From Podarcis bocagei (Eukaryota), in NCBI GenBank assembly GCA_964188305.1, contig OZ076889.1: a DNA stretch of 64,000 bases, one strand, 5' to 3'. Below, piece after piece: positions 1 through 64,000 of this stretch. Position 1 is the first letter of the stretch. Each line of letters opens with the position of its first letter. Below the pieces are notes generated by a model that saw only the letters and a list, made by a program, of their open reading frames with translations, was not told where the DNA came from and ran no database searches. Both the position numbers and the translations under genes were made by a program.

Positions 1-257
1 GACACAATGTATTATTAAGCACTCAGCAATAGTGAAAGATCCAGGCATAGTGCTATAAGGTTTAGTTTCTTTTACTATGCAATGCTACAGCAATGTGGAG
101 GAGGAAGGCAGAATCCAAAGACAGTTGTTTCACCTTATCTAGCTCCTTCAGCCGGGTAGAAGTGAGAGCAGAGGTACAAGCCACAGTCCTCCATTTTTTC
201 TCACATTGTTTCCCTCCCATTGGGAATCATGGCAGAGAAATAAAAAACATTGATTTA

Positions 258-463
258 GCCCTAAACAGCCTTGGCCCTGTATACCTGAAGGAGCTTCTCC
301 ACCTCCATCATTCAACCCATACACTGAGGTCCAGCTCTGAGGGCCTTCTGGTGGTTCCCTCACTGTGAGAAGTTACAAGGAACCGGGCAGCGGGCCTTCT
401 CAATGGAGGTGCTGGCCCTGTGAAACACTATCCCATCAGATGTCAAAGAGATAAATAACTATG
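258..463 (+). mobile_element. L2-clade LINE, 3' ORF2 fragment (decayed)
   Basis: Translates as ALNSLGPVYLKELL..HTLRSSSEGLLVVP, followed by degraded GT.QRAFS..AP.LWN.LP-like sequence, typical of the L2-type ORF2 C-terminus. Confidence 0.75.
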
Positions 464-875
464 GGGTGCTGTATTCCACACAAACACCTGGGTGCAGGGT
501 TGCCTCCAGGAAAGCTTGAGTTCAAATACCTGTTGGTCACTGCTGATGGAAGCTACATTTGGGAGAAAGGGAAGGGATGAAGGGAGGAGGCACCTTGTAA
601 GGGTAGGAAGAAGAGAGAAACCAGATGTGAGAAAGACATGGGGCAGCAGGAGGATGGCAAGGAAACAATGAGATGGGTCAGGTCTATCTGATACTTTGTA
701 GCTCTTAAGAAAATGTCCAAATGAGATGAGGAGAGTTTCGTACATCTCTGCTGGCATAGTAATTATGAAAAATAATAGGGGTCAGCAACTTGGTGCCCTC
801 TGGATTTTGTGGACTTCAACTCCCTCCAGGCTCAGGCAGTATGGCCCGTGGTCAGGTTGAGGTTCACAGTGTCTG

Positions 876-1122
876 AAGGGGTCAGCAAACTTTTTCAGCA
901 GGCCAGTCCACTGTCCCTCAGACCTTGTGGGGGGCCAGACTATATTTTGGGGGGCGGGGAGAACAAATTCCTATGCCCCACAAATAACCCAGAGATGCAT
1001 TTTAAATAAAAGGACACATTCTACTCATGTAAAAACAGGCTGATTCCTGGATCATCCGCAGGCTGGATTTAGAAGCTGATTGGGCCAGATCTACCCCCCA
1101 GGCCTTAGTTTGCCTACCCATG
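876..1122. mobile_element. hAT (Charlie-like) non-autonomous DNA transposon
   Basis: Imperfect terminal inverted repeats aggggtcagcaaact / agtttgcctacccatg. The right flank gtctagag matches the NTCTAGAN target preference. Confidence 0.7.
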
Positions 1123-2057
1123 GTCTAGAGTGCAGCACATTGCCTACCACTGAACCATATAAAAAAGTCATTATGTCTTTGCTTTCTTCATTTGAACTTC
1201 CTCTGCAGAGTTGGCTGCATCTCATCCCGTTTCACTCCTTGTCTACCAAATGTATGTTGTTCTTCATACAAACATGGGCGAGCACCAATTGGGCAGCAGC
1301 GCTCCCAGTTATGTGTTCTGCTTACGTGCAAGATGTGCACACACGCACACAGGCTGCTTGTTAACGGCCACCATTCAAAAGCCTATTTGAAGTCCCACAT
1401 AAACATTCAAAGTTCAACTAAACTTTCTGCTGCTGCTGCTGCTTCAACATCCCCGTCTTCTTTAATAACCTCAGTGAAATCAATAAACATGACTGATTTT
1501 GCTAGCATAAATCACATATGTCTTACAGCTCAGATATAATGAGACTAAATTGGTTTTGTTTTTTGGTTTGTACATTCTGCCCCCCCCCCCCCCCGATTTC
1601 TATTTGCTGTTTTTCATGTTGAAGAGCTCCTTCGAGTGCCTCACTTCACTTATGAGTGATTTAAACAGAGATTTGTTTTTACAAATGCACATCTTTGTTT
1701 CTTTGTTGTTCTGTTAGGACAGCACTTTTTTCTGCGCGCAAAAACTGCTCTGTTATGGAATAATATATTGTTCTTCATTTATTTAGCATTTATATCCTGC
1801 TCTTCTAAAGTAAGTACCCCAGACAACAACTCATAAAAAGAATAAATAAAAATGTTAATATGTAAATAAATAAACATGGCCAACAGCTAACTTAAAAACA
1901 ACAACATAATACTAATATATTCTGTAATCTGGATCTCATATCCAAATCTCAGTTTATTAGAAAGTTTTAGAGTGGCGTATATATGGTCTAGAATTTGCAC
2001 AGCATTCAAAAATGTCCCATATAGAATGCCTAAATCTTTCACCAAGTTTTCAACTGT

Positions 2058-2208
2058 AGAGGCATAGCTCAATCGGTAGAGCATAAGACTCTTAATCTCA
2101 GGGTTGTGGGTTTGAGTCCCACATTGGGCAAGAGGTTCGTGCATCACAGGGGGTTGTACTAAATGACCCCCATGGTACCTCTAACTCTACAAGTCTGTGA
2201 TTCTATGA
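2058..2208 (+). mobile_element. tRNA-Lys(CTT)-derived SINE with CR1-like 3' tail
   Basis: The head tagctcaatcggtagagcataagactcttaatctcagggttgtgggtttgagtcccacattgggc follows tRNA-Lys-CTT. The tail gggttgtactaaatgaccc...tgattctatga resembles the CR1 3' end. Confidence 0.85.
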
Positions 2209-2739
2209 TACAGCATGCTGCTTGCTTGCACTGTGTGACTTCATTTGTAAAATAAACAAAAAATCTGTAATTCTTAGGGTTAGGGATGGTGTTGCTTGCT
2301 GCTGCACATTCAGGTATTTAATTTCTGTGACTTGGGCTCACAGGCATCTCATCCAACAAAAACCATCTCTCACCTATGATAGGTGCCTCTTTATTGCATC
2401 CACAGGGTGTGAAATATATCCTGAGATGAGACCAAGGGTCAAGCAAGGTTCAAGATGGAGAATCTCATGCCATATTTAAGTTATGTCAATTTTATATCCA
2501 TGCCATGATCTACAGAGATGGACCATACTGCATGACACACACTTGTCCATACCCTCTACCATCTAGTAAGCAGCAGTGGTGCAACCAAAGGTGAGGTAAA
2601 CGTCATCCATGCCATCCACTAGTGAGGTTAGCCTAACCCTGCCTCAATAACAAGCAGTCAATCTCCCCACTTGTGCCTCGCTGTCCATGTCTTGCTTGAG
2701 GGAGGCTTTCCCACCTCGCTCACTTGATAGGCAGGAGAG

Positions 2740-3360
2740 CATAAGAAGAACCCTGCTGGATCAGAACATCCTGCTCCCTGGGAAGCCCACAAACAGAACA
2801 TGGAGCCAATAAGCCTCTCTTGCTACTGCTCCTCCACAGCTGGTAATTTAATGACATACCACCTTTAGCCCTGAAGGTAGCAGATACCAGTTACAATGAC
2901 TTGGAGGTAGCAGATACCAGTTGACTTGGAGGTAGCAGATACCCTGGAGGTAGCAGATACCAGTTACAATGACACTGCCATTGCAGTGGAGGTTGGTTCA
3001 TTAGAACTAATAAGGCACTGCCTCAACCAACCTTAGCCTGCTATCAGCCAGGCCCCACCTGCCTGCCTGCCTGCCTATTTACAACTAGCCAGGGGACAGC
3101 TCTGCTTGTCATTGGCTGTTTCTGCACCTATTGTTGGTCTCCCTGCCTTGCCAGTCCCAGTGGGCACCAGCCACCATTGGTTGCCTTATCCTCCATGAAT
3201 TTGTCTAACCCCCTTTCAGTGACTAGTGGTCAACATGTTCTGTGGCAGCAAATTCCATAAGTTAACTATGCAATCCTTCTGTCTGTCCCCAATCTACCAC
3301 CAAACTGCTTCACTGAATGACCTCCCAGTGTTATGAGAGAGAGAGAAACTTCTCACTATC
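2740..3360 (-). mobile_element. CR1-type LINE 3' fragment, interrupted by a nested DNA transposon
   Basis: ataagaagaaccctgctggatcag and ccttatcctccatgaatttgtctaacccc match the other copy at 10944-11790. Confidence 0.65.
2984..3179. mobile_element. Non-autonomous DNA transposon (cagtgg...ccagccacca(c/t)tg termini; hAT-Tip100 or Harbinger-like)
   Basis: TIR-like ends. Internal similarity to 20788-21076 (ttacaac.ag, ccta.tgttgg..tccct, tgggcaccagccacca). Confidence 0.6.
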
Positions 3361-5984
3361 CAAAGAACAGGTAACACATATGTATTGCTAACTTGTGTAG
3401 TCCACCTTATCTTTAAAGAGCAGGACAAGCAGCAAAATGTCTTAATTTCATTCATCCTGATAACGGCACTATGAGTTTGGTCACTTTCCCATTTTACATC
3501 TAATGATTAGTAATACATGCTAAGGAGCATTTCAGCGTGCGTGAATAGTCTAGTATTATTTTATATTGCCTTACTGTCTTCTGAGGTAGGTTAAGCTAAA
3601 AGATAATGACTTTTTCAAGGTTACTTGGTGGGTTTCATGACTGATGGGGGATTTAAACAAGTCAAGTGTGGAATCTGCCACAGGAATTCATAGTTCCATT
3701 TTCTGCCTGGGGTGTAAGTAAAAAATTGTCCAGAAATTCTCTGAGGAAGTCCATGAAAGTCCCCATCAATGGAAGCCCTGAGCATGGACTTCCACTTCTG
3801 CAATGGGTCTTGCCCCACTCTCCTCCCCCACCGTGTGCCTCCCACTGCTGGCTCAGGTGGATCAAGAGAAATTTAGTGGTCTTACATCAAGAAGATCCTG
3901 CATGGGTAGTAGTTCATTCTGCACCAAATTGTATGAAGTTTAGTCATTAAGTTTAGTCATTAAATTTCATAGACATAATTCAATGGGTGCTTAAGCTCAT
4001 TGATTTCAATCAACGTATGCACACTTACTTTTGTATTGAATGTTGTCCTTTTTCATATGCCTGTTTTGTCACAGCCACCGCAGGCATAGTGGTGAATGAG
4101 GCAGCCACGCAGGGTGTCCAAACTCAGCAATGTGTACAGTACTCATTGACTGGGCAATATTCTCATTCTAGGGGACCTTGACAGCCTTCTGATCTCCAAC
4201 AGGGCTAGACAGTGCAGTAAAAAGAAACCATTAAAATGGGAGGACAGTATCTAGCTAAGTCTTGATCATTTTACGTCCTCTTGGTATACTGCTCAGCATA
4301 TGATAAGGAACAACAGTTGTCAGGCAAAATGTTAATTCCTCTAGCAACAGAAAACCTTGGGCCAGCCTCGTAATATGCATGAGGTCACACCTGATATCAT
4401 ATTGTGGGGTCTGATGCTTACAGGGGATGGGCTGGCATGGAACTATCAAAACATTGCAGAAATGCAGCTATCTTCTTGGTCCAGGGTGAATGCAAATCCG
4501 GGTGAGAATAGTATCCTAATTTGGCACCCAGACTAAGTGGAACAAAGCTGTTTTTTGGCAAAAAGAGCCCCTTGTCTTTGTTTTGCCAAAAATTTCTTCA
4601 CTGCAGCACATACCACAAGGAGAGGTGGCTTACATTTGGAGCTTTCATTATGACTAAATCCTATTTATACATGCAGAAAGGATTAGATAATAGGCCTTTT
4701 ATGCCAGGATTTCCCATGGGGGCATCCCATGAAACAGGGCTTTCACGGGAGCAACGATACAATGAAGTAATTTCTCTTGTACAATGGTTTGTTCTTTTTC
4801 CAGTGTTTTAGAAGAAGATAGAATATAAATATATATCCTCCAGTACACCTAGCCTCTGAACAATATACTGAGGAACATTGCATCTTGACCCCAATCTCTT
4901 TATGCCCTGAAGCATGGGGATGATAGAAGTTGTTAGGTTTTTATGCTCACTAGTACAGCTGAGGAAGCTACTGCTATTATCAGGCTTCTCCATATCGTAA
5001 AGAAGCAACACACACACCCTAAAACAAACAAAAGGTTGGATCCAGACCCAAGCTATTAATGCTTTAGTCTCACTGTAGTCCCATTGGAATTAACAGGCAA
5101 ACTTAATCGGGACTTACTAAAGTCTGAATAACTTGGATCCAATGCAGACTATTAAACTTGTTTTCCTTGGGCCTTTAGCGTTTTACCTTGAATCTCCCCT
5201 CTGTATGTCATATTCATACACTCCCTCCCAAACAACTATAGAACATTGCTCCTATTCCATTTAGCAAGGAAGTGTACAAATTGATTTCCATGTCAGCACC
5301 GATCAATATTTATGTGCATTAATTTTTTATTTCTTGCATCTAGCCAACGAGGACATGAATCTTCAGTGTGTTCCCCTACACACTCATGTTCTGGCAGCAC
5401 TTTAATCCTCTGGCACCACCAGTCATGCAACAATTATCCAAAGATCAGAAAAGAATTAGTTAAATGCTCAGCAAACCATGTTATATGGTAGCTGGCTGAT
5501 ATTAAGAGCACTTTACTAGGGAAGGGAAGCTTAACTAGGCGCTCAATACTTCATGGTATTCAAGGACATTTCAGTAACAAACATCCTTTACAATATTCCA
5601 TCACCATTCGCCCATGTTAATAGATCAGATTGTGATACTTGAGAACTGATCTGCTAGGTGGCTGCACAGCTCAGAAGTGGGAAACATATATTTATGTCCT
5701 GGTTAGGATACTGTTCAGTTGCAGCAATGTTCAGGCCTTTTCTCAATAGACATTTCCCAGCTATCCCGCTTTACTACAAGTAAAGTAAACATTTACTAAG
5801 ACTGAAATCCAAACACTTCTTCTTTGAATCCTTTCTCATGTAAGTAGAAAGATGGTGTAGAGTGGTTACAAAATAGTCATTTTCGTCACCAAAAGAGAGG
5901 ACTAAAGAGGTCACCAGCTTGCAAATGGCAATTTTTAGTTATAGATCCAAATTTAGAAATAATTACTGTATTTTACGACTTAGC

Positions 5985-6055
5985 CATGGTGGTCCATGCA
6001 TTGGTAACCTTGTGGGTTATTGCAATGCGCTCTTTGTGAGGCTGCTTTTGGACAA
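5985..6055 (+). mobile_element. L2-clade LINE ORF2 fragment
   Basis: gtggtccatgcattggtaacc...tattgcaatgcgctctttgtg reads VVHALVT...YCNALFV (frameshifted), a conserved post-RT motif of L2 elements. Confidence 0.6.
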
Positions 6056-8951
6056 GGTGCCTCAGCTGAGACAGGGGGTTAACTCCCATACATGCAGATA
6101 TAGGGGTAACTCCCCAGGTTACAAGTACGACTCCCAACATGAGGTAACTTCATACAGTTTCTATGAACTCAGGTTTTGTAGATACTTGCAACATCTCACC
6201 TACAGTGAATAGTCATGGATCTGAAGCAGGAGTCTAAAAAAGCCTGACTAGTAAATGTCCAGATCAGCCTTTATACTGTTCACTGTTAATGCTTTGCACA
6301 ATGCCTCTATTGAATCACAAAGCAGAAGCCTCGTTGTCTTCGTGTTGGCTGGACTCAGCCCATGCTTCCATGTCTCCTCCTCTTGTTTATTTTCAATGCC
6401 TCCAGGCGAAGGGAAAGACAACAATTAACCTTCCCACAGAGTTTACTTTATGTCTTCACCTAATCTATTCTGTATGTCATTTTTATTGCTTATTTATGGC
6501 CTGCTGTTTATCTTAGATGTTCTTTATCCTCAGCATTTTCCTTATTACTAGATAGCTCACGGGGAATGGTAATTTATGAGATATGGAGCCTTTCACAGCA
6601 AGGTCAGTGGCTCAAAATTAGCCTAGTTCAGTGGCAAGAATATGTTACTAGAAAAGTGAGAGCTGTGAAACAAAGCTGTAGGTTCCAGCTCTTAATCAGG
6701 GGACAGGACAGTCTATTCCAGAAGCTCCTGCTTGGCCATTAATTTTTAACAGGAGCCATATTTTGAATTGGACACAGGCTAAAGGGACAGGAATATTGGC
6801 TTCTCCCAGTGACTCACTCCTACATATGCTGAGGCACTCAAACAGTGGGTTATCAACGCACCACCTCCCCAGTATTCAGTACCAGAGGGCTTTCCTTATT
6901 GCACATTTTAGCAAACCATACTAAGATGCAGGCAAATGGTTCCCCACTCCTTGAGTGTAAACTGCAACAGAGGCTTCTTTAAGATTATCTCCTTATAGAG
7001 CCCAGCTTCTCTCCCTCCCGTGTTTTGATTTAACTCCCATTGAACTCAACGGGGCTTAATTCTGAGCAGGTATGCAGTTAAGCATTCTTTTTGGCTGGTC
7101 TTGCAAAATGAATTTTCTTCAGTGAAACAATTTACTCACTCAAAACTGATGAACAACTTTCTTTTATCCCCATTAATTTGTTCAGGTGATCTGGTTTTAT
7201 AGACTCTTCCCACTGGATTTAACGGTTCTATTGTAGGGGGTCTTAATGTTTTAATGAAAACCATTTTGAGGGTTTTTTCATTCTTGGTGGGGAAAGTGGG
7301 TGTATAAGAACACAAAACAAACATAAAATAATGCAATATTATATGGCTTCACTTTCAAAACCAGTCCTGTGGCCTTTGAGGACCCTCTTGGTAATTTGGC
7401 TGCATGTGGCCCAGGACTTCTGCCCCCAGGTCCTTCCCTGATTGCACCACTGTGATATCATAGTTTGGGATACATTTACTATATGCTTTGATTTACACAT
7501 AGGAGTAAGTGACTGAGGTTCATTCAGGGAGATAAGTCCTTAAGTCCATGTTGTAGAAAGTAAAGTGATTTTCTTATTTCCACAATCCCTACCTCATGTG
7601 CAGTAAGGAAACTGCAGGCTGCTACAAACTCATTTTCTGTAGTTCTTTGCTCTTCTCTGATATGTTAGAAACAGCTTTAAATAATTCAATTCCATGAGTT
7701 TGTTTGTTTTATATTTAGTTGGACATGGTCTGAGAACTGAAGTAATTTTCTAACTCACTGAATGATCCCCTTTTGCTCTCTTAAGCACTTTTCGTTCTCT
7801 TGAAACGAGTTTTCAATCAATGAAACAAAGTGCTCACTTGCAACCGATGGACTATCCTTTATTCCCTGGAAATGTAATCTTGCAGCCTTGGATAAATTTC
7901 ATTTAAATATATTTGCATGGCGACGCCAGGTTAGCCTTTGGCTTAGGGTGAAATCAACCTCTTTTCCATGCAAATATATTACAGATGGAAGTGACCTCGC
8001 TAGTGATTGGGTTAAATATGCTTTTGCATAACAGCGTGGGCTGTGAAATGAAATTAGAATCTCACTCTTTTGTGAGTGTGTGTGGTGGGTTTGGGGTCCC
8101 CCCCCAAAGAAAAGGTAATTTAATGAAAATGTCTCAGTGTTTTTCTCCATTCCACATGACACTATATAGATTCTGCTGTAATTCATCAGGGTGCTACCAT
8201 GCTGATGCCGAGAGAAACTCATTCCACTCAGGGTTCTCTCACTGAGCAATCCTGACCCTTCTGGAGTCAATGTCACTAGCTGATCTGCCATTTCTACTGT
8301 ATTGCAATTCATTGATACAATTGTGTTTTATCAGGATAAAGAACACACAACTTTACCGGTTTTTAATAGTGTGCCCTGGGGTGATACACTTTTAGGGTTG
8401 TAGTGAGAAGGAATATTTCCCAGTTATTCCAAATGGTAGAAAATCACCAAATGTAAACATTGTTAACATTTTATAAAAAAAACACAAAAAGATACCGTAG
8501 CACAAATTCTGCACCGGTCAAAGTTGAATTTGCATCTATTTGCTTCCTTTGCATAATTTATTTGGTTTCTGCTAGCCAAGGGGAGGGGCAAAAGGGTATG
8601 AAAGACATTTAGGTTCTGCCTCCTACCTGAATACTCACTTTTTTATGCAGATTTCACTGGAGGTCATCCACATACTATTCAGCAAGACTGGACCAACAAT
8701 CCAGTCACAGCATTTTGCACTGTGTGGAGCTTCTGGACCAATCCCAAGTTCAACCCCACATACATTACAATAAATGGTTTAACTTGAGGTTTAACTTGAA
8801 TCACCTTGATCAGGCTATTCTTGCCCAATAATGGCCATAACTGCTACTAGCTACTGAATTTACCCAAGCCTCCACTGACAAAGATGGATCCAGGCTCACT
8901 CTCAAACTACAAATTTAGTAGTAGCAACTCTACAATAAGTGTATTGAGGAA

Positions 8952-9171
8952 ATAAAAAATTCCTTCCAGTAGCACCTTAAAGACCAACTAAGTTAGTTCT
9001 TGGTATGAGCTTTCGTGTGCATGCACACTTCTTCAGATACCAAGAAGTGAAAAAGTGTGCATGCACACGAAAGCTCATACCAAGAACTAACTTAGTTGGT
9101 CTTTAAGGTGCTACTGGAAGGAATTTTTTTATTTTGACTATGGCAGACCAACACGGCTACCTATCTGCAAC
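8952..9171 (+). mobile_element. Penelope-like retroelement remnant (inverted pseudo-LTR ends)
   Basis: ~80-bp inverted repeat (8950-9030 / 9053-9134), a 3' tail atggcagaccaacacggctacc, and a perfect 12-bp flanking duplication tgtattgaggaa at 8940-8951 and 9172-9183. Confidence 0.8.
8997..9046 (-). ncRNA. Minimal type I hammerhead ribozyme motif (PLE-associated)
   Basis: The minus strand reads UUCUUGGUAU-CUGAAGA-A-GUGUGCAUGCACAC-GAAA-GC-UC^AUACCAAGAA. It has CUGANGA and GAAA core boxes, a palindromic stem II, a CUC cleavage triplet and a 10-bp stem I. Confidence 0.75.
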
Positions 9172-10120
9172 TGTATTGAGGAATTAATGCAACTGGTCCA
9201 CCAGCTGTAGCTTGGCCTCTTCCATGCTCATGAAAATATGTATTGCTTTGAACTAAAATGTGCAGATTAGCAGCTGCTCTCCAGTCAGCCTGGAGGATGC
9301 TTCTGTTTGCCAAAAGTCTTCTTCACTTTTTGAGGAGCGTCTTTTACAACAAAACCCACCAAATAAATGCAACAAATAAATACTCTTCTCTTAAAACCAT
9401 GGCACCCAAACCACAAAGAAACATAGCTGTGCAATGAAGCAGAGATGAAGTCAAATATTCCTCACTTAAGTCTGAATCATTCCATCCATTTGTATTCCAT
9501 AATCCATGTTCTTTCAGTTGATCAATTGCTTAACCCCAACTTTGAGAATGATACAACATCACCATTTTAATCTACCTAAACTGGTGAAGTCTGAAATACT
9601 GGGTCAAAACTGAAGCCGAGCTAATTTAATATGTATTGATTTCTTGAAAACCATACTTGTCTTGGAAATGCTATGGATTTTCAAGAAACATTCTGCTGTC
9701 TCTATTTTCTAGTTTGTTTGAAAACATAACTGATGTGTTTTCATGTCCTGAACATCATAATTTGCTGTGTTTCCTGTATGGTCAAAGTAGGGAAAGAGAT
9801 AAAAGAGAGTTCTTTTCTGCAGCTTGTAAAAAGCCTATACCTCGGACCATCCCAGAGGAAAGTAATAGCTTGCTCCTAACTTCTCATAATGACAGCCGCT
9901 GAATGCACACTTGACCTTCTCAGAAAATGTATCACTTTTAACTGGGACACAAAATACTTCCTGCACAGAAGACAGAACATTCTTTCTAAAGGCCTCTTCT
10001 GGTGACATGCTTGAAAAAACATAGGAAGACTCATAGCCATCATGTCCTTTTTTGCTTCACATTCATTATGTAACAATATGGTGTGCTATATATTGGCATC
10101 CTAAATGGCGCCTCCAAGTT

Positions 10121-10310
10121 GAGGATGGCTGCAGCTCAGTGGTAGAACAGAAGCTTGGAATGCAGAACGTTCCAAGTTCAATCCTCAGTATCTCCAAGTA
10201 GAGCTGGGAAAGACTCGTGCCTGAAGCCATGGAGAACTACTACTCCTGCACAATATAGGCAATACTGAGCTAGATTATTAAAGCACGGGGCAGCTTCCTA
10301 AATTCCTACA
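10121..10310 (+). mobile_element. tRNA-derived SINE (Squam3/MIR-like), diverged
   Basis: A box gcagctcagtggtaga, B box agttcaatcc, core ggcaatactgagctagat, tail ggcagcttcctaaattcc. Confidence 0.75.
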
Positions 10311-10985
10311 TTCCTGAGGTAAAGTGTTGCTTTGCCCAGACAACTCATGCAAAGGGTAGCTCCTATTGCCACTATAAAATGGATAATATTTATCCTGTAG
10401 TTATACATTCTACCTGATAAAATTCAGATCATGTACCAGATCTAGGGAGGGCTGAAAGAAAGAGCAGACAAGAGGACATCCGTGTCTGAAATGTGCATTC
10501 TTTCCCTTGCCAACGTACCATTTTGCATTTCCAACTCATGAGACACACTCTTTTTCTGGCGCTGCTGTAACTGGAGAGAGTCAAGCCAGTACTTGGCATC
10601 TTAGGACTCTTTATGTAGCTCTACTCTGTTCCAAAGGTTGTCTCTGACAGATTCAAATCACGCTTTATTTGCTAAGCTCTCAATAAATTATCCTGCCTTT
10701 GGCAACCCTTGCTCACATGGTGAACATCCAGGTAAATAAACAATGAGAAATGTTTGCTTCTGTGTACACTGTCAAATCTATTGAATGTATTTGTGCTTAC
10801 CTCATATATCTCTTTGACTGTTAATCTTCCCATCAGATTCCATTCCAAGGCAATTAGAACAAATGGAAGCCTGCAAATTTTTACATAAAAAGAGGGAGAG
10901 GTGCTTCTTTCTAAGACTGGGGGAAACACAGATTTCCATTAGTAAGAACATATGAGCAGAACAAGACCCTGCTGGATCAGACCAA

Positions 10986-11279
10986 TGCCCCCATTCACAC
11001 AATACATTTAACAGTCATGGCTCTGCCCTCCCCACAAAATACTGGCCATTTATTAAAGTTGCTAAGAGTTGTCAGGAGGCCCCTATTCTCCTCACAAAGC
11101 TAAAATTCCAAGAGTGGTTTAACAATCAATCCCAGGGAATTCTGGGAATTGTTGCTCTCTGAGCAGAAGAAGGGTCTCCTACCAGTTCTCAGCACCCTTA
11201 ACAAACTACAGCTCCCATAACTTTTTGGAGAAGCCATGACTGTTTAAACTGTTTTAAATGTATATTGTGAATGTGGCCC
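10986..11279. mobile_element. PIF/Harbinger-like MITE
   Basis: TIRs gcccccattcacacaatacatttaa / ttaaatgtatattgtgaatgtggcc and an internally palindromic body. Same family as 24780-25295 and 40115-40290. Confidence 0.7.
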
Positions 11280-11411
11280 TAATCCAGCATCCTATAATGG
11301 CCAACCAGATGCCTCCTGGAAATCTGTAAGCAGGACATGAGCAGAAGTGCACTCTCCCCTGCTGTAGTTTCAAACAATTGCTATTCAGAAGCATACTGTC
11401 CCCAACCTTGG

Positions 11412-11648
11412 GCGCGGTGGAGCTAGCTTCTCGGGCACCTGGAGTGGTGCCGTGCACCCAGGGGTGGGGTGATCCACACAGCGGCGATTGCGCCCGGCCA
11501 GGGGGTGCAATCTGGAGCGTTGGCGATCACGCCTGGCCGGGGGTGCGACCTAGCATGGTGGCAATTGCGCCAGGCCAGGGTTGTGTCACACACAACCCCA
11601 GGGTGACACCCAGGGCAGACCACCCCCACCTCCCTTCCTACGCCCATG
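11412..11648. mobile_element. GC-rich hAT-type non-autonomous element
   Basis: Perfect 8-bp TSD aaccttgg (11404-11411, 11649-11656). Three internal ~38-bp subrepeats ggcgattgcgcc.ggcc.gggggtgc. Confidence 0.75.
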
Positions 11649-12030
11649 AACCTTGGATAGTCCATGGAGGCAGAGTATAGCCTCCACAATAGTTGGTAGC
11701 CACTGACCTCTCCTCCATGAATTGAACGAATCCTCTTTTAAAGCCATCCAAGTTGGTGACCATCAGTGCTTTCCTGCAGTGAAGAAGTACATGAACTGTA
11801 CATTGTTAAGGGTGCTGGGAATTGCAGCTCTATGAGCTAAACTTTAGTTCCCAGGGATTCTTAGGAGAAAGCCACATGCTTTAAATGTCTGGTGTGGGTG
11901 GAGTTTTTGGATTATAAAATGCTAAGTTTAGTGGAGAAGGTAATTTTTTTATCTCTTGGCTTTAAATCGTAGCTTTATTTTTTAAGTTAGGTATGGTTTT
12001 TTTAATATACATGAAATGTACCTTTAACTA

Positions 12031-12386
12031 AAGGTAAACGTAAAGGGACCCCTGACCATTAGGTCCAGTCATGACCGACTCTCAGGTTGCGGCGCTCATC
12101 CCGCTTTATTGGCTGAGGGAGCCAGCGTACAGCTTCCGGGTCATGTGAGCAGCATGACTAAGCCACTTCTGGTGAACCAGAGCAGTGCACGGAAACGCCG
12201 TTTACCTTCCCACTGGAGCGGTATCTATTTATCTACTTGCACTTTGAAGTGCTTTTGAATTGCTAGGTTGGCAGGAGCAGGGAACGAGCAACCGGAGCTC
12301 ACCCCATCACGGGGATTCGAACCGCCGATCTTCTGAACGGCAAGTCCTAGGCTCTGTGGTTTAACCCAAAGCGCCACCCGCGTCCC
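12031..12386 (-). mobile_element. Sauria SINE, full length
   Basis: tRNA-like head with B box (ggttcgaatccc on minus) and an (accttt/acgttt)-type tail. TSD tacctttaacta / tacgtttagcta (10/12). Confidence 0.92.
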
Positions 12387-12464
12387 TACGTTTAGCTAGA
12401 TTTAGCTAAATTGAAACATTTAGAATGAACTTTCTCTGGCTACACTACATCACTATAGGATTTA

Positions 12465-12682
12465 CACTGGTACCTCAGGTTAAGAACTTAATTCGTTCTG
12501 GAAGTCCGTTCTTAACCTGAGATACCACTTTAGCTAACGGGGCCTCCCGCTGCTGCTGCTGCCGTGCCGCCGCCACCGCATGATTTCTGTTCTCATCCTG
12601 AAACAAAGTTCTTAACCTGAGGTACTATTTCTGGGTTAGCGGAGTCTGTAACCTGAAGCGTCTGTAACCCGAGGTACCACTG
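12465..12682. mobile_element. Tc1/mariner (Tigger-like) MITE
   Basis: TIRs ca(c/g)tggtacctc.ggtta / taacccgaggtaccactg with TA TSD. Inverted relative to the copies at 29230 and 44600. Confidence 0.9.
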
Positions 12683-13023
12683 TATTAGCATTCAAATGGC
12701 AGAATATACTTTATAATCATTCAGACTTGGCAGAAAATAGGACAATGCAGGACATGCACATACCAGAGACTCCCAATATTTGCCACTGCAAACAAGGAAA
12801 AGGAAATAGTTTGGGTTACTGTGCTATAGTACCATGTGGTAGTTATTGGTGCAGAAAGTATTTGTAGAGCAGCATCAATCTGGAAACTGAAAATTTGGCA
12901 CACTAAATATTCTGTATTATATTTGGAGATTTTGATCCAGTTCTGTGGTAAGCAACAGGCAAAACAATCTGCTTCAAAATATTTAGCAATGTTTCACATC
13001 AAAGCAATATATCCAACTTTGTT

Positions 13024-13068
13024 TAAAATAAAATAAAATAAAATAAAATAAAATAAAATAAAATAAAT
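13024..13068. repeat. (TAAAA)n microsatellite
   Basis: Direct reading. Confidence 0.95.
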
Positions 13069-16000
13069 TGCAACCAGGAAAGGGCTAGGTGACTCTACTG
13101 TATTTCCATCCCATGTCACTTTCGCATTTTAAAAAACCTACAGTTCTATTTACCGGTAATTTCATTCTGCGCTAATTTGTTATTTTTTTTCTGTTTAAAA
13201 GATCTACTCAAAGTAATGTTTAGCTACATATTTGGAAATCTTTAAACTGTCATGAATGACATTGCAACATTCTAAAAAGGTGCAAAATTTATTGAATAGC
13301 TAAGTTCCAATCCACGCATTTGTCAGTGAAGTGTGGAAATTCACAAAGATCTCATTCTCTGAGCCTCCACAGCCCTGGACACTTTACAGACATGGGACAT
13401 AAATGGAAGGAATTGGGATAGAAGAGATTTTACATCCAATCCATTAGGAGTAGAAAACATGAAACACCTCCAAGATAAGAAAGGGCTCGAGGAGCCAGGA
13501 CAAAAGAGATCTCTGGTAACTGTTTTCAAGATTTGTTATTGAATTTCAAAACAGCTCATTTATTTGTTCCCATTTCTCAACAAATGTACATACAAAGAGG
13601 CAGTGAATTTGTCCTTGACATTGTATTCCCACTTACAATGAAGAGTTAAAAAGCTTGATTTCCTTCTGTAAAGGTGGGTTCCCCCCCCCTTTTTATATTC
13701 TGGGGAGATTGGACAAGCAATGCTTTAATTTAAACAAACGTTCTGTCTGCTATCCAAGAGACCGACTGAGCCAGCAAAATTCAATGTTGCATCGAACAGG
13801 CGCCTCATCAATTTTGCACCAGAATTTTAATTTTATCTGGGAATAAAGAATAAACTCACCCATTTTGCACCATCCCTCCCTGCAAAGACAAATACCTGTA
13901 AAAAGCCCAAGGGGTTTAACAAACTAAGAAAATCAATAAACTTTCTTTCCCCTACCAATATCTAAATGGACGGTGTGTGGGTGTGTGTATGTTATAACTC
14001 AGTAACTGTTGAACAAAGGTCACTGCTGATTTGAGTCAGACTTTATAACCAAGATTGCTTTTTTAAAAAATAAAAAGGAGGGGGGGAATAATAAAGAAAA
14101 CAGTTCTTTTTCCCTCCTGCACTGGGAATGCAGAAAGATAGAATTCATATAAATGTTCATATGAGTTTGGAATGTCATTACACACTGCGCTGTTGAAAGA
14201 GCCCTATAAACTGTTAAGGGATACTCAAGATATTATGATACAGCAATGCTAGCAAGGTTAAGTCGTGGGCTGTAAAACAGCCTCCACGTACGACAGGAAT
14301 CTAGCTGATAAATGCAGTAGCATCATCAATCTATATGAAACAGAGACACACGTGAAAAATTGCCGGACCAATGATCTTTGCTCTGCTTTAATGTTTGCAT
14401 TGTTAGAGTGCATTTCAGTCCTTCCAATGATGGATATTACCCATTGGAAATTTATCTTCTCAAAATGAATCCATTAGAATAGAAATGCTGGGTGAGAGTG
14501 ACAATGAAAGTGGGGAATGGGGTGAACACAGGGCTTCCAAGCTGATTAAAAAATAATATTTGGTGTCATAGCTATCGCTGCTTTTGCATAATGTTATTCG
14601 CTCAAGCAGGCTGCCACACATATATGGAAACTTGTAAGATATGTGATGCAAATGGAAGTTCCCAACCCAACAACTGGATTCATTAGCATGAAATTTCATT
14701 GCCTAGGGATACTCAGTTAAGATAAAGAATGAGAGCTTATGGAAAGTATCCTGGATTTAACATTCAGTCCCACAGATGTTTGAACTGGAATATTCAGTGG
14801 TTTCAGAAACCTAGTGTTGACCACTGAGAGCACTGCAGAAAGAAGATTCCATTTAGCTCAACAATGTCAAATCTTGTTATTTCAGGCCTTTATAAACATG
14901 CATATATTAATCCCATGCCTATTTATATTCATACTTCCATTTTATGTAAATAAATGTTATAGGAGAGAAAGTCACCTCCCTATCAGCTACTTTAAAATAT
15001 GGAATAATAATGAATAGTCCATACATTCCTGAATGGCTGACACCTAGATTTTCAGAACATTTTTCTCAGAATTTGTGGAATACTCAATAGATCTTTACTT
15101 GCATAGATAAATGCACATGTTGTCAATAAATCTGGTTGCATGACTGATTTATAGCCACTCGCAGCAAAACAGAACCTGATTGTCTTCTGTACAGTGGGCC
15201 CTTTTTCACAGGAAAATTGTCACTCAATCTACAATATAAATTAAGCACAGCTGCCTTCTACCTACTATCCATGAGACAGATACACCAGTAACAGTAAAAG
15301 GGCTTGTACACATGATTAACTGTGGCATATGTGCAAAATCTATGTCATGTATGGATCGGATACTCTTGAAGATGAGTTCACCAAGTTTCAGACTGTACTT
15401 TGGCAGCTTGGAGCAGCCTTCATCATCATAGTTAACATAAAATTATACTTTCTTTTATTATAATTTCTTTGATTTTGGGCTTCTGGGAATTAAATTGTGA
15501 TTTTACTTTTCCAAAGCAAATTAAAACTGGTTTCCACAAAATACTTTTTGGGGTCTCAGGGGAAAATAAACATTTATTCAGCAGGATAGTTTGTTATGGT
15601 AGTTCTGTTCTGTTTGTTAGCAAGGCATTTTATGTCCCTCCCTGCTTCCTTTATTTTACCTCTTCTGCAGCCTACCAGGAAAATCCTTAACTATCTTTAA
15701 GAAGATGTACTCAGTGGTTGGTATATTGGATGGTGCTGAGTTAATTTTGTCTCCCACCAATTCTGTTGAGCTTCTTTTGGATTTAGCAGAAGGCAAGCTC
15801 CATAGGTGACAACTCATTCAGTGCTTTGAAAATACCTTTCGAGCAATTCCAGTAACTTGTCTGGAGACCTCTAACCCTTTTTGCAGAACTGTAGTGCATT
15901 AAAGTGAGATCCAGCCATTTTGTTCTAGGGAATGATAGATAATTATTTTAATAAAAAGGTGTCGGAGGATTCTAAGCTCATCCAGGGACAGAAAAGTCTC

Positions 16001-19000
16001 ATGGCTCCCTCAAATATGGGAATGGCAACAATCACCTGCTGATTTCAAAAATATCAGTTCTCCAAGCAAGGCAGGTGGAGTCAAGGAAAAGTATGATAAG
16101 TTGGGAGCAGAGAGAGGAATTCAATGTAGCTCTAAGCACATATTTTTATCAGAACAAGAATTTCTGCTTGCCTGATGAAACAGTCTGCCCTCTCTTCCCC
16201 TTGTGCATCCATATGGGTATATTAAAATCTCATCTCAACACACTGAATTCAGGGCTGAACTCTTGCATGTACTGTATGCTGTTTACATCTGCAAGGCTTT
16301 GAGCCTTCACACGTGGCCCTGGGGCTGGAACTGGCTCCATTGGAGCTGGTGCACCAAAAGTAACCATATGAAGCCAATGTTGTTAAAACCATTTATCCAT
16401 TTATGCACAATGCAACTGGAGATTTAGGACCCTAATGGGGGATGAAATATGAACTGCCAGTTTCTGGTGGCCTTGTGATTTTATAGAGAGAGGACTGTGG
16501 AAACAGAGAAGGGAAGAGGCCAGCTGAGAAAGGAAAAGAGGACAGAGGACAGAGAATTGCGAGAATAATGGAGGAGGATATTTGGGAGGAACCAAGAAAG
16601 GGCAACAGAGGATCAGAGAAAAGGGAAGTCAGCATCAGAATGCACCCAGGCAAGTGGAGAGAAGGTGCGTTTTGGTGTAAGTGGAACTTGGAAGAAAGAA
16701 CCAAGGAGGAGGAGCAAACAAAGAACACAGCTTGAGAGGAGACTTGAGATTGGGCCTACAAATCCAAAATGAGAGGCTAACGATACTCAGGACCATGACA
16801 CTGGGTGTTTAGTTCTGAAGCATACCACAGTGTGAGGAGAGATGGGAAAGCAAGACAACACTGAAAGAACCACTGTCTGCAATTCATTGTCCAAATAAGA
16901 TACTGACCTATTGCTTGCAATATGTGTACTTTTGATGTTGATCTGCCCCTCTCCCCATTGAGACCCAACAGATGTGGCAGTCACAAAGTATTCACAGGCT
17001 GTACACATTTTACAAGGAAGGAGTGTTGCTCTTCAAACCTCCTTACCACATAGGGCTAATTTTTCCTAGTTGCAGCTTTAGTGAAAAAAAGTACTTTATA
17101 TTTGTACAACCGGAGGGTGTGAAAGCATTGATTCCTTTTGTTTGTTCTGTGTCATTTCTTATTGTAAAGAAGATACATGCATAAAAGTGGGAGATCGCTT
17201 ATAGTTTGAAAAAGAAAGAAAAAATATACACCTTTGAGCATCTGCAGTGAGCTATCCTATTAAGGATAAGAACAAAATCATTCTGTGGGGGAAATATCCA
17301 TTAGTGACATCTTAATGCATCCCAAATAAAGTAGGCTCTGAAATGCAGTATGTGGCTTAACCAAGGAATCAGCGATATTAATCACACCCTTTATAGGCAT
17401 TTTGCCGCCACATTCAGGATTGGTTCACTCTAGCATGATTGCTCTGTCTGGTGGAAAAAAACAAGTGTAATGTGACATCATCAATCTAAGGCAGAGAATG
17501 GAATAGATTTTCTGATTATGGGGTTAAGTGATGCATCAAGAGGGAGCAGAGCTTGGTCATTGCTAATAATTTAAATTTAGGAAGACCGAGTGCTATGACA
17601 TTATCTGAATGGCATTAAAGAGGGACTCTTTGATGCCAGCAATTTATATGTGTCTTTTCTTTGCTATGTCTGTATTTATTATCCTTAGAAGGAGGAGAAT
17701 CCAAGCTAAGGCAAATTAAGCAGTTCTGCCCTTTGGGCTCCCTTCACATGTAGATTTGATTCAAGATCAAAGCAATCCTTTCATGAAAAGACTTTTGGAC
17801 ACGAAGAGGCAGCTTCTTCATCCACTTTTGGCTGTGCAAGGCCCACTGAAGCCAACTGTATTCATTGTATACATCCAACATATAACAATTGGGGTGTATT
17901 AAGTATCTAGTTAGCCTGGGAGCATAGTTCAATGGCTGGTAAAACTGATGGATGTGATAGAGGGATGTTCATATGTAGTGTAATAGTTAATGCTGTAAAC
18001 CATGAAAATGAAGCATGAGACTTTTCATGCAACCAAAGGAATTTAATTTTAACCCAGGAAATTACAGTCATCTTATAGAATGTCCATTGCTCTGGTCTTC
18101 TGCTCCTTGCCTGGTGTTCTTCATGAACCTCATGAGATACAAACACTCATCATGGATCACTTTCCTTGAGTCACCATCTCTAAGTCACCATCATTACATA
18201 AGGGCATGCCTTTTGTATCTGTGTTGAATCAATTGCATATATTTAAGCATATGTGTTGGCTGCTTTTCTCACATTGGCTTCAGTACGTGAGAAGCAAACA
18301 CACGGAGACATACACATGCACCCCATGATTTGCACAGAACGTATCCCATCATTTGCAGTTCTTGCATTTGGTGGAAGAAGAGTCTTGAATTCAAGAAGCT
18401 CTCTCGTATCATGGGAAAATGATAAAGTTTGCCCAAGTTGTGACCTTAACTCTCTAGCTTTATCCATTCATGCATAGATCTTTGTCCTCACAACTCAGCC
18501 CCTTGGGAAGCTCCAAATGGATTGCTCAGATTCATAACTTTGATGCACTCCAAGAGAATAAAATAAAAAGCGAACTGCTTCTTATCCTCATTTTTTATTA
18601 TTTTATTTTGAAAAAATACTCCAGCAGAAAGCTTTCTTTTCAAGCCTAATTGTTGTGTGAGGCTGGGAGTCTTCCTGAATATTGCAGCCTGGAAGCAAAA
18701 GTTAAATCTTACCTCCCCAGCTGTACCCTCTAAGAAGATCACCTCTCATTAGATTTGGGGTGGGGAAGTGAAAAGACTTTTTTCAAGCCTAATTGCTGGC
18801 GGGTGGGGGGCAGACTGTGTGTGTATGTGGTGGTATGGGAATAGTTGCAGTGTGCATGTGGTGCCCATGACAGCCACTCTAGCTTGACAGCCCTGAAAGG
18901 TTGACAACAGGGGCTTCTCTCTTTTGCCTCGTGGCAAAAAATAGCCAGCCTTACATTTGACGTCTCATTTGCCCCTGAGGTTATTCCCACAGTTGTGAAA

Positions 19001-20524
19001 ATGCTTCTTCCATCTTTGCCGCTTCCCTCTGGCCCAGCATCTTGTTCTTCTTTAGCTAAAAAAAGATTTCCAGCTAATGACATGGAAGGGCTCAGGTATC
19101 TATAACTTCGTATTTCTTCTCTCCAGATAACAGATGGCTCTGATTCTGAAAGTTGGAGTCAGAAAATGGTGTATCAAAATATGGTTGCAGATGAGCTGCA
19201 AATAACTTCAATGCTATGGTACTAACCCCATTATAAAAAGATTGAGGAAAAGAATCCAGACTTCAGAGATATTCCTATTTCTTAGTGCCACTAATGCACA
19301 CATTGAGCACACATAGACTATGTATCTCTTTGTATGCCTCATTTTCTGAAGTTTCTAGTTTCCATGTATTTCTTTGACTCATTATCATTGCCTCTAGTTC
19401 ACCAAAAGTATGCTTCAAGCAGAGCATTTTAAGCTTGGAATGTTCCTTGCTTAATAATGCCATTATGGCTGAATGGTTGACTTCTCTCTGTGGATGGTGA
19501 AAGACCGCCCTGGGATTCCACCCCCCCCCCTTTTTGAAAAAGAATATTTTCATCTAAGCATAAGACTGGATAATTCATATATATATATATATCTGAAAGA
19601 ACTGCCCCTAAAATGCCATCAACTTACTGTTTTATCCACCACTTAAGCACGCACACAAAACTTCTTTTCATGCCAATGCAGCAGTTTCTCACTATGCTCT
19701 CTGTTTTATGTTTCCCTAACATTTAGCAGAGGAGAAAAGTTATATAATGTCAGTGTGAGTGTGTATATATATTCCCTTGCCAATGTTCCCATCCTTAGCG
19801 GTGACTTTCCAGATTCCAGGGCGTCAACTCACGGGGGGTGGGGCGGGGGGCGAGAACAAATTATTCCTTTAATTTCATGAAAGATGATGAGGGGAAAGAG
19901 AAAAGACAAGGTTTTAATCTTCAGAATGATTTTTTATTTTTTTTCCTGATCTGGCACATCTGATCTGGAAGGATAAAAGTTGGTGGCCGAAAAGGCATGA
20001 GGCACATTGATATGGTATAATTGATTTTCTCAAATATAAATATATGAAGCTGATGCTTCATAACATATAAATATGGCTAGAGGAATATATCCTTTGGATG
20101 AGATATGAGTGTGAAGGTCCAAACCCTTAAGAAAGAGCTTACCAATGGGAGAGTCTGCAGAAACTAGGATCTTCGGCAGATGAAAGATGGTTCTAGGGCA
20201 CAAGAAGAAGAGATAAGAAGCTATAGGATTTGGGGCTAATTTGATGAAACATTTGCAAGGGAAAGAAATGACTTACAGTTTTGCCTTTGATCATTGTATG
20301 AGTGTCTTGTGCTATTTCTTGGTGATGTGTGTTCCTTTAAAATGGGCAGCCAATACCAGTTTGATGGTAAAAAGCAAGAAATACTAAAATATAATGCTTG
20401 AGAAGCACCATATAGAAGCTTCACTTTTGCCCCACTTCCTCAGTTCAGCACACAGCATCAGGGTGTAATTCATCTCAGCTTGTACTATGGGACAAGCTGT
20501 ATCGGCACCTTGCTGATGCAGTAG

Positions 20525-20728
20525 GAGGGCAGAGTGTGGTAGCGGTTTTACATAGTGGTATATCACTGATGAAACCGCACAACTCCTGAGTCCCTGTGCT
20601 AGCAACACTCGCCGAAGGAAGTTGGTAGCAGAGGGACTCCGGAGCGGTGGCGGTTTCACCAGCGATATACCACTGAGTGAAGCTGACATCACAGTCTGCT
20701 CCTCATATTGATATATCGCCCAGGCATA
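20525..20728. repeat. Long imperfect inverted repeat, probably part of a hAT-Ac-like MITE
   Basis: Core arms agtggtatatc...(20554) / ...gatataccact (20674). The nearby tgatatatcgcccaggcata resembles a hAT terminus (cgatatatcgcccagcccta). Confidence 0.6.
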
Positions 20729-20787
20729 ACACATTCCTTCCTTCCTGAACAACTGATTGCCTTCCAGCTTTTTCAAAGCTAATAGAC

Positions 20788-21076
20788 CAGTAGAAGCTGG
20801 TTTATTAGGGCAAATGGCACACTGCCCCTAACTTCCACCTGCCTCAAGTTATCTCCTATCTGCCTTCTTACAACCAGTCTAGGGGGGGTGCCTTGGTTAT
20901 CAGTTTCCTCCTCTTTAGCCTCAGTTTTGCCTTTGTACAACTCAGCAGGAAGGACAATGGAGACAAACCTGGAATTAGTTCTCTCTATCATTCCATCATC
21001 TCTGCTTGTCATTGTCTCTGGCTCCACCTACTGTTGGCCTCCCTAACTTCTGCCCAATGGGCACCAGCCACCACTT
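20788..21076. mobile_element. Non-autonomous DNA transposon, same family as 2984-3179
   Basis: cagtagaagctgg...gggcaccagccaccact termini and shared internal blocks. Confidence 0.6.
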
Positions 21077-23124
21077 CAAAAGGACAATTAGCTACCAGCT
21101 GGCTAATCGCAGAGGCCCTATGCCACCCATTTGCAAATGTGATTCCCCATCCAGCTTGGGGTATGCATACAAAATCAGTATATTTGGAGTGTATATAGCA
21201 GGACTGGGCTGAAAAGTTCCTTTCCTGTGATCATCACATTACTTCTTATTTAGATATTTTATATTACCCTTTAGCCGGTTCATTTATTTTGCCTGTCCTA
21301 TAGCTTACTGCAATTTTAATTTTAAGCCTTGCAAAATAAAAAAGAAAAACTATCAAGCAATTAACTAAACATCAAATCTGTGACATTGGAATTGATCTTG
21401 TAACAAGGAAGGCATAGCTAAGTTGGGGTCATCAGTTCAATTCTGAGCCATCAGGCATTAAGGAAACACCATTCTTTAGATGCAGTTCGTGGCCACATCT
21501 GGTCTGGCAAAACATTATAGCAAGCCTGTGTCCACTTTAAATACTGTATAGCAAAGCCACAGTTTGTCAGAATAAGGAGTCAGGGGATGAGAACTGACAG
21601 CTGGCCAAGAAAAACCTGCCTGGGCATTTCTCATCTCTGGGATGTTTCTGCATTTGACGGCTTCAATCTTTCATTCTGAGATGTGTATTGATTGGCTTAG
21701 GAATTACTGTACACATATATCTCTACACAGTGGAGTGATAGAAAAGCAAACTTTCCCCCAAAGTGTCATATCCCAATGGGATGGGAACGATTGATTTTTG
21801 CCCATTGAATGTCTGGATTCTGCACGTTTCTATCCAGCCAATTTTCTTTCCAGAGGCCCCACTCTAGTTCACTTAATTGTGTTTTCCAAGCAAGGAGTCT
21901 AGAGGGATATGTCACTGTTTCTGTCCAAGGCAGGCACAAATCTCTTTAACCCATTTGGGTGTGTGTGCACTTTTTCTGCAGAGTCGATAATGTGGTTAGT
22001 GAATCTGTACCTGAAAGAACTATTAAATATTCAACTGAATAATATAGGGAATGTAAAAGATTGATATAAGGAGAACTGTAAGGGCTGAATAAGGAATACA
22101 CACACACACATATATAATTTTTATTGGGGTGCAATTACTGCAAACATAGACTTCCATTTTGGTTTGGATAGTATATTTATGTCTGAATCTGCTTTTAAGA
22201 TAATAGCTTAGGAAAAACAATTGAACTGGCTATTTCCCTCCAAGTTTATTAGGACATTTTTCTTTGTATTTATAGTATGTGTCAGTATAATAGCATCTAA
22301 AAGCTTCAAGATTTCTTGCATATTGAATCCATGCATATGAAACTGAGTTCAAAATGGAGACCATGCTAAGTAGTTTTTCAGGAATGAAACAATTCTTTTT
22401 GATGATTCAACCATTAGGTGGCAACAGTTTAATATAGCTGGCTGTATTTTGTTAATATTATTAGCACTGCAACTCAGCCAAGTACCCCTATTTAAATATG
22501 CACTGACTGGAGGGAGCATGCTTCCAGGAGGCAAGAAAGGATAAAAACCAAGGGATATGGAAGATGCATAGCTCAGGCCCCACAAGTCTTCTTGACTCAA
22601 GACTCATATTCTACTATATGAACACCTGGCTGGTATATCCAGAATCATTTCCTCCTGGATTTGGCAGTAGAAGTGTCCCTTTTTCTGGCCCACATTATTT
22701 TGGGTGAACTAGGGTGATACAAGGCCTCTTAGAGTCCCAAGAAGCAGTGGGGAAACCTACAAACACTACAAAAAGAAGGCATAGCTTTGCTCTTCTTCAT
22801 TCCACATTGGAATCATGGATTGCACCACTTCTTTGCTTTCAAGGCTGTGAAGCTTTCCAAATCTTGTATTTGGTGACCATCTTCCTGATCTCCAAGGGTG
22901 GGCACATCCTTGAATATTTGTTAGAAATTTTTTAAAATGTGCACATTCTGAAGGGTTGGCCAACAGGACAAATCAAATGGCAGAAAGACATCACATAGAC
23001 CCAAGTAGTGTGCAAGCTGCTTTGTAGTACACCAGCTATCACCTCTGCTGAGAGGAAATTAAATTCAGTTAACAATTAATGGTGACTTTACCTAATTTGC
23101 ACTGTCTGAAACACTATGCAATCA

Positions 23125-23478
23125 GGACCCAGCCATCCTTTGAAATGTTCACTTCTCTGAATTTTGTAATGCACTTCCAGCTACGTAATGCGTACATAAA
23201 CACATTACTAGGGTAAAGTCTACATATAAATGCATATATTAGTGAAAATAATACACAAAATGCATTTCTGGGGGGATGCTGCTTTGCAAAAATGTGTTTT
23301 GTAGGAAAAATTGCCTACAAAATGTGTATATTAAGAGAAAGTCACACTAAAGTGCTGGTGAATTTTCATGATGACTTTTTTAAATGGCAAACTAGTGTGG
23401 AAATTCAGACAACTGAACTTATTTTAAAAAAAGAGAGAAATGGGGAGAAAGTTAAATTGGCAGATTTGCTCAAACCTA
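23125..23478 (+). mobile_element. AT-rich hAT-Ac-like element with ~30-bp internal subrepeats
   Basis: Repeated caaaaatg(c/t)..atattag.gaaa units. Homologous to 36630-37045. Confidence 0.65.
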
Positions 23479-23841
23479 CCTTCTACTCCCTCAAAATAAC
23501 TTGATGTAAGATTGCTTGACAAGGATCGCTATGGTAGAGAACCAACTGTAGAAGATCAAGGCATAATGACCACAGAAGAGATTCTGTAGTCACGTTCATT
23601 ATTGTCCACTTGGTGAAATCCATGGACAAGTAGGTGGGAAGGGGAAGCCCAAGCCCCATACAGTATAGGTTTTGCCTGCAGAGAGCTCCAAGTAGTTAGC
23701 ATGATCCAATGATAGCTAGTGAAAGCCTCTGATTCCCTGCTCAGAGGTGATGAGAGCGTTGGGACTAATGTGACTCTCTTTAGCTATTGCAGATGAAACC
23801 AAGGGAAAAAAGCAATCAAATCCATTGCAATCCTACCCTCC

Positions 23842-23981
23842 AGGAGGAGGAGGATAACCTGTGGTCTCCAGATATTGTGGACTACAACTCACATCATCCC
23901 CTGACCCTTGACTATGCTGGCTGGGGCTGATGAGAAATGAAGTCCAAAAACATCTGGAGAGCCACAAGTTCCCTATCCTTG
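23842..23981. mobile_element. hAT-Charlie-like short palindromic MITE
   Basis: aacctgtggtctccagat...ggactacaactc / agtccaaaaacatctggagagccacaagtt. Same family as 45609-45744. Confidence 0.8.
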
Positions 23982-24779
23982 CTTTACATTACCTTGAAGA
24001 CAGTTCTGTTGAACTCAATGCGAATTACTTGTGAGTAGATATGTCTAGGATTGTAAGGGCACGAGCAGGCACACTGCATCTGTGTAGAGACTCTTAGCAG
24101 CTGAGATGGGTTGTCTGAATCCCACTATTACAACAATTTACTACAATTCTGCTTATTTCTTTTTATATCTTTCTGGATATATACTTTAAGCCAGCTTTCC
24201 AACTGAGGCTACCGAAGTGGCTCAAACATAAAAGCTTTTCAGTATAATATACAATAATAAAATATTCAATAAAACAAGCAGCCAAATGGATTAAAAACAA
24301 TAAACATTCCATCAATCATACATAATATCAGCTCGCACGAAAGCTCAAATATTACCTTGGACATAACATGGATCCAGGAAGCTGGATATATTGATCAGTC
24401 TGGAATGTATAGTGTAGTTTCAGTCTGGAGGGTATTATTCTGTTCCAAAGAAATGGAGGGCAACAGCTCATGAGCTGACTCTGATTGCTTTTGAGCACCA
24501 CAGAGATAAATTGTTTCCTTTTTATTTTTGAATCATTTTTTGAAATCAGCTCCTAAAATGTGCTGGCTAGGAATAGTATTGTATGTGTTGTCCATTTACA
24601 GAGAGGGCATTATTCCATCAGATAAGGTTCAATAAGTGCATCAATCAGAAAACAACAGTGGCAGTTATGTGCCTGCTTAGGGGGTAGAGAGAGACTTAGA
24701 TCACAAACAGGTATCTCACTGTCCACTCTAACCCTCCACCTCTTTTGGACCAGCCTCCCCAGAGTTCCCTCAGAAGATG

Positions 24780-25295
24780 GATCAATTATTAAACCACTCT
24801 GAGAATTGCAGCTCTGTGTGCGGAATAGGGGTCTCCCAACAGCACACAGAGGGAGGGAGGTGGTGCTGTGGGTTAAACCACAGAGCCTAGGACTTGCCGA
24901 TCAGAAGGCTGGTAGTTCGAATCCCCGCGACGGGGTGAGCTCCCGTTGCTCGGTCCCTGCTCCTGCCAACCTAGCAGTTCGAAAGCACAAAGTGCAAGTA
25001 GATAAATAGGGAAGGTAGACGGCGTTTCCGTGCACTGCTCTGGTTCGCCAGAAGTGGCTTAGTCATACTGGCCACATGACCCGGAAGCTGTACGCCGGCT
25101 CCCTTGGCCAATAAAGTGAGATGAGCGTCGCAACCCCAGAGTCAGTCACGACTAGACCTAATGGTCACGGGTCCCTTTACCTTTAACAGCACACAGCACC
25201 CTTAACAAACTGCAGTTCCCAGGATTCTTTGGGAGAAACCATGTGTGTTTAAAGTGGTATGATACTGCTTTGAATGTACAGTGCAGATGGGGCCT
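24780..25295. mobile_element. Harbinger-like MITE remnant interrupted by a Sauria SINE
   Basis: Body cagcacccttaacaaactgcagttcccaggattctttggg and right TIR tgaatgtacagtgcagatggggcc. Confidence 0.65.
24850..25184 (+). mobile_element. Sauria SINE
   Basis: B box agttcgaatcccc, tail ccctttaccttt, perfect 12-bp TSD aacagcacacag (24838-24849, 25185-25196). Small internal deletion near 25010. Confidence 0.92.
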
Positions 25296-25924
25296 TATTC
25301 AGATACATTTTTAAGTTTTAGCAATTGGCAGCATCCAGAGAGAAAGGAACACTGAACCACCTTAACAGGTGTTTTATACAGACTGACTACCCCAAGCAAA
25401 GCTATACAAGGCCTTATAAGGAGCATCAACTTTCACAAACTTTTGATAGGCTCCCATCTGTCACATAAAAGACGGTCGTTATCTTTGGTAATCGTGTTAC
25501 TTCATGTTCAATGTGACTCATGTTTGCAACACAAAAAACTGAACTCTTGCCACATGCCTGCTTCCGATGGCTCTACTAATAGCTAAAAATAATACTCAGT
25601 ATGTCTCATCCTATGTGATGAATTCTTATTTTAGAAGAGTTCAGGGCTCAGCTCCCTTCTCAAGTCCTCTAGGAGTCAGAGCTCTTGAGCTGATGGATAG
25701 AGGTCCTTCTGTCTACTGCACATGTAGGAAAATGCATGTATATTAAGTCCAAAACTTGTAATCTTGCACACCGTGCAGTTTCATGGGCAAATTTTGAATT
25801 GTTGATAATATGGTGTAGGATAGCTAATGGCAGTGCTTTTCTTCTATTTTTTCCAAAAGTGCTGGTACCCTTGAGTATCCCTAGAAAAAAAGCAGTGTCT
25901 AATGGTTTTAGGATAGCTTTACAG

Positions 25925-26190
25925 GTGGACACACCCACCCAGATCTCAGTGATACAGAACACATCAGCCTCCTCACCCACAATCAAAACATGGATGAAGG
26001 AGGTCTTATTCAAAGCTGACCTGGCATTCAACAGTAGCAACCACAGACCCGAGAGCTGGTTGATAGGACAACCCAGGTTTGAGGGAGGGCTGGCACACAG
26101 CATATTCACTAACTGACTGTGCCATGTGCCCCTTACCAGGCCTGCCCCACCCCAAAACCATACCTCCCTCATCCAGAACTACTGTGATTG
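25925..26190 (-). mobile_element. LINE ORF2 N-terminal AP-endonuclease fragment
   Basis: LLLLNARSALNKTSFIHVLIVGEEADVFCITEIW matches the NxRS...D...ITETW start of LINE APE domains. Truncated. Confidence 0.8.
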
Positions 26191-26589
26191 CAGGACTGGG
26201 GGATGCTTCTCTGAGCTCTGTTAATGCCTCCCTAAATATCTATAATCTCTCCTTCCTTATTTTCTGTTTTACACCAGAACAGGACTGTAGTAGGACAATA
26301 ATGGGCAAAATTCGTGAATTCATCTTCCTCATTAGGGGTTAATACAATAAAGATGGGCTTATTGATTCCATGGTTTCCACTCTTTGAGCACATGTCACTG
26401 TCAGAGATAGCTGGGGATTGCATTCTTCCTTATCTGTATAGTAGGGCAGACTATATATTTAATATTTTGACAGTGTTGCCAATACCAGGAACAAGGACAC
26501 AAAACCGGCTTTTAGATTTATTGTCATTGATCAGGAATGCTAGGAGGGCTTTTGTAAAGACCACAGAGACAGTCGGTAACACTTCCGAA

Positions 26590-26718
26590 TACCAGTTGCT
26601 GTTGTGCTTGTGTTCTATGTGTAGGTTTCCCATGGGCATCTAGTCGGCCACAGTGAGAACAGGATGCTATTCTAGGTCGGCTACTTGGTTGTCCCAGATG
26701 GCCCTACTTATGTTCTTA
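26590..26718 (+). mobile_element. CR1-type LINE 3' end fragment
   Basis: ggcatctagtcggccacagtgagaacaggatgct...cttatgttctta is the reverse complement of the family at 10944. Confidence 0.7.
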
Positions 26719-27330
26719 CAGGAATCTTATCCCTTATACATTATGTAATGAGCATTTTAAACCCCTTTGACATGCAGTGACCATAATGCTGAGTTTGGTT
26801 AGGACAAAACAACCTCCGACTGATCTACTGTATGAAAGGTTTGCTGGATTATTGACAAAATGCTCTGTAATCATCCCCCTGGAACAAGAAAGGAAACAGG
26901 ACAGGCCTGAAGAATGGAGAACAGATCAGATGTTTGTCACATATTAAAGACCCTATCACTGTGCCTGCACGCCCGATTAAAAGCAATATTGGAGAAGCAG
27001 TCAGGCTCTTGGCTGTAAATGTCTTAAGCTCTCTCTTTTTTCTTGCTATACTGCAGGGATTCTCATAACTCTGACAACTTGCTCTTTCCCTGCTCTCAAC
27101 TCTTACCCATCACAAGGACAAAGTGAGATGTTTGATTCAGGAACATCCCCGGGCGTATTTACTTTGATAGAACCATTTTTTTCCTTCATAAAAGATTTTA
27201 TTTGAATAAAAGGAGGATTCTTATTCAGTGTGCTAGACTTGAAAGCATTTCAGGCATAGAAACATCATCAACTATAACTCTCACTGTAACTAGCACTCTC
27301 AAACACACATACCAGCCCCAAAATATGATG

Positions 27331-27332
<2 letters not shown>

Positions 27333-27386
<54 letters not shown>
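27333..27386. repeat. (AT)n microsatellite
   Basis: Direct reading. Confidence 0.97.
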
Positions 27387-27391
<5 letters not shown>

Positions 27392-27491
27392 GCCACCTTC
27401 TGGATACAATTCTTTCGAGGCAGCTTACATGATAGAAATATAACACAAAAAACAATATTAGCACAGTGTAAATCATTCCCAGGATCTGAAT

Positions 27492-27791
27492 TGGGGGGTG
27501 GGAAAAGCTTTTTCAGCCCTGAGGGCCACGATCCCTTCTGGGCAGCCTATGGGGGCCACATGCCAGTGGTGGGCGGGGCAAGAGGAAAAGGGAGATCGAG
27601 CAACAGATCCTTCTTGATCTTCTATTCAGGCAAGTAAGGATGCATCCCAGCCAGGCCAAAAAAAATATCAATGAGGGTGCAAAGCATGTTGGGTATGATG
27701 TATTCCTCAGGAGGGTAAGTGGCATGTTAGGGACCAGTTAGGGAGGATGGAAGGACTGCATTTGGCCCTTGGTCGGAGGTTCCCTTCCATG
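27492..27791. mobile_element. hAT-Charlie-like non-autonomous element, diverged
   Basis: ggggtgggaaaagctttttcagccctgagggccac...tttggccc...gaggttcccttccatg, followed by gtctgcaa. Confidence 0.55.
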
Positions 27792-29229
27792 GTCTGCAAG
27801 TTCATAAGGCCACTTCTTTACTGAAGCTAAGGAGGACAACATCTAGCAAATGCCTGAATGTTGCCTTTCCACCAAATGTTGTTCAGGCTCATGTTCATCA
27901 TAAGTCACACTGCACTGGCACCTGATTAGTTGCAAGAATACAGAAGAGGAGGAGGTGACAGCAGCTCCAGTGGCCTTGGCCATGGCAAGAGTCCCATCCA
28001 GAGATGCTATGCTAGAGCAGAGATCTGTTTCTGCCACACCTCCTTCCCATATGAAACTGGAGCCTGATGCTATTAAACGACTGTGTGGACTTTCAGTAAA
28101 AGTGGGAATCATAAGAATGGATGATGCGAATCAGCACTGAAATCTAAGACTGGATTGGCATCCAGCTGTTAGAAAGGATAATTTTTCAGACTGGGCAAGG
28201 GGCTAAAGAAATCAAATTCTGACCATGTACCAATAGTGAGTAGTTGACTTACTGACCTAGTATCAGAAAGACTTACTATGCGGGTATAGAAGCAGGACAT
28301 CAGTTCATAATATGCCTTCTTATTAATTACTAACAGGGTAAGAATGTCAAGGTAAAGGTCCCCAACTCATTATCAAAATTAGATTTTTTGAGCAGTGAAA
28401 GTTTGTATTGGATTCCTGTTACCCATAAATCTTGTCAGTACTAGGGAAATACATGTTTTCTTTTTTAAAAAAGCATGAAATGTTAGTGTCCCAAATATCT
28501 ACCTGAATCTCTCGTGCATTCAGCCTCACTGCTCTGTTTCTTCTGTGAATTGCTGCAAATCTTAAAGCCAGTTAACTATTAGAAATAGGTTGTTTTCATT
28601 ATATCACTGTTAAATTTTTAGTTGAGATGCATTAGCCTCTTTCAAAGCTGCCAAAAAACTACTCTTAAGCTGCCCACATGCCACCTACAAAATCAAATCC
28701 AACTTTTTGGAATAGAAATGTCAAAACATAAAGAAGAAAGAGGCCTCTTAACCTTAGCAAGTAATTATGCAACCACCTACAAGGCTCACACCATTTGTTA
28801 ATGGGAACAGAACATGAAGTGCTGGATTTCATACATTTTATTGGATGCATAAAGGTATCATGAGCCATGGCAATATATTAGCACCTAACAGCAAGCAACC
28901 CAGCATACTATAAGAGGATTTCATTTGTATGGTCATTTGTTCCATGAGATACTAAAAAAAAGCACTGAGAAAATAAAGACATGTTTGTTCAGAACAACAG
29001 AAAACATTTATATTGCAAATATAGAAAGAGAAGTTCTGAGAAGTCAAGGTTAAGGCAGGTCTCTAAACCTATTTCTTTTCCAGAAGCAAAGTACATGTTT
29101 TATAAAATGAGCCTTTCTTTGTATTTTCAGTTTCAATGGACATTTGCAACTTATGTATTGATTTATTTGTGTGTTTGTTTCTTTTTTATTCTGGCTTTCC
29201 CCCATAGCACGAATTGAAACAGGCTTATA

Positions 29230-29470
29230 CAGTGGTACCTTGGGTTCAGATGCTTCAGGTTACATAAACTTCAGCTTACAGACTCCGCTAACCCAGAAAT
29301 AGTACCTCAGGTTAAGAACTTTGCTTCAGGATGAGAACAGAAATTGCATGGCGGCGGCACAGCGGCAGCGGGAGGCCCCATTAGCTAAAGTGGTGCTTCA
29401 GGTTAAGAACAGTTTCAGGTTAAGAATGGACCTCTTGAACGAATTAAGTACGTAACCAGAGGTACCACTG
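29230..29470. mobile_element. Tc1/mariner (Tigger-like) MITE
   Basis: cagtggtacct...aggtaccactg TIRs with TA TSD. Confidence 0.9.
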
Positions 29471-29749
29471 TATTGGGAGACACAGTCTTCAAATAACTTG
29501 GACCTGAGTCATTTTAGTCATAACCAGCACTTTGAAGTGTGTCCAGGAATGACCCAATAGCTAGTGGAGCTGCTGTAACAATGAGTAACCTGCTCCAGTC
29601 AACAATCTGGCTTCAGTATCTTGGACCCACTGAAGTTTCTAAACACTTTTCAAAGCTAGCCACACATAGGCATGTATTAACAAAGGCATGTATCACCGTG
29701 GCCAGATTAGACATCTCCAGAAATGGGCACAGCTGGTGCACTGGTGTTA

Positions 29750-30102
29750 ATAATGGTAATGGGACCCCTGACCATTAGGTCCAGTCATGACCGACTCTGG
29801 GGTTGCGGCAATCATCTCGCTTTATTGGCCGAGGGAGCCGGCGTACAGCTTCCAGGTCATGTAGCTAGCATGACTAAGCCGCTTCTGGCGAACCAGAGCA
29901 GTGCACGAAAACGCTGATTACCTTCCCACCGGAGTGGTACCTATTTATCTACTTGCACTTTGACGTGCTTTCGAACTGCTAGGTTGGCAGGAGCAGGGAC
30001 TGAGCAACAGGAGCTCACCCCGCCGCGGGGATTCGAACTGCCAATCTTCTGATTGGCAAGTCCTAGGCTCTGTGGTTTAACCCACAGCGCCACCCGCATC
30101 CC
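29750..30102 (-). mobile_element. Sauria SINE, full length
   Basis: Collinear with 12031-12386. TSD tggtgcactggtgtta / tggtacactggtgtta (15/16). Confidence 0.92.
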
Positions 30103-31974
30103 TGGTACACTGGTGTTATAAATGTGCAAATGCACTCCTTGCCAGGAGTCACACCTAAGCTGCAAACCTGAGTTTTGAGAGGGAGTGTAATCCAGTCCAG
30201 CACAGCTTGAATCCCTATTTCCTGATGTGCCTTTCAACTCTTGTCTTGTCAGTACCGGATTGAACTATAAGTCCATCCTCTCTTTCCCCCTGCTATCATT
30301 TCTACAGAGAATGAGGCCCATTTTCCTACTGCTTTATTTGGCCTGTCTTTAAATCTCTCAAAAAAATGGGGCAGCAGCTGCTATTACTACTTCTAAACTT
30401 GGAAGGTTCTTCTTTATACAAAAAAAAACATACAGCACTGGGCAAGTGAAATGGAACCTCATTTTTCACTGGGTCTCAACTGGAAGCTCTTGCTAATTCA
30501 GTTTAAACTCTTGCTATCCACAGGAATTGTTGGTTTTATAAAAAGTGTTGCAGGACCATTCAAAAATACTGTCTGATTTCTGAACTCTTTCCCCCAACTA
30601 AAGCAACATTCACTGTGGGCTGCTGCGAAGTGGCTTTGTTTTGCATTTCTCCCCAATAGCTTCTATGTACTTAAAGAATAAGAAAACAAATATGGCTATT
30701 TCCAGCCCTGGAAACCACTTAGTTTTACTACTGCATGTAGATAAATTCACTGTGAAATTGAGTTTGCACAGTGATGGCGGGAAGTGGGGAGAAATAGTCC
30801 ATTGAAAGCTGGCAGAAGCTAGCTAATTGGTCTCAAACCAAAGGCTGCAATTCACAGGACATTTACTCCGGAGAAATTCTGTTCTCATCACTAAGACTGC
30901 TCTCGAGCAAGTTGTGTTCTGAATCATTAAAAGACCTGTAATTATACTGCTCAGAATTAACCCAGAAGGCTGTTTTTAAAAGTCCATTTTAAAGTGAATT
31001 TATACTATTATAAGGCCTGTCGACTCTGAGTAATAAAAGAGGAGATGCTAAGTTAAGCTTTGTGTTATCCTGTTTGCTCAGATGGTGCTTATGGTGCTGT
31101 ATCCCGTACAAAAGCACTTTTCAATTTATTTTTATTGCTCTTCTCTAAAAGCATTCCATTAAAGGAATATTACACTGTATGAAGTTTCGAACCACCGTCG
31201 GCAGTTTATTTGCTTGTTTTGCCAGAATGGAATAAACAGTTATTCATGTAACTGTTATTGCTGCTTCATGCTTGCAACACTATAGTTAAGGGTCAATTGC
31301 TGTTTGTTCTTTGTGCCATTGTGCTTCTAAGCCACACATCTTCCTTTTCTTCTCAGGAAATTTTTAACTTGGCTCATTCACCAATCACATTCAGCTGGGA
31401 ATTGGTCTTGAGTTGAAGGTTGCCTGCTGAGAAGGGACTTTGTTGAAGCTGCACAATTTAATTGGCATGTGTAGATATGACTATGAAACTGCACTCTGGT
31501 GGGAGAAGCAAAAAACACAAACTCAAGATTGCATCTCACATAAACTAAGCCAGTGGTGGGGAGTCTGCAGTCCCCAGACTCAACCCATGCAGCCTTTGGG
31601 ATGCTGTACACTTTGTTTTGGGACCACCCCTCTGAGAATCTTTTCTTCTTCAGTGTCATGGCTGGTATTCAACAAAATATCTCCACTAGTGTAATGACTT
31701 TGGACTGCATGATGGCATTTCCCCTCCCTCTCCTGCACATGCCATACCTCTCCCCAGTCCTGGGGTTTTCCCCAACCTCCTGGAGCAGATTTAAGGAGGT
31801 TGTGAGGACATGCAGGAAGAGGAGAGATAGGGGAGGGGTTTTGATGCACTCTTCCTGCAAATCATATTTTCTCTGTCTGTTTCTGTTCCCACTCTCCTAC
31901 TAACACCTTGGCGGTACTTTCTGGTGTTGTGCCTTTTATGCAACTTTTGTGAATGTCCAGGGAATGCTCTGGTC

Positions 31975-32202
31975 CAGTGGTTCCCAAGCTTTTTTTTGGA
32001 CATGCCCCACCTAAGAATCTCTAAAATACTGGTGCTCCCCCCACTCCGTGACATATAATTCTTATTATTCAGAAAGTGAACTCCTATTCACATGGAGGAA
32101 GCCTAAAAGGCCATTCACTATTAATAACTCATTCTCGAATTGTCCCCCTTAAAAATCAAATTGCACCCCAGTGGGGCATGTGTCCCACGTTGGGAACCAC
32201 GG
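31975..32202. mobile_element. hAT-Charlie-like non-autonomous element
   Basis: TIRs cagtggttcccaa / ttgggaaccacgg. Degenerate 8-bp TSD ctctggtc / ctgttgtc. Confidence 0.75.
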
Positions 32203-33658
32203 CTGTTGTCCTAATGTCTTCCAATTGTCCCTTCCAATCCACCCAGCAGAGCAGTGGCACAGCAGGCAGTGGCCAGCAACCTCTGTGTCCTTCCAAAAAT
32301 GCAAATAAAAGAGGAGGGTAAAATATTGACAGCAACACCCCAGGTGAGATCTAGTAGTAGCCCCTTATTTATTATTTCATTTATTGAAGCTGTTTATATA
32401 CCATTTAATTACCAAAGTTTCTGAGTGGTGGAACTATGGCAGCAAGGATGCTCATTTAACTTCCTGTGCCTTTGCAGGCAATCTAAACTGTGCTTGATCA
32501 GGGTTGAATAGGATTCTGAAGCAGCACTGAAGGCATTGTTTTTGCTGTCACATATGATGTAAAGAACAATACAGGCAGCAATAATTACATTCAGCTCCTC
32601 AACTTCAAGTCAGATGGCCAGCCAGCACCAACAGTTCCCTGACCCACATTTCCACCTGCCCACCAATGAAACACCCACATGGGCATATATCTGGTTTGGA
32701 AGGGTAATTATGCTTTAAAAAGAAGAAGAAGAAGAAGAAGCTATTGAGGTGCTGCTTAGCACATCTGGAAGAAAACAGGTAGAAGAATGAGAGATTCAGG
32801 CATCTGCTAGCACAGAGTCCCAGTGCAGAAACTGATGAGGAAAAAACACAAGATGAGCATATTTATGTACCTTTAATTAGGGTCTGTAAAAGACCTAATT
32901 GTTAAAAAACAAAACAAAAAAAACATGAAGACTGCTTTAACCTCTCTCTCGTTACATGGACAGCATCTAACTTTAGAGGGAATTCTATCAAATCTGTCAC
33001 TTAAAACCACTGAAGATAAAACATTTCAACAGACCAATCAAATAGCTCTTATATACTTAGGCATTGTTTTAAACGCATGCCTATAATTGACAACAGCTAC
33101 AATTCTCCCAGATAAACGTGCCCATTTATTAAGATCCATAATGGAGTCATTCCAGAGTGTCCCTTCATTCACTAAAATATGTTTGGTTGAAACTCACTTT
33201 GTCAATGGCTTTTGCCACATACTGAAAATGTTTCCTTTTAGGAAGTCTTTGGGGGCCTAAGTTTTCACATTCTGCTGGAATTGGCTTAAGTGGAAGCTTT
33301 CTGCTTCTTACTGTTTTCATTCTACTTCATATTGTTCTTGTTTTTGTTGCTGTTGTATTTTTATATGATAAAAATTCCAGGGATGGTTGTACCATGAGCC
33401 AAGACTTGGCTGTGGTGGTGAATCAGGAGAGGAAGTGAATCACACATACCCACCCACCACCCTGGGCTGCCCAATGGTCTGACTTGGTTTAAGGCATCCT
33501 CTTATGTTCCCTCAACAAGCACTTTTAAAGCAGCAACAGGAGGTTGTTGCCTTATGGGGGAGAAGAGAAACAGGAAGCTCTTCTGCTGCAAATGGCAAAA
33601 TGTCTTGTGGCAGATTGTTAGTTGAACTGCTTCAGGAAAGATAGAACTGGATGTAGCT

Positions 33659-33727
<69 letters not shown>
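33659..33727. repeat. (AC)n(AG)n compound microsatellite
   Basis: Direct reading. Confidence 0.97.
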
Positions 33728-33729
<2 letters not shown>

Positions 33730-33873
33730 TGTTGTGCAGGTTTAGAAGCTGGTAGGGGTACCTCTAGTTAGATCATTGCCATCCTAAGAAAAGTCTTCCT
33801 TTTGTATATAAAAGAATAAACTGAAACATACTAGTTTATATAAAGCACAGTATATTAACTAGTTTATATAAAG

Positions 33874-34118
33874 CAGTCATGTCCAACAGATGGATCAGGA
33901 CCTACCGGTAGATCACTGGATGTCTGTGGTAGATCACCAATAGATCACTGGTTCCCCCCAAAGAAGCTCAACAAGTTTGGCTTGACCTGAACCCCTAAAA
34001 AAACAGGCCTTCCTGTTCCCTAAAAAAAAGCTCAACTTTGACCTGAACTCCCAGTTCACTGCCAATCTTTAAATCTTTAATGAGTAGATCGCAGTCTCTT
34101 GGGAGGTGGCCAACCCTG
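33874..34118. mobile_element. hAT non-autonomous element
   Basis: Perfect 8-bp TSD atataaag (33866-33873, 34119-34126), cag...ctg termini, repeated gtagatc subterminal motifs. Confidence 0.85.
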
Positions 34119-34692
34119 ATATAAAGCATAGTATATTAACTATGGTATCTCTCAAATGCAACTACTAAGTCTTTCTGAAATGACTTATCAGGATAAAGAC
34201 CATACTTGTACCCCATACTCAAGTCCTAAATCCAGAATTTCTGCTTCTATTTAAGTAGATTGTATTTTACTGGTACCTTGACTGATGAATAAACAAAATA
34301 TGTTTTCCCTTTCTTCTAATTTTTAAGTGTGAAACACACACACAGAGAGAGAGAGAGAGCATTGCTCACATAGCCATGCCATTACTGCTAATAAGATTCT
34401 GCGGAATAGGAGCAAGAGGCTCCTTCAAGTCAGGATGTGGCAGCTAGCCCAAGATGCATAGGCTCTGAATTTGCAATCTCATATATGCCATTGATCTCAA
34501 CAGTAATAAAGGGAAAAAAGTGGAAGGAGTAACCAGGAGACACATTGCGGCCACGATGTCACCAAAATCACAGCTTGCAATAGATACCTGCCATATGAAT
34601 TTGTTATTTGGCATGGCCATATTAAAAGTCTTGCAAAAACCGTGCATTACATCAACATTTGTGGAATTGTCTAGGCATCTACAAGAGCTATT

Positions 34693-34694
<2 letters not shown>

Positions 34695-34736
<42 letters not shown>
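34695..34736. repeat. (AC)n microsatellite
   Basis: Direct reading. Confidence 0.97.
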
Positions 34737-34738
<2 letters not shown>

Positions 34739-35584
34739 TAGCAACTGATCTAATTGCAGGCTGGGCCTAATGCTGTTCTACTCTGAGAGCAAAATGAGAA
34801 TCAGGTGGGAGAGGCCAAGATAGTCTGTTGGCTGCCTTGAGGATTTTACCAGAATTATTGTTTCTTATGTGTTCAAAGGCAATTTCATTTTCAACGAAGG
34901 AGTGCCGAATTTGGGTATGATAAACACAATACCAAAGGGATGCAGTGTGCAAGGACAAGACCATTTGACCTAAATTCTTGCAGTAGAGCTTGCTATAATG
35001 AACCCTGTCTTATCTCTGTGGATAGGGAGGTGATTTGCAGACATCAAATTCTGTAATTCAGCGAATGCTGCTCTAAACTTGGGAGACCAGCACATATACA
35101 CGCACAAAAGAATTGTTGATGCAGAATAATATACTTGCACATGGTAAGCAATAGACAAGCAACTGTATATCACAGTGAGCAATAATGTCAGGTTTGGGAA
35201 TCAGATAAATTGCAAATAACAATGGAGAAGACAAGTGACCCTTGAGGAGAATCAGCTGATAGAATGAGACGAAGTGGATGTAAAGCCCTCTCCTTGTTTA
35301 GTGAAGGGGGATGGGTGCCAGTAAGGTGGAGGATATTTTTGCAGAAAGTGGGGTAACGATGGACTATAAAGCTGTGTTGAGGCATAGACAAAATTATGAC
35401 AGCTGTTAACACAGGGAAGTGGGGAAGGAGAGAAACCACAGTGTCAAGGAATAGACAGGAGTGTTCTAAGGTACATAGTACAAGGGCTTGTTCACATTTC
35501 TGTTTTCCCGTGTCTAGAAAGCATGGGCCCAAGTGATCATCTGCTTGACCCACACATTCTAGGCATAGGTTCATGAGCCTCATC

Positions 35585-35792
35585 TTTTTATTTTGTATTT
35601 TATTTCTTAAACTTCTATATTGCCCTTCATCAGAGGATAACAAGGTGGTTTATAATATAAAAACACAAAACACATAACATAGTAATGAACGAAAACAATA
35701 CCCTCAAACAAACATTTTTAAAGGCCTGAGAGAAGGGGAATGTTTTTTGCCTAGCACATAAATATATGTAACGAATGCACCAAGCAAGCTTT
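35585..35792 (-). mobile_element. L2-type LINE 3' end and tail
   Basis: tatattgcccttcatcagaggat..aaggtggtttataa stem region plus gaatgttttttgcctagcac (KTFPF-like on minus). Confidence 0.55.
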
Positions 35793-36629
35793 TTACATAA
35801 CAGAATAATCAAACGATCTGGATCCACAGGGCTAACGTCTACAAAATATGGACTGACACCTCTTCAACCTTATCTGTGCTTTCAGAGAATTTGATCGGCA
35901 CCTTCACCATGTGTGTCAAAGCTTACCTAACAGCCGGATTTCACACCTTTCCAAATGCTGCAGTGCTGCTCCTGACGGTATTTATATGCATTGAAATAAA
36001 CATATAAAGTATTCTGAGTGTGGATGGGGATACACATTTCAATATTGAGATAACATGCACATTTAAATATGTGTTTTGAGAGAAGATAGATGCTTAAATA
36101 TGCACCTTGAAGGAAAATACACATTTTAGTATGATTTAATTATGCATTTTAAGAGTGGCTGCTTTTGGAAGATCACAGGCTAATGCAGAAATAGAACAGA
36201 ATTCTGAATAAAAACATGCAAAAGTAAATGGACCTGGAGTAGACAGATCACCCATCCCAAAAATCACAGGAAGCAAGGAGTAAGTTATCATAACACCTGA
36301 AAATATTGCTAGAAGCAAAAGAGAGTTGAGTGAAACTACTAATGGTGTTTCACAATATTTATAGTAGCACCAATTCTCTTTTGATTTTTTTTCAGCAATA
36401 GCTGGAAAAAATGTTTCCTTGTTCAGTTAGATCGCCTCATCTTCCATTTGCAGCAGAATATGATAAGTTATGTTGCATCGAAATGTCACCATATGACATT
36501 ATTTGCACGATTGGCTCCAGTATCCTTGCTTTCTCTTTACTGAGTAACAATTGGGGGGAGAGGGGTTCCCAGTTTGAAAGAAAGAGGTTTTAACTTTTTA
36601 CCCCAGTTCAAATTCAGATGTTCTTCCAC

Positions 36630-37045
36630 TAGAGATGGGGGTGATTCAATTCAATTCACATTTAATGTCAAATCTTACACCTTATGAAACAATATGAGAA
36701 CTGCAACACAGCCTTCCACCAAAATTCACACTTATCAAAAGTCTGCAAAGCAGTTCTCTAAAGGCAAACATAGTGTACAAAAATGCATCTATTAGAGGAA
36801 AGTGTGCATAAAAATCAATATATTAGTGAAAATAGTTTACAAAAATGCATTATACTATGAGAAAATGCTTACAAAAATGTGTTCATTAGTGAAACCTGAA
36901 TGCAAAAAAGGTCTTTATTAGGAGAAAGTCACATTAAAATGCTGAAGAATTTTCATGAGGATGCATAAAAAAGAAAATTGTGAATTAAGAACTGTAGAGA
37001 ACTTATTTTGAGACTGGAAAAATGAGAAACATAGAGAACCGAAAC
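36630..37045 (+). mobile_element. AT-rich hAT-Ac-like element with internal subrepeats
   Basis: tagagatggg terminus, caaaaatg..tattag units, homologous to 23125-23478. Confidence 0.65.
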
Positions 37046-37047
37046 CT

Positions 37048-37110
37048 TCTGTGGGAAGCCACCCAGAGTGGCTGGGGAAACCAGCCAGATGGGCGGGGTA
37101 GAAATAATAA

Positions 37111-37170
<60 letters not shown>
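37048..37170 (+). mobile_element. LINE (L2-like) extreme 3' end with (ATT)20 tail
   Basis: gggaagccacccagagtggctggggaaaccagccagatgggcggggtagaaataataa followed by (att)n at 37111-37170. Confidence 0.75.
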
Positions 37171-37171
<1 letters not shown>

Positions 37172-38890
37172 CTACCTTCCATGCTCCACATGCAGCTGCT
37201 GTTCACTCCAAGAGGGAAGTTGCCATGGGTGTAAACTTCCATAGATTTTCCCAAACTGAAAACGGAAGAGTAATCAGTTTTTCAAAACGTATTTGTGATC
37301 GTAATGATGTATTGATTTTTAGAAAAAGAAGAAGAAATATGAATACTTTCAAACCAAGTTAATTTTATCCTATCAATTTAGTTTTGCTCTCACAAGATGT
37401 GAGGACCCCACAGTTAAATCTCTATCACTGTACATCCCTTGTATTCTCCTACATGCCCCCTGAATTATATTAAAATCTAGATCATCAGTTACTAATTAAG
37501 TTGGACATTTTTTATCCAAATGTATTTCCAGATTTCCATCCCATACTTAAAAAAATAAATTAGCATTGTTTCATCCCCAGTATTGCTCCTGGAGTCACTT
37601 CCTGCATTTTGCATTGCTTCTAATGGAGAGGAAGATTCAAACCCTAAAAGGATGCCACAAGACAGAAAATGAGAAACATGTTCCTTTTTGAGATAAGAGG
37701 CAATGGTTAAGATAATATAAAGGGGGACAAGAAAGCAATAACCAAAACACCTGTTAGGAAAAATGGAACAAATTATTAAAATAAACACTTGAATCTCCTT
37801 CACAAAGGGCATTTGAGATAGTTTGTGACTGCATTATGTTCAGAAATTTCTGGAGTTTGATTCAGTCCTTTTATTCTGAAGATGCATGCTACATAACCAC
37901 TTTTGTGATGTCCTTGGTCCTTGCATTCAGTAAGTGAATAGGAAGGGCGAAAGCATGGGATTATTCTAGATCTTTATTATAACAACTGGGTTATTTTATA
38001 ACACCATTAACTGCAATGCAGTTCCACTGAGACTGCTGCCACCAGTTCCTTCACCCAGCCAGGGGCTATGATCTGATTGTCTCACTTTGTACATGTCCAG
38101 CAGAAGTCAGTTTCTACAATGGCTTGGCTGAGCATGTGAACAGAAGCACTAGTGAGCACAGCAGCAAACAGGATAAGCTGGGTGGGGGAGGGGAAGGTCA
38201 CCACGCAAGACTTGCCATTCTGTATTTAAATCTATCATCACAGCTTTAGGCAGTGCTGGGTAATTACTTTGACTTGGTAGGAGACGTGTGGCACTATGCT
38301 GTGCAAACACATCGCGCTCATCAGAGTCAAATAATTGATCCAGCACGAGCCCACTGTCTCATACAGAATCCCCCCAACCAAAAGATGCTCCAGCCAGTTT
38401 ACATTGCAAATGCGACTGCTTATGTCCCAGAAAACTGTGTTGCCTTTCCTCCTTTCTTTCTCATTTATGTACTTCGTCTCTATGCACACAGTAGCTGGTG
38501 GGTCATTTTTCAGACTTGGTGGTGGTGGTGGGGTGTTTCTTTGTCCAGAAACAATTTCACTTCAAGCCCACAGGGCTTGTCAGTTGGCCCTTTGCCCAAC
38601 TCCTGCTCCCTTTGCCGCAAATTACCAGGCAGGGAAATAAATGACAGTTTTCATCATTCCTGCGTAAATGATTCCGTGCTGAATCAGCCATTTTGGACTC
38701 TGACTGCATTGCCTGTCTGAGAAGGAAGGGCTGCATGCGTGGAGATGGCATGAAAGTCAAATGAAAATCTCCCAAGGAAGGGGGAGGGGATAAGAGATTT
38801 CGGCTTGTTTTTGTTCCCAGGCCTAAATAAATAAATAAATAAATCCTCTTCTCTCTCCTTCTCTTCTTAACTCCACCATCTTTCAAAAGC

Positions 38891-38920
38891 CCTTCCTTCC
38901 TTCCTTCCTTCCTTCCTTCC
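38891..38920. repeat. (CCTT)n microsatellite
   Basis: Direct reading. Confidence 0.95.
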
Positions 38921-40097
38921 GTTTTATTTTATTTTTTTAATCGGTTTTGTTGTGACAAAAAAGGGGACAATTGAATTTTCAGGGGGGAAAGAGGACCAGA
39001 CTCCTGCATATTTCATAGTCACATAGTTGACAAAGACTGAAATCTTATATTGAGCCCAATGTGCCTTACTTCTGAGTAGACATGTATAGAAATGTGCTAT
39101 TAAGAAGCAGTATTTGCAGAGATGGCATCCATTTTACCTGCAGTGGAGTGTTTACAAGGACCAACTTTGTGTTCATTTAGTGCCAGTGAGTCAGCACTAG
39201 ACATTTCCTCCTTGTCCAGTGAACCTTGCTCAAGTGTAGGTTTAGACTGTAACCTTAGAGTGTTAGGTTTCTTTGACAGTTACATTTTTGTTTGACAATC
39301 GGGAGGGGGGTATCTTTTCATATACTGAGCTGTATATTCGTCACCCTCGTGGGCTCACAGCTTTTGAGAATCGTTAATGTACTGTAATGAATGAGTTGCC
39401 AAAAGAGTTCGCCTGGCAACATTTATTAGCAAGATTGTAGCTGACACAACAGAAGATGACGAACCTTAGATTTATTTAGTGTAATGGGGGGATACATGAA
39501 GTGGCTGTTAAGTTTGGAAAAGAAGAAAGGCATAATTCACTAGAGCATTTAGCAAGCCATTTGTGATTTAATGTTAAAGCTGCCTGCCAGATTGACCTTT
39601 GGCAGACCAGTTCACTTCTCTGGGACCTAGCTTACTCTCTGCACAAGGAAATTAAGTAGTCCCTCTTAAATCCCACATAGAGAGCACTGAAGATCTGCAG
39701 TCCTTACAGACAGTCAAACCACAGGAACCATCCTGTCAGAAACCTGCTTTACAGGCTGGCTCTTTAATTTATGCTTGAATCAATCCACTCCAAGATAAGA
39801 ACATCCACAGGGACTGTCTTGCCTATGTATGCCCACCTGGGTACATTCTATCACATAATTTTGCTTTATACTTTTGGATGCATTGGATTTTATTTTTAGC
39901 CCACTGCATTCCATCCTGGTGTTAAACATAGGTGTGTCACTGCACATAAAAGCATAAATCTCCACAGGTGAGGCGTGCAGCTACTGAGAATCCATCTGTG
40001 GACTTGCTCCCTCCTTCATCTAGCAGCAGCCTATTCCACCTGGCTGAAGGAGAGGGAGAGATTGGAACCACGGCAAGGTAGTGAGTCTAAGAACTTT

Positions 40098-40397
40098 GGA
40101 TTGCATTCAGCTGAGGCCACATTCATGCCATACATTTAAAGCACTATGCTATTACTGTAAGGTGGCATGGCTTCCCCCTCACACCTACAATTTGTGAGGG
40201 GAACAGGGGCCTCCTAACAACCCTATCGTTCTCAGGATTTGGGGTGAAGCCATGCTCATGGTGCTTTAAATGTATGATGCAAATGTGGCCAAAGCTCTAC
40301 TCAGAGAAAACCCATTGAAATCAATGAACCTAAGTTAGTCATGTCCATGAACTTCAATAGATCTACGCTGAATTAGACTGCTGCTGGATGCCACCCT
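40098..40397. mobile_element. Palindromic MITE hosting a nested Harbinger-like MITE (40115-40290)
   Basis: Inner TIRs ggccacatt...catacatttaaagcac / gtgctttaaatgtatg...aatgtggcc. The outer element has the ctactcagag..acccattgaaatcaatg..ttcaatagatctac symmetry. Confidence 0.65.
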
Positions 40398-42510
40398 TGG
40401 AAATTTAAAAACTGGTACCTGCATTTGCTTTCCTCTTTCCAGTTTCCCATTTTTTCCCATTTTCTGAGATGTCTTTTAGACAGTGCGCCTGAAGTCAGGG
40501 ACTGTCTTGTGTATCATTGATCTGAGGTAAACAGTTCTGGGAACCTTTTCAGCTGAAGAGCAGGATAAAGATGCTTTAAATAAATCAACACATCTTTGTG
40601 TTCCCTTGAAGCCACACAGATGGCAACCTTAAGAAGCCACTCTCAAGATGGTAACAGGGTAACAGGGTATGATGTTGGAGATCATCACAGGATTTTTCTT
40701 CTTCTACAAAATTGTAGTCCTGCAAAGGACAACAATTTTACTCAGAGCATCAGAACATTTGTGACAATGTTTAGTTTTGAAAATCTTTTGTAAGAACCCC
40801 TCTGAGAACCCCTTGGGGCTAAAAAGTGCCATATAAGTATTCTAAATAATACATACACAACTACGGCATATTTCAGTAGTGCTAGGTTTGCTTTCTCTAG
40901 TGATGTGTGCAATTGGCCTACCAATCTAGGCTGGGCAAAAGCACTGCTAGCTACAACCCCCACATGCACATCCAGATCGCTCATTTCCACCATCACTGAT
41001 GACAAGAAAAATTTTTGCATCCCAAAAGACTGCCTTGTTTGATAAGGTGCGTAGTAGACTGCCTTTGCTTCCTGGATCTGCAATACAGACACTGCTTCAG
41101 TCCTGCTGACTTGCTTTCTGTGTTGTTGGTAGTTAGTGTGTGAAGCTAATCAGTGTTAGAAGTAACATTTGGGGTAGGATGGATTTTACCAAGAGGTTTT
41201 TATTTGCAGTGTCAAAAAGAGCCTTAGTAACCTGTAACCTTAGTAACCTGTGTCCTGATCTCTGTAGGCTGAGCAAGTCTCACAGGTGTAAGTTCCATAG
41301 AATTTAAAGGATTTTAATACCACATAAGTATGTATAGAAGTGCAACTACAGTATAGGCTGGAAATTGATCTTTCTGTTTTCCACCCATAAGCAGGCACAA
41401 ATACAAATATCCTCTGAGAACTCTATTTCCCTGCTCTTATTTTCCTTATGTTGATTAGGACATTCCTTCTTTAGGCAATGCTTTGAACCTAAATAATAAT
41501 TCATTTTAATGTACTGCTGCATTTTCCCCCTCCAGTCCCCACTATACAGGGAGGAAGCAGAATTAGTAATGGAAATACAGAATTTTAAAACAAAACTGCT
41601 TTTAAAACTGCAGTATACAAAAAAGGGGCCATAAGTACATTTTGCTTGCAAAACAGAGTAGTAAATGTGGTTTTTCATTTACTCACATTTAGGAAGTGTT
41701 AAATGTACTGGAACGTAGCAATAACCATAGACTCCAACTGTATAGCAAGCTAAAAAATGTTATGGCAATCAGAGCTGGGGAAGTGACATAAGCTCTCTCC
41801 TCTCCACAATACCCTAAAGGCTGGTGCTGTTTAATCCAAGTGAAGGACTTAACTTTTAATTGGAAAATAATGCTCCTTGATAGAGGTATCCAACATGGAC
41901 TGACTCCAGACCACAGAAATTGTATCTTGCTTTCTGCTCTCTGACACAAACCTGCCAGATTTCTTCTGATTGGATGGTCGTGCTCCAAAATGAGAAGCTT
42001 CTCAATGAATCATCTAAAGCCTTGATGGGATCTTTGAAGTGGGTCACTTATCTCAGGTGCTTGAAAGTTGGCAGAGTAAATCTTTTTTGTGTGTGCTACT
42101 CTTTTGATGTCCTTCTGCTGCTTTGGCTCTGAAAAGGCATTAGCACACTCTGCATAGTATTTAGCATGCCAAGATTAATATCCTGAACTTACACACTGCT
42201 GCTCTTTCTTTCTTTCTTTCTTTCTTTCTTTCCTTCCTTCCTTCTTTTTGCAGCATCCTTTTAAAGTCATCCTAATGGAACTCTTCATAAACTTTTACAA
42301 TCAACATGGCATGGCTGGTTCTGCTAAGGAAGCTAAAATGTGACACCATTATCATACAATGTGTGGAGAGATCCCTGAGCTCAGGAAACAGGGCTTGCTT
42401 CATTATCCCATCCAGGGCATAAATGGCAGTCTGCTTAGCGCAATGAGTTCAGTAATTGCATTTGCTTGTGCTAGGTCCACACTAAGTTTTCAAATAATGC
42501 ATCCAGACCT

Positions 42511-42586
42511 AAACATCTTCTCCTCCAGGAAGGTTTGGGTTGCAAAGAAAACATCTTCTCCTCCAGCAAGGTTTGGGTTGCAAAGA
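42511..42586. repeat. 38-bp tandem duplication (2 copies, 1 mismatch)
   Basis: aaacatcttctcctccag(g/c)aaggtttgggttgcaaaga x2. Confidence 0.95.
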
Positions 42587-43914
42587 AAAGGAAACAATGT
42601 TTTCCCCGAGTGCCCAGAAATCAATCCATTGGTGCAATATTTACACTCACAGGGAGCAGCTCTTCAAAATCTCAGACATCTTTCCCAGACCTATCTAAAT
42701 ACTATTATTAATTATGATATTTACTATATTTATTAGTTGCTTTTTTCCAAAATGAAACTCAAAGTGACTTACCAAAAAATGGTGGCATGAACTAAAGCTG
42801 GGGTCTTCCATATGCAAATAATGCACTCTGACATTGAGCTGCAACCACACCATCTAAATTGCTTATTTGCAGGAACTGTCTCCTGCCCTGCCCCTCCAGC
42901 CTCTGAAGCAGAACTGCTCTCTGCCCCAGTGTCTTCCTGCTCACTAACCCTGGTGTCTCTTCAGCTTCCAGCACCTCCCCCCCCCGCCCAGTCTGCTCCT
43001 TCTTCTCCCTCTGACCACTCATTGTCATCCTACCACCTCTGGCTCTGAGCTTCTTCCCTGGGGGTTGCATTCAGCCAGTCCAGGGCACATGTATATGTGA
43101 AGCAGCCCTTAAAAGTCTGCCCAGAACTGACAACAGGTCAAATTCTTTATTCACCATTTTTCTACACTGAATTCCTAAAAAATATTGTTAACTATTCTAA
43201 ATAACTGAAAACACCATCAACCTCTTATCTTGAGAAAAAGCAAGGTTCCACCTTTATTCTGATTCACAAGCCATCAACAGCTGTAGAAAAGTCAGAGATT
43301 CATAAGGAAAATGTTCACATCACTGTGACATGTTCAATTTCTGCCTATCATTCAGCTATTAAAAGCATGAGAGTCCTTCCAGAAAGAAAAGGAGGGGGCA
43401 ACCCCATCTATTGGCTGCTGTGCCTGTTCAGTTACAGAATATCTGGTCTGTTCATTTCCATTTCAGATTGTAGTAAATGGGAGCATTATTATTATTTTAA
43501 ATCAGTGCAAGCAACAGGGGGTTTCATCCCAACTCATACTAGAATAATATAGGCCAGTCATAATGAACCAGTTCCTGGGGTAGAATTAATGTGAGATAGT
43601 AACGGTGATTAGGTAATTATCAAGCACTGTAAGTATTTAACCTTCCCTATGACAGACACATCTGGCATCACCTGAGCTCACACAGACTCTCTGAAAAGAA
43701 TTATCAGTTTTAAATTGTGCCATTTAAACTATTAATCAAGAAATTAAGAATAAAGCAGGTCATGCACATATTGTCCTCATGTTTTTAGTATTTTGGCATC
43801 ACTCATATCTAGGTACTTCCTTTCTGCATTAGTATATAATGAAAATGGGATTGCAAGCATTTCAGGTTAGATAGGCAAATTGGCATTCACTTCCATAAAG
43901 GAAGGAGGGATACA

Positions 43915-44101
43915 GAAAGATGCCTCATCTTCCATCAAACTAACAACCCGCCTAGCTCAGTATTGCTTGCATTGATTGGCAGTGGCTCTCCAAGGTTTCA
44001 GAAAGGAAGTCTTTCCAAGTCCTACCTGGAGATGCTGCGGATTGAACCTGGGACCTTCCACATGCTAAGAAAATGCTCTAGAACTGAGCTACAGCCCTTC
44101 C
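43915..44101 (-). mobile_element. tRNA-derived SINE (Squam3/MIR-like)
   Basis: Minus strand gggctgtagctcagt...ggtcccaggttcaatcc...caatactgagctag. Homologous to 10121-10310. Confidence 0.75.
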
Positions 44102-44574
44102 CCCTTTTTTCTCCAAGGAGCAGCAACACCACATTCCACTCTCAGATATTCACATGCAACATTTCTGCACTGTTCACATGCCTCCAAACATGGTGCTTGC
44201 AGGACTGATTGTTGGAATGGTGCTTTTAGAGACGAGACTCTTTCGAAGGGTGAATATATCCCTGAACTCCCTTCCTGAATGAGGTTAATCTCTGCTCAGT
44301 TAGGGAAGAGTGACTCCTGCCCTAGCAGAAGCAGGTACAGAACCTACTCCTGTATAATCTATGAATCAGGACTATTAGGTTCATATTGGCCAGCTAACAC
44401 CACATAAAACTACACTGATTTAACCCCTTTCTTTTTAATTCAACTCATTTTACCTCAATACTGGACTACTTGTACAAGTGGTTCGCATGCAAGTATTTCT
44501 CAATAGCTTGCATGCAGCTTAACTGATCAACTAACAAGTGAGCTGTCCACGGTTCTGATCTCCTGCAAATTATC

Positions 44575-45009
44575 TGGAAACCAAGCCTTATGAGGAATAC
44601 TGTGGTACCTCGGGTTGCAGACGCTTCAGGTTGCAGATGCGTCACGTTACAAACTCTGCTAACCCAGAAACAATACCTCGGGTTAAGAACTTTGCTTCAG
44701 GATGAGAACAGAAATTGTGTGGCGGCGGCGCAGTGGCAGCAGGAGACTCCATTAGCTAAAGTGGAACCCCAGGTTAAGAACAGTTTCAGGTTAAAAATGG
44801 ACCTCCAGAACGAATTAAGTTATTAACCCGAGGTACCACTGTAGTTTAGAGATTTGGGTATGCTTAACCCAGAGAAGAGAATACTGAGAGGTGATATGAT
44901 AGCCATCTTCAAATATCTAAAGAGCTGTCACATGGAAGATGGAGCAAGCTTGTTTTCTCCTGCTCTGGAGAGTAGGACCTGAATCAATGGATTCAAATTA
45001 CAAGAAAAG
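44575..45009 (+). mobile_element. CR1 LINE ORF2 C-terminal fragment (upstream part)
   Basis: LETKPYEE..LRDLGMLNPEKRILRGDMIAIFKYLKSCHMEDGASLFS...NGFKLQEK, interrupted by a MITE. Confidence 0.85.
44600..44841. mobile_element. Tc1/mariner (Tigger-like) MITE nested in CR1
   Basis: c(t)gtggtacctcgggtt / aacccgaggtaccactg with TA TSD. Confidence 0.9.
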
Positions 45010-45189
45010 TCCAGCTACTTAGCTAAACTAAAATGGCAATGACATTGTTGCTGAAAGGCTAGCTCTGCATCACCGCCATATTATGCTGACTGATCCTGGT
45101 TGAACCAATTCTAGAAGAGAGCTGCCTTCTTCCAGACTACAGCCTGCAGGGACAAACTGCCCAAGCACACAAAAAAGTCCATACAAAAA

Positions 45190-45412
45190 ATCATACTGTA
45201 GAGTTGGAAGGGACCCCCAAGGTTCATCTAGTCCAAACCCCCTGCAATGCATGGATCTCAACTAAATAATCCCTGACAGTGGGTATCCATCCACTGTTTA
45301 AAAATCTCAGATGAAGAAGATGAAGAAGAGTCCACCACCTTGTGAGGCAATCTATTCTGCTGTCCAATAACTCTTACAGTCAGAAAGTTCTTCCTTGTTA
45401 GGAATCTCTTTT
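45190..45412 (-). mobile_element. CR1 LINE terminal 3' part (inverted relative to 44575-45009)
   Basis: Minus strand agattcc..aggaagaactttctgactgtaagag...ggactagatgaaccttgggggtcccttccaactctac is the CR1 3' end. Confidence 0.85.
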
Positions 45413-47145
45413 GTGGAACTACTTTTTCATTAAAGTATTAGTGAGGGAGGTTTGTAGAAGAGCAAAGTCTGTTTTGAAAATATTTGGCACATGTATGTTT
45501 TTAACTGAACTTCCTATCATGCTATGTGTGCACAATTAAGGAACATCTCATGGCATGATGAACATTTTTTACAGAAATTCTGTCTGAAAATGTGAAAAAT
45601 ATCTAAGGCAGGCTTCCTCAGCCTTGGCCCTCCAGATGTTTTTGGCCTACAACTCCCATGATCCCTAGCTAGCAGGACCAGTGGTCAGAGATGATGGGAA
45701 CTGTAGTCTCAAAACATCTGGAGGGCTGAGGTTGAGGAAGCCTAGTCTAAGGTTTTCAAGGTACCTTAACTCTAGCTTGCTGTTCAGAAATTGCATTATT
45801 TTAGTCCAGATATGACACCTGTAAAAAGATTACATGCTGTTCCTATATGCCATTCTATTGGCTGTGCTGAAACATAAATGGTCAATCAATATAATGGTAC
45901 ATGAGAAATTGACACATGAAGTGCTTGCATTCCTGAGTGCCACTGCCTAATCTGAGATAAAATAACACAGTGAATGATATAAGACACTGACAGTGAAGTG
46001 CCGTATTACATGGTGATATAATTATCTGATGACATCACTGGATCCTCACAATTCAAATCAAAATAAATTAAAAATCAAAGTGAAGGCTGGTGAACTCAGC
46101 TATCACATTGAAGACAAAATGCCTTGCCGTTGACTTCAAAAGAATGAGGTTTGCTCCTTCATCTTCTAGTTAAGAGACGTCTGCATTCAAGAATCTCCTC
46201 CCTATGGAGATCAAATAACATCTTAACCTTGTCTTTGGAAAAAAATAATTAGGCTGACAGCTCAGTCCTCAAAGTTCTACATGGGCCAAGTCACATTACA
46301 ACAAATGGGTCTAAGACCAACAGAATACTTTGAAGTATACAGCAGATTTTGTCTTCAATGTGTAGAGAATTGCAACTATATGTATAAAAGATGGTTAGAA
46401 ACCAAGCTGGAACAATTATAATTAAAAATGATAGCTGAGTTCACCAGCCTTCACTTTGATTTTTAATTTATTTTGATTTGAATTGTGAGGATCCAGTGAT
46501 GTCATCAGATAATTATATCACCATGTAATACGGCACTTCACTGTCAGTGTCTTATATCATTCACTGTGTTATTTTATCTCAGATTAGGCAGTGGCACTCA
46601 GGAATGCAAGCACTTCATGTGTCAATTTCTCATGTACCATTATATTGATTGACCATTTATGTTTCAGCACAGCCAATAGAATGGCATATAGGAACAGCAT
46701 GTAATCTTTTTACAGGTGTCATATCTGGACTAAAATAATGCAATTTCTGAACAGCAAGCTAGAGTTAAGGTACCTTGAAAACCTTAGACTAGGCTTCCTC
46801 AACCTCAGCCCTCCAGATGTTTTGAGACTACAGTTCCCATCATCTCTGACCACTGGTCCTGCTAGCTAGGGATCATGGGAGTTGTAGGCCAAAAACATCT
46901 GGAGGGCCGAGGTTGAGGAAGCCTGCCTTAGATATTTTTCACATTTTCAGACAGAATTTCTGTAAAAAATGTTCATCATGCCATGAGATGTTCCTTAATT
47001 GTGCACACATAGCATGATAGGAAGTTCAGTTAAAAACATACATGTGCCAAATATTTTCAAAACAGACTTTGCTCTTCTACAAACCTCCCTCACTAATACT
47101 TTAATGAAAAAGTAGTTCCACAAAAGAGATTCCTAACAAGGAAGA
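45389..47145. repeat. 717-bp inverted duplication (arms 45389-46105 and 46429-47145; 323-bp spacer)
   Basis: Line-by-line reverse-complement comparison gave only two mismatches (45621/46913 and 45625/46909). Confidence 0.97.
45609..45744. mobile_element. hAT-Charlie-like MITE (duplicated passively at 46790-46925)
   Basis: TIRs caggcttcctca / tgaggaagccta. TSD atctaagg / gtctaagg. Confidence 0.88.
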
Positions 47146-50100
47146 CCAACAGAATACTTTGAAGTATACAGCAGATTTCTGAATAAGAAAGCTTGCATTC
47201 CAGTGTTCTTAATATTCTATTACTTACTTCTGAATTTTCCTCAATTTCAGAGTTTAGTAAAGTCATAAGCAGCTAAAATAGCTTGAAAGTATTTGTGGTA
47301 GGTACTGTATCAGATTTGGTCATGTCCCTGCATGTATTCATATATTTCTTTCTGTTCCATATTCATTCTCTCTAACGCAGAGTTTCTGTATTGTGCCCAC
47401 AGTGTGGAGTGAGGAACAGGAGCAAATAACTACACACTAGACCGAAGTGGAATTACATGTCTACAGCTCACAGGGATTGGCATTGCACAGGGCAGAGATT
47501 CATTCATTGGGCAGCTTGACTGCTGACCAATATCTCTATCCCATCCCTAGTGCTGGGTTAACATTGGGAGTGAAATGAATCTCTGGTCAGTCACAGCATA
47601 AACTGTGATCTCATCATACAACTGGAGAATAAATCAGCTGATGCTGACGATGAGGCTTTGAAGTGTCACCCCCAAGACCCCAGGGTATGTCTTCTCCCAC
47701 TTGTCCCTGTTATTCATCCAGTCCAGTGCCACTAGAGAATGGTTCACCTGATTCTGCGTCCAATCTAATGTAACACAACCAATGCAACAAGCCAGACTGA
47801 ATATTTCCAAGAAGTCATCACTGCCAATCCTCAACTGGACAAGGAGAACTGGACAAGGAGACATACGTATATGCACCTTGGAGCTTCTCCTATAACTTGT
47901 ATTTGTGTATCTGTTTCTGATCAGTATGAGCACTCTCCTATATCATAGTTTTAGCATTCATTTTGTATTCTTCTCACTACATCAAAGAGTCTCTTTCTTT
48001 CTCTTTATTAGTAGCCAGTAATATATTAATGCATTCCTTGGTGTGAAATGTGCTCTTAACTATTACCTTGGACACTCATTTAGCTGAATTTGATAGTGAC
48101 AACACATTGACATTGGTAAGGTTAATGATCCAATCTTTTATTTCGTTGAACAAGTTGAACAACATTTAGTACACTGTTTCACGATGTCCTAGAGAGCTGT
48201 CTTGGCTATTACTTTAATCGTGCTATGGCATCTATGCCCTTTAAGTAATTGGCACCATGAAAATATTCTCTAAGTCCTGTCACAATTGATTAGTATTGTG
48301 CTGAATTACAGCAAGATTACTCTCTTTTTTTGCTTTTTACTGGAAGATGGCGAAATTTGATGCTTCAGTAAGTGCAACGTTGTTGATTCCAGTGTAAACC
48401 ACCCAACAAATCCTTACTAGACTTCCAATATCCCACTTAATAACATCACCTGTATCAAGTATGGATACCATTACCCACATCTCACTTACATATTGTGGGC
48501 ACAGAATAATTTGCCAACCAATTCAAAGCACTATGGCTCAACACCACCTTTTGCTATGTTTCTCAACCTTTGACATTGTTGCATGTCTGACACAGTATCT
48601 CAAATCTGATGTATCCCATAGATCAGTGGTTCCCAGCCTTTTCAGTATGGTGATCTACAAGTCCAAATCTACTTGGGATGCTGACCCATTGATTTATTAT
48701 CATATGATTTTTGGACCTTAAGTCTTCAGCAGTTATCAGATTCATGCATTTTAACTGCAGATTTGTCAGTTTTATAAATATGATTTGAGATACCCAAGCT
48801 GTGCTTAACATCTATGAGCATCCTGTGGGCAAGGCTGGGAGAGACAACTGCCATTTATTGTTCTGATTCCCTAAACAAAACAGAGACAAACCTAAGCAAA
48901 ATTAACATCAAAAAGTTTTTAATGCATACTACCAGCACTGACTTCTCTTATGTATCAAATAATCACCCTCCCCCCCCCATTGTACCCTATATTGTGTTTG
49001 TAAATACTAGAGGTATATATAGACACCACTTAATTATTTTACTTTTGTTACCACTTGTGTATTAACCATAGTTTCTATCTTGCAATAAATCACATATTCT
49101 TTGTTTCTAGCCTTTGTTGTCTGATTGCTAATTCCCCCAGCTAAAAGTGTATAAGGGTAATTTGACCTATGATCCCAAAATGCATGTGTCAGTTGAGCAC
49201 ATGCATCTCTGCATACATGAATAAAGGGGTTGGGGGTGGGAAATGGTAACGTGTATCAGCTCACAGAGTTCAAAATGTGGTAAATTAGCCCTGGTGCATT
49301 TGTGTGACTTCCTGCTCATCCGGCTGAGTGGGGATCTGGTCTCCTAAGCCGAAAACCTGCCCTGTATGCACCACTGGGGATGAGTGAACACACTTCACTG
49401 TGCTATGGGTCTGTCTGTCTCATTACCTGACAAGGAATTTCTGTAGGTAACCACTGGCTCTTTAGTATATCATATGGTTTCAAGAACACATCCCTGAATG
49501 TGTGTCCAAAATAAGCATTTTATATGGATAACACACCAATGGAACTGAATATGCCATTTTTGAAAGCAACGTATCCCATTCAATGTGTAGCATAGAGCAA
49601 GCAGGTTGGGAGGGTGATATCCCATTCAGGGCAAGGAGCCAGGAGCAACAGTATTGAAACGATGACATCTGGAAAAAGAAGTGGCATTTGGTGGCATTGA
49701 TTTGGAATCTAGCCAAAGTATTCACTATGGGACTTGGAGACGCAAACACAACAGCATAAAACAAGAAAGACAGATCTTAACGGTGGCTGCTATTTGTCCT
49801 TCCACCACCTTCTCTTTTTCTTTTAAATTACCCTTGATTGTGTAGCATCTGCTCCTTTCAAGCGTGCATATGCTTCTCTTTTTACATCTGCATGTGCCTG
49901 TCTAGGAAAGGCATAAAAGCAACTGAAAAACAAATATCCATCAGAAAGTTTTCTTTCAAAGCCTACTGTAAATCAAATAGGCTGGCAAACAGAGCAGCTC
50001 AAAGCCTTACATACAAGTACCGAGTAATCTTATCTATCTAGGTAATCATTCTGAGAGACCAGTAACATTTTTAGAAGAGGCAAGACCCCAGGAAGAGACT

Positions 50101-52125
50101 TGTAATTGAAGTGGATTTGGCAGGCAGAATGGCTTCTCGGCAATGGAAGTTTAGCTGAGGTACCTGAAGAAAGAATTTCATATCTACACAGAGGCAGCCA
50201 TCACAAAATACAAGTATATTTGCAGCAAGGCTTTGCTTACCGGGGTCAGGTTTTTTCACTGTTTCTCATAAGGTGGACAGTGAGTCCCTGAACAATTAAT
50301 GATGAAAGACAAGCCTCTCTCAGCTTTCAGAGATGTTTCATAAGTCCAGACATCTACAAGTTGATCCCCTGTTGAAATACTGTGAGTTTCTCCTAGACAT
50401 GGATCAGGGGTTCCAGTGGCCCCATGTAACTGAGCTCATAGCCTTAAGTTATGTTTCCCTTCTCCACACCTGGTAATTGAAAGCTTCAGACAGCTTTACC
50501 TGCTACTCTCTGCTTGTTCAAAACTTAACAGGTGCACAAGCAAGTTCCAGTTCTCAGCCAGCCTAGTTTTTTAATTTTATTAATGACTGTACGTATGTAT
50601 ATATGTATCCCACCCTGCATCACATATGATAATGGTGCAGGTCACAACAAATAACGAAAAACAGATAAATGTAAAACCAAATCCATACATTCTTGAAGTT
50701 CTGACATCGGCCTCCTGTACTCCCTGCAATGCCTAAGGCTACTCCCATCTTAAATCCTACGGTCAATGTAATATCATGTGATTATGCCCTGGAAATGTCT
50801 GTAAGTAAACACGGGGCAAAAATGTGAGCTCAAAAATATGAGCTGTTCCTCCACTGGAATCGTTGAGATTCATTTTAAATATGGTCCAGATTCAGCTGAG
50901 CCTTGATAAACCCCAGGATGAAGTTTGCTTTCCACCCAACCCATTAGGCCTTCTTTCCTTGGGGAAAAAGTATTTGGTGGTTTCAATATAATAGTGTAAG
51001 TCATGGAAACCTCACCAATTCTAGGTTGTACTGGTGCACCAGCCACTTAACTGACCTTTCTATCAAAGAAGAGTTGAAACAGCTTTATGACCTTTGACTG
51101 GATCCCAGCTCCTTATATGAAAACCCAATTAGGATACTCTCACAGTTTTAAAGCAGCTTTTGCCATTGAGAACTTGAGGTTTGGACTATTTTCTTCATAT
51201 GACAGCACAGTCGCTTCCAGCCATGACAGGCTGTTTCATGATCTATGGTGTTATAATAGCAAAAGCTGTTCTTTATTGCTAAAAAATCCAAGCAATTCCA
51301 TCTCCAATGCAACACAGGGGCTGAACATAAATCAATTATATATTTTTGTTATCTCCAGTTGGTTCTCTGACAGTTCAGTCTCATAGAGCTATATAGCTGT
51401 ACAATCCAATGCAAAAGAAGATTTACCTTAGGTCTTAAAGTGATCCCCATTTACAAACATCAAGATGTATTTGGGGGTTTTTTCCCCCAGCTCACTTCTT
51501 TAAGGTACTTCCTTTCCTGACCTTTCCTATAGCAATACCTGCAAGTAGATGAGCTGCTCCTTTATTGGAAACTTCCTCAATCTCCTTATCTGTATTCCTG
51601 TCACCACTCTGGCCTTCTTCCCTTGTATCCTTCTAAGGCTGGATAAGATAGAATTCTGAAGCTGCAGCTACCCAATTATGCATTGGCTCTACAAGGTTCC
51701 TGGCACTTTATGTTGTCCATATCTGTTTTCACACTGGTAAAATCCATGATATTTGTGATTATCAGTTTACATTTCAAAATATATTCCTGTGCTACAGGGA
51801 TTAAAGGCAGGACAACATTATGTAACTGTTTTGCAGAACCCAGACAGATGAAAACCTGGAATATATATTGGAATGAATGACTCTGAGAGTGGATTCAAGT
51901 ATAATTATATCCATTGCTTCCTACTCCTCTCACGAACAAGTTTTTCTATTAAAAAAAGTAGTAGTCAGTTGCAAAATTGGATATGTAATTTTTAAAAATT
52001 GAATCCTTGGGATAAAGGGAATAAATGAATATTGTATTTGTCAAATAACTCAAGTACACACGTGACAAGTGGATTACTGAGTAACTGGACAGGCTTGATG
52101 CTAACTGTAGACTAAGGTAGTAAAA

Positions 52126-52235
52126 CAGAGATGGGTAACCTGTGATCTTCCAGACATTGTTGGACTCCATGCTATCAGCCCCAGACAGTAGTCAGGAATG
52201 ATGGGCCCTGTAGTCCAGCAGCTTCCCAATCCCTA
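52126..52235. mobile_element. hAT MITE remnant
   Basis: gggtaacctgtgatcttccagacattgttggactcc...tgtagtccagca...cccaatcccta. Confidence 0.6.
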
Positions 52236-54641
52236 CATTAGAAGAGCAGATAATGCCAAGAGCTGTTGATTCAGGGGTTGCAAGTAGAGCAGCAGCAAAA
52301 ATAAAGAGTGGAGCTAGTATGAGGAGCTGCCATTCCTTTAGCTTTAGTTGTTAAACCCCTAGTGGAATCAAGATTGTTCAAGTGAAAGGCACATGAGCCT
52401 GATATGTTCATGTCTGCTGAAACATTGTAGCCCGTCACACAGCAGGCTGTGAAAAATAAAACCCTGCTTTTAAGTGATATTCTTACCTTTCAACACCACA
52501 TAGAGTAGACAGGGCACATTCAATACATAAGCTTAGCACCAGCAGTCAACCAGGATGAGCACTTGGCAAGGTCCCAAGGGGCTTAGAAGTGTCTCTCACT
52601 GGTACGACCTGCCTTTGCTGCCTCAGGCTGTTTTAGCAGTGGGTCAGTGGCAATGTTGCTTTTCAGTGGGAGCAATTCTCAGCTTCCATCTGCAGTGGCT
52701 GCCTGCCATATGAATTTACCTAAAACATAATGCCCAGCCTACAGATCATTTCATAGATTTTTACAGTGTTAGGTTGGTGTGTGTTTTTTGTGTGTGTGTT
52801 TTTAAGGAAATGCTTAATGTCCCCTAGTGCTCTGTGGGCATTTGGTCTGAAAATAGACAAAACCGCCAAACTGCAGACAAGTAGATGTGGGGAGGGGGGG
52901 TTGCTAGGCACTTCAAAAGTGTGTGCGTTGTTGTTGTTGTTGTTTCGTTTTACTAGGGAGAAGTAAAAGGAATTCAGTTACCTTCCTGTGTGTTTGTGGA
53001 CACCAGTTCAATGGCATAAGTTGCCCATATTCCAAACTTGGTTCAGGAGCCTCTAGGGGTATGAGCCTAAGTTCTGAGATTTGGGCCCTAGATAACATGG
53101 CCAAGCTAAGCAGAATTTGAAAGAGGTGTAAGTCTATCCTTGCTCAAGCCCACTCCACCCCTGGAATGCCCCTTTTGTGGAATTTATGCCTACATAAATT
53201 ATGCTAGCAGAGCCAGGTAAGGGACTTAAGCTGTCGCATCTGCAGTTCAACTGTGGGTAAGAAATTTATGTTGGCATAGGCCTGGCTGAGCCCCAGCTCA
53301 GCTGAGAAACCTAGGCATCCACTGAATCCAAACTCTCTCATCCCACTGGATCTTGTGTTTGGACTGTGCTGTTTTTGTGTTATTTTTGTATACTGTTTCA
53401 AGATTTTTAAAGATTCAAAGTGGTCTAGAAATTATTTTAATTAATTAATTAATTAATTAATTTAATTATTCCTTTAAAGTTTAAGACAAAGGTCCACTTC
53501 GTGAGCTGCCAGCAGTCAAGACAAAAACTCTTAATAAGCTATAGTACATATCCAATCAGAAAAACTATAATTAACCTCAGGTTACAACCTAAATTATTAT
53601 TCAGCCTGTGGACAGCTGCTTCAGGAAATAACAATAAAAAAATAATTTTGACCTAGCTAGGAGAGAAGATAACCAATAGTGTGACAGAATGATAATGACA
53701 GGTGTCAAGCAGGGCCATTGAAAATGGTCATAAAAGACCAAAAGCAGCGATCACAGCAAACAGCCACAGTTGGGAACATAATATTAGGTTTTTTCTTTTC
53801 TTAATCCACAGAGATGTAAAATGCTGGAAAATAAGACGAAAGTGTTTCTTGTCTCTGTGTGAAGAATCCATACAATTAACATGCTCAGGAGGTCTCTGCA
53901 ACAGATGCTTGTTAGCCTAAACCGGGCACCAAAGAGCTTCAACAAAGCACAGAGTCATGAGCAGATAGGTCTTTAGTATAAAGCCGTGTTTGCCTGCAAG
54001 CTGTATTTAATGAAAGCCATTCTCCACCACCACTCCTCCTTTGTTTTTTGTTTGTTTGTGTGTTTGTTTTTCCTGAATCTGAGATATTGGCAACCATTTC
54101 CTACTCTATTTTTTTAAGTATCTCTTATAAAAAGATACGGCATTATTGAATAGTCCCCTGCAGCAGCTTGTGACAGTTTTACTGCAATTTTTTGTTATCT
54201 TGCAGGAGGGCACAGCTGTGTTTCTCAATTGAAATTCAGGTTGTAGATTGAGCAACACAAAGCAAAATATGCCCTTTTCTAAAGCTAAGGCCTGTCCAGT
54301 CATGGGGACAATAACCCTAGGCTGGTCTGACACTAAGGTGAACAATGAAAGGTGTTTGGCTGTTTGCTATAGGAGTTTATGTGCAGTTGAGAAAGCCCCT
54401 TGAGGTGCATGCAAAGGCTTGGAAACAGGCACAAAGGTTTATCAGCTGCTTTCTTCTTCACATTCAGTTTGAGGTCACTTCTAGAGGTCCCCCTGAATTT
54501 TGCAGACAACCATGCAGCACTGTCTTTGGAAGAAGGAATTCAGGAGTTCTGTTGCATGCATGGAGCCGTCACACTCACTCACTCACACACACACACACAC
54601 ACACGGATTAGTAGCCCTATGCCCCACACCCAGAATACATA

Positions 54642-55150
54642 CCGTATCTTGCGCCCCATAGGACGCTCCGGCCCATAGGACACACCTAGTTTTTTTTTGG
54701 GGGGGGGAATAAAGGGGAAAAATTATTTTCCCCCCCAGGTGCGGGGCTGGAAGAACCAGGTCGGGGAACAGTGGGAAGGCACGCTCTGCCTCCCCGCTGT
54801 CCCCTGAGCTTGTGGGGCTGGCGATGGGGAGAAGTGCGCTGATCCCAGGACTGCAGACAGCTCTGCGCCGCCATCCGGAGCGGGGCGGGACTTCGCGCCT
54901 GGCTCCCGGTGGCCGCGCAGAGCTGCGCTGAGCCGGGGACTGCAGGCAGCTCTGCGCAACCCTCGGAGCCGGTCTCCCGAGGGTTGCGCAGAGCTTCCTG
55001 AAGCCTGGAGAGCGAGAGGGGTCGGTGCGCACCGACCCCTCTTGCTCTCCAGGCTTCAGCGAAAGCCTGCATTCGCCCCATAGGACGCACACACATTTCC
55101 CCTTCATTTTTGGAGGGGAAAAAGTGCGTCCTATAGGGCGAAAAATACGG
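54642..55150. mobile_element. Tc1/mariner (Tc2/pogo-like) non-autonomous element, GC-rich
   Basis: TIRs ccgtatcttgcgccccataggacgc / gcgtcctatagggcgaaaaatacgg, with TA on both flanks. Confidence 0.88.
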
Positions 55151-57764
55151 TACTTTGTCTCATACCTGCTTTCCATATTTCTTGTTACCGTAGCTGGGTT
55201 GCTATCCTTTGCTAAGCAGATTGCTTGCTAATAACCAGGGATGATTGATGTTTCCTCAACAGATGCTACCAACTAGGGATGCTTTCCTGAATGGGCAATT
55301 TACCTGCAGGGTTGATTCTAAGTTGAGTGTTCTGTCATTGGGTGAATGTGACGCAGCTAAGGCAGAGGAACAGACAGCTTTTAGCTTGAGTTTGCTAAAA
55401 ATGGGGAGTCCATGGGGTGTAATTAGGATACAGCATTAGCAGTTATGCTATGTGTTTTGAGGCATCAGCCTAGAGGAAGGATTTCACCTGTATCATTCAT
55501 CTGATGAAATAATGTACCCTGAAGAAGTGATATGTTCTCACAGGATGATTAACTGTGGAATGATGTGTTTGAAATGCTATCCCATGACATTGTTTTAAAT
55601 TACAGTTGCGTTGTCACCTATCTAGAACCCCATGTAGTTATAGTATTCATATGCCCATGGACTGCTATAGTATTTTCATTTTAATGAATGCAAATCCTTT
55701 TGAATTCATGGGTTGCACTGAAATCAGTGCCACAAGATCTTAGCAAGTGGGGAGCTCCTATCTGTACCCATAAGAAATCATTGCATCTGATGTCCCAGCT
55801 CATTTTGCAATGTTGTGCTTCATTCTCAGATGACCCTGATTTGGGACATAGTATAAAACTACCAAATTTATCAAGTATTAATTTTCCGGTATGTGTTGGA
55901 TTCATCCTTCTCCTGTTTCCTATCCCTCCAAGTCTTTGTGTCTCATTCCCTCATGTATAAAACTGGGTTCTCCTTGATTGCATGGCCTTGGCCCTTTCTC
56001 CACAGGTCCTCCTGAGTAGTTCCTGCTTATTACTTTCAGTAACAGCTTTTCATTTGCATTGGCTGCACCCACTTCCATCAGCCTTGCCCCAGCTCTGAAT
56101 GCACAAAAGCCACATATGCTTATTTAGAACCATCAGAGACAAATGAAATGACCTCATTTAAAAAAATGTTTTATTCAAGTGTTTTGCAATTGCTCTTCCC
56201 TGCTCTCCTCTTGCCCTCCCTGTGGGCCTTTCCCTCCACCCTCAAGTTGAGTCTTCCTGGAACAGGCTACATATTTGTCTCTTGCTTCCCTGCACACCCA
56301 TTATTATGGGGGGTGCAGGAGTTCAGCTCAGCACCTCTGCTCAGTGGCTCGAAGTGGGTTGAATTGTAGCCAGCGGCAGGGGGGGGATAAATGTAGCGTA
56401 AGATGCCTTTTTCCATAGCAAACTGCAAATTGCCTCAGCAGCACGGTCCACAAAAGGTTCCTGCAGAGTGAATTTATCTCCCATTGTCGTCCCGAAGAGG
56501 GGAGCGGATAAGACCAGGCATTTTATTTTTAAAAAGTCACATTCGATCTTGTTCAGCTTGGAGTCCACAGCACTTTAAAGGACTTTCCACGGGGAAAAGT
56601 ACAAGAATGCAAGCCCGAGAATGCAGCAGAGATAAAGGGATTTTATTTTTAACAGCAGACAGGGTTCATGACCATGTAAGCATTTCAATTCCTAAGCCCC
56701 TCTCTTTGGATAATATAGTTTGCCAATGTGAGTGTTATGTCATCTAATGACCCATGGGGCAGAAGGAAGGTTGGCAGCAGGAGAAGGGGAATAGGAGGAA
56801 TTTATCCAGTAATGATTCTCATATTCTGCCTTAAAAGGGGGAAAGAGACATGGAGTTTATCTCAGTCTCTTGATCTCCATTACTATAGTGCCACAGACAT
56901 GGCAGTTTCCAACCAATCCTGTTCACAGTCTCCCTAGCTCACACTGTGATGCTACAGATAAGCACAGTTACTGTGCCACACACAGTGTGACTAGTAATAG
57001 CCACAGTGAGAAATATCACCTGAAAATGCTGTAACACAAAGACTAAATGAAATCAAAAGCTTTGCATTTTTAAAAACAAACATTTTAATGTTACATAGCA
57101 ATGATAATAATAATAATCCTACAGTTGGGCAAAAGCAGCACAACATTGCAAGCTACTAAGAACAGAAATCCATTAATATAGTCCTCATAGGAAAGATCAA
57201 GGAATGGCAACTATGAGCCAAAGATGGCATAGCTGAAGATGGCATAGCCAAGAATTGTGACAACCAAGGTCAAAATGGTTGAGCCATAATGGTAAATTAA
57301 TAAGTAGCCTTCCCACAGCTTATTTTGACCTGAGCTCAAAATCCAGAGTTCATGTTTGACTCATAAAGTTATTTAATGAGTTCACCGGCAGAATCACATC
57401 TTTGACAGTGAAACTGCTATATTTCTTTCCCACTCACCTGACAAAAATGATATTGGGGGCCTTGCAAAATCTCCCTTCCTTCTTCACTCACTCTCTCCAT
57501 CTTGGATGATGTCAAACTAGAACTCCACAAGAAACAATATTGAGGATTTACAGCTATGACATTACTCTTGTGATGTATGTTTATTTTATGTAATATTGTT
57601 TTTAATATTATGTTTTAGTGCTGTAACCCACCCAGGGATCTTAGGATGAATAATATTCATTTGCTTAGAAAATTGCTGTTACTTTTCACTACAGAACGGC
57701 TTTCAATGTTATAAGAAAAACAACTCATGTTTTTTTAAAAACAATAGCCCTCTTTAAGCATACA

Positions 57765-58012
57765 AGCTGGGGCTGGCTTTTTGCTGCCTGAGGCAAAGGG
57801 CAAGATCTATCCCTCCCATTCCATGTACAGAATCCAATTGGCAACAGAATCATACCTCAACACTGGCAATGGGACAGTGCCCTTCACTACACCTGTGGGT
57901 AGCAGGCTAGCTTTAGGATCCTGGGGGATAGAGGGCTGTTGCTCTGCCCACTCCCTAGCACCTGCAGCCTGAGGCAGCTGTTTCAGTTTGCCTTATAGTA
58001 GGGCCAGCCTTT
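57765..58012. mobile_element. Diverged non-autonomous DNA transposon (hAT-Tip100-like)
   Basis: ggggctggc...gctgcctgaggc subterminal motifs at both ends...tagggccagcc. Confidence 0.5.
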
Positions 58013-59262
58013 GTAAAAGTGACATGTAATATCTTCTACAGCTCTAAATCACTCAGGACACCTCCAAGGGAAATTGACCCTCCAACTCATGGGGGCCGCG
58101 TCATGGGGGACAGTGGTGACAGAGCAGAAAGCACCCTTGCTTTCCCTGATGTCCCTTTGTTTCTCGTGCAGTTGGGTTGTCTGAAGAGGGCTGGCATAAA
58201 AATACATTCCTATATTTTATGACTAGCTTCCTAACTATATGAAAATTTAGGACTGTCACCACACAGCCCCCTATTGGAGAATTTGTAGTGCCTCATAACA
58301 ATCCTGGGTTTGCAGGACGGCAGGGTCAATTAAGGGAACAGAAGAGAAGGCAGGTTGCATAACTGCAGTGGTTGCCACATGGGAGCTAAAGGGGAAGGGA
58401 AGGAAGAGTGGGATGTAGTGGGAGAGGTCTGGATAGCTAAGGAAGGGTGGGTTGTTGATGATGATTAAAAAAGAAAAAACCGTTAATAAGGAAAAATAGC
58501 AGAGACGGCTACAACACAGAAGCTCACACCAAAAGGCTAACACAACAAAGCTTTTCCCAACTCACTTTTTGCTGTACGGAAGCCTTGTCTAAACTGCAAT
58601 CCCACCCACCCACCATCCTACTGCCGCTTCCTGACATTGTGAGGATGCTAGGAAGCAGCCACTGACAAAGTCACTGACAGAGCCAATGCAGCACTGAACC
58701 ATCTTCAACCAGATTTCAAAAATAAATAAATAAATATCTTCAAAAGGCAAGTAAAAATATTGGACAGAGGAGAGAATGGAAAGCCAGCAGTGCTCAGATT
58801 AGCACTATTGGTCAGCTTTCCAGCATCAGTCTCTCCTGATAAAATACTGCAGCTAGATCAGATGTCAGGCCACTTTAGCTTGGAGATATGCACACTACCC
58901 ATCCGTAGGAAGGTGGTCAAGGAAACAACATCTAAGGCAATTTTCTCCATGTATTCATTTTCTCTCAGGCTAGAGGAAAACAGATTGACCTTTTTACAAT
59001 TCATTGTGATATTCTGGGAAAAGAAATACCCCGGTGTGCCATGTTATTAAAGTGAGAAATACATTATGCACATTTTATGTGCTTATCTTTATAAAGGAAC
59101 ATTTGAAAATAAGAGAGTTTGCTCAGACACTGTAGCATTGGTAAATGACAGCAGTCAAAAACTATCATCCTTATGTGCAACAAAATATTCCACTCCCACC
59201 GAAAACAACCCAGTTTCTTTCAAAGCAGCAATGAGGAACCAAATGTCGTCCATATGTTGAAC

Positions 59263-59337
59263 ACCAGCTCCAGCCAGCATGGGATGATGGGAGTTGTAGA
59301 ACAATAACACCTGGGGAACACAGGTCTCCATCCCTAC
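59263..59337. mobile_element. hAT MITE half-copy
   Basis: gggatgatgggagttgtag...acaggtctccatcccta. Confidence 0.55.
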
Positions 59338-62249
59338 TATAAATAATTTTGACCTGGACCTTCACTGTGGTTCCTTCTATTAGGGCAGTATTTCTTGAAT
59401 CATCTTGTAAAAGAGAGGGCACAACCTGAAGCTTTAAAGGTCTTTGCTACATTTTTTTAGAATACTGGTTTTCTTTAGCAAATAAATGAAGAGATTCAAG
59501 GTGTGTGTACATCCTCATAATTACAAAAATAAGCTGGCCATATTTTACCGTGTGACTGTTTTAAAACTGTTGCTTGTTTTTAACTGCTCTTGGTCTCGTA
59601 TTTGTTACTGTTCTGGCTTGTGAGTTTTTGCAGAAAAGTAGGGTATAAATTCATTATCACCACCACCATTTGCAAATGTTTATAATGTGGCTTAAACAGC
59701 AGAATCAGTTATCCATCCCTGTCATCAATAAATGTATCAATGAGAATATCGATTTAAAGCAATAAAACTATCAATGTACGGTAGTTTTGTAGCATAAATA
59801 TTGTAACATAACCAACTTTTTCTTAAAATGACAGTTAGTTCAGCTGTTTATTTACCTATATGTAGAATGTAAAATCCATCTACATCTTTGCAGACAATGG
59901 GTTTTCACACATTAGATTTTTGCCTAAGAATCAGAGCAAAACCCGTGAGCTTCAGAATTCATTTTTTGGGATAGAGCTTACCACTGGTGAGATATATATT
60001 TAAAATTAATTATTATTTCTTTGTGAAAACAAACTAATTAGTGGTGTAAAATTCCTGCACATCATGGAACTGAGTGGACTACATCCATGTGACTGAAGCA
60101 AAAATATGAAGAAAGGAATGTGAGAGTTAAATTGTATAACTAGAGTTATACAAAGTAACTAGAGTTCCTTTGGAAGATACATGTGAATATTCATCCTGAA
60201 GACTTTAGAATAGTTTATTCTAAGAATAGACTTTAGAAGAATAGTTCTTCAGATGAAGAAATAAATTTTCTTCAAGTCTTTCAGCATCCTTATTTACTAA
60301 TAAGTGCATGCTTGTCAAAATGTTTTTTTACAAGCGTATTCTTTTTTCACGTCTATTCCATTGCTAATTGCTCTAAAATGCTATATGGCTTAAGCTCTGT
60401 CTTTAAGTTGGAAAAATCACTTCCTGCACAATAAATAGCACTCATTCTAACATCTCAACTGAGAGAACATAAGTGAACAATTAGAGCAGAGCACAAATAA
60501 TTTTTAAGTCAAGACCTTGGCGGGTCATGGACTGTAAAGTTTAATGTGCCTGTGGCTCCTGGTTTGATGGCAATTACATATAGTGAAATGAGAAGTGTCT
60601 CATAATTCTGTTCAGAATTGGAAACGTCTTCCCCTTCTTTGGCCATTAGTATTCTATGTAGTGCTCAGTCATTTAGTCAGAGGTACATGTAAGTGGTTGT
60701 TTGGATTGGTTCTTTTAATGCACTGGTGGTTCTTCTATCTTTTCATTCATTACTGGTAAGTGAGATTCCCACACCCCCTGCTTGCCTATATTGCACTGGC
60801 TGAGAATATTTCCCCAAAGTTTCAAAATTAGTTCAGCTTTCCTAATTTCAAAACCAATCTGAATTTTTTTTTAATCAACCCTACCCTACAAACCAGGAAA
60901 CCCATTTGCTCTGATCCATCAATCCATTCAGGCCTCTACCATATCACCTGTCTCCATCCATAAAAGGAAAATGTAAAATACAAGACCATTAGTTATTGGT
61001 CTGAACTCTGAAACATCAGACTAAAAGTTGATCTGCACATTCAGAACACTATTCTGTGTTCAAAATTCAAACTCTAGTGGTCAAAGATAGAGAAGACATT
61101 TCTCATTTCGCCTAGAAATATGGGGCTATTTCCCACATTTTAGTGGAGGCAATTACTTTGAACCTCTGCACCCATTTTCAAAGATCCTTGGAAAGATGCA
61201 AAGCAGACAACAATGTGGGACATGCCTTGTAGATAGAATCAGTATCAGCATGGAAGAAGCTGTGCATGTTCAGGATACTATTCTATGTTTCACATTCAAA
61301 TAAAGCTCATCCCTCTACACTTGTTTTATAAATGTCCAGAAACAACACAGATTGTGCCAGAATGCTCTCTCTCTCGCTCTCGCTCTCGCATAGAGATACT
61401 TGAATGAAAGTTGGCACACACATTTATGAAATTCTTTATTTGATGTTCAATCACTTTCTCAAAATCTGTGCCCATTTTCAAAGGTGGGACGGATGCAAAA
61501 ACTATTACTGACATATCAGAGACAAAAATCTCTAAAACACTGTTAATAGAAGTTAACAAATCCTGTAAGCATTACAGTCCCTAAATCCAACACTGTGTGA
61601 CATCAACTCAGCAGGAACCTATCTGTGTCACTAATTATATAGTTCTCTGGCTCCAAGACATTATCAGTGAATAAATTATAATAAGGAACAGTTAGAGTTC
61701 AATAATGAACTTAGCAAAAGATAATAAGATAGTCATTAGACTGACAGAGCTTTGCCTGGTATTGAGGAGAGAACTGTGCTCTCTTAAGCAGTTCTTCTGC
61801 TAATCGAGTGTGCCATCACATGCAGGAAAACACATATTTCAATTAGTCTGGAAGAAAACACCAAGGGGAAGCCCTCCACCCACTGAGCCAGCCCTAGACT
61901 GGGATCCAGATGATTTGGCCTATCATCTCACTTCTGCAATCAATGTGTGAGCAAAATGCTTGGGGAAAGACATAGGCAGCCTGGGGATGATGAGCGATAG
62001 ATGGATTACGCTTTCAGATGCTTAATATCATCACAGGATTTTTCTGAAGGATCCCTCTGGGAGACCTCATGGGAGTCACAATGGGTGGGAGAGGACTAAG
62101 TGTTCTGACAGATGTTGCTGCCAAGAGCAATAGGGTATACCGGAAAGTAAGAGGAAAGTAGTTACAGGAATGAGTCACTGCCAGTGTCTTGGAGCAATGA
62201 TTGCTCTGTAGATTTTACTGGCCCAAATGTACTGGCAATAATATACGTT

Positions 62250-62378
62250 GAAGCTGTGGCCCTCCAGATGTTGTTGGACTCCAGCTCACATCAGCCCCAG
62301 CCAATATGCCCAATGCTCAGAGCTGATCAAAATGGTAGCCTAATGATATCTGTAAGGTCATAGGTTCCCCATTCTTGC
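62250..62378. mobile_element. hAT MITE
   Basis: ctgtggccctccagatgttgttggactccagctc...ataggttccccattcttg. Confidence 0.7.
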
Positions 62379-63050
62379 CATATGGATTCTAAATGTTCAT
62401 CAAGGTGATTACATGCACATTTCACTCATTAAACTGTCTACAAGTGCTCCAAATCAATGCTCAGCTGTTTTCTTAGTCATCTTACTTCCACAGATGTTCA
62501 AGTTATTTTGTTTGTTCTGGCTTCCATAACTGACCCTTCAGATGGATTGAAATCTTTATGGTAAAAAGGAAGCTGGGAAACATGTTTAGCCTGTGGTCTC
62601 TGTGACTTACAGTGTGCTGATGAACTTATAACAGGGATTTATTCACCCAACTAAGATATAGAAGAAGGCAGAAGAAATGTCACTCAGATGTGTCTGGACA
62701 ACAATCTGGACTAGTGTTTGCCAGAACGCTCAGGGATCATGAAAACAAATACAGAAACCTTGGCTTAACAAGAATATCCAGAGCCTCCATATACAGCAAA
62801 GCCTAAGAACAAAAGATATTAGAAATGGTATCTCATGAATTCCACAAAATTATGCCTTATCACTACTGTATTTTATATCAGACAGAAAACATTTCTTTGA
62901 GCTCTAAATCCATGACAGTTTGCATACTTTTGGCTATAACATCAAGTTGGTGAAATATAGGCTTCTAAAAACAATGCTAGCAGGCAGGGGTGGTGGGTCC
63001 CATTTACCACTTGAGGCAAAACAGGAAGTGCCGCCCTGTCCTGCCGCTGC

Positions 63051-63125
63051 AACCACCACCACCACCACTACTACCACCAGTGCTATCATAACTGAGACCA
63101 CTGAGACCACGTTCGCCACCCACAC
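63051..63125. repeat. (ACC)n-rich low-complexity tract
   Basis: Direct reading. It accounts for the poly-Thr and poly-Val spurious ORFs. Confidence 0.85.
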
Positions 63126-64000
63126 TGCTGTGTCCACTGTCTGCCTCTTTATTTATCTGGGTAAAGAGGAATGTTTTTGCTTGGTGCCTAAAGACATGCA
63201 GTGATGGCACCAGGAGTCTTGTGCTGACTAGATGGAAGCGGGGGGGGGGGAGCAGTGTTCTTGCACTTCTCCATCCCATTCCCAAATATAAATCAACAGG
63301 AAAACACATTTATTTGTAATGTCAATGGGAATGTTGTTTTGTGTTTGTGGGGGAAGGAGAAAAGTCTGCTTGGAAATGAGTCATCTCTGCATGCAAGGAA
63401 GGCAACTGTTTTGGGGGTGGGAAGCCCTTTATGGATTTTCCTGTCCCTAGCCTGGTCTTCTAAGTTTAGAATCTGAATCGAGAGATCTTGTTTTTAATAA
63501 TAGTAAGCACAATTAATTACAAGTAATTTAGCAAATGTCTTCATGGCCACAAATGCATTAAACGGAACAGATTAAATGTGATTCTGGGAAATTATACATT
63601 TTAACTCCATCTTTGATGAGTATGTAATGCATAAACTCCCACAGCACCACACAGTATTTTGAATTGGGGGTCTTTTGAACAGGGACTTGCCATGCAGAGT
63701 TGCACTGTAACTGAGCTGGTTTATGAAGCCAAAAAGAATGAAGCACAGAAACATGTATTAAAGGGGGGGCGGAGAGACTCAATTATTTGATGAAATTAAA
63801 TGTATGACTGTCAAGTAAGAAAAAGCAGAAGTCAGCCATTCTCTGTCTTTAATAAATGGAGGCACATAATGGAACAGTGTTGGTGAGTTCGGAAAGAGCA
63901 TTGCTTTGTACACACACACAAAGGGGGAGCCTAAAATACACTGGCATCTAATTCAGCTAACATCAATCTACTCAACTGAATGTATTCCATTTCCCTGTTG

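What the first reader, a model, noticed from the sequence alone, without database searches (positions are those of the whole stretch)
45389..47178. Near-perfect 717-bp inverted duplication ending in a templated 37-bp insertion (template-switching signature)
45389-46105 is repeated in reverse at 46429-47145 around a 323-bp spacer. It is mostly unique DNA plus a passenger MITE, so it is not a transposon TIR pair. The distal junction runs directly into a direct copy of spacer bases 46313-46349 (aagaccaacagaatactttgaagtatacagcagattt, at 47142-47178) through a 4-nt microhomology (aaga). The proximal junction has a possible aatg microhomology with a 2-nt slip. At least three junctions in series fit FoSTeS/MMBIR-type replication repair. 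If transcribed as intron it would give ~0.7 kb of dsRNA, a possible substrate for editing or endo-siRNA production, and the DNA could be unstable. An assembly or chimeric-read artefact must be excluded.
Basis: partly seen in the sequence, partly recalled or inferred. Interest (0 to 1): 0.75.

Follow-up and report, generated by a model that had tools for sequence, protein, structure and literature searches.

The report
Young template-switch inverted duplication in lizard
A lizard chromosome carries a recent 829-base insertion, made when a DNA polymerase jumped between nearby templates several times; it created a 717-base near-perfect hairpin-forming repeat and is a clean natural example of a known kind of copying error.

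Summary
Arms 45389-46105 and 46429-47145 are reverse complements with 2 mismatches in 717. The 37-nt direct repeat (46313-46349 = 47142-47178) is exact.

The anatomy needs one correction. Bases 46346-46362 are a 17-nt inverted copy of 46104-46120. The inverted copy therefore began right after the first 37-nt repeat and was interrupted by a 66-nt filler of unknown source. The derived piece is one 829-bp insertion (46350-47178) with four junctions. Microhomologies are ATTT, TG (2-nt re-copy) and AAGA. Four-point order is 3-2-4-1.

Read evidence is partial. In one run of the same species (X1, possibly the assembly's own sample), contigs end where a 31-mer graph of this structure must break: 45418, 46105, 46342, 46914 and 47145. 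Arm depth is about 1.5x that of the flanks, which suggests a heterozygote. In a second conspecific run and a sister species, one contig crosses the arm boundary unbroken, so the insert is absent there. No junction-spanning or empty-site contig was displayed.

The variant is real, young and probably polymorphic, and an assembly artefact is unlikely. The mechanism is serial microhomology-mediated template switching, a known class. Nothing shows transcription or dsRNA. I rate it a new member of a known kind, of moderate-to-low interest.

The parts
45389..46105 (+). Left arm: the ancestral source segment that was copied in reverse
   Evidence: Inverted repeat with 2 of 717 mismatches. In runs X2 (same species label) and X4 (sister species) one contig, 45237-45629, runs from the left flank into this arm without a break. 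The flank-arm contiguity is therefore ancestral.
45610..45743 (.). Passenger MITE in the left arm, itself a 57-nt-armed quasi-palindrome, flanked by the direct repeat TCTAAGG at 45602-45608 and 45746-45752
   Evidence: I3, 82% self-complementary. Depth of 10^5-10^6 in all four runs. Both flanking direct repeats lie inside the arm, so the MITE inserted before the duplication.
46104..46120 (+). Source of the 17-nt inverted piece; it holds the landing site of the first switch (AAAT, 46117-46120)
   Evidence: the reverse complement of 46104-46120 equals 46346-46362 exactly.
46106..46349 (+). Ancestral spacer; 46121-46345 would be the loop of a fold-back
   Evidence: X1 contig 46103-46342 at single-copy depth 35.3; geometry.
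46313..46349 (+). First copy of the 37-nt direct repeat (ancestral); departure point 1 at 46349
   Evidence: D3, 100%. The X1 contig stops at 46342, just before the first 31-mer shared with 47142-47172.
46350..47178 (+). The whole derived insertion, 829 bp, made of 13 + 66 + 717 + 33 nt
   Evidence: The start-to-start spacing of the 37-nt repeat is 829. Decomposition.
46350..46362 (-). First stretch of inverted copy (reverse complement of 46104-46116), reached through ATTT microhomology (46346-46349)
   Evidence: In this exact register a 13-nt match has a chance of about 4^-13.
46363..46428 (.). 66-nt AT-rich filler of unknown template, flanked by a 2-nt re-copy (TG at 46361-46362 and 46429-46430)
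   Evidence: No match of 11 nt or more anywhere in the 64-kb window on either strand. It is not a high-copy repeat: the bin 46305-46431 has depth 1.6-49, against 10^5-10^6 for the repeats.
46429..47145 (-). Right arm: the derived inverted copy of 45389-46105
   Evidence: The X1 arm contigs (45720-46105 and 46914-47145) have depth 54-56 against 35-36 in the flanks.
46791..46924 (.). Copied MITE in the right arm; it carries both arm differences (46909, 46913) and is a better palindrome (86% against 82%)
47142..47178 (+). Second copy of the 37-nt repeat: synthesis resumed on the original template at 46313-46316 through AAGA microhomology
   Evidence: The X1 arm contig ends exactly at 47145.

Best explanation
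This is a real, young germline structural variant in a lizard: an 829-bp insertion (46350-47178) produced in one replicative repair episode by serial, microhomology-mediated template switching.

The proposed path is as follows:
- A DNA 3' end growing rightwards along the + strand reached 46349.
- It left its template and paired its last 4 nt (ATTT) with AAAT at 46117-46120, about 230 nt behind. That site lay either on its own displaced strand (snap-back) or on the other parental strand.
- It copied 13 nt backwards, from 46116 to 46104.
- It left again and acquired 66 nt from an unidentified template.
- It re-entered 2 nt back, at 46105, and copied 717 nt backwards to 45389.
- It returned to the original template at 46313 through AAGA, re-copied 46313-46349 and went on into 47179 and beyond.

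The result is a 717-bp inverted repeat with a 323-nt spacer plus a 37-nt direct repeat. In four-point notation the order is 3-2-4-1 with a nested detour.

Shown: the sequence anatomy, the microhomologies, presence of the structure in the reads of one run, and absence of the arm-end branch in a conspecific and in a sister species. Inferred: the order of steps, a single episode, the enzymology (BIR/MMBIR-like or SDSA with snap-back), and heterozygosity.
For: Anatomy:
- The arms differ at 2 of 717 positions and the 37-nt repeat is exact with spacing 829.
- An exact 17-nt inverted match abuts both the end of the first 37-nt repeat and the proximal end of the left arm.
- Junction microhomologies are 4, 2 and 4 nt. 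Random junctions in the local sequence reach 4 nt or more in 2% of trials.
- The breakpoints do not coincide with the MITE ends, and the arms are single-copy.

Reads:
- X1 contigs end at 45418 (30 nt into the arm), 46105, 46342, 46914 (next to the arm variant) and 47145. These are the places where a k=31 graph of this structure must branch.
- Arm contigs have depth 53.9 and 56.5, flanks 35-36, and a haplotype-specific contig 17.7. This fits 3 arm copies per diploid genome.
- X2 (same species label, another study) and X4 (sister species) each have one contig, 45237-45629, passing the arm boundary without a break or a rise in depth.

Literature:
- Events with point 4 before point 1 and inverted 2-to-3 fragments are described in great apes (PMC7954356).
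- Fold-back inverted duplications with spacers and 2-8 bp inverted microhomology are described in humans (PMC3907307).
Against: - No contig spanning a junction and no empty-site joint (46349 joined to 47179) was displayed. The read laying tables were swamped by repeat hits and truncated, so the ancestral state of 46350-46428 is inferred, not seen.
- X1 may be the sample the window was assembled from, so it is not independent of the individual.
- Contig depths are one figure per contig, and the tool warns against reading them as copy number.
- One X1 contig starts at 46103 rather than the predicted 46076. This is unexplained.
- The 66-nt filler has no identified template.
- The ssDNA fold of 46100-46349 shows no pre-existing hairpin that would favour snap-back (z = -1.08).
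- A single episode cannot be told from two steps.
Confidence: 0.78

Rival explanations
1. Two-step history. A simple template-switch inverted duplication first copied 45389-46120 in one piece. Later a separate 64-66-nt insertion entered the right copy, or a 64-66-nt microhomology (CA/TG) deletion occurred in the left copy.
For: The 2-nt TG duplication around the filler could be the scar of an independent small insertion or deletion. The two arm differences show that at least some change followed or accompanied the event.
Against: The variant looks very young: heterozygous in X1 and absent in X2. That leaves little time for a second rearrangement at the very tip of the copy. Under the deletion version, an X1 contig should start at 46104, but the observed start is 46103. 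Complex junctions with inserted stretches are usual in this class (PMC3907307 reports five of 21 junctions with insertions).
Confidence: 0.12
2. One reading: the whole 323-nt spacer, including 46350-46428, is ancestral. Only the right arm plus a 37-nt templated patch (46429-47178) was inserted.
For: It needs one junction fewer and no filler of unknown origin. The anatomy is compatible with it.
Against: It leaves the exact 17-nt inverted match 46346-46362 / 46104-46120 as coincidence, although that match sits flush against both the 37-nt repeat and the arm end. It also needs an extra junction at 47178/47179.
Confidence: 0.05
3. Assembly or library artefact: a chimeric or palindromic long read, or a collapsed or misjoined haplotype. 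No such DNA would exist in the animal.
For: Only one individual (X1, possibly the assembly's source) shows it, and the conspecific X2 lacks it. No junction-spanning record was displayed.
Against: Five X1 contig ends fall to the base where this structure predicts, including a break at the arm variant 46913. Arm depth is about 1.5x the flanks rather than 0.5x, and the bin holding the filler is well covered in X1 (48.9). Missed-adapter palindromes have no 323-nt spacer, filler or 37-nt direct repeat. The two arm differences are not expected from a chimeric read.
Confidence: 0.03
4. Retroelement-enzyme by-product. Staggered nicks 37 nt apart by a LINE or Penelope endonuclease gave a long target-site duplication, and a reverse transcriptase or repair polymerase copied host flank backwards, as in twin-priming or flank-capture events.
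For: The insert is bracketed by a 37-nt direct repeat like a long TSD. The filler ends in AAAAA. Earlier scan notes report retroelement insertions in this genome with inverted copies of host flank (s1-341794 and s1-340306; not checked by me).
Against: There is no retroelement body. The A-run abuts the arm rather than the direct repeat. By read depth the filler is not a high-copy sequence. Both outer junctions show 4-nt microhomology typical of DNA-templated switching.
Confidence: 0.04
5. Foldback-type transposon or a pair of TIRs, or alternative transposition of the hAT-like MITE.
For: Long terminal inverted arms and a MITE inside them.
Against: The arms are single-copy in four genomes. No target-site duplication flanks 45389-47145. 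The breakpoints are 220-360 nt away from the MITE ends. The arm tip lies inside an older repeat fragment.
Confidence: 0.01

Closest known systems
Short-range template switch mutations, four-point model (Loytynoja and Goldman 2017; Walker et al. 2021, PMC7954356)
   Same: A reverse-complement 2-to-3 fragment copied from nearby sequence is set between collinear L-to-1 and 4-to-R fragments. It creates a perfect inverted repeat. Point 4 precedes point 1, giving a direct duplication, which the paper links to D-loop/BIR-like re-invasion. Point 2 precedes point 1, so intra-strand snap-back is allowed.
   Different: Scale: 730 nt copied, against a median of 12 and a maximum of 128 nt in the great-ape gold-standard set. 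There is also a nested second detour with a 66-nt filler from an unidentified template.
FoSTeS/MMBIR complex rearrangements (Lee 2007; Hastings 2009; from my own knowledge, and reference lists of PMC7954356)
   Same: Several junctions in cis, 2-4-nt microhomology at each resolvable junction, templated insertions, and a mix of direct and inverted copies.
   Different: Those are usually kilobase-to-megabase copy-number variants ascertained in patients. This one is under a kilobase, non-genic as far as seen, and segregating in a wild lizard.
Fold-back inverted duplications after a double-strand break (Hermetz et al. 2014, PMC3907307; yeast Pol delta-dependent events, PMC10622511; short foldback insertions at breaks, PMC11724301)
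   Same: An inverted duplication separated from its source by a single-copy spacer, which is the fold-back loop. There is a short inverted microhomology (4 nt here, 2-8 bp there) at the spacer/inverted-copy junction, and junctional insertions occur in a minority of cases.
   Different: The human events are terminal, megabase-scale, and pass through a dicentric chromosome and a terminal deletion. Here synthesis stopped after 717 nt and returned to the original template, so nothing is lost and the event is interstitial. The yeast foldback insertions are mostly about 5-34 bp.
DUP-TRP/INV-DUP and small inverted triplications (PMC11293582; PMC13334657)
   Same: Iterative template switches that give an inverted middle copy, with short spacers and junction microhomology. 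Small inverted triplications are of a similar size order (about 150-nt units).
   Different: No segment is triplicated here. The inverted segment (45389-46116) and the directly duplicated segment (46313-46349) do not overlap.
De novo RNA hairpins and miRNAs created by template switching (PMC10710096)
   Same: One mutational event creates a perfect hairpin-forming locus from non-hairpin DNA.
   Different: Those are stems of about 22 nt scale with evidence of expression. Here the stem is 717 bp and no transcription is shown.

Membership tests
Template switch event, four-point model | A 2-to-3 fragment that is the reverse complement of sequence close by | tested here: met
   717 nt plus 13 nt are reverse complements of 45389-46116.
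Template switch event, four-point model | L-to-1 and 4-to-R are collinear with the ancestral sequence, with direction set by an outgroup | tested here: inconclusive
   Unbroken contigs 45237-45629 in X2 and X4 show that the left flank and left arm are ancestral. The empty-site joint 46349|47179 was not displayed.
FoSTeS/MMBIR | Microhomology at breakpoint junctions above chance | tested here: met
   ATTT, AAGA and TG. P(4 nt or more) = 0.02 per random local junction.
FoSTeS/MMBIR | Two or more junctions in cis joining nearby segments in mixed orientation | tested here: met
   Four junctions within 829 bp.
FoSTeS/MMBIR | Origin in replication or break-induced replication (Pol delta/Pif1-type dependence) | not testable with these tools
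   This needs genetics or mutation-accumulation data.
Fold-back inverted duplication (DSB, dicentric, breakage-fusion-bridge) | Single-copy spacer with inverted microhomology at the spacer/inverted junction | tested here: met
   Loop 46121-46345, with ATTT/AAAT at its two ends.
Fold-back inverted duplication (DSB, dicentric, breakage-fusion-bridge) | Adjacent terminal deletion, translocation or ring, meaning resolution through a dicentric | tested here: not met
   The sequence continues collinearly into 47179 and beyond after a 37-nt re-copy, and nothing is lost.
DUP-TRP/INV-DUP or small inverted triplication | A segment present three times, with the middle copy inverted | tested here: not met
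   The inverted (45389-46116) and direct (46313-46349) duplicated segments are disjoint.
Transposon with terminal inverted repeats or foldback element | Target-site duplication and multiple genomic copies | tested here: not met
   No TSD at 45388/47146. The arms are at single-copy depth outside the MITE.
Target-primed reverse transcription insertion | Retroelement or RNA-derived body with a 3' A-tail next to the target-site duplication | tested here: not met
   The only non-local part is a low-copy 66-nt filler whose A5 abuts the arm, not the 37-nt repeat.

The most novel reading that the evidence does not exclude
The event created, in one step, a newborn long-hairpin RNA locus. The stem has 716 of 717 positions paired with their mirror partner (perfect runs of 232 and 480 bp). 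If it lies in a transcribed region it could already feed Dicer or ADAR while still segregating in the population. Separately, the neighbourhood may be a recurrent template-switch hotspot: a more distant species shows an independent inversion-type breakpoint 24 nt from the arm end. Neither idea is excluded and neither has direct support.
Probability: 0.06. Interest if true: 0.6.

Novelty: new member of a known kind. Interest (0 to 1): 0.35.

Why it matters
This is an unusually legible natural example of a multi-jump replication error at an intermediate scale of 0.7 kb. That lies between the events of up to about 128 nt catalogued in primates and the kilobase-to-megabase rearrangements studied in patients. 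It appears to have been caught while still polymorphic, so every junction is intact.

It shows that one event can create a long, near-perfect inverted repeat from unique DNA in a vertebrate germline. That bears on how hairpin RNA loci and fragile palindromes arise. It does not reveal a new mechanism.

Tried and rejected
- **Source of the 66-nt filler.** Exact-match scans of the whole window on both strands found nothing of 11 nt or more. Only 8-10-nt AT-rich matches turned up, with no clear meaning. The scan's own index was blank, which means nothing.
- **Pre-existing snap-back hairpin.** Folding ssDNA 46100-46349 gave z = -1.08, so none is indicated. An 8-nt inverted match (46133-46140 / 46328-46335), seen by eye and not verified by a tool, did not enter the minimum-energy fold.
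- **Gene context.** The 10 longest ORFs have no Pfam match. Rfam gives only a tRNA-like hit at 2065-2122. Whether the locus is intronic is unknown.
- **Direction of the two arm differences.** Only this MITE and its copy are in the window, so there is no family consensus. The outgroup letters at 45621 and 45625 were hidden by MITE depth.
- **Read laying.** The joint and piece tables were therefore truncated before the informative records. A narrower stretch would have been better.
- **Rejected readings.** Transposon TIRs, alternative transposition of the MITE, and DUP-TRP/INV-DUP (see the membership tests).
Full report
**1. Observation**

Reading 45200-47400 and the repeat finder confirm an inverted repeat, with arms 45389-46105 and 46429-47145. 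A base-by-base mirror comparison gives 715 of 717 matches. The two mismatches are at 45621 (G; the right arm implies A) and 45625 (T; the right arm implies C). Complementarity collapses outside these limits.

The 37-nt direct repeat 46313-46349 = 47142-47178 is exact. Its first four bases (AAGA) are also the last four of the right arm. No other inverted pair in the 64-kb window comes near this length and identity. The others are an 82-nt palindrome at 8954-9129 and two older transposon pairs at 88-92%.

**2. Corrected anatomy**

Bases 46346-46362 are an exact reverse complement of 46104-46120. This 17-mer sits flush against the end of the first 37-nt repeat on one side. Its source sits flush against, and overlaps by 2 nt, the proximal end of the left arm. 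In that fixed register the 13 nt beyond the microhomology have a chance of about 4^-13.

So the inverted copy did not begin at 46429. It began at 46350, ran 13 nt (46116 down to 46104), was interrupted by 66 nt (46363-46428), and resumed at 46105, re-copying TG. The derived DNA is therefore one block of 829 bp, 46350-47178. That equals the start-to-start spacing of the 37-nt repeat. It is composed of 13 + 66 + 717 + 33 nt.

The inferred ancestral sequence runs from 46349 straight into 47179.

Junction microhomologies:

| Junction | Position | Microhomology |
|---|---|---|
| J1 | 46349/46350 | ATTT |
| J2/J3 | 46362/46363 and 46428/46429 (either side of the filler) | TG, re-copied on re-entry |
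| J4 | 47145/47146 | AAGA |

In 200,000 random junction pairs drawn from the local sequence, 4 nt or more occurred in 2%.

The filler has no match of 11 nt or more anywhere in the window on either strand.

**3. The arms are not a mobile element**

Depth of public-run contigs is single-copy across the arms, with two exceptions. One is the MITE (45610-45743, copy 46791-46924), at depth 10^5-10^6. The other is the distal ~25 nt, which belong to an older repeat reaching in from the left flank; the bin 45289-45415 is raised and 45416-45542 is not.

The MITE and its flanking direct repeat TCTAAGG (45602-45608, 45746-45752) lie wholly inside the arm, so it is a passenger. None of the four breakpoints coincides with a MITE end, and no target-site duplication flanks 45389-47145.

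**4. Is it real, and which state is ancestral?**

The run search found holders in five related organisms: A at 0.83-0.87 of sampled words, B-D at about 0.6, and E at about 0.43. Earlier scan notes call the genome a lizard.

I laid X1 and X2 (both organism A, different studies), X4 (B) and X11 (E) on 44400-48200. All are Logan contigs from 31-mer graphs, so a repeat longer than 30 nt must break contigs at predictable bases.

In X1 the displayed contigs are:
- 45237-45418, which ends 30 nt into the arm;
- 45720-46105, which ends at the arm's proximal end;
- 46103-46342, which ends just before the first 31-mer shared by the two 37-nt copies;
- 46914-47145, which starts one base past the arm variant 46913 and ends at the arm's distal end.

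Five ends therefore match the window's structure to the base. One, the start at 46103 instead of 46076, does not, and I cannot explain it.

The arm contigs have depth 53.9 and 56.5. Flank and spacer contigs have 35-36. A haplotype-specific contig with the alternative alleles at 45015, 45018 and 45022 has 17.7. That is the pattern of three arm copies per diploid genome, meaning a heterozygous insertion. The tool warns that contig depths are coarse, so I treat this as suggestive.

The bin containing the filler is well covered in X1 (48.9) and poorly in the others (1.6-5.1).

In X2 and X4, by contrast, a single contig spans 45237-45629. It crosses the arm's distal boundary with no break and no rise in depth (19.8 against 18.4 in X2). 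With the insertion present, the 31-mer at 45389-45419 would have two neighbours and the contig would stop at 45418, as it does in X1. So the insertion is absent in a conspecific and in a sister species. The left arm is the ancestral copy, and the variant is young and probably polymorphic.

Limits of this evidence:
- The tables were flooded by repeat hits and cut off (about 157,000 pieces and 478 joints were not shown).
- I saw no junction-spanning contig and no empty-site joint.
- X1 may be the assembled individual.

**5. The two arm differences**

Both differences lie 4 nt apart in one arm of the MITE. The right-arm version reads AACCTCGG, the left AGCCTTGG, and the MITE's other arm AACCTCAG. 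The copied MITE is thus the better palindrome, at 86% against 82%. There are two readings:
- The left arm changed after the event, or carries SNP alleles brought in by recombination with empty haplotypes. One change is a CpG-to-TpG transition.
- The copy was altered during synthesis by a short switch to the MITE's other arm, a quasi-palindrome correction in the sense of Ripley 1982 as cited in PMC7954356.

The contigs of X2 (2 differences) and X4 (5 differences) cover these sites. Their letters were not listed, because MITE depth swamps the 10% filter. The question stays open.

**6. Mechanism**

The simplest path is a growing 3' end that makes four switches:
- It leaves at 46349.
- It lands 229 nt back on the complementary sense through ATTT and copies 13 nt.
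- It detours to an unknown template for 66 nt.
- It re-enters 2 nt back and copies 717 nt.
- It returns to the first template 37 nt upstream of its departure through AAGA and continues.

In the four-point notation of PMC7954356 the points are 1 = 46349, 2 = 46116, 3 = 45389 and 4 = 46313, giving the order 3-2-4-1. That paper states that point 2 preceding point 1 permits intra-strand (snap-back) as well as inter-strand switching. [quoted passage not shown] The mirror description, with the fork moving leftwards, cannot be excluded from sequence alone.

A break-repair version is equally compatible. A resected 3' tail ending at 46349 folds back on itself and is extended towards the resection limit near 45389. 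It then invades the sister chromatid at 46313. The two versions differ in enzymology, not in product.

Folding the ancestral tail 46100-46349 as ssDNA shows no special structure (z = -1.08). The landing therefore seems to rest on the 4-nt microhomology alone.

**7. Comparison with known classes**

- **Great-ape template switches.** These have a median copied length of 12 nt and a maximum of 128. This event is about six times the maximum, though that method targets short events.
- **Human fold-back inverted duplications.** These have single-copy spacers of 766 bp to 70 kb and 2-8 bp of inverted microhomology, with insertions at five of 21 junctions. They end in terminal deletions via a dicentric, which is not the case here.
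- **Small inverted triplications.** These average 148/160/148 bp. No segment is triplicated here.

The event thus works like MMBIR/FoSTeS and the four-point template-switch model. I file it there as a new member, not as a new kind.

**8. Consequences**

As RNA, 45389-47145 would fold at -1431 kcal/mol with 716 of 717 mirror pairs, giving perfect runs of 232 and 480 bp. No run on record as RNA holds the stretch. The 'RNA?' rows share 6-7% of words, likely the repeats. The ten longest ORFs of the window have no Pfam match, and I could not establish whether the locus is intronic. The dsRNA, editing and siRNA ideas are therefore untested.

On DNA instability, my own knowledge of yeast and mammalian work (not tested here) is that a 323-nt spacer greatly reduces hairpin or cruciform extrusion compared with spacer-less palindromes.

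**9. Verdict**

- An artefact is unlikely but not formally excluded for lack of displayed spanning records.
- Novelty: new member of a known kind. Interest: 0.35.

The scan has noted other template-switch-like patchworks in this genome. I did not check them, and they do not bear on the score.

Noticed in passing
window 45005-45636 (run X11, organism E): One 446-nt contig of the most distant relative joins the reverse complement of 45005-45216 directly to 45413-45636. A second contig (45215-45407) runs on into 24 unmatched letters. Organism E therefore differs from the window by an inversion-type rearrangement of about 408 bp. One breakpoint lies 24 nt from the arm end at 45389. The polarity is unknown.
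   Followed up: partly
window 8954-9129: A second young palindrome with 82-nt arms (8954-9035 / 9048-9129), 99% complementary, and a 12-nt spacer. This is the stretch another first-stage note links to a hammerhead ribozyme (s1-349645).
   Followed up: no
window 2065-2122: The only Rfam hit of the window at gathering score: a tRNA-like match, 42.3 bits, model positions 8-63. It is probably the head of a tRNA-derived SINE.
   Followed up: no
window 24850-25192 and 29744-30103: Two adjacent inverted pairs (139 and 184 nt, 88-92% complementary) about 4.6-5 kb apart. They look like older repeat copies in opposite orientation.
   Followed up: no
window 45015, 45018, 45022, 45354: Run X1 is heterozygous here. 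The alternative alleles (T, T, C, G) are also the letters seen in organism E, and at 45354 in organism B too. The assembled haplotype thus carries the derived alleles next to the insertion.
   Followed up: partly
window 46103: The X1 spacer contig starts at 46103, not at 46076 as the 31-mer logic predicts. This hints at a further small difference between the two haplotypes at about 46102.
   Followed up: no
window 44527-45034 and 45162-45415: Very high-copy repeats (contig depth 10^4-10^6 in all four lizard runs) lie just left of the arm. The distal tip of the arm lies inside the second one.
   Followed up: no
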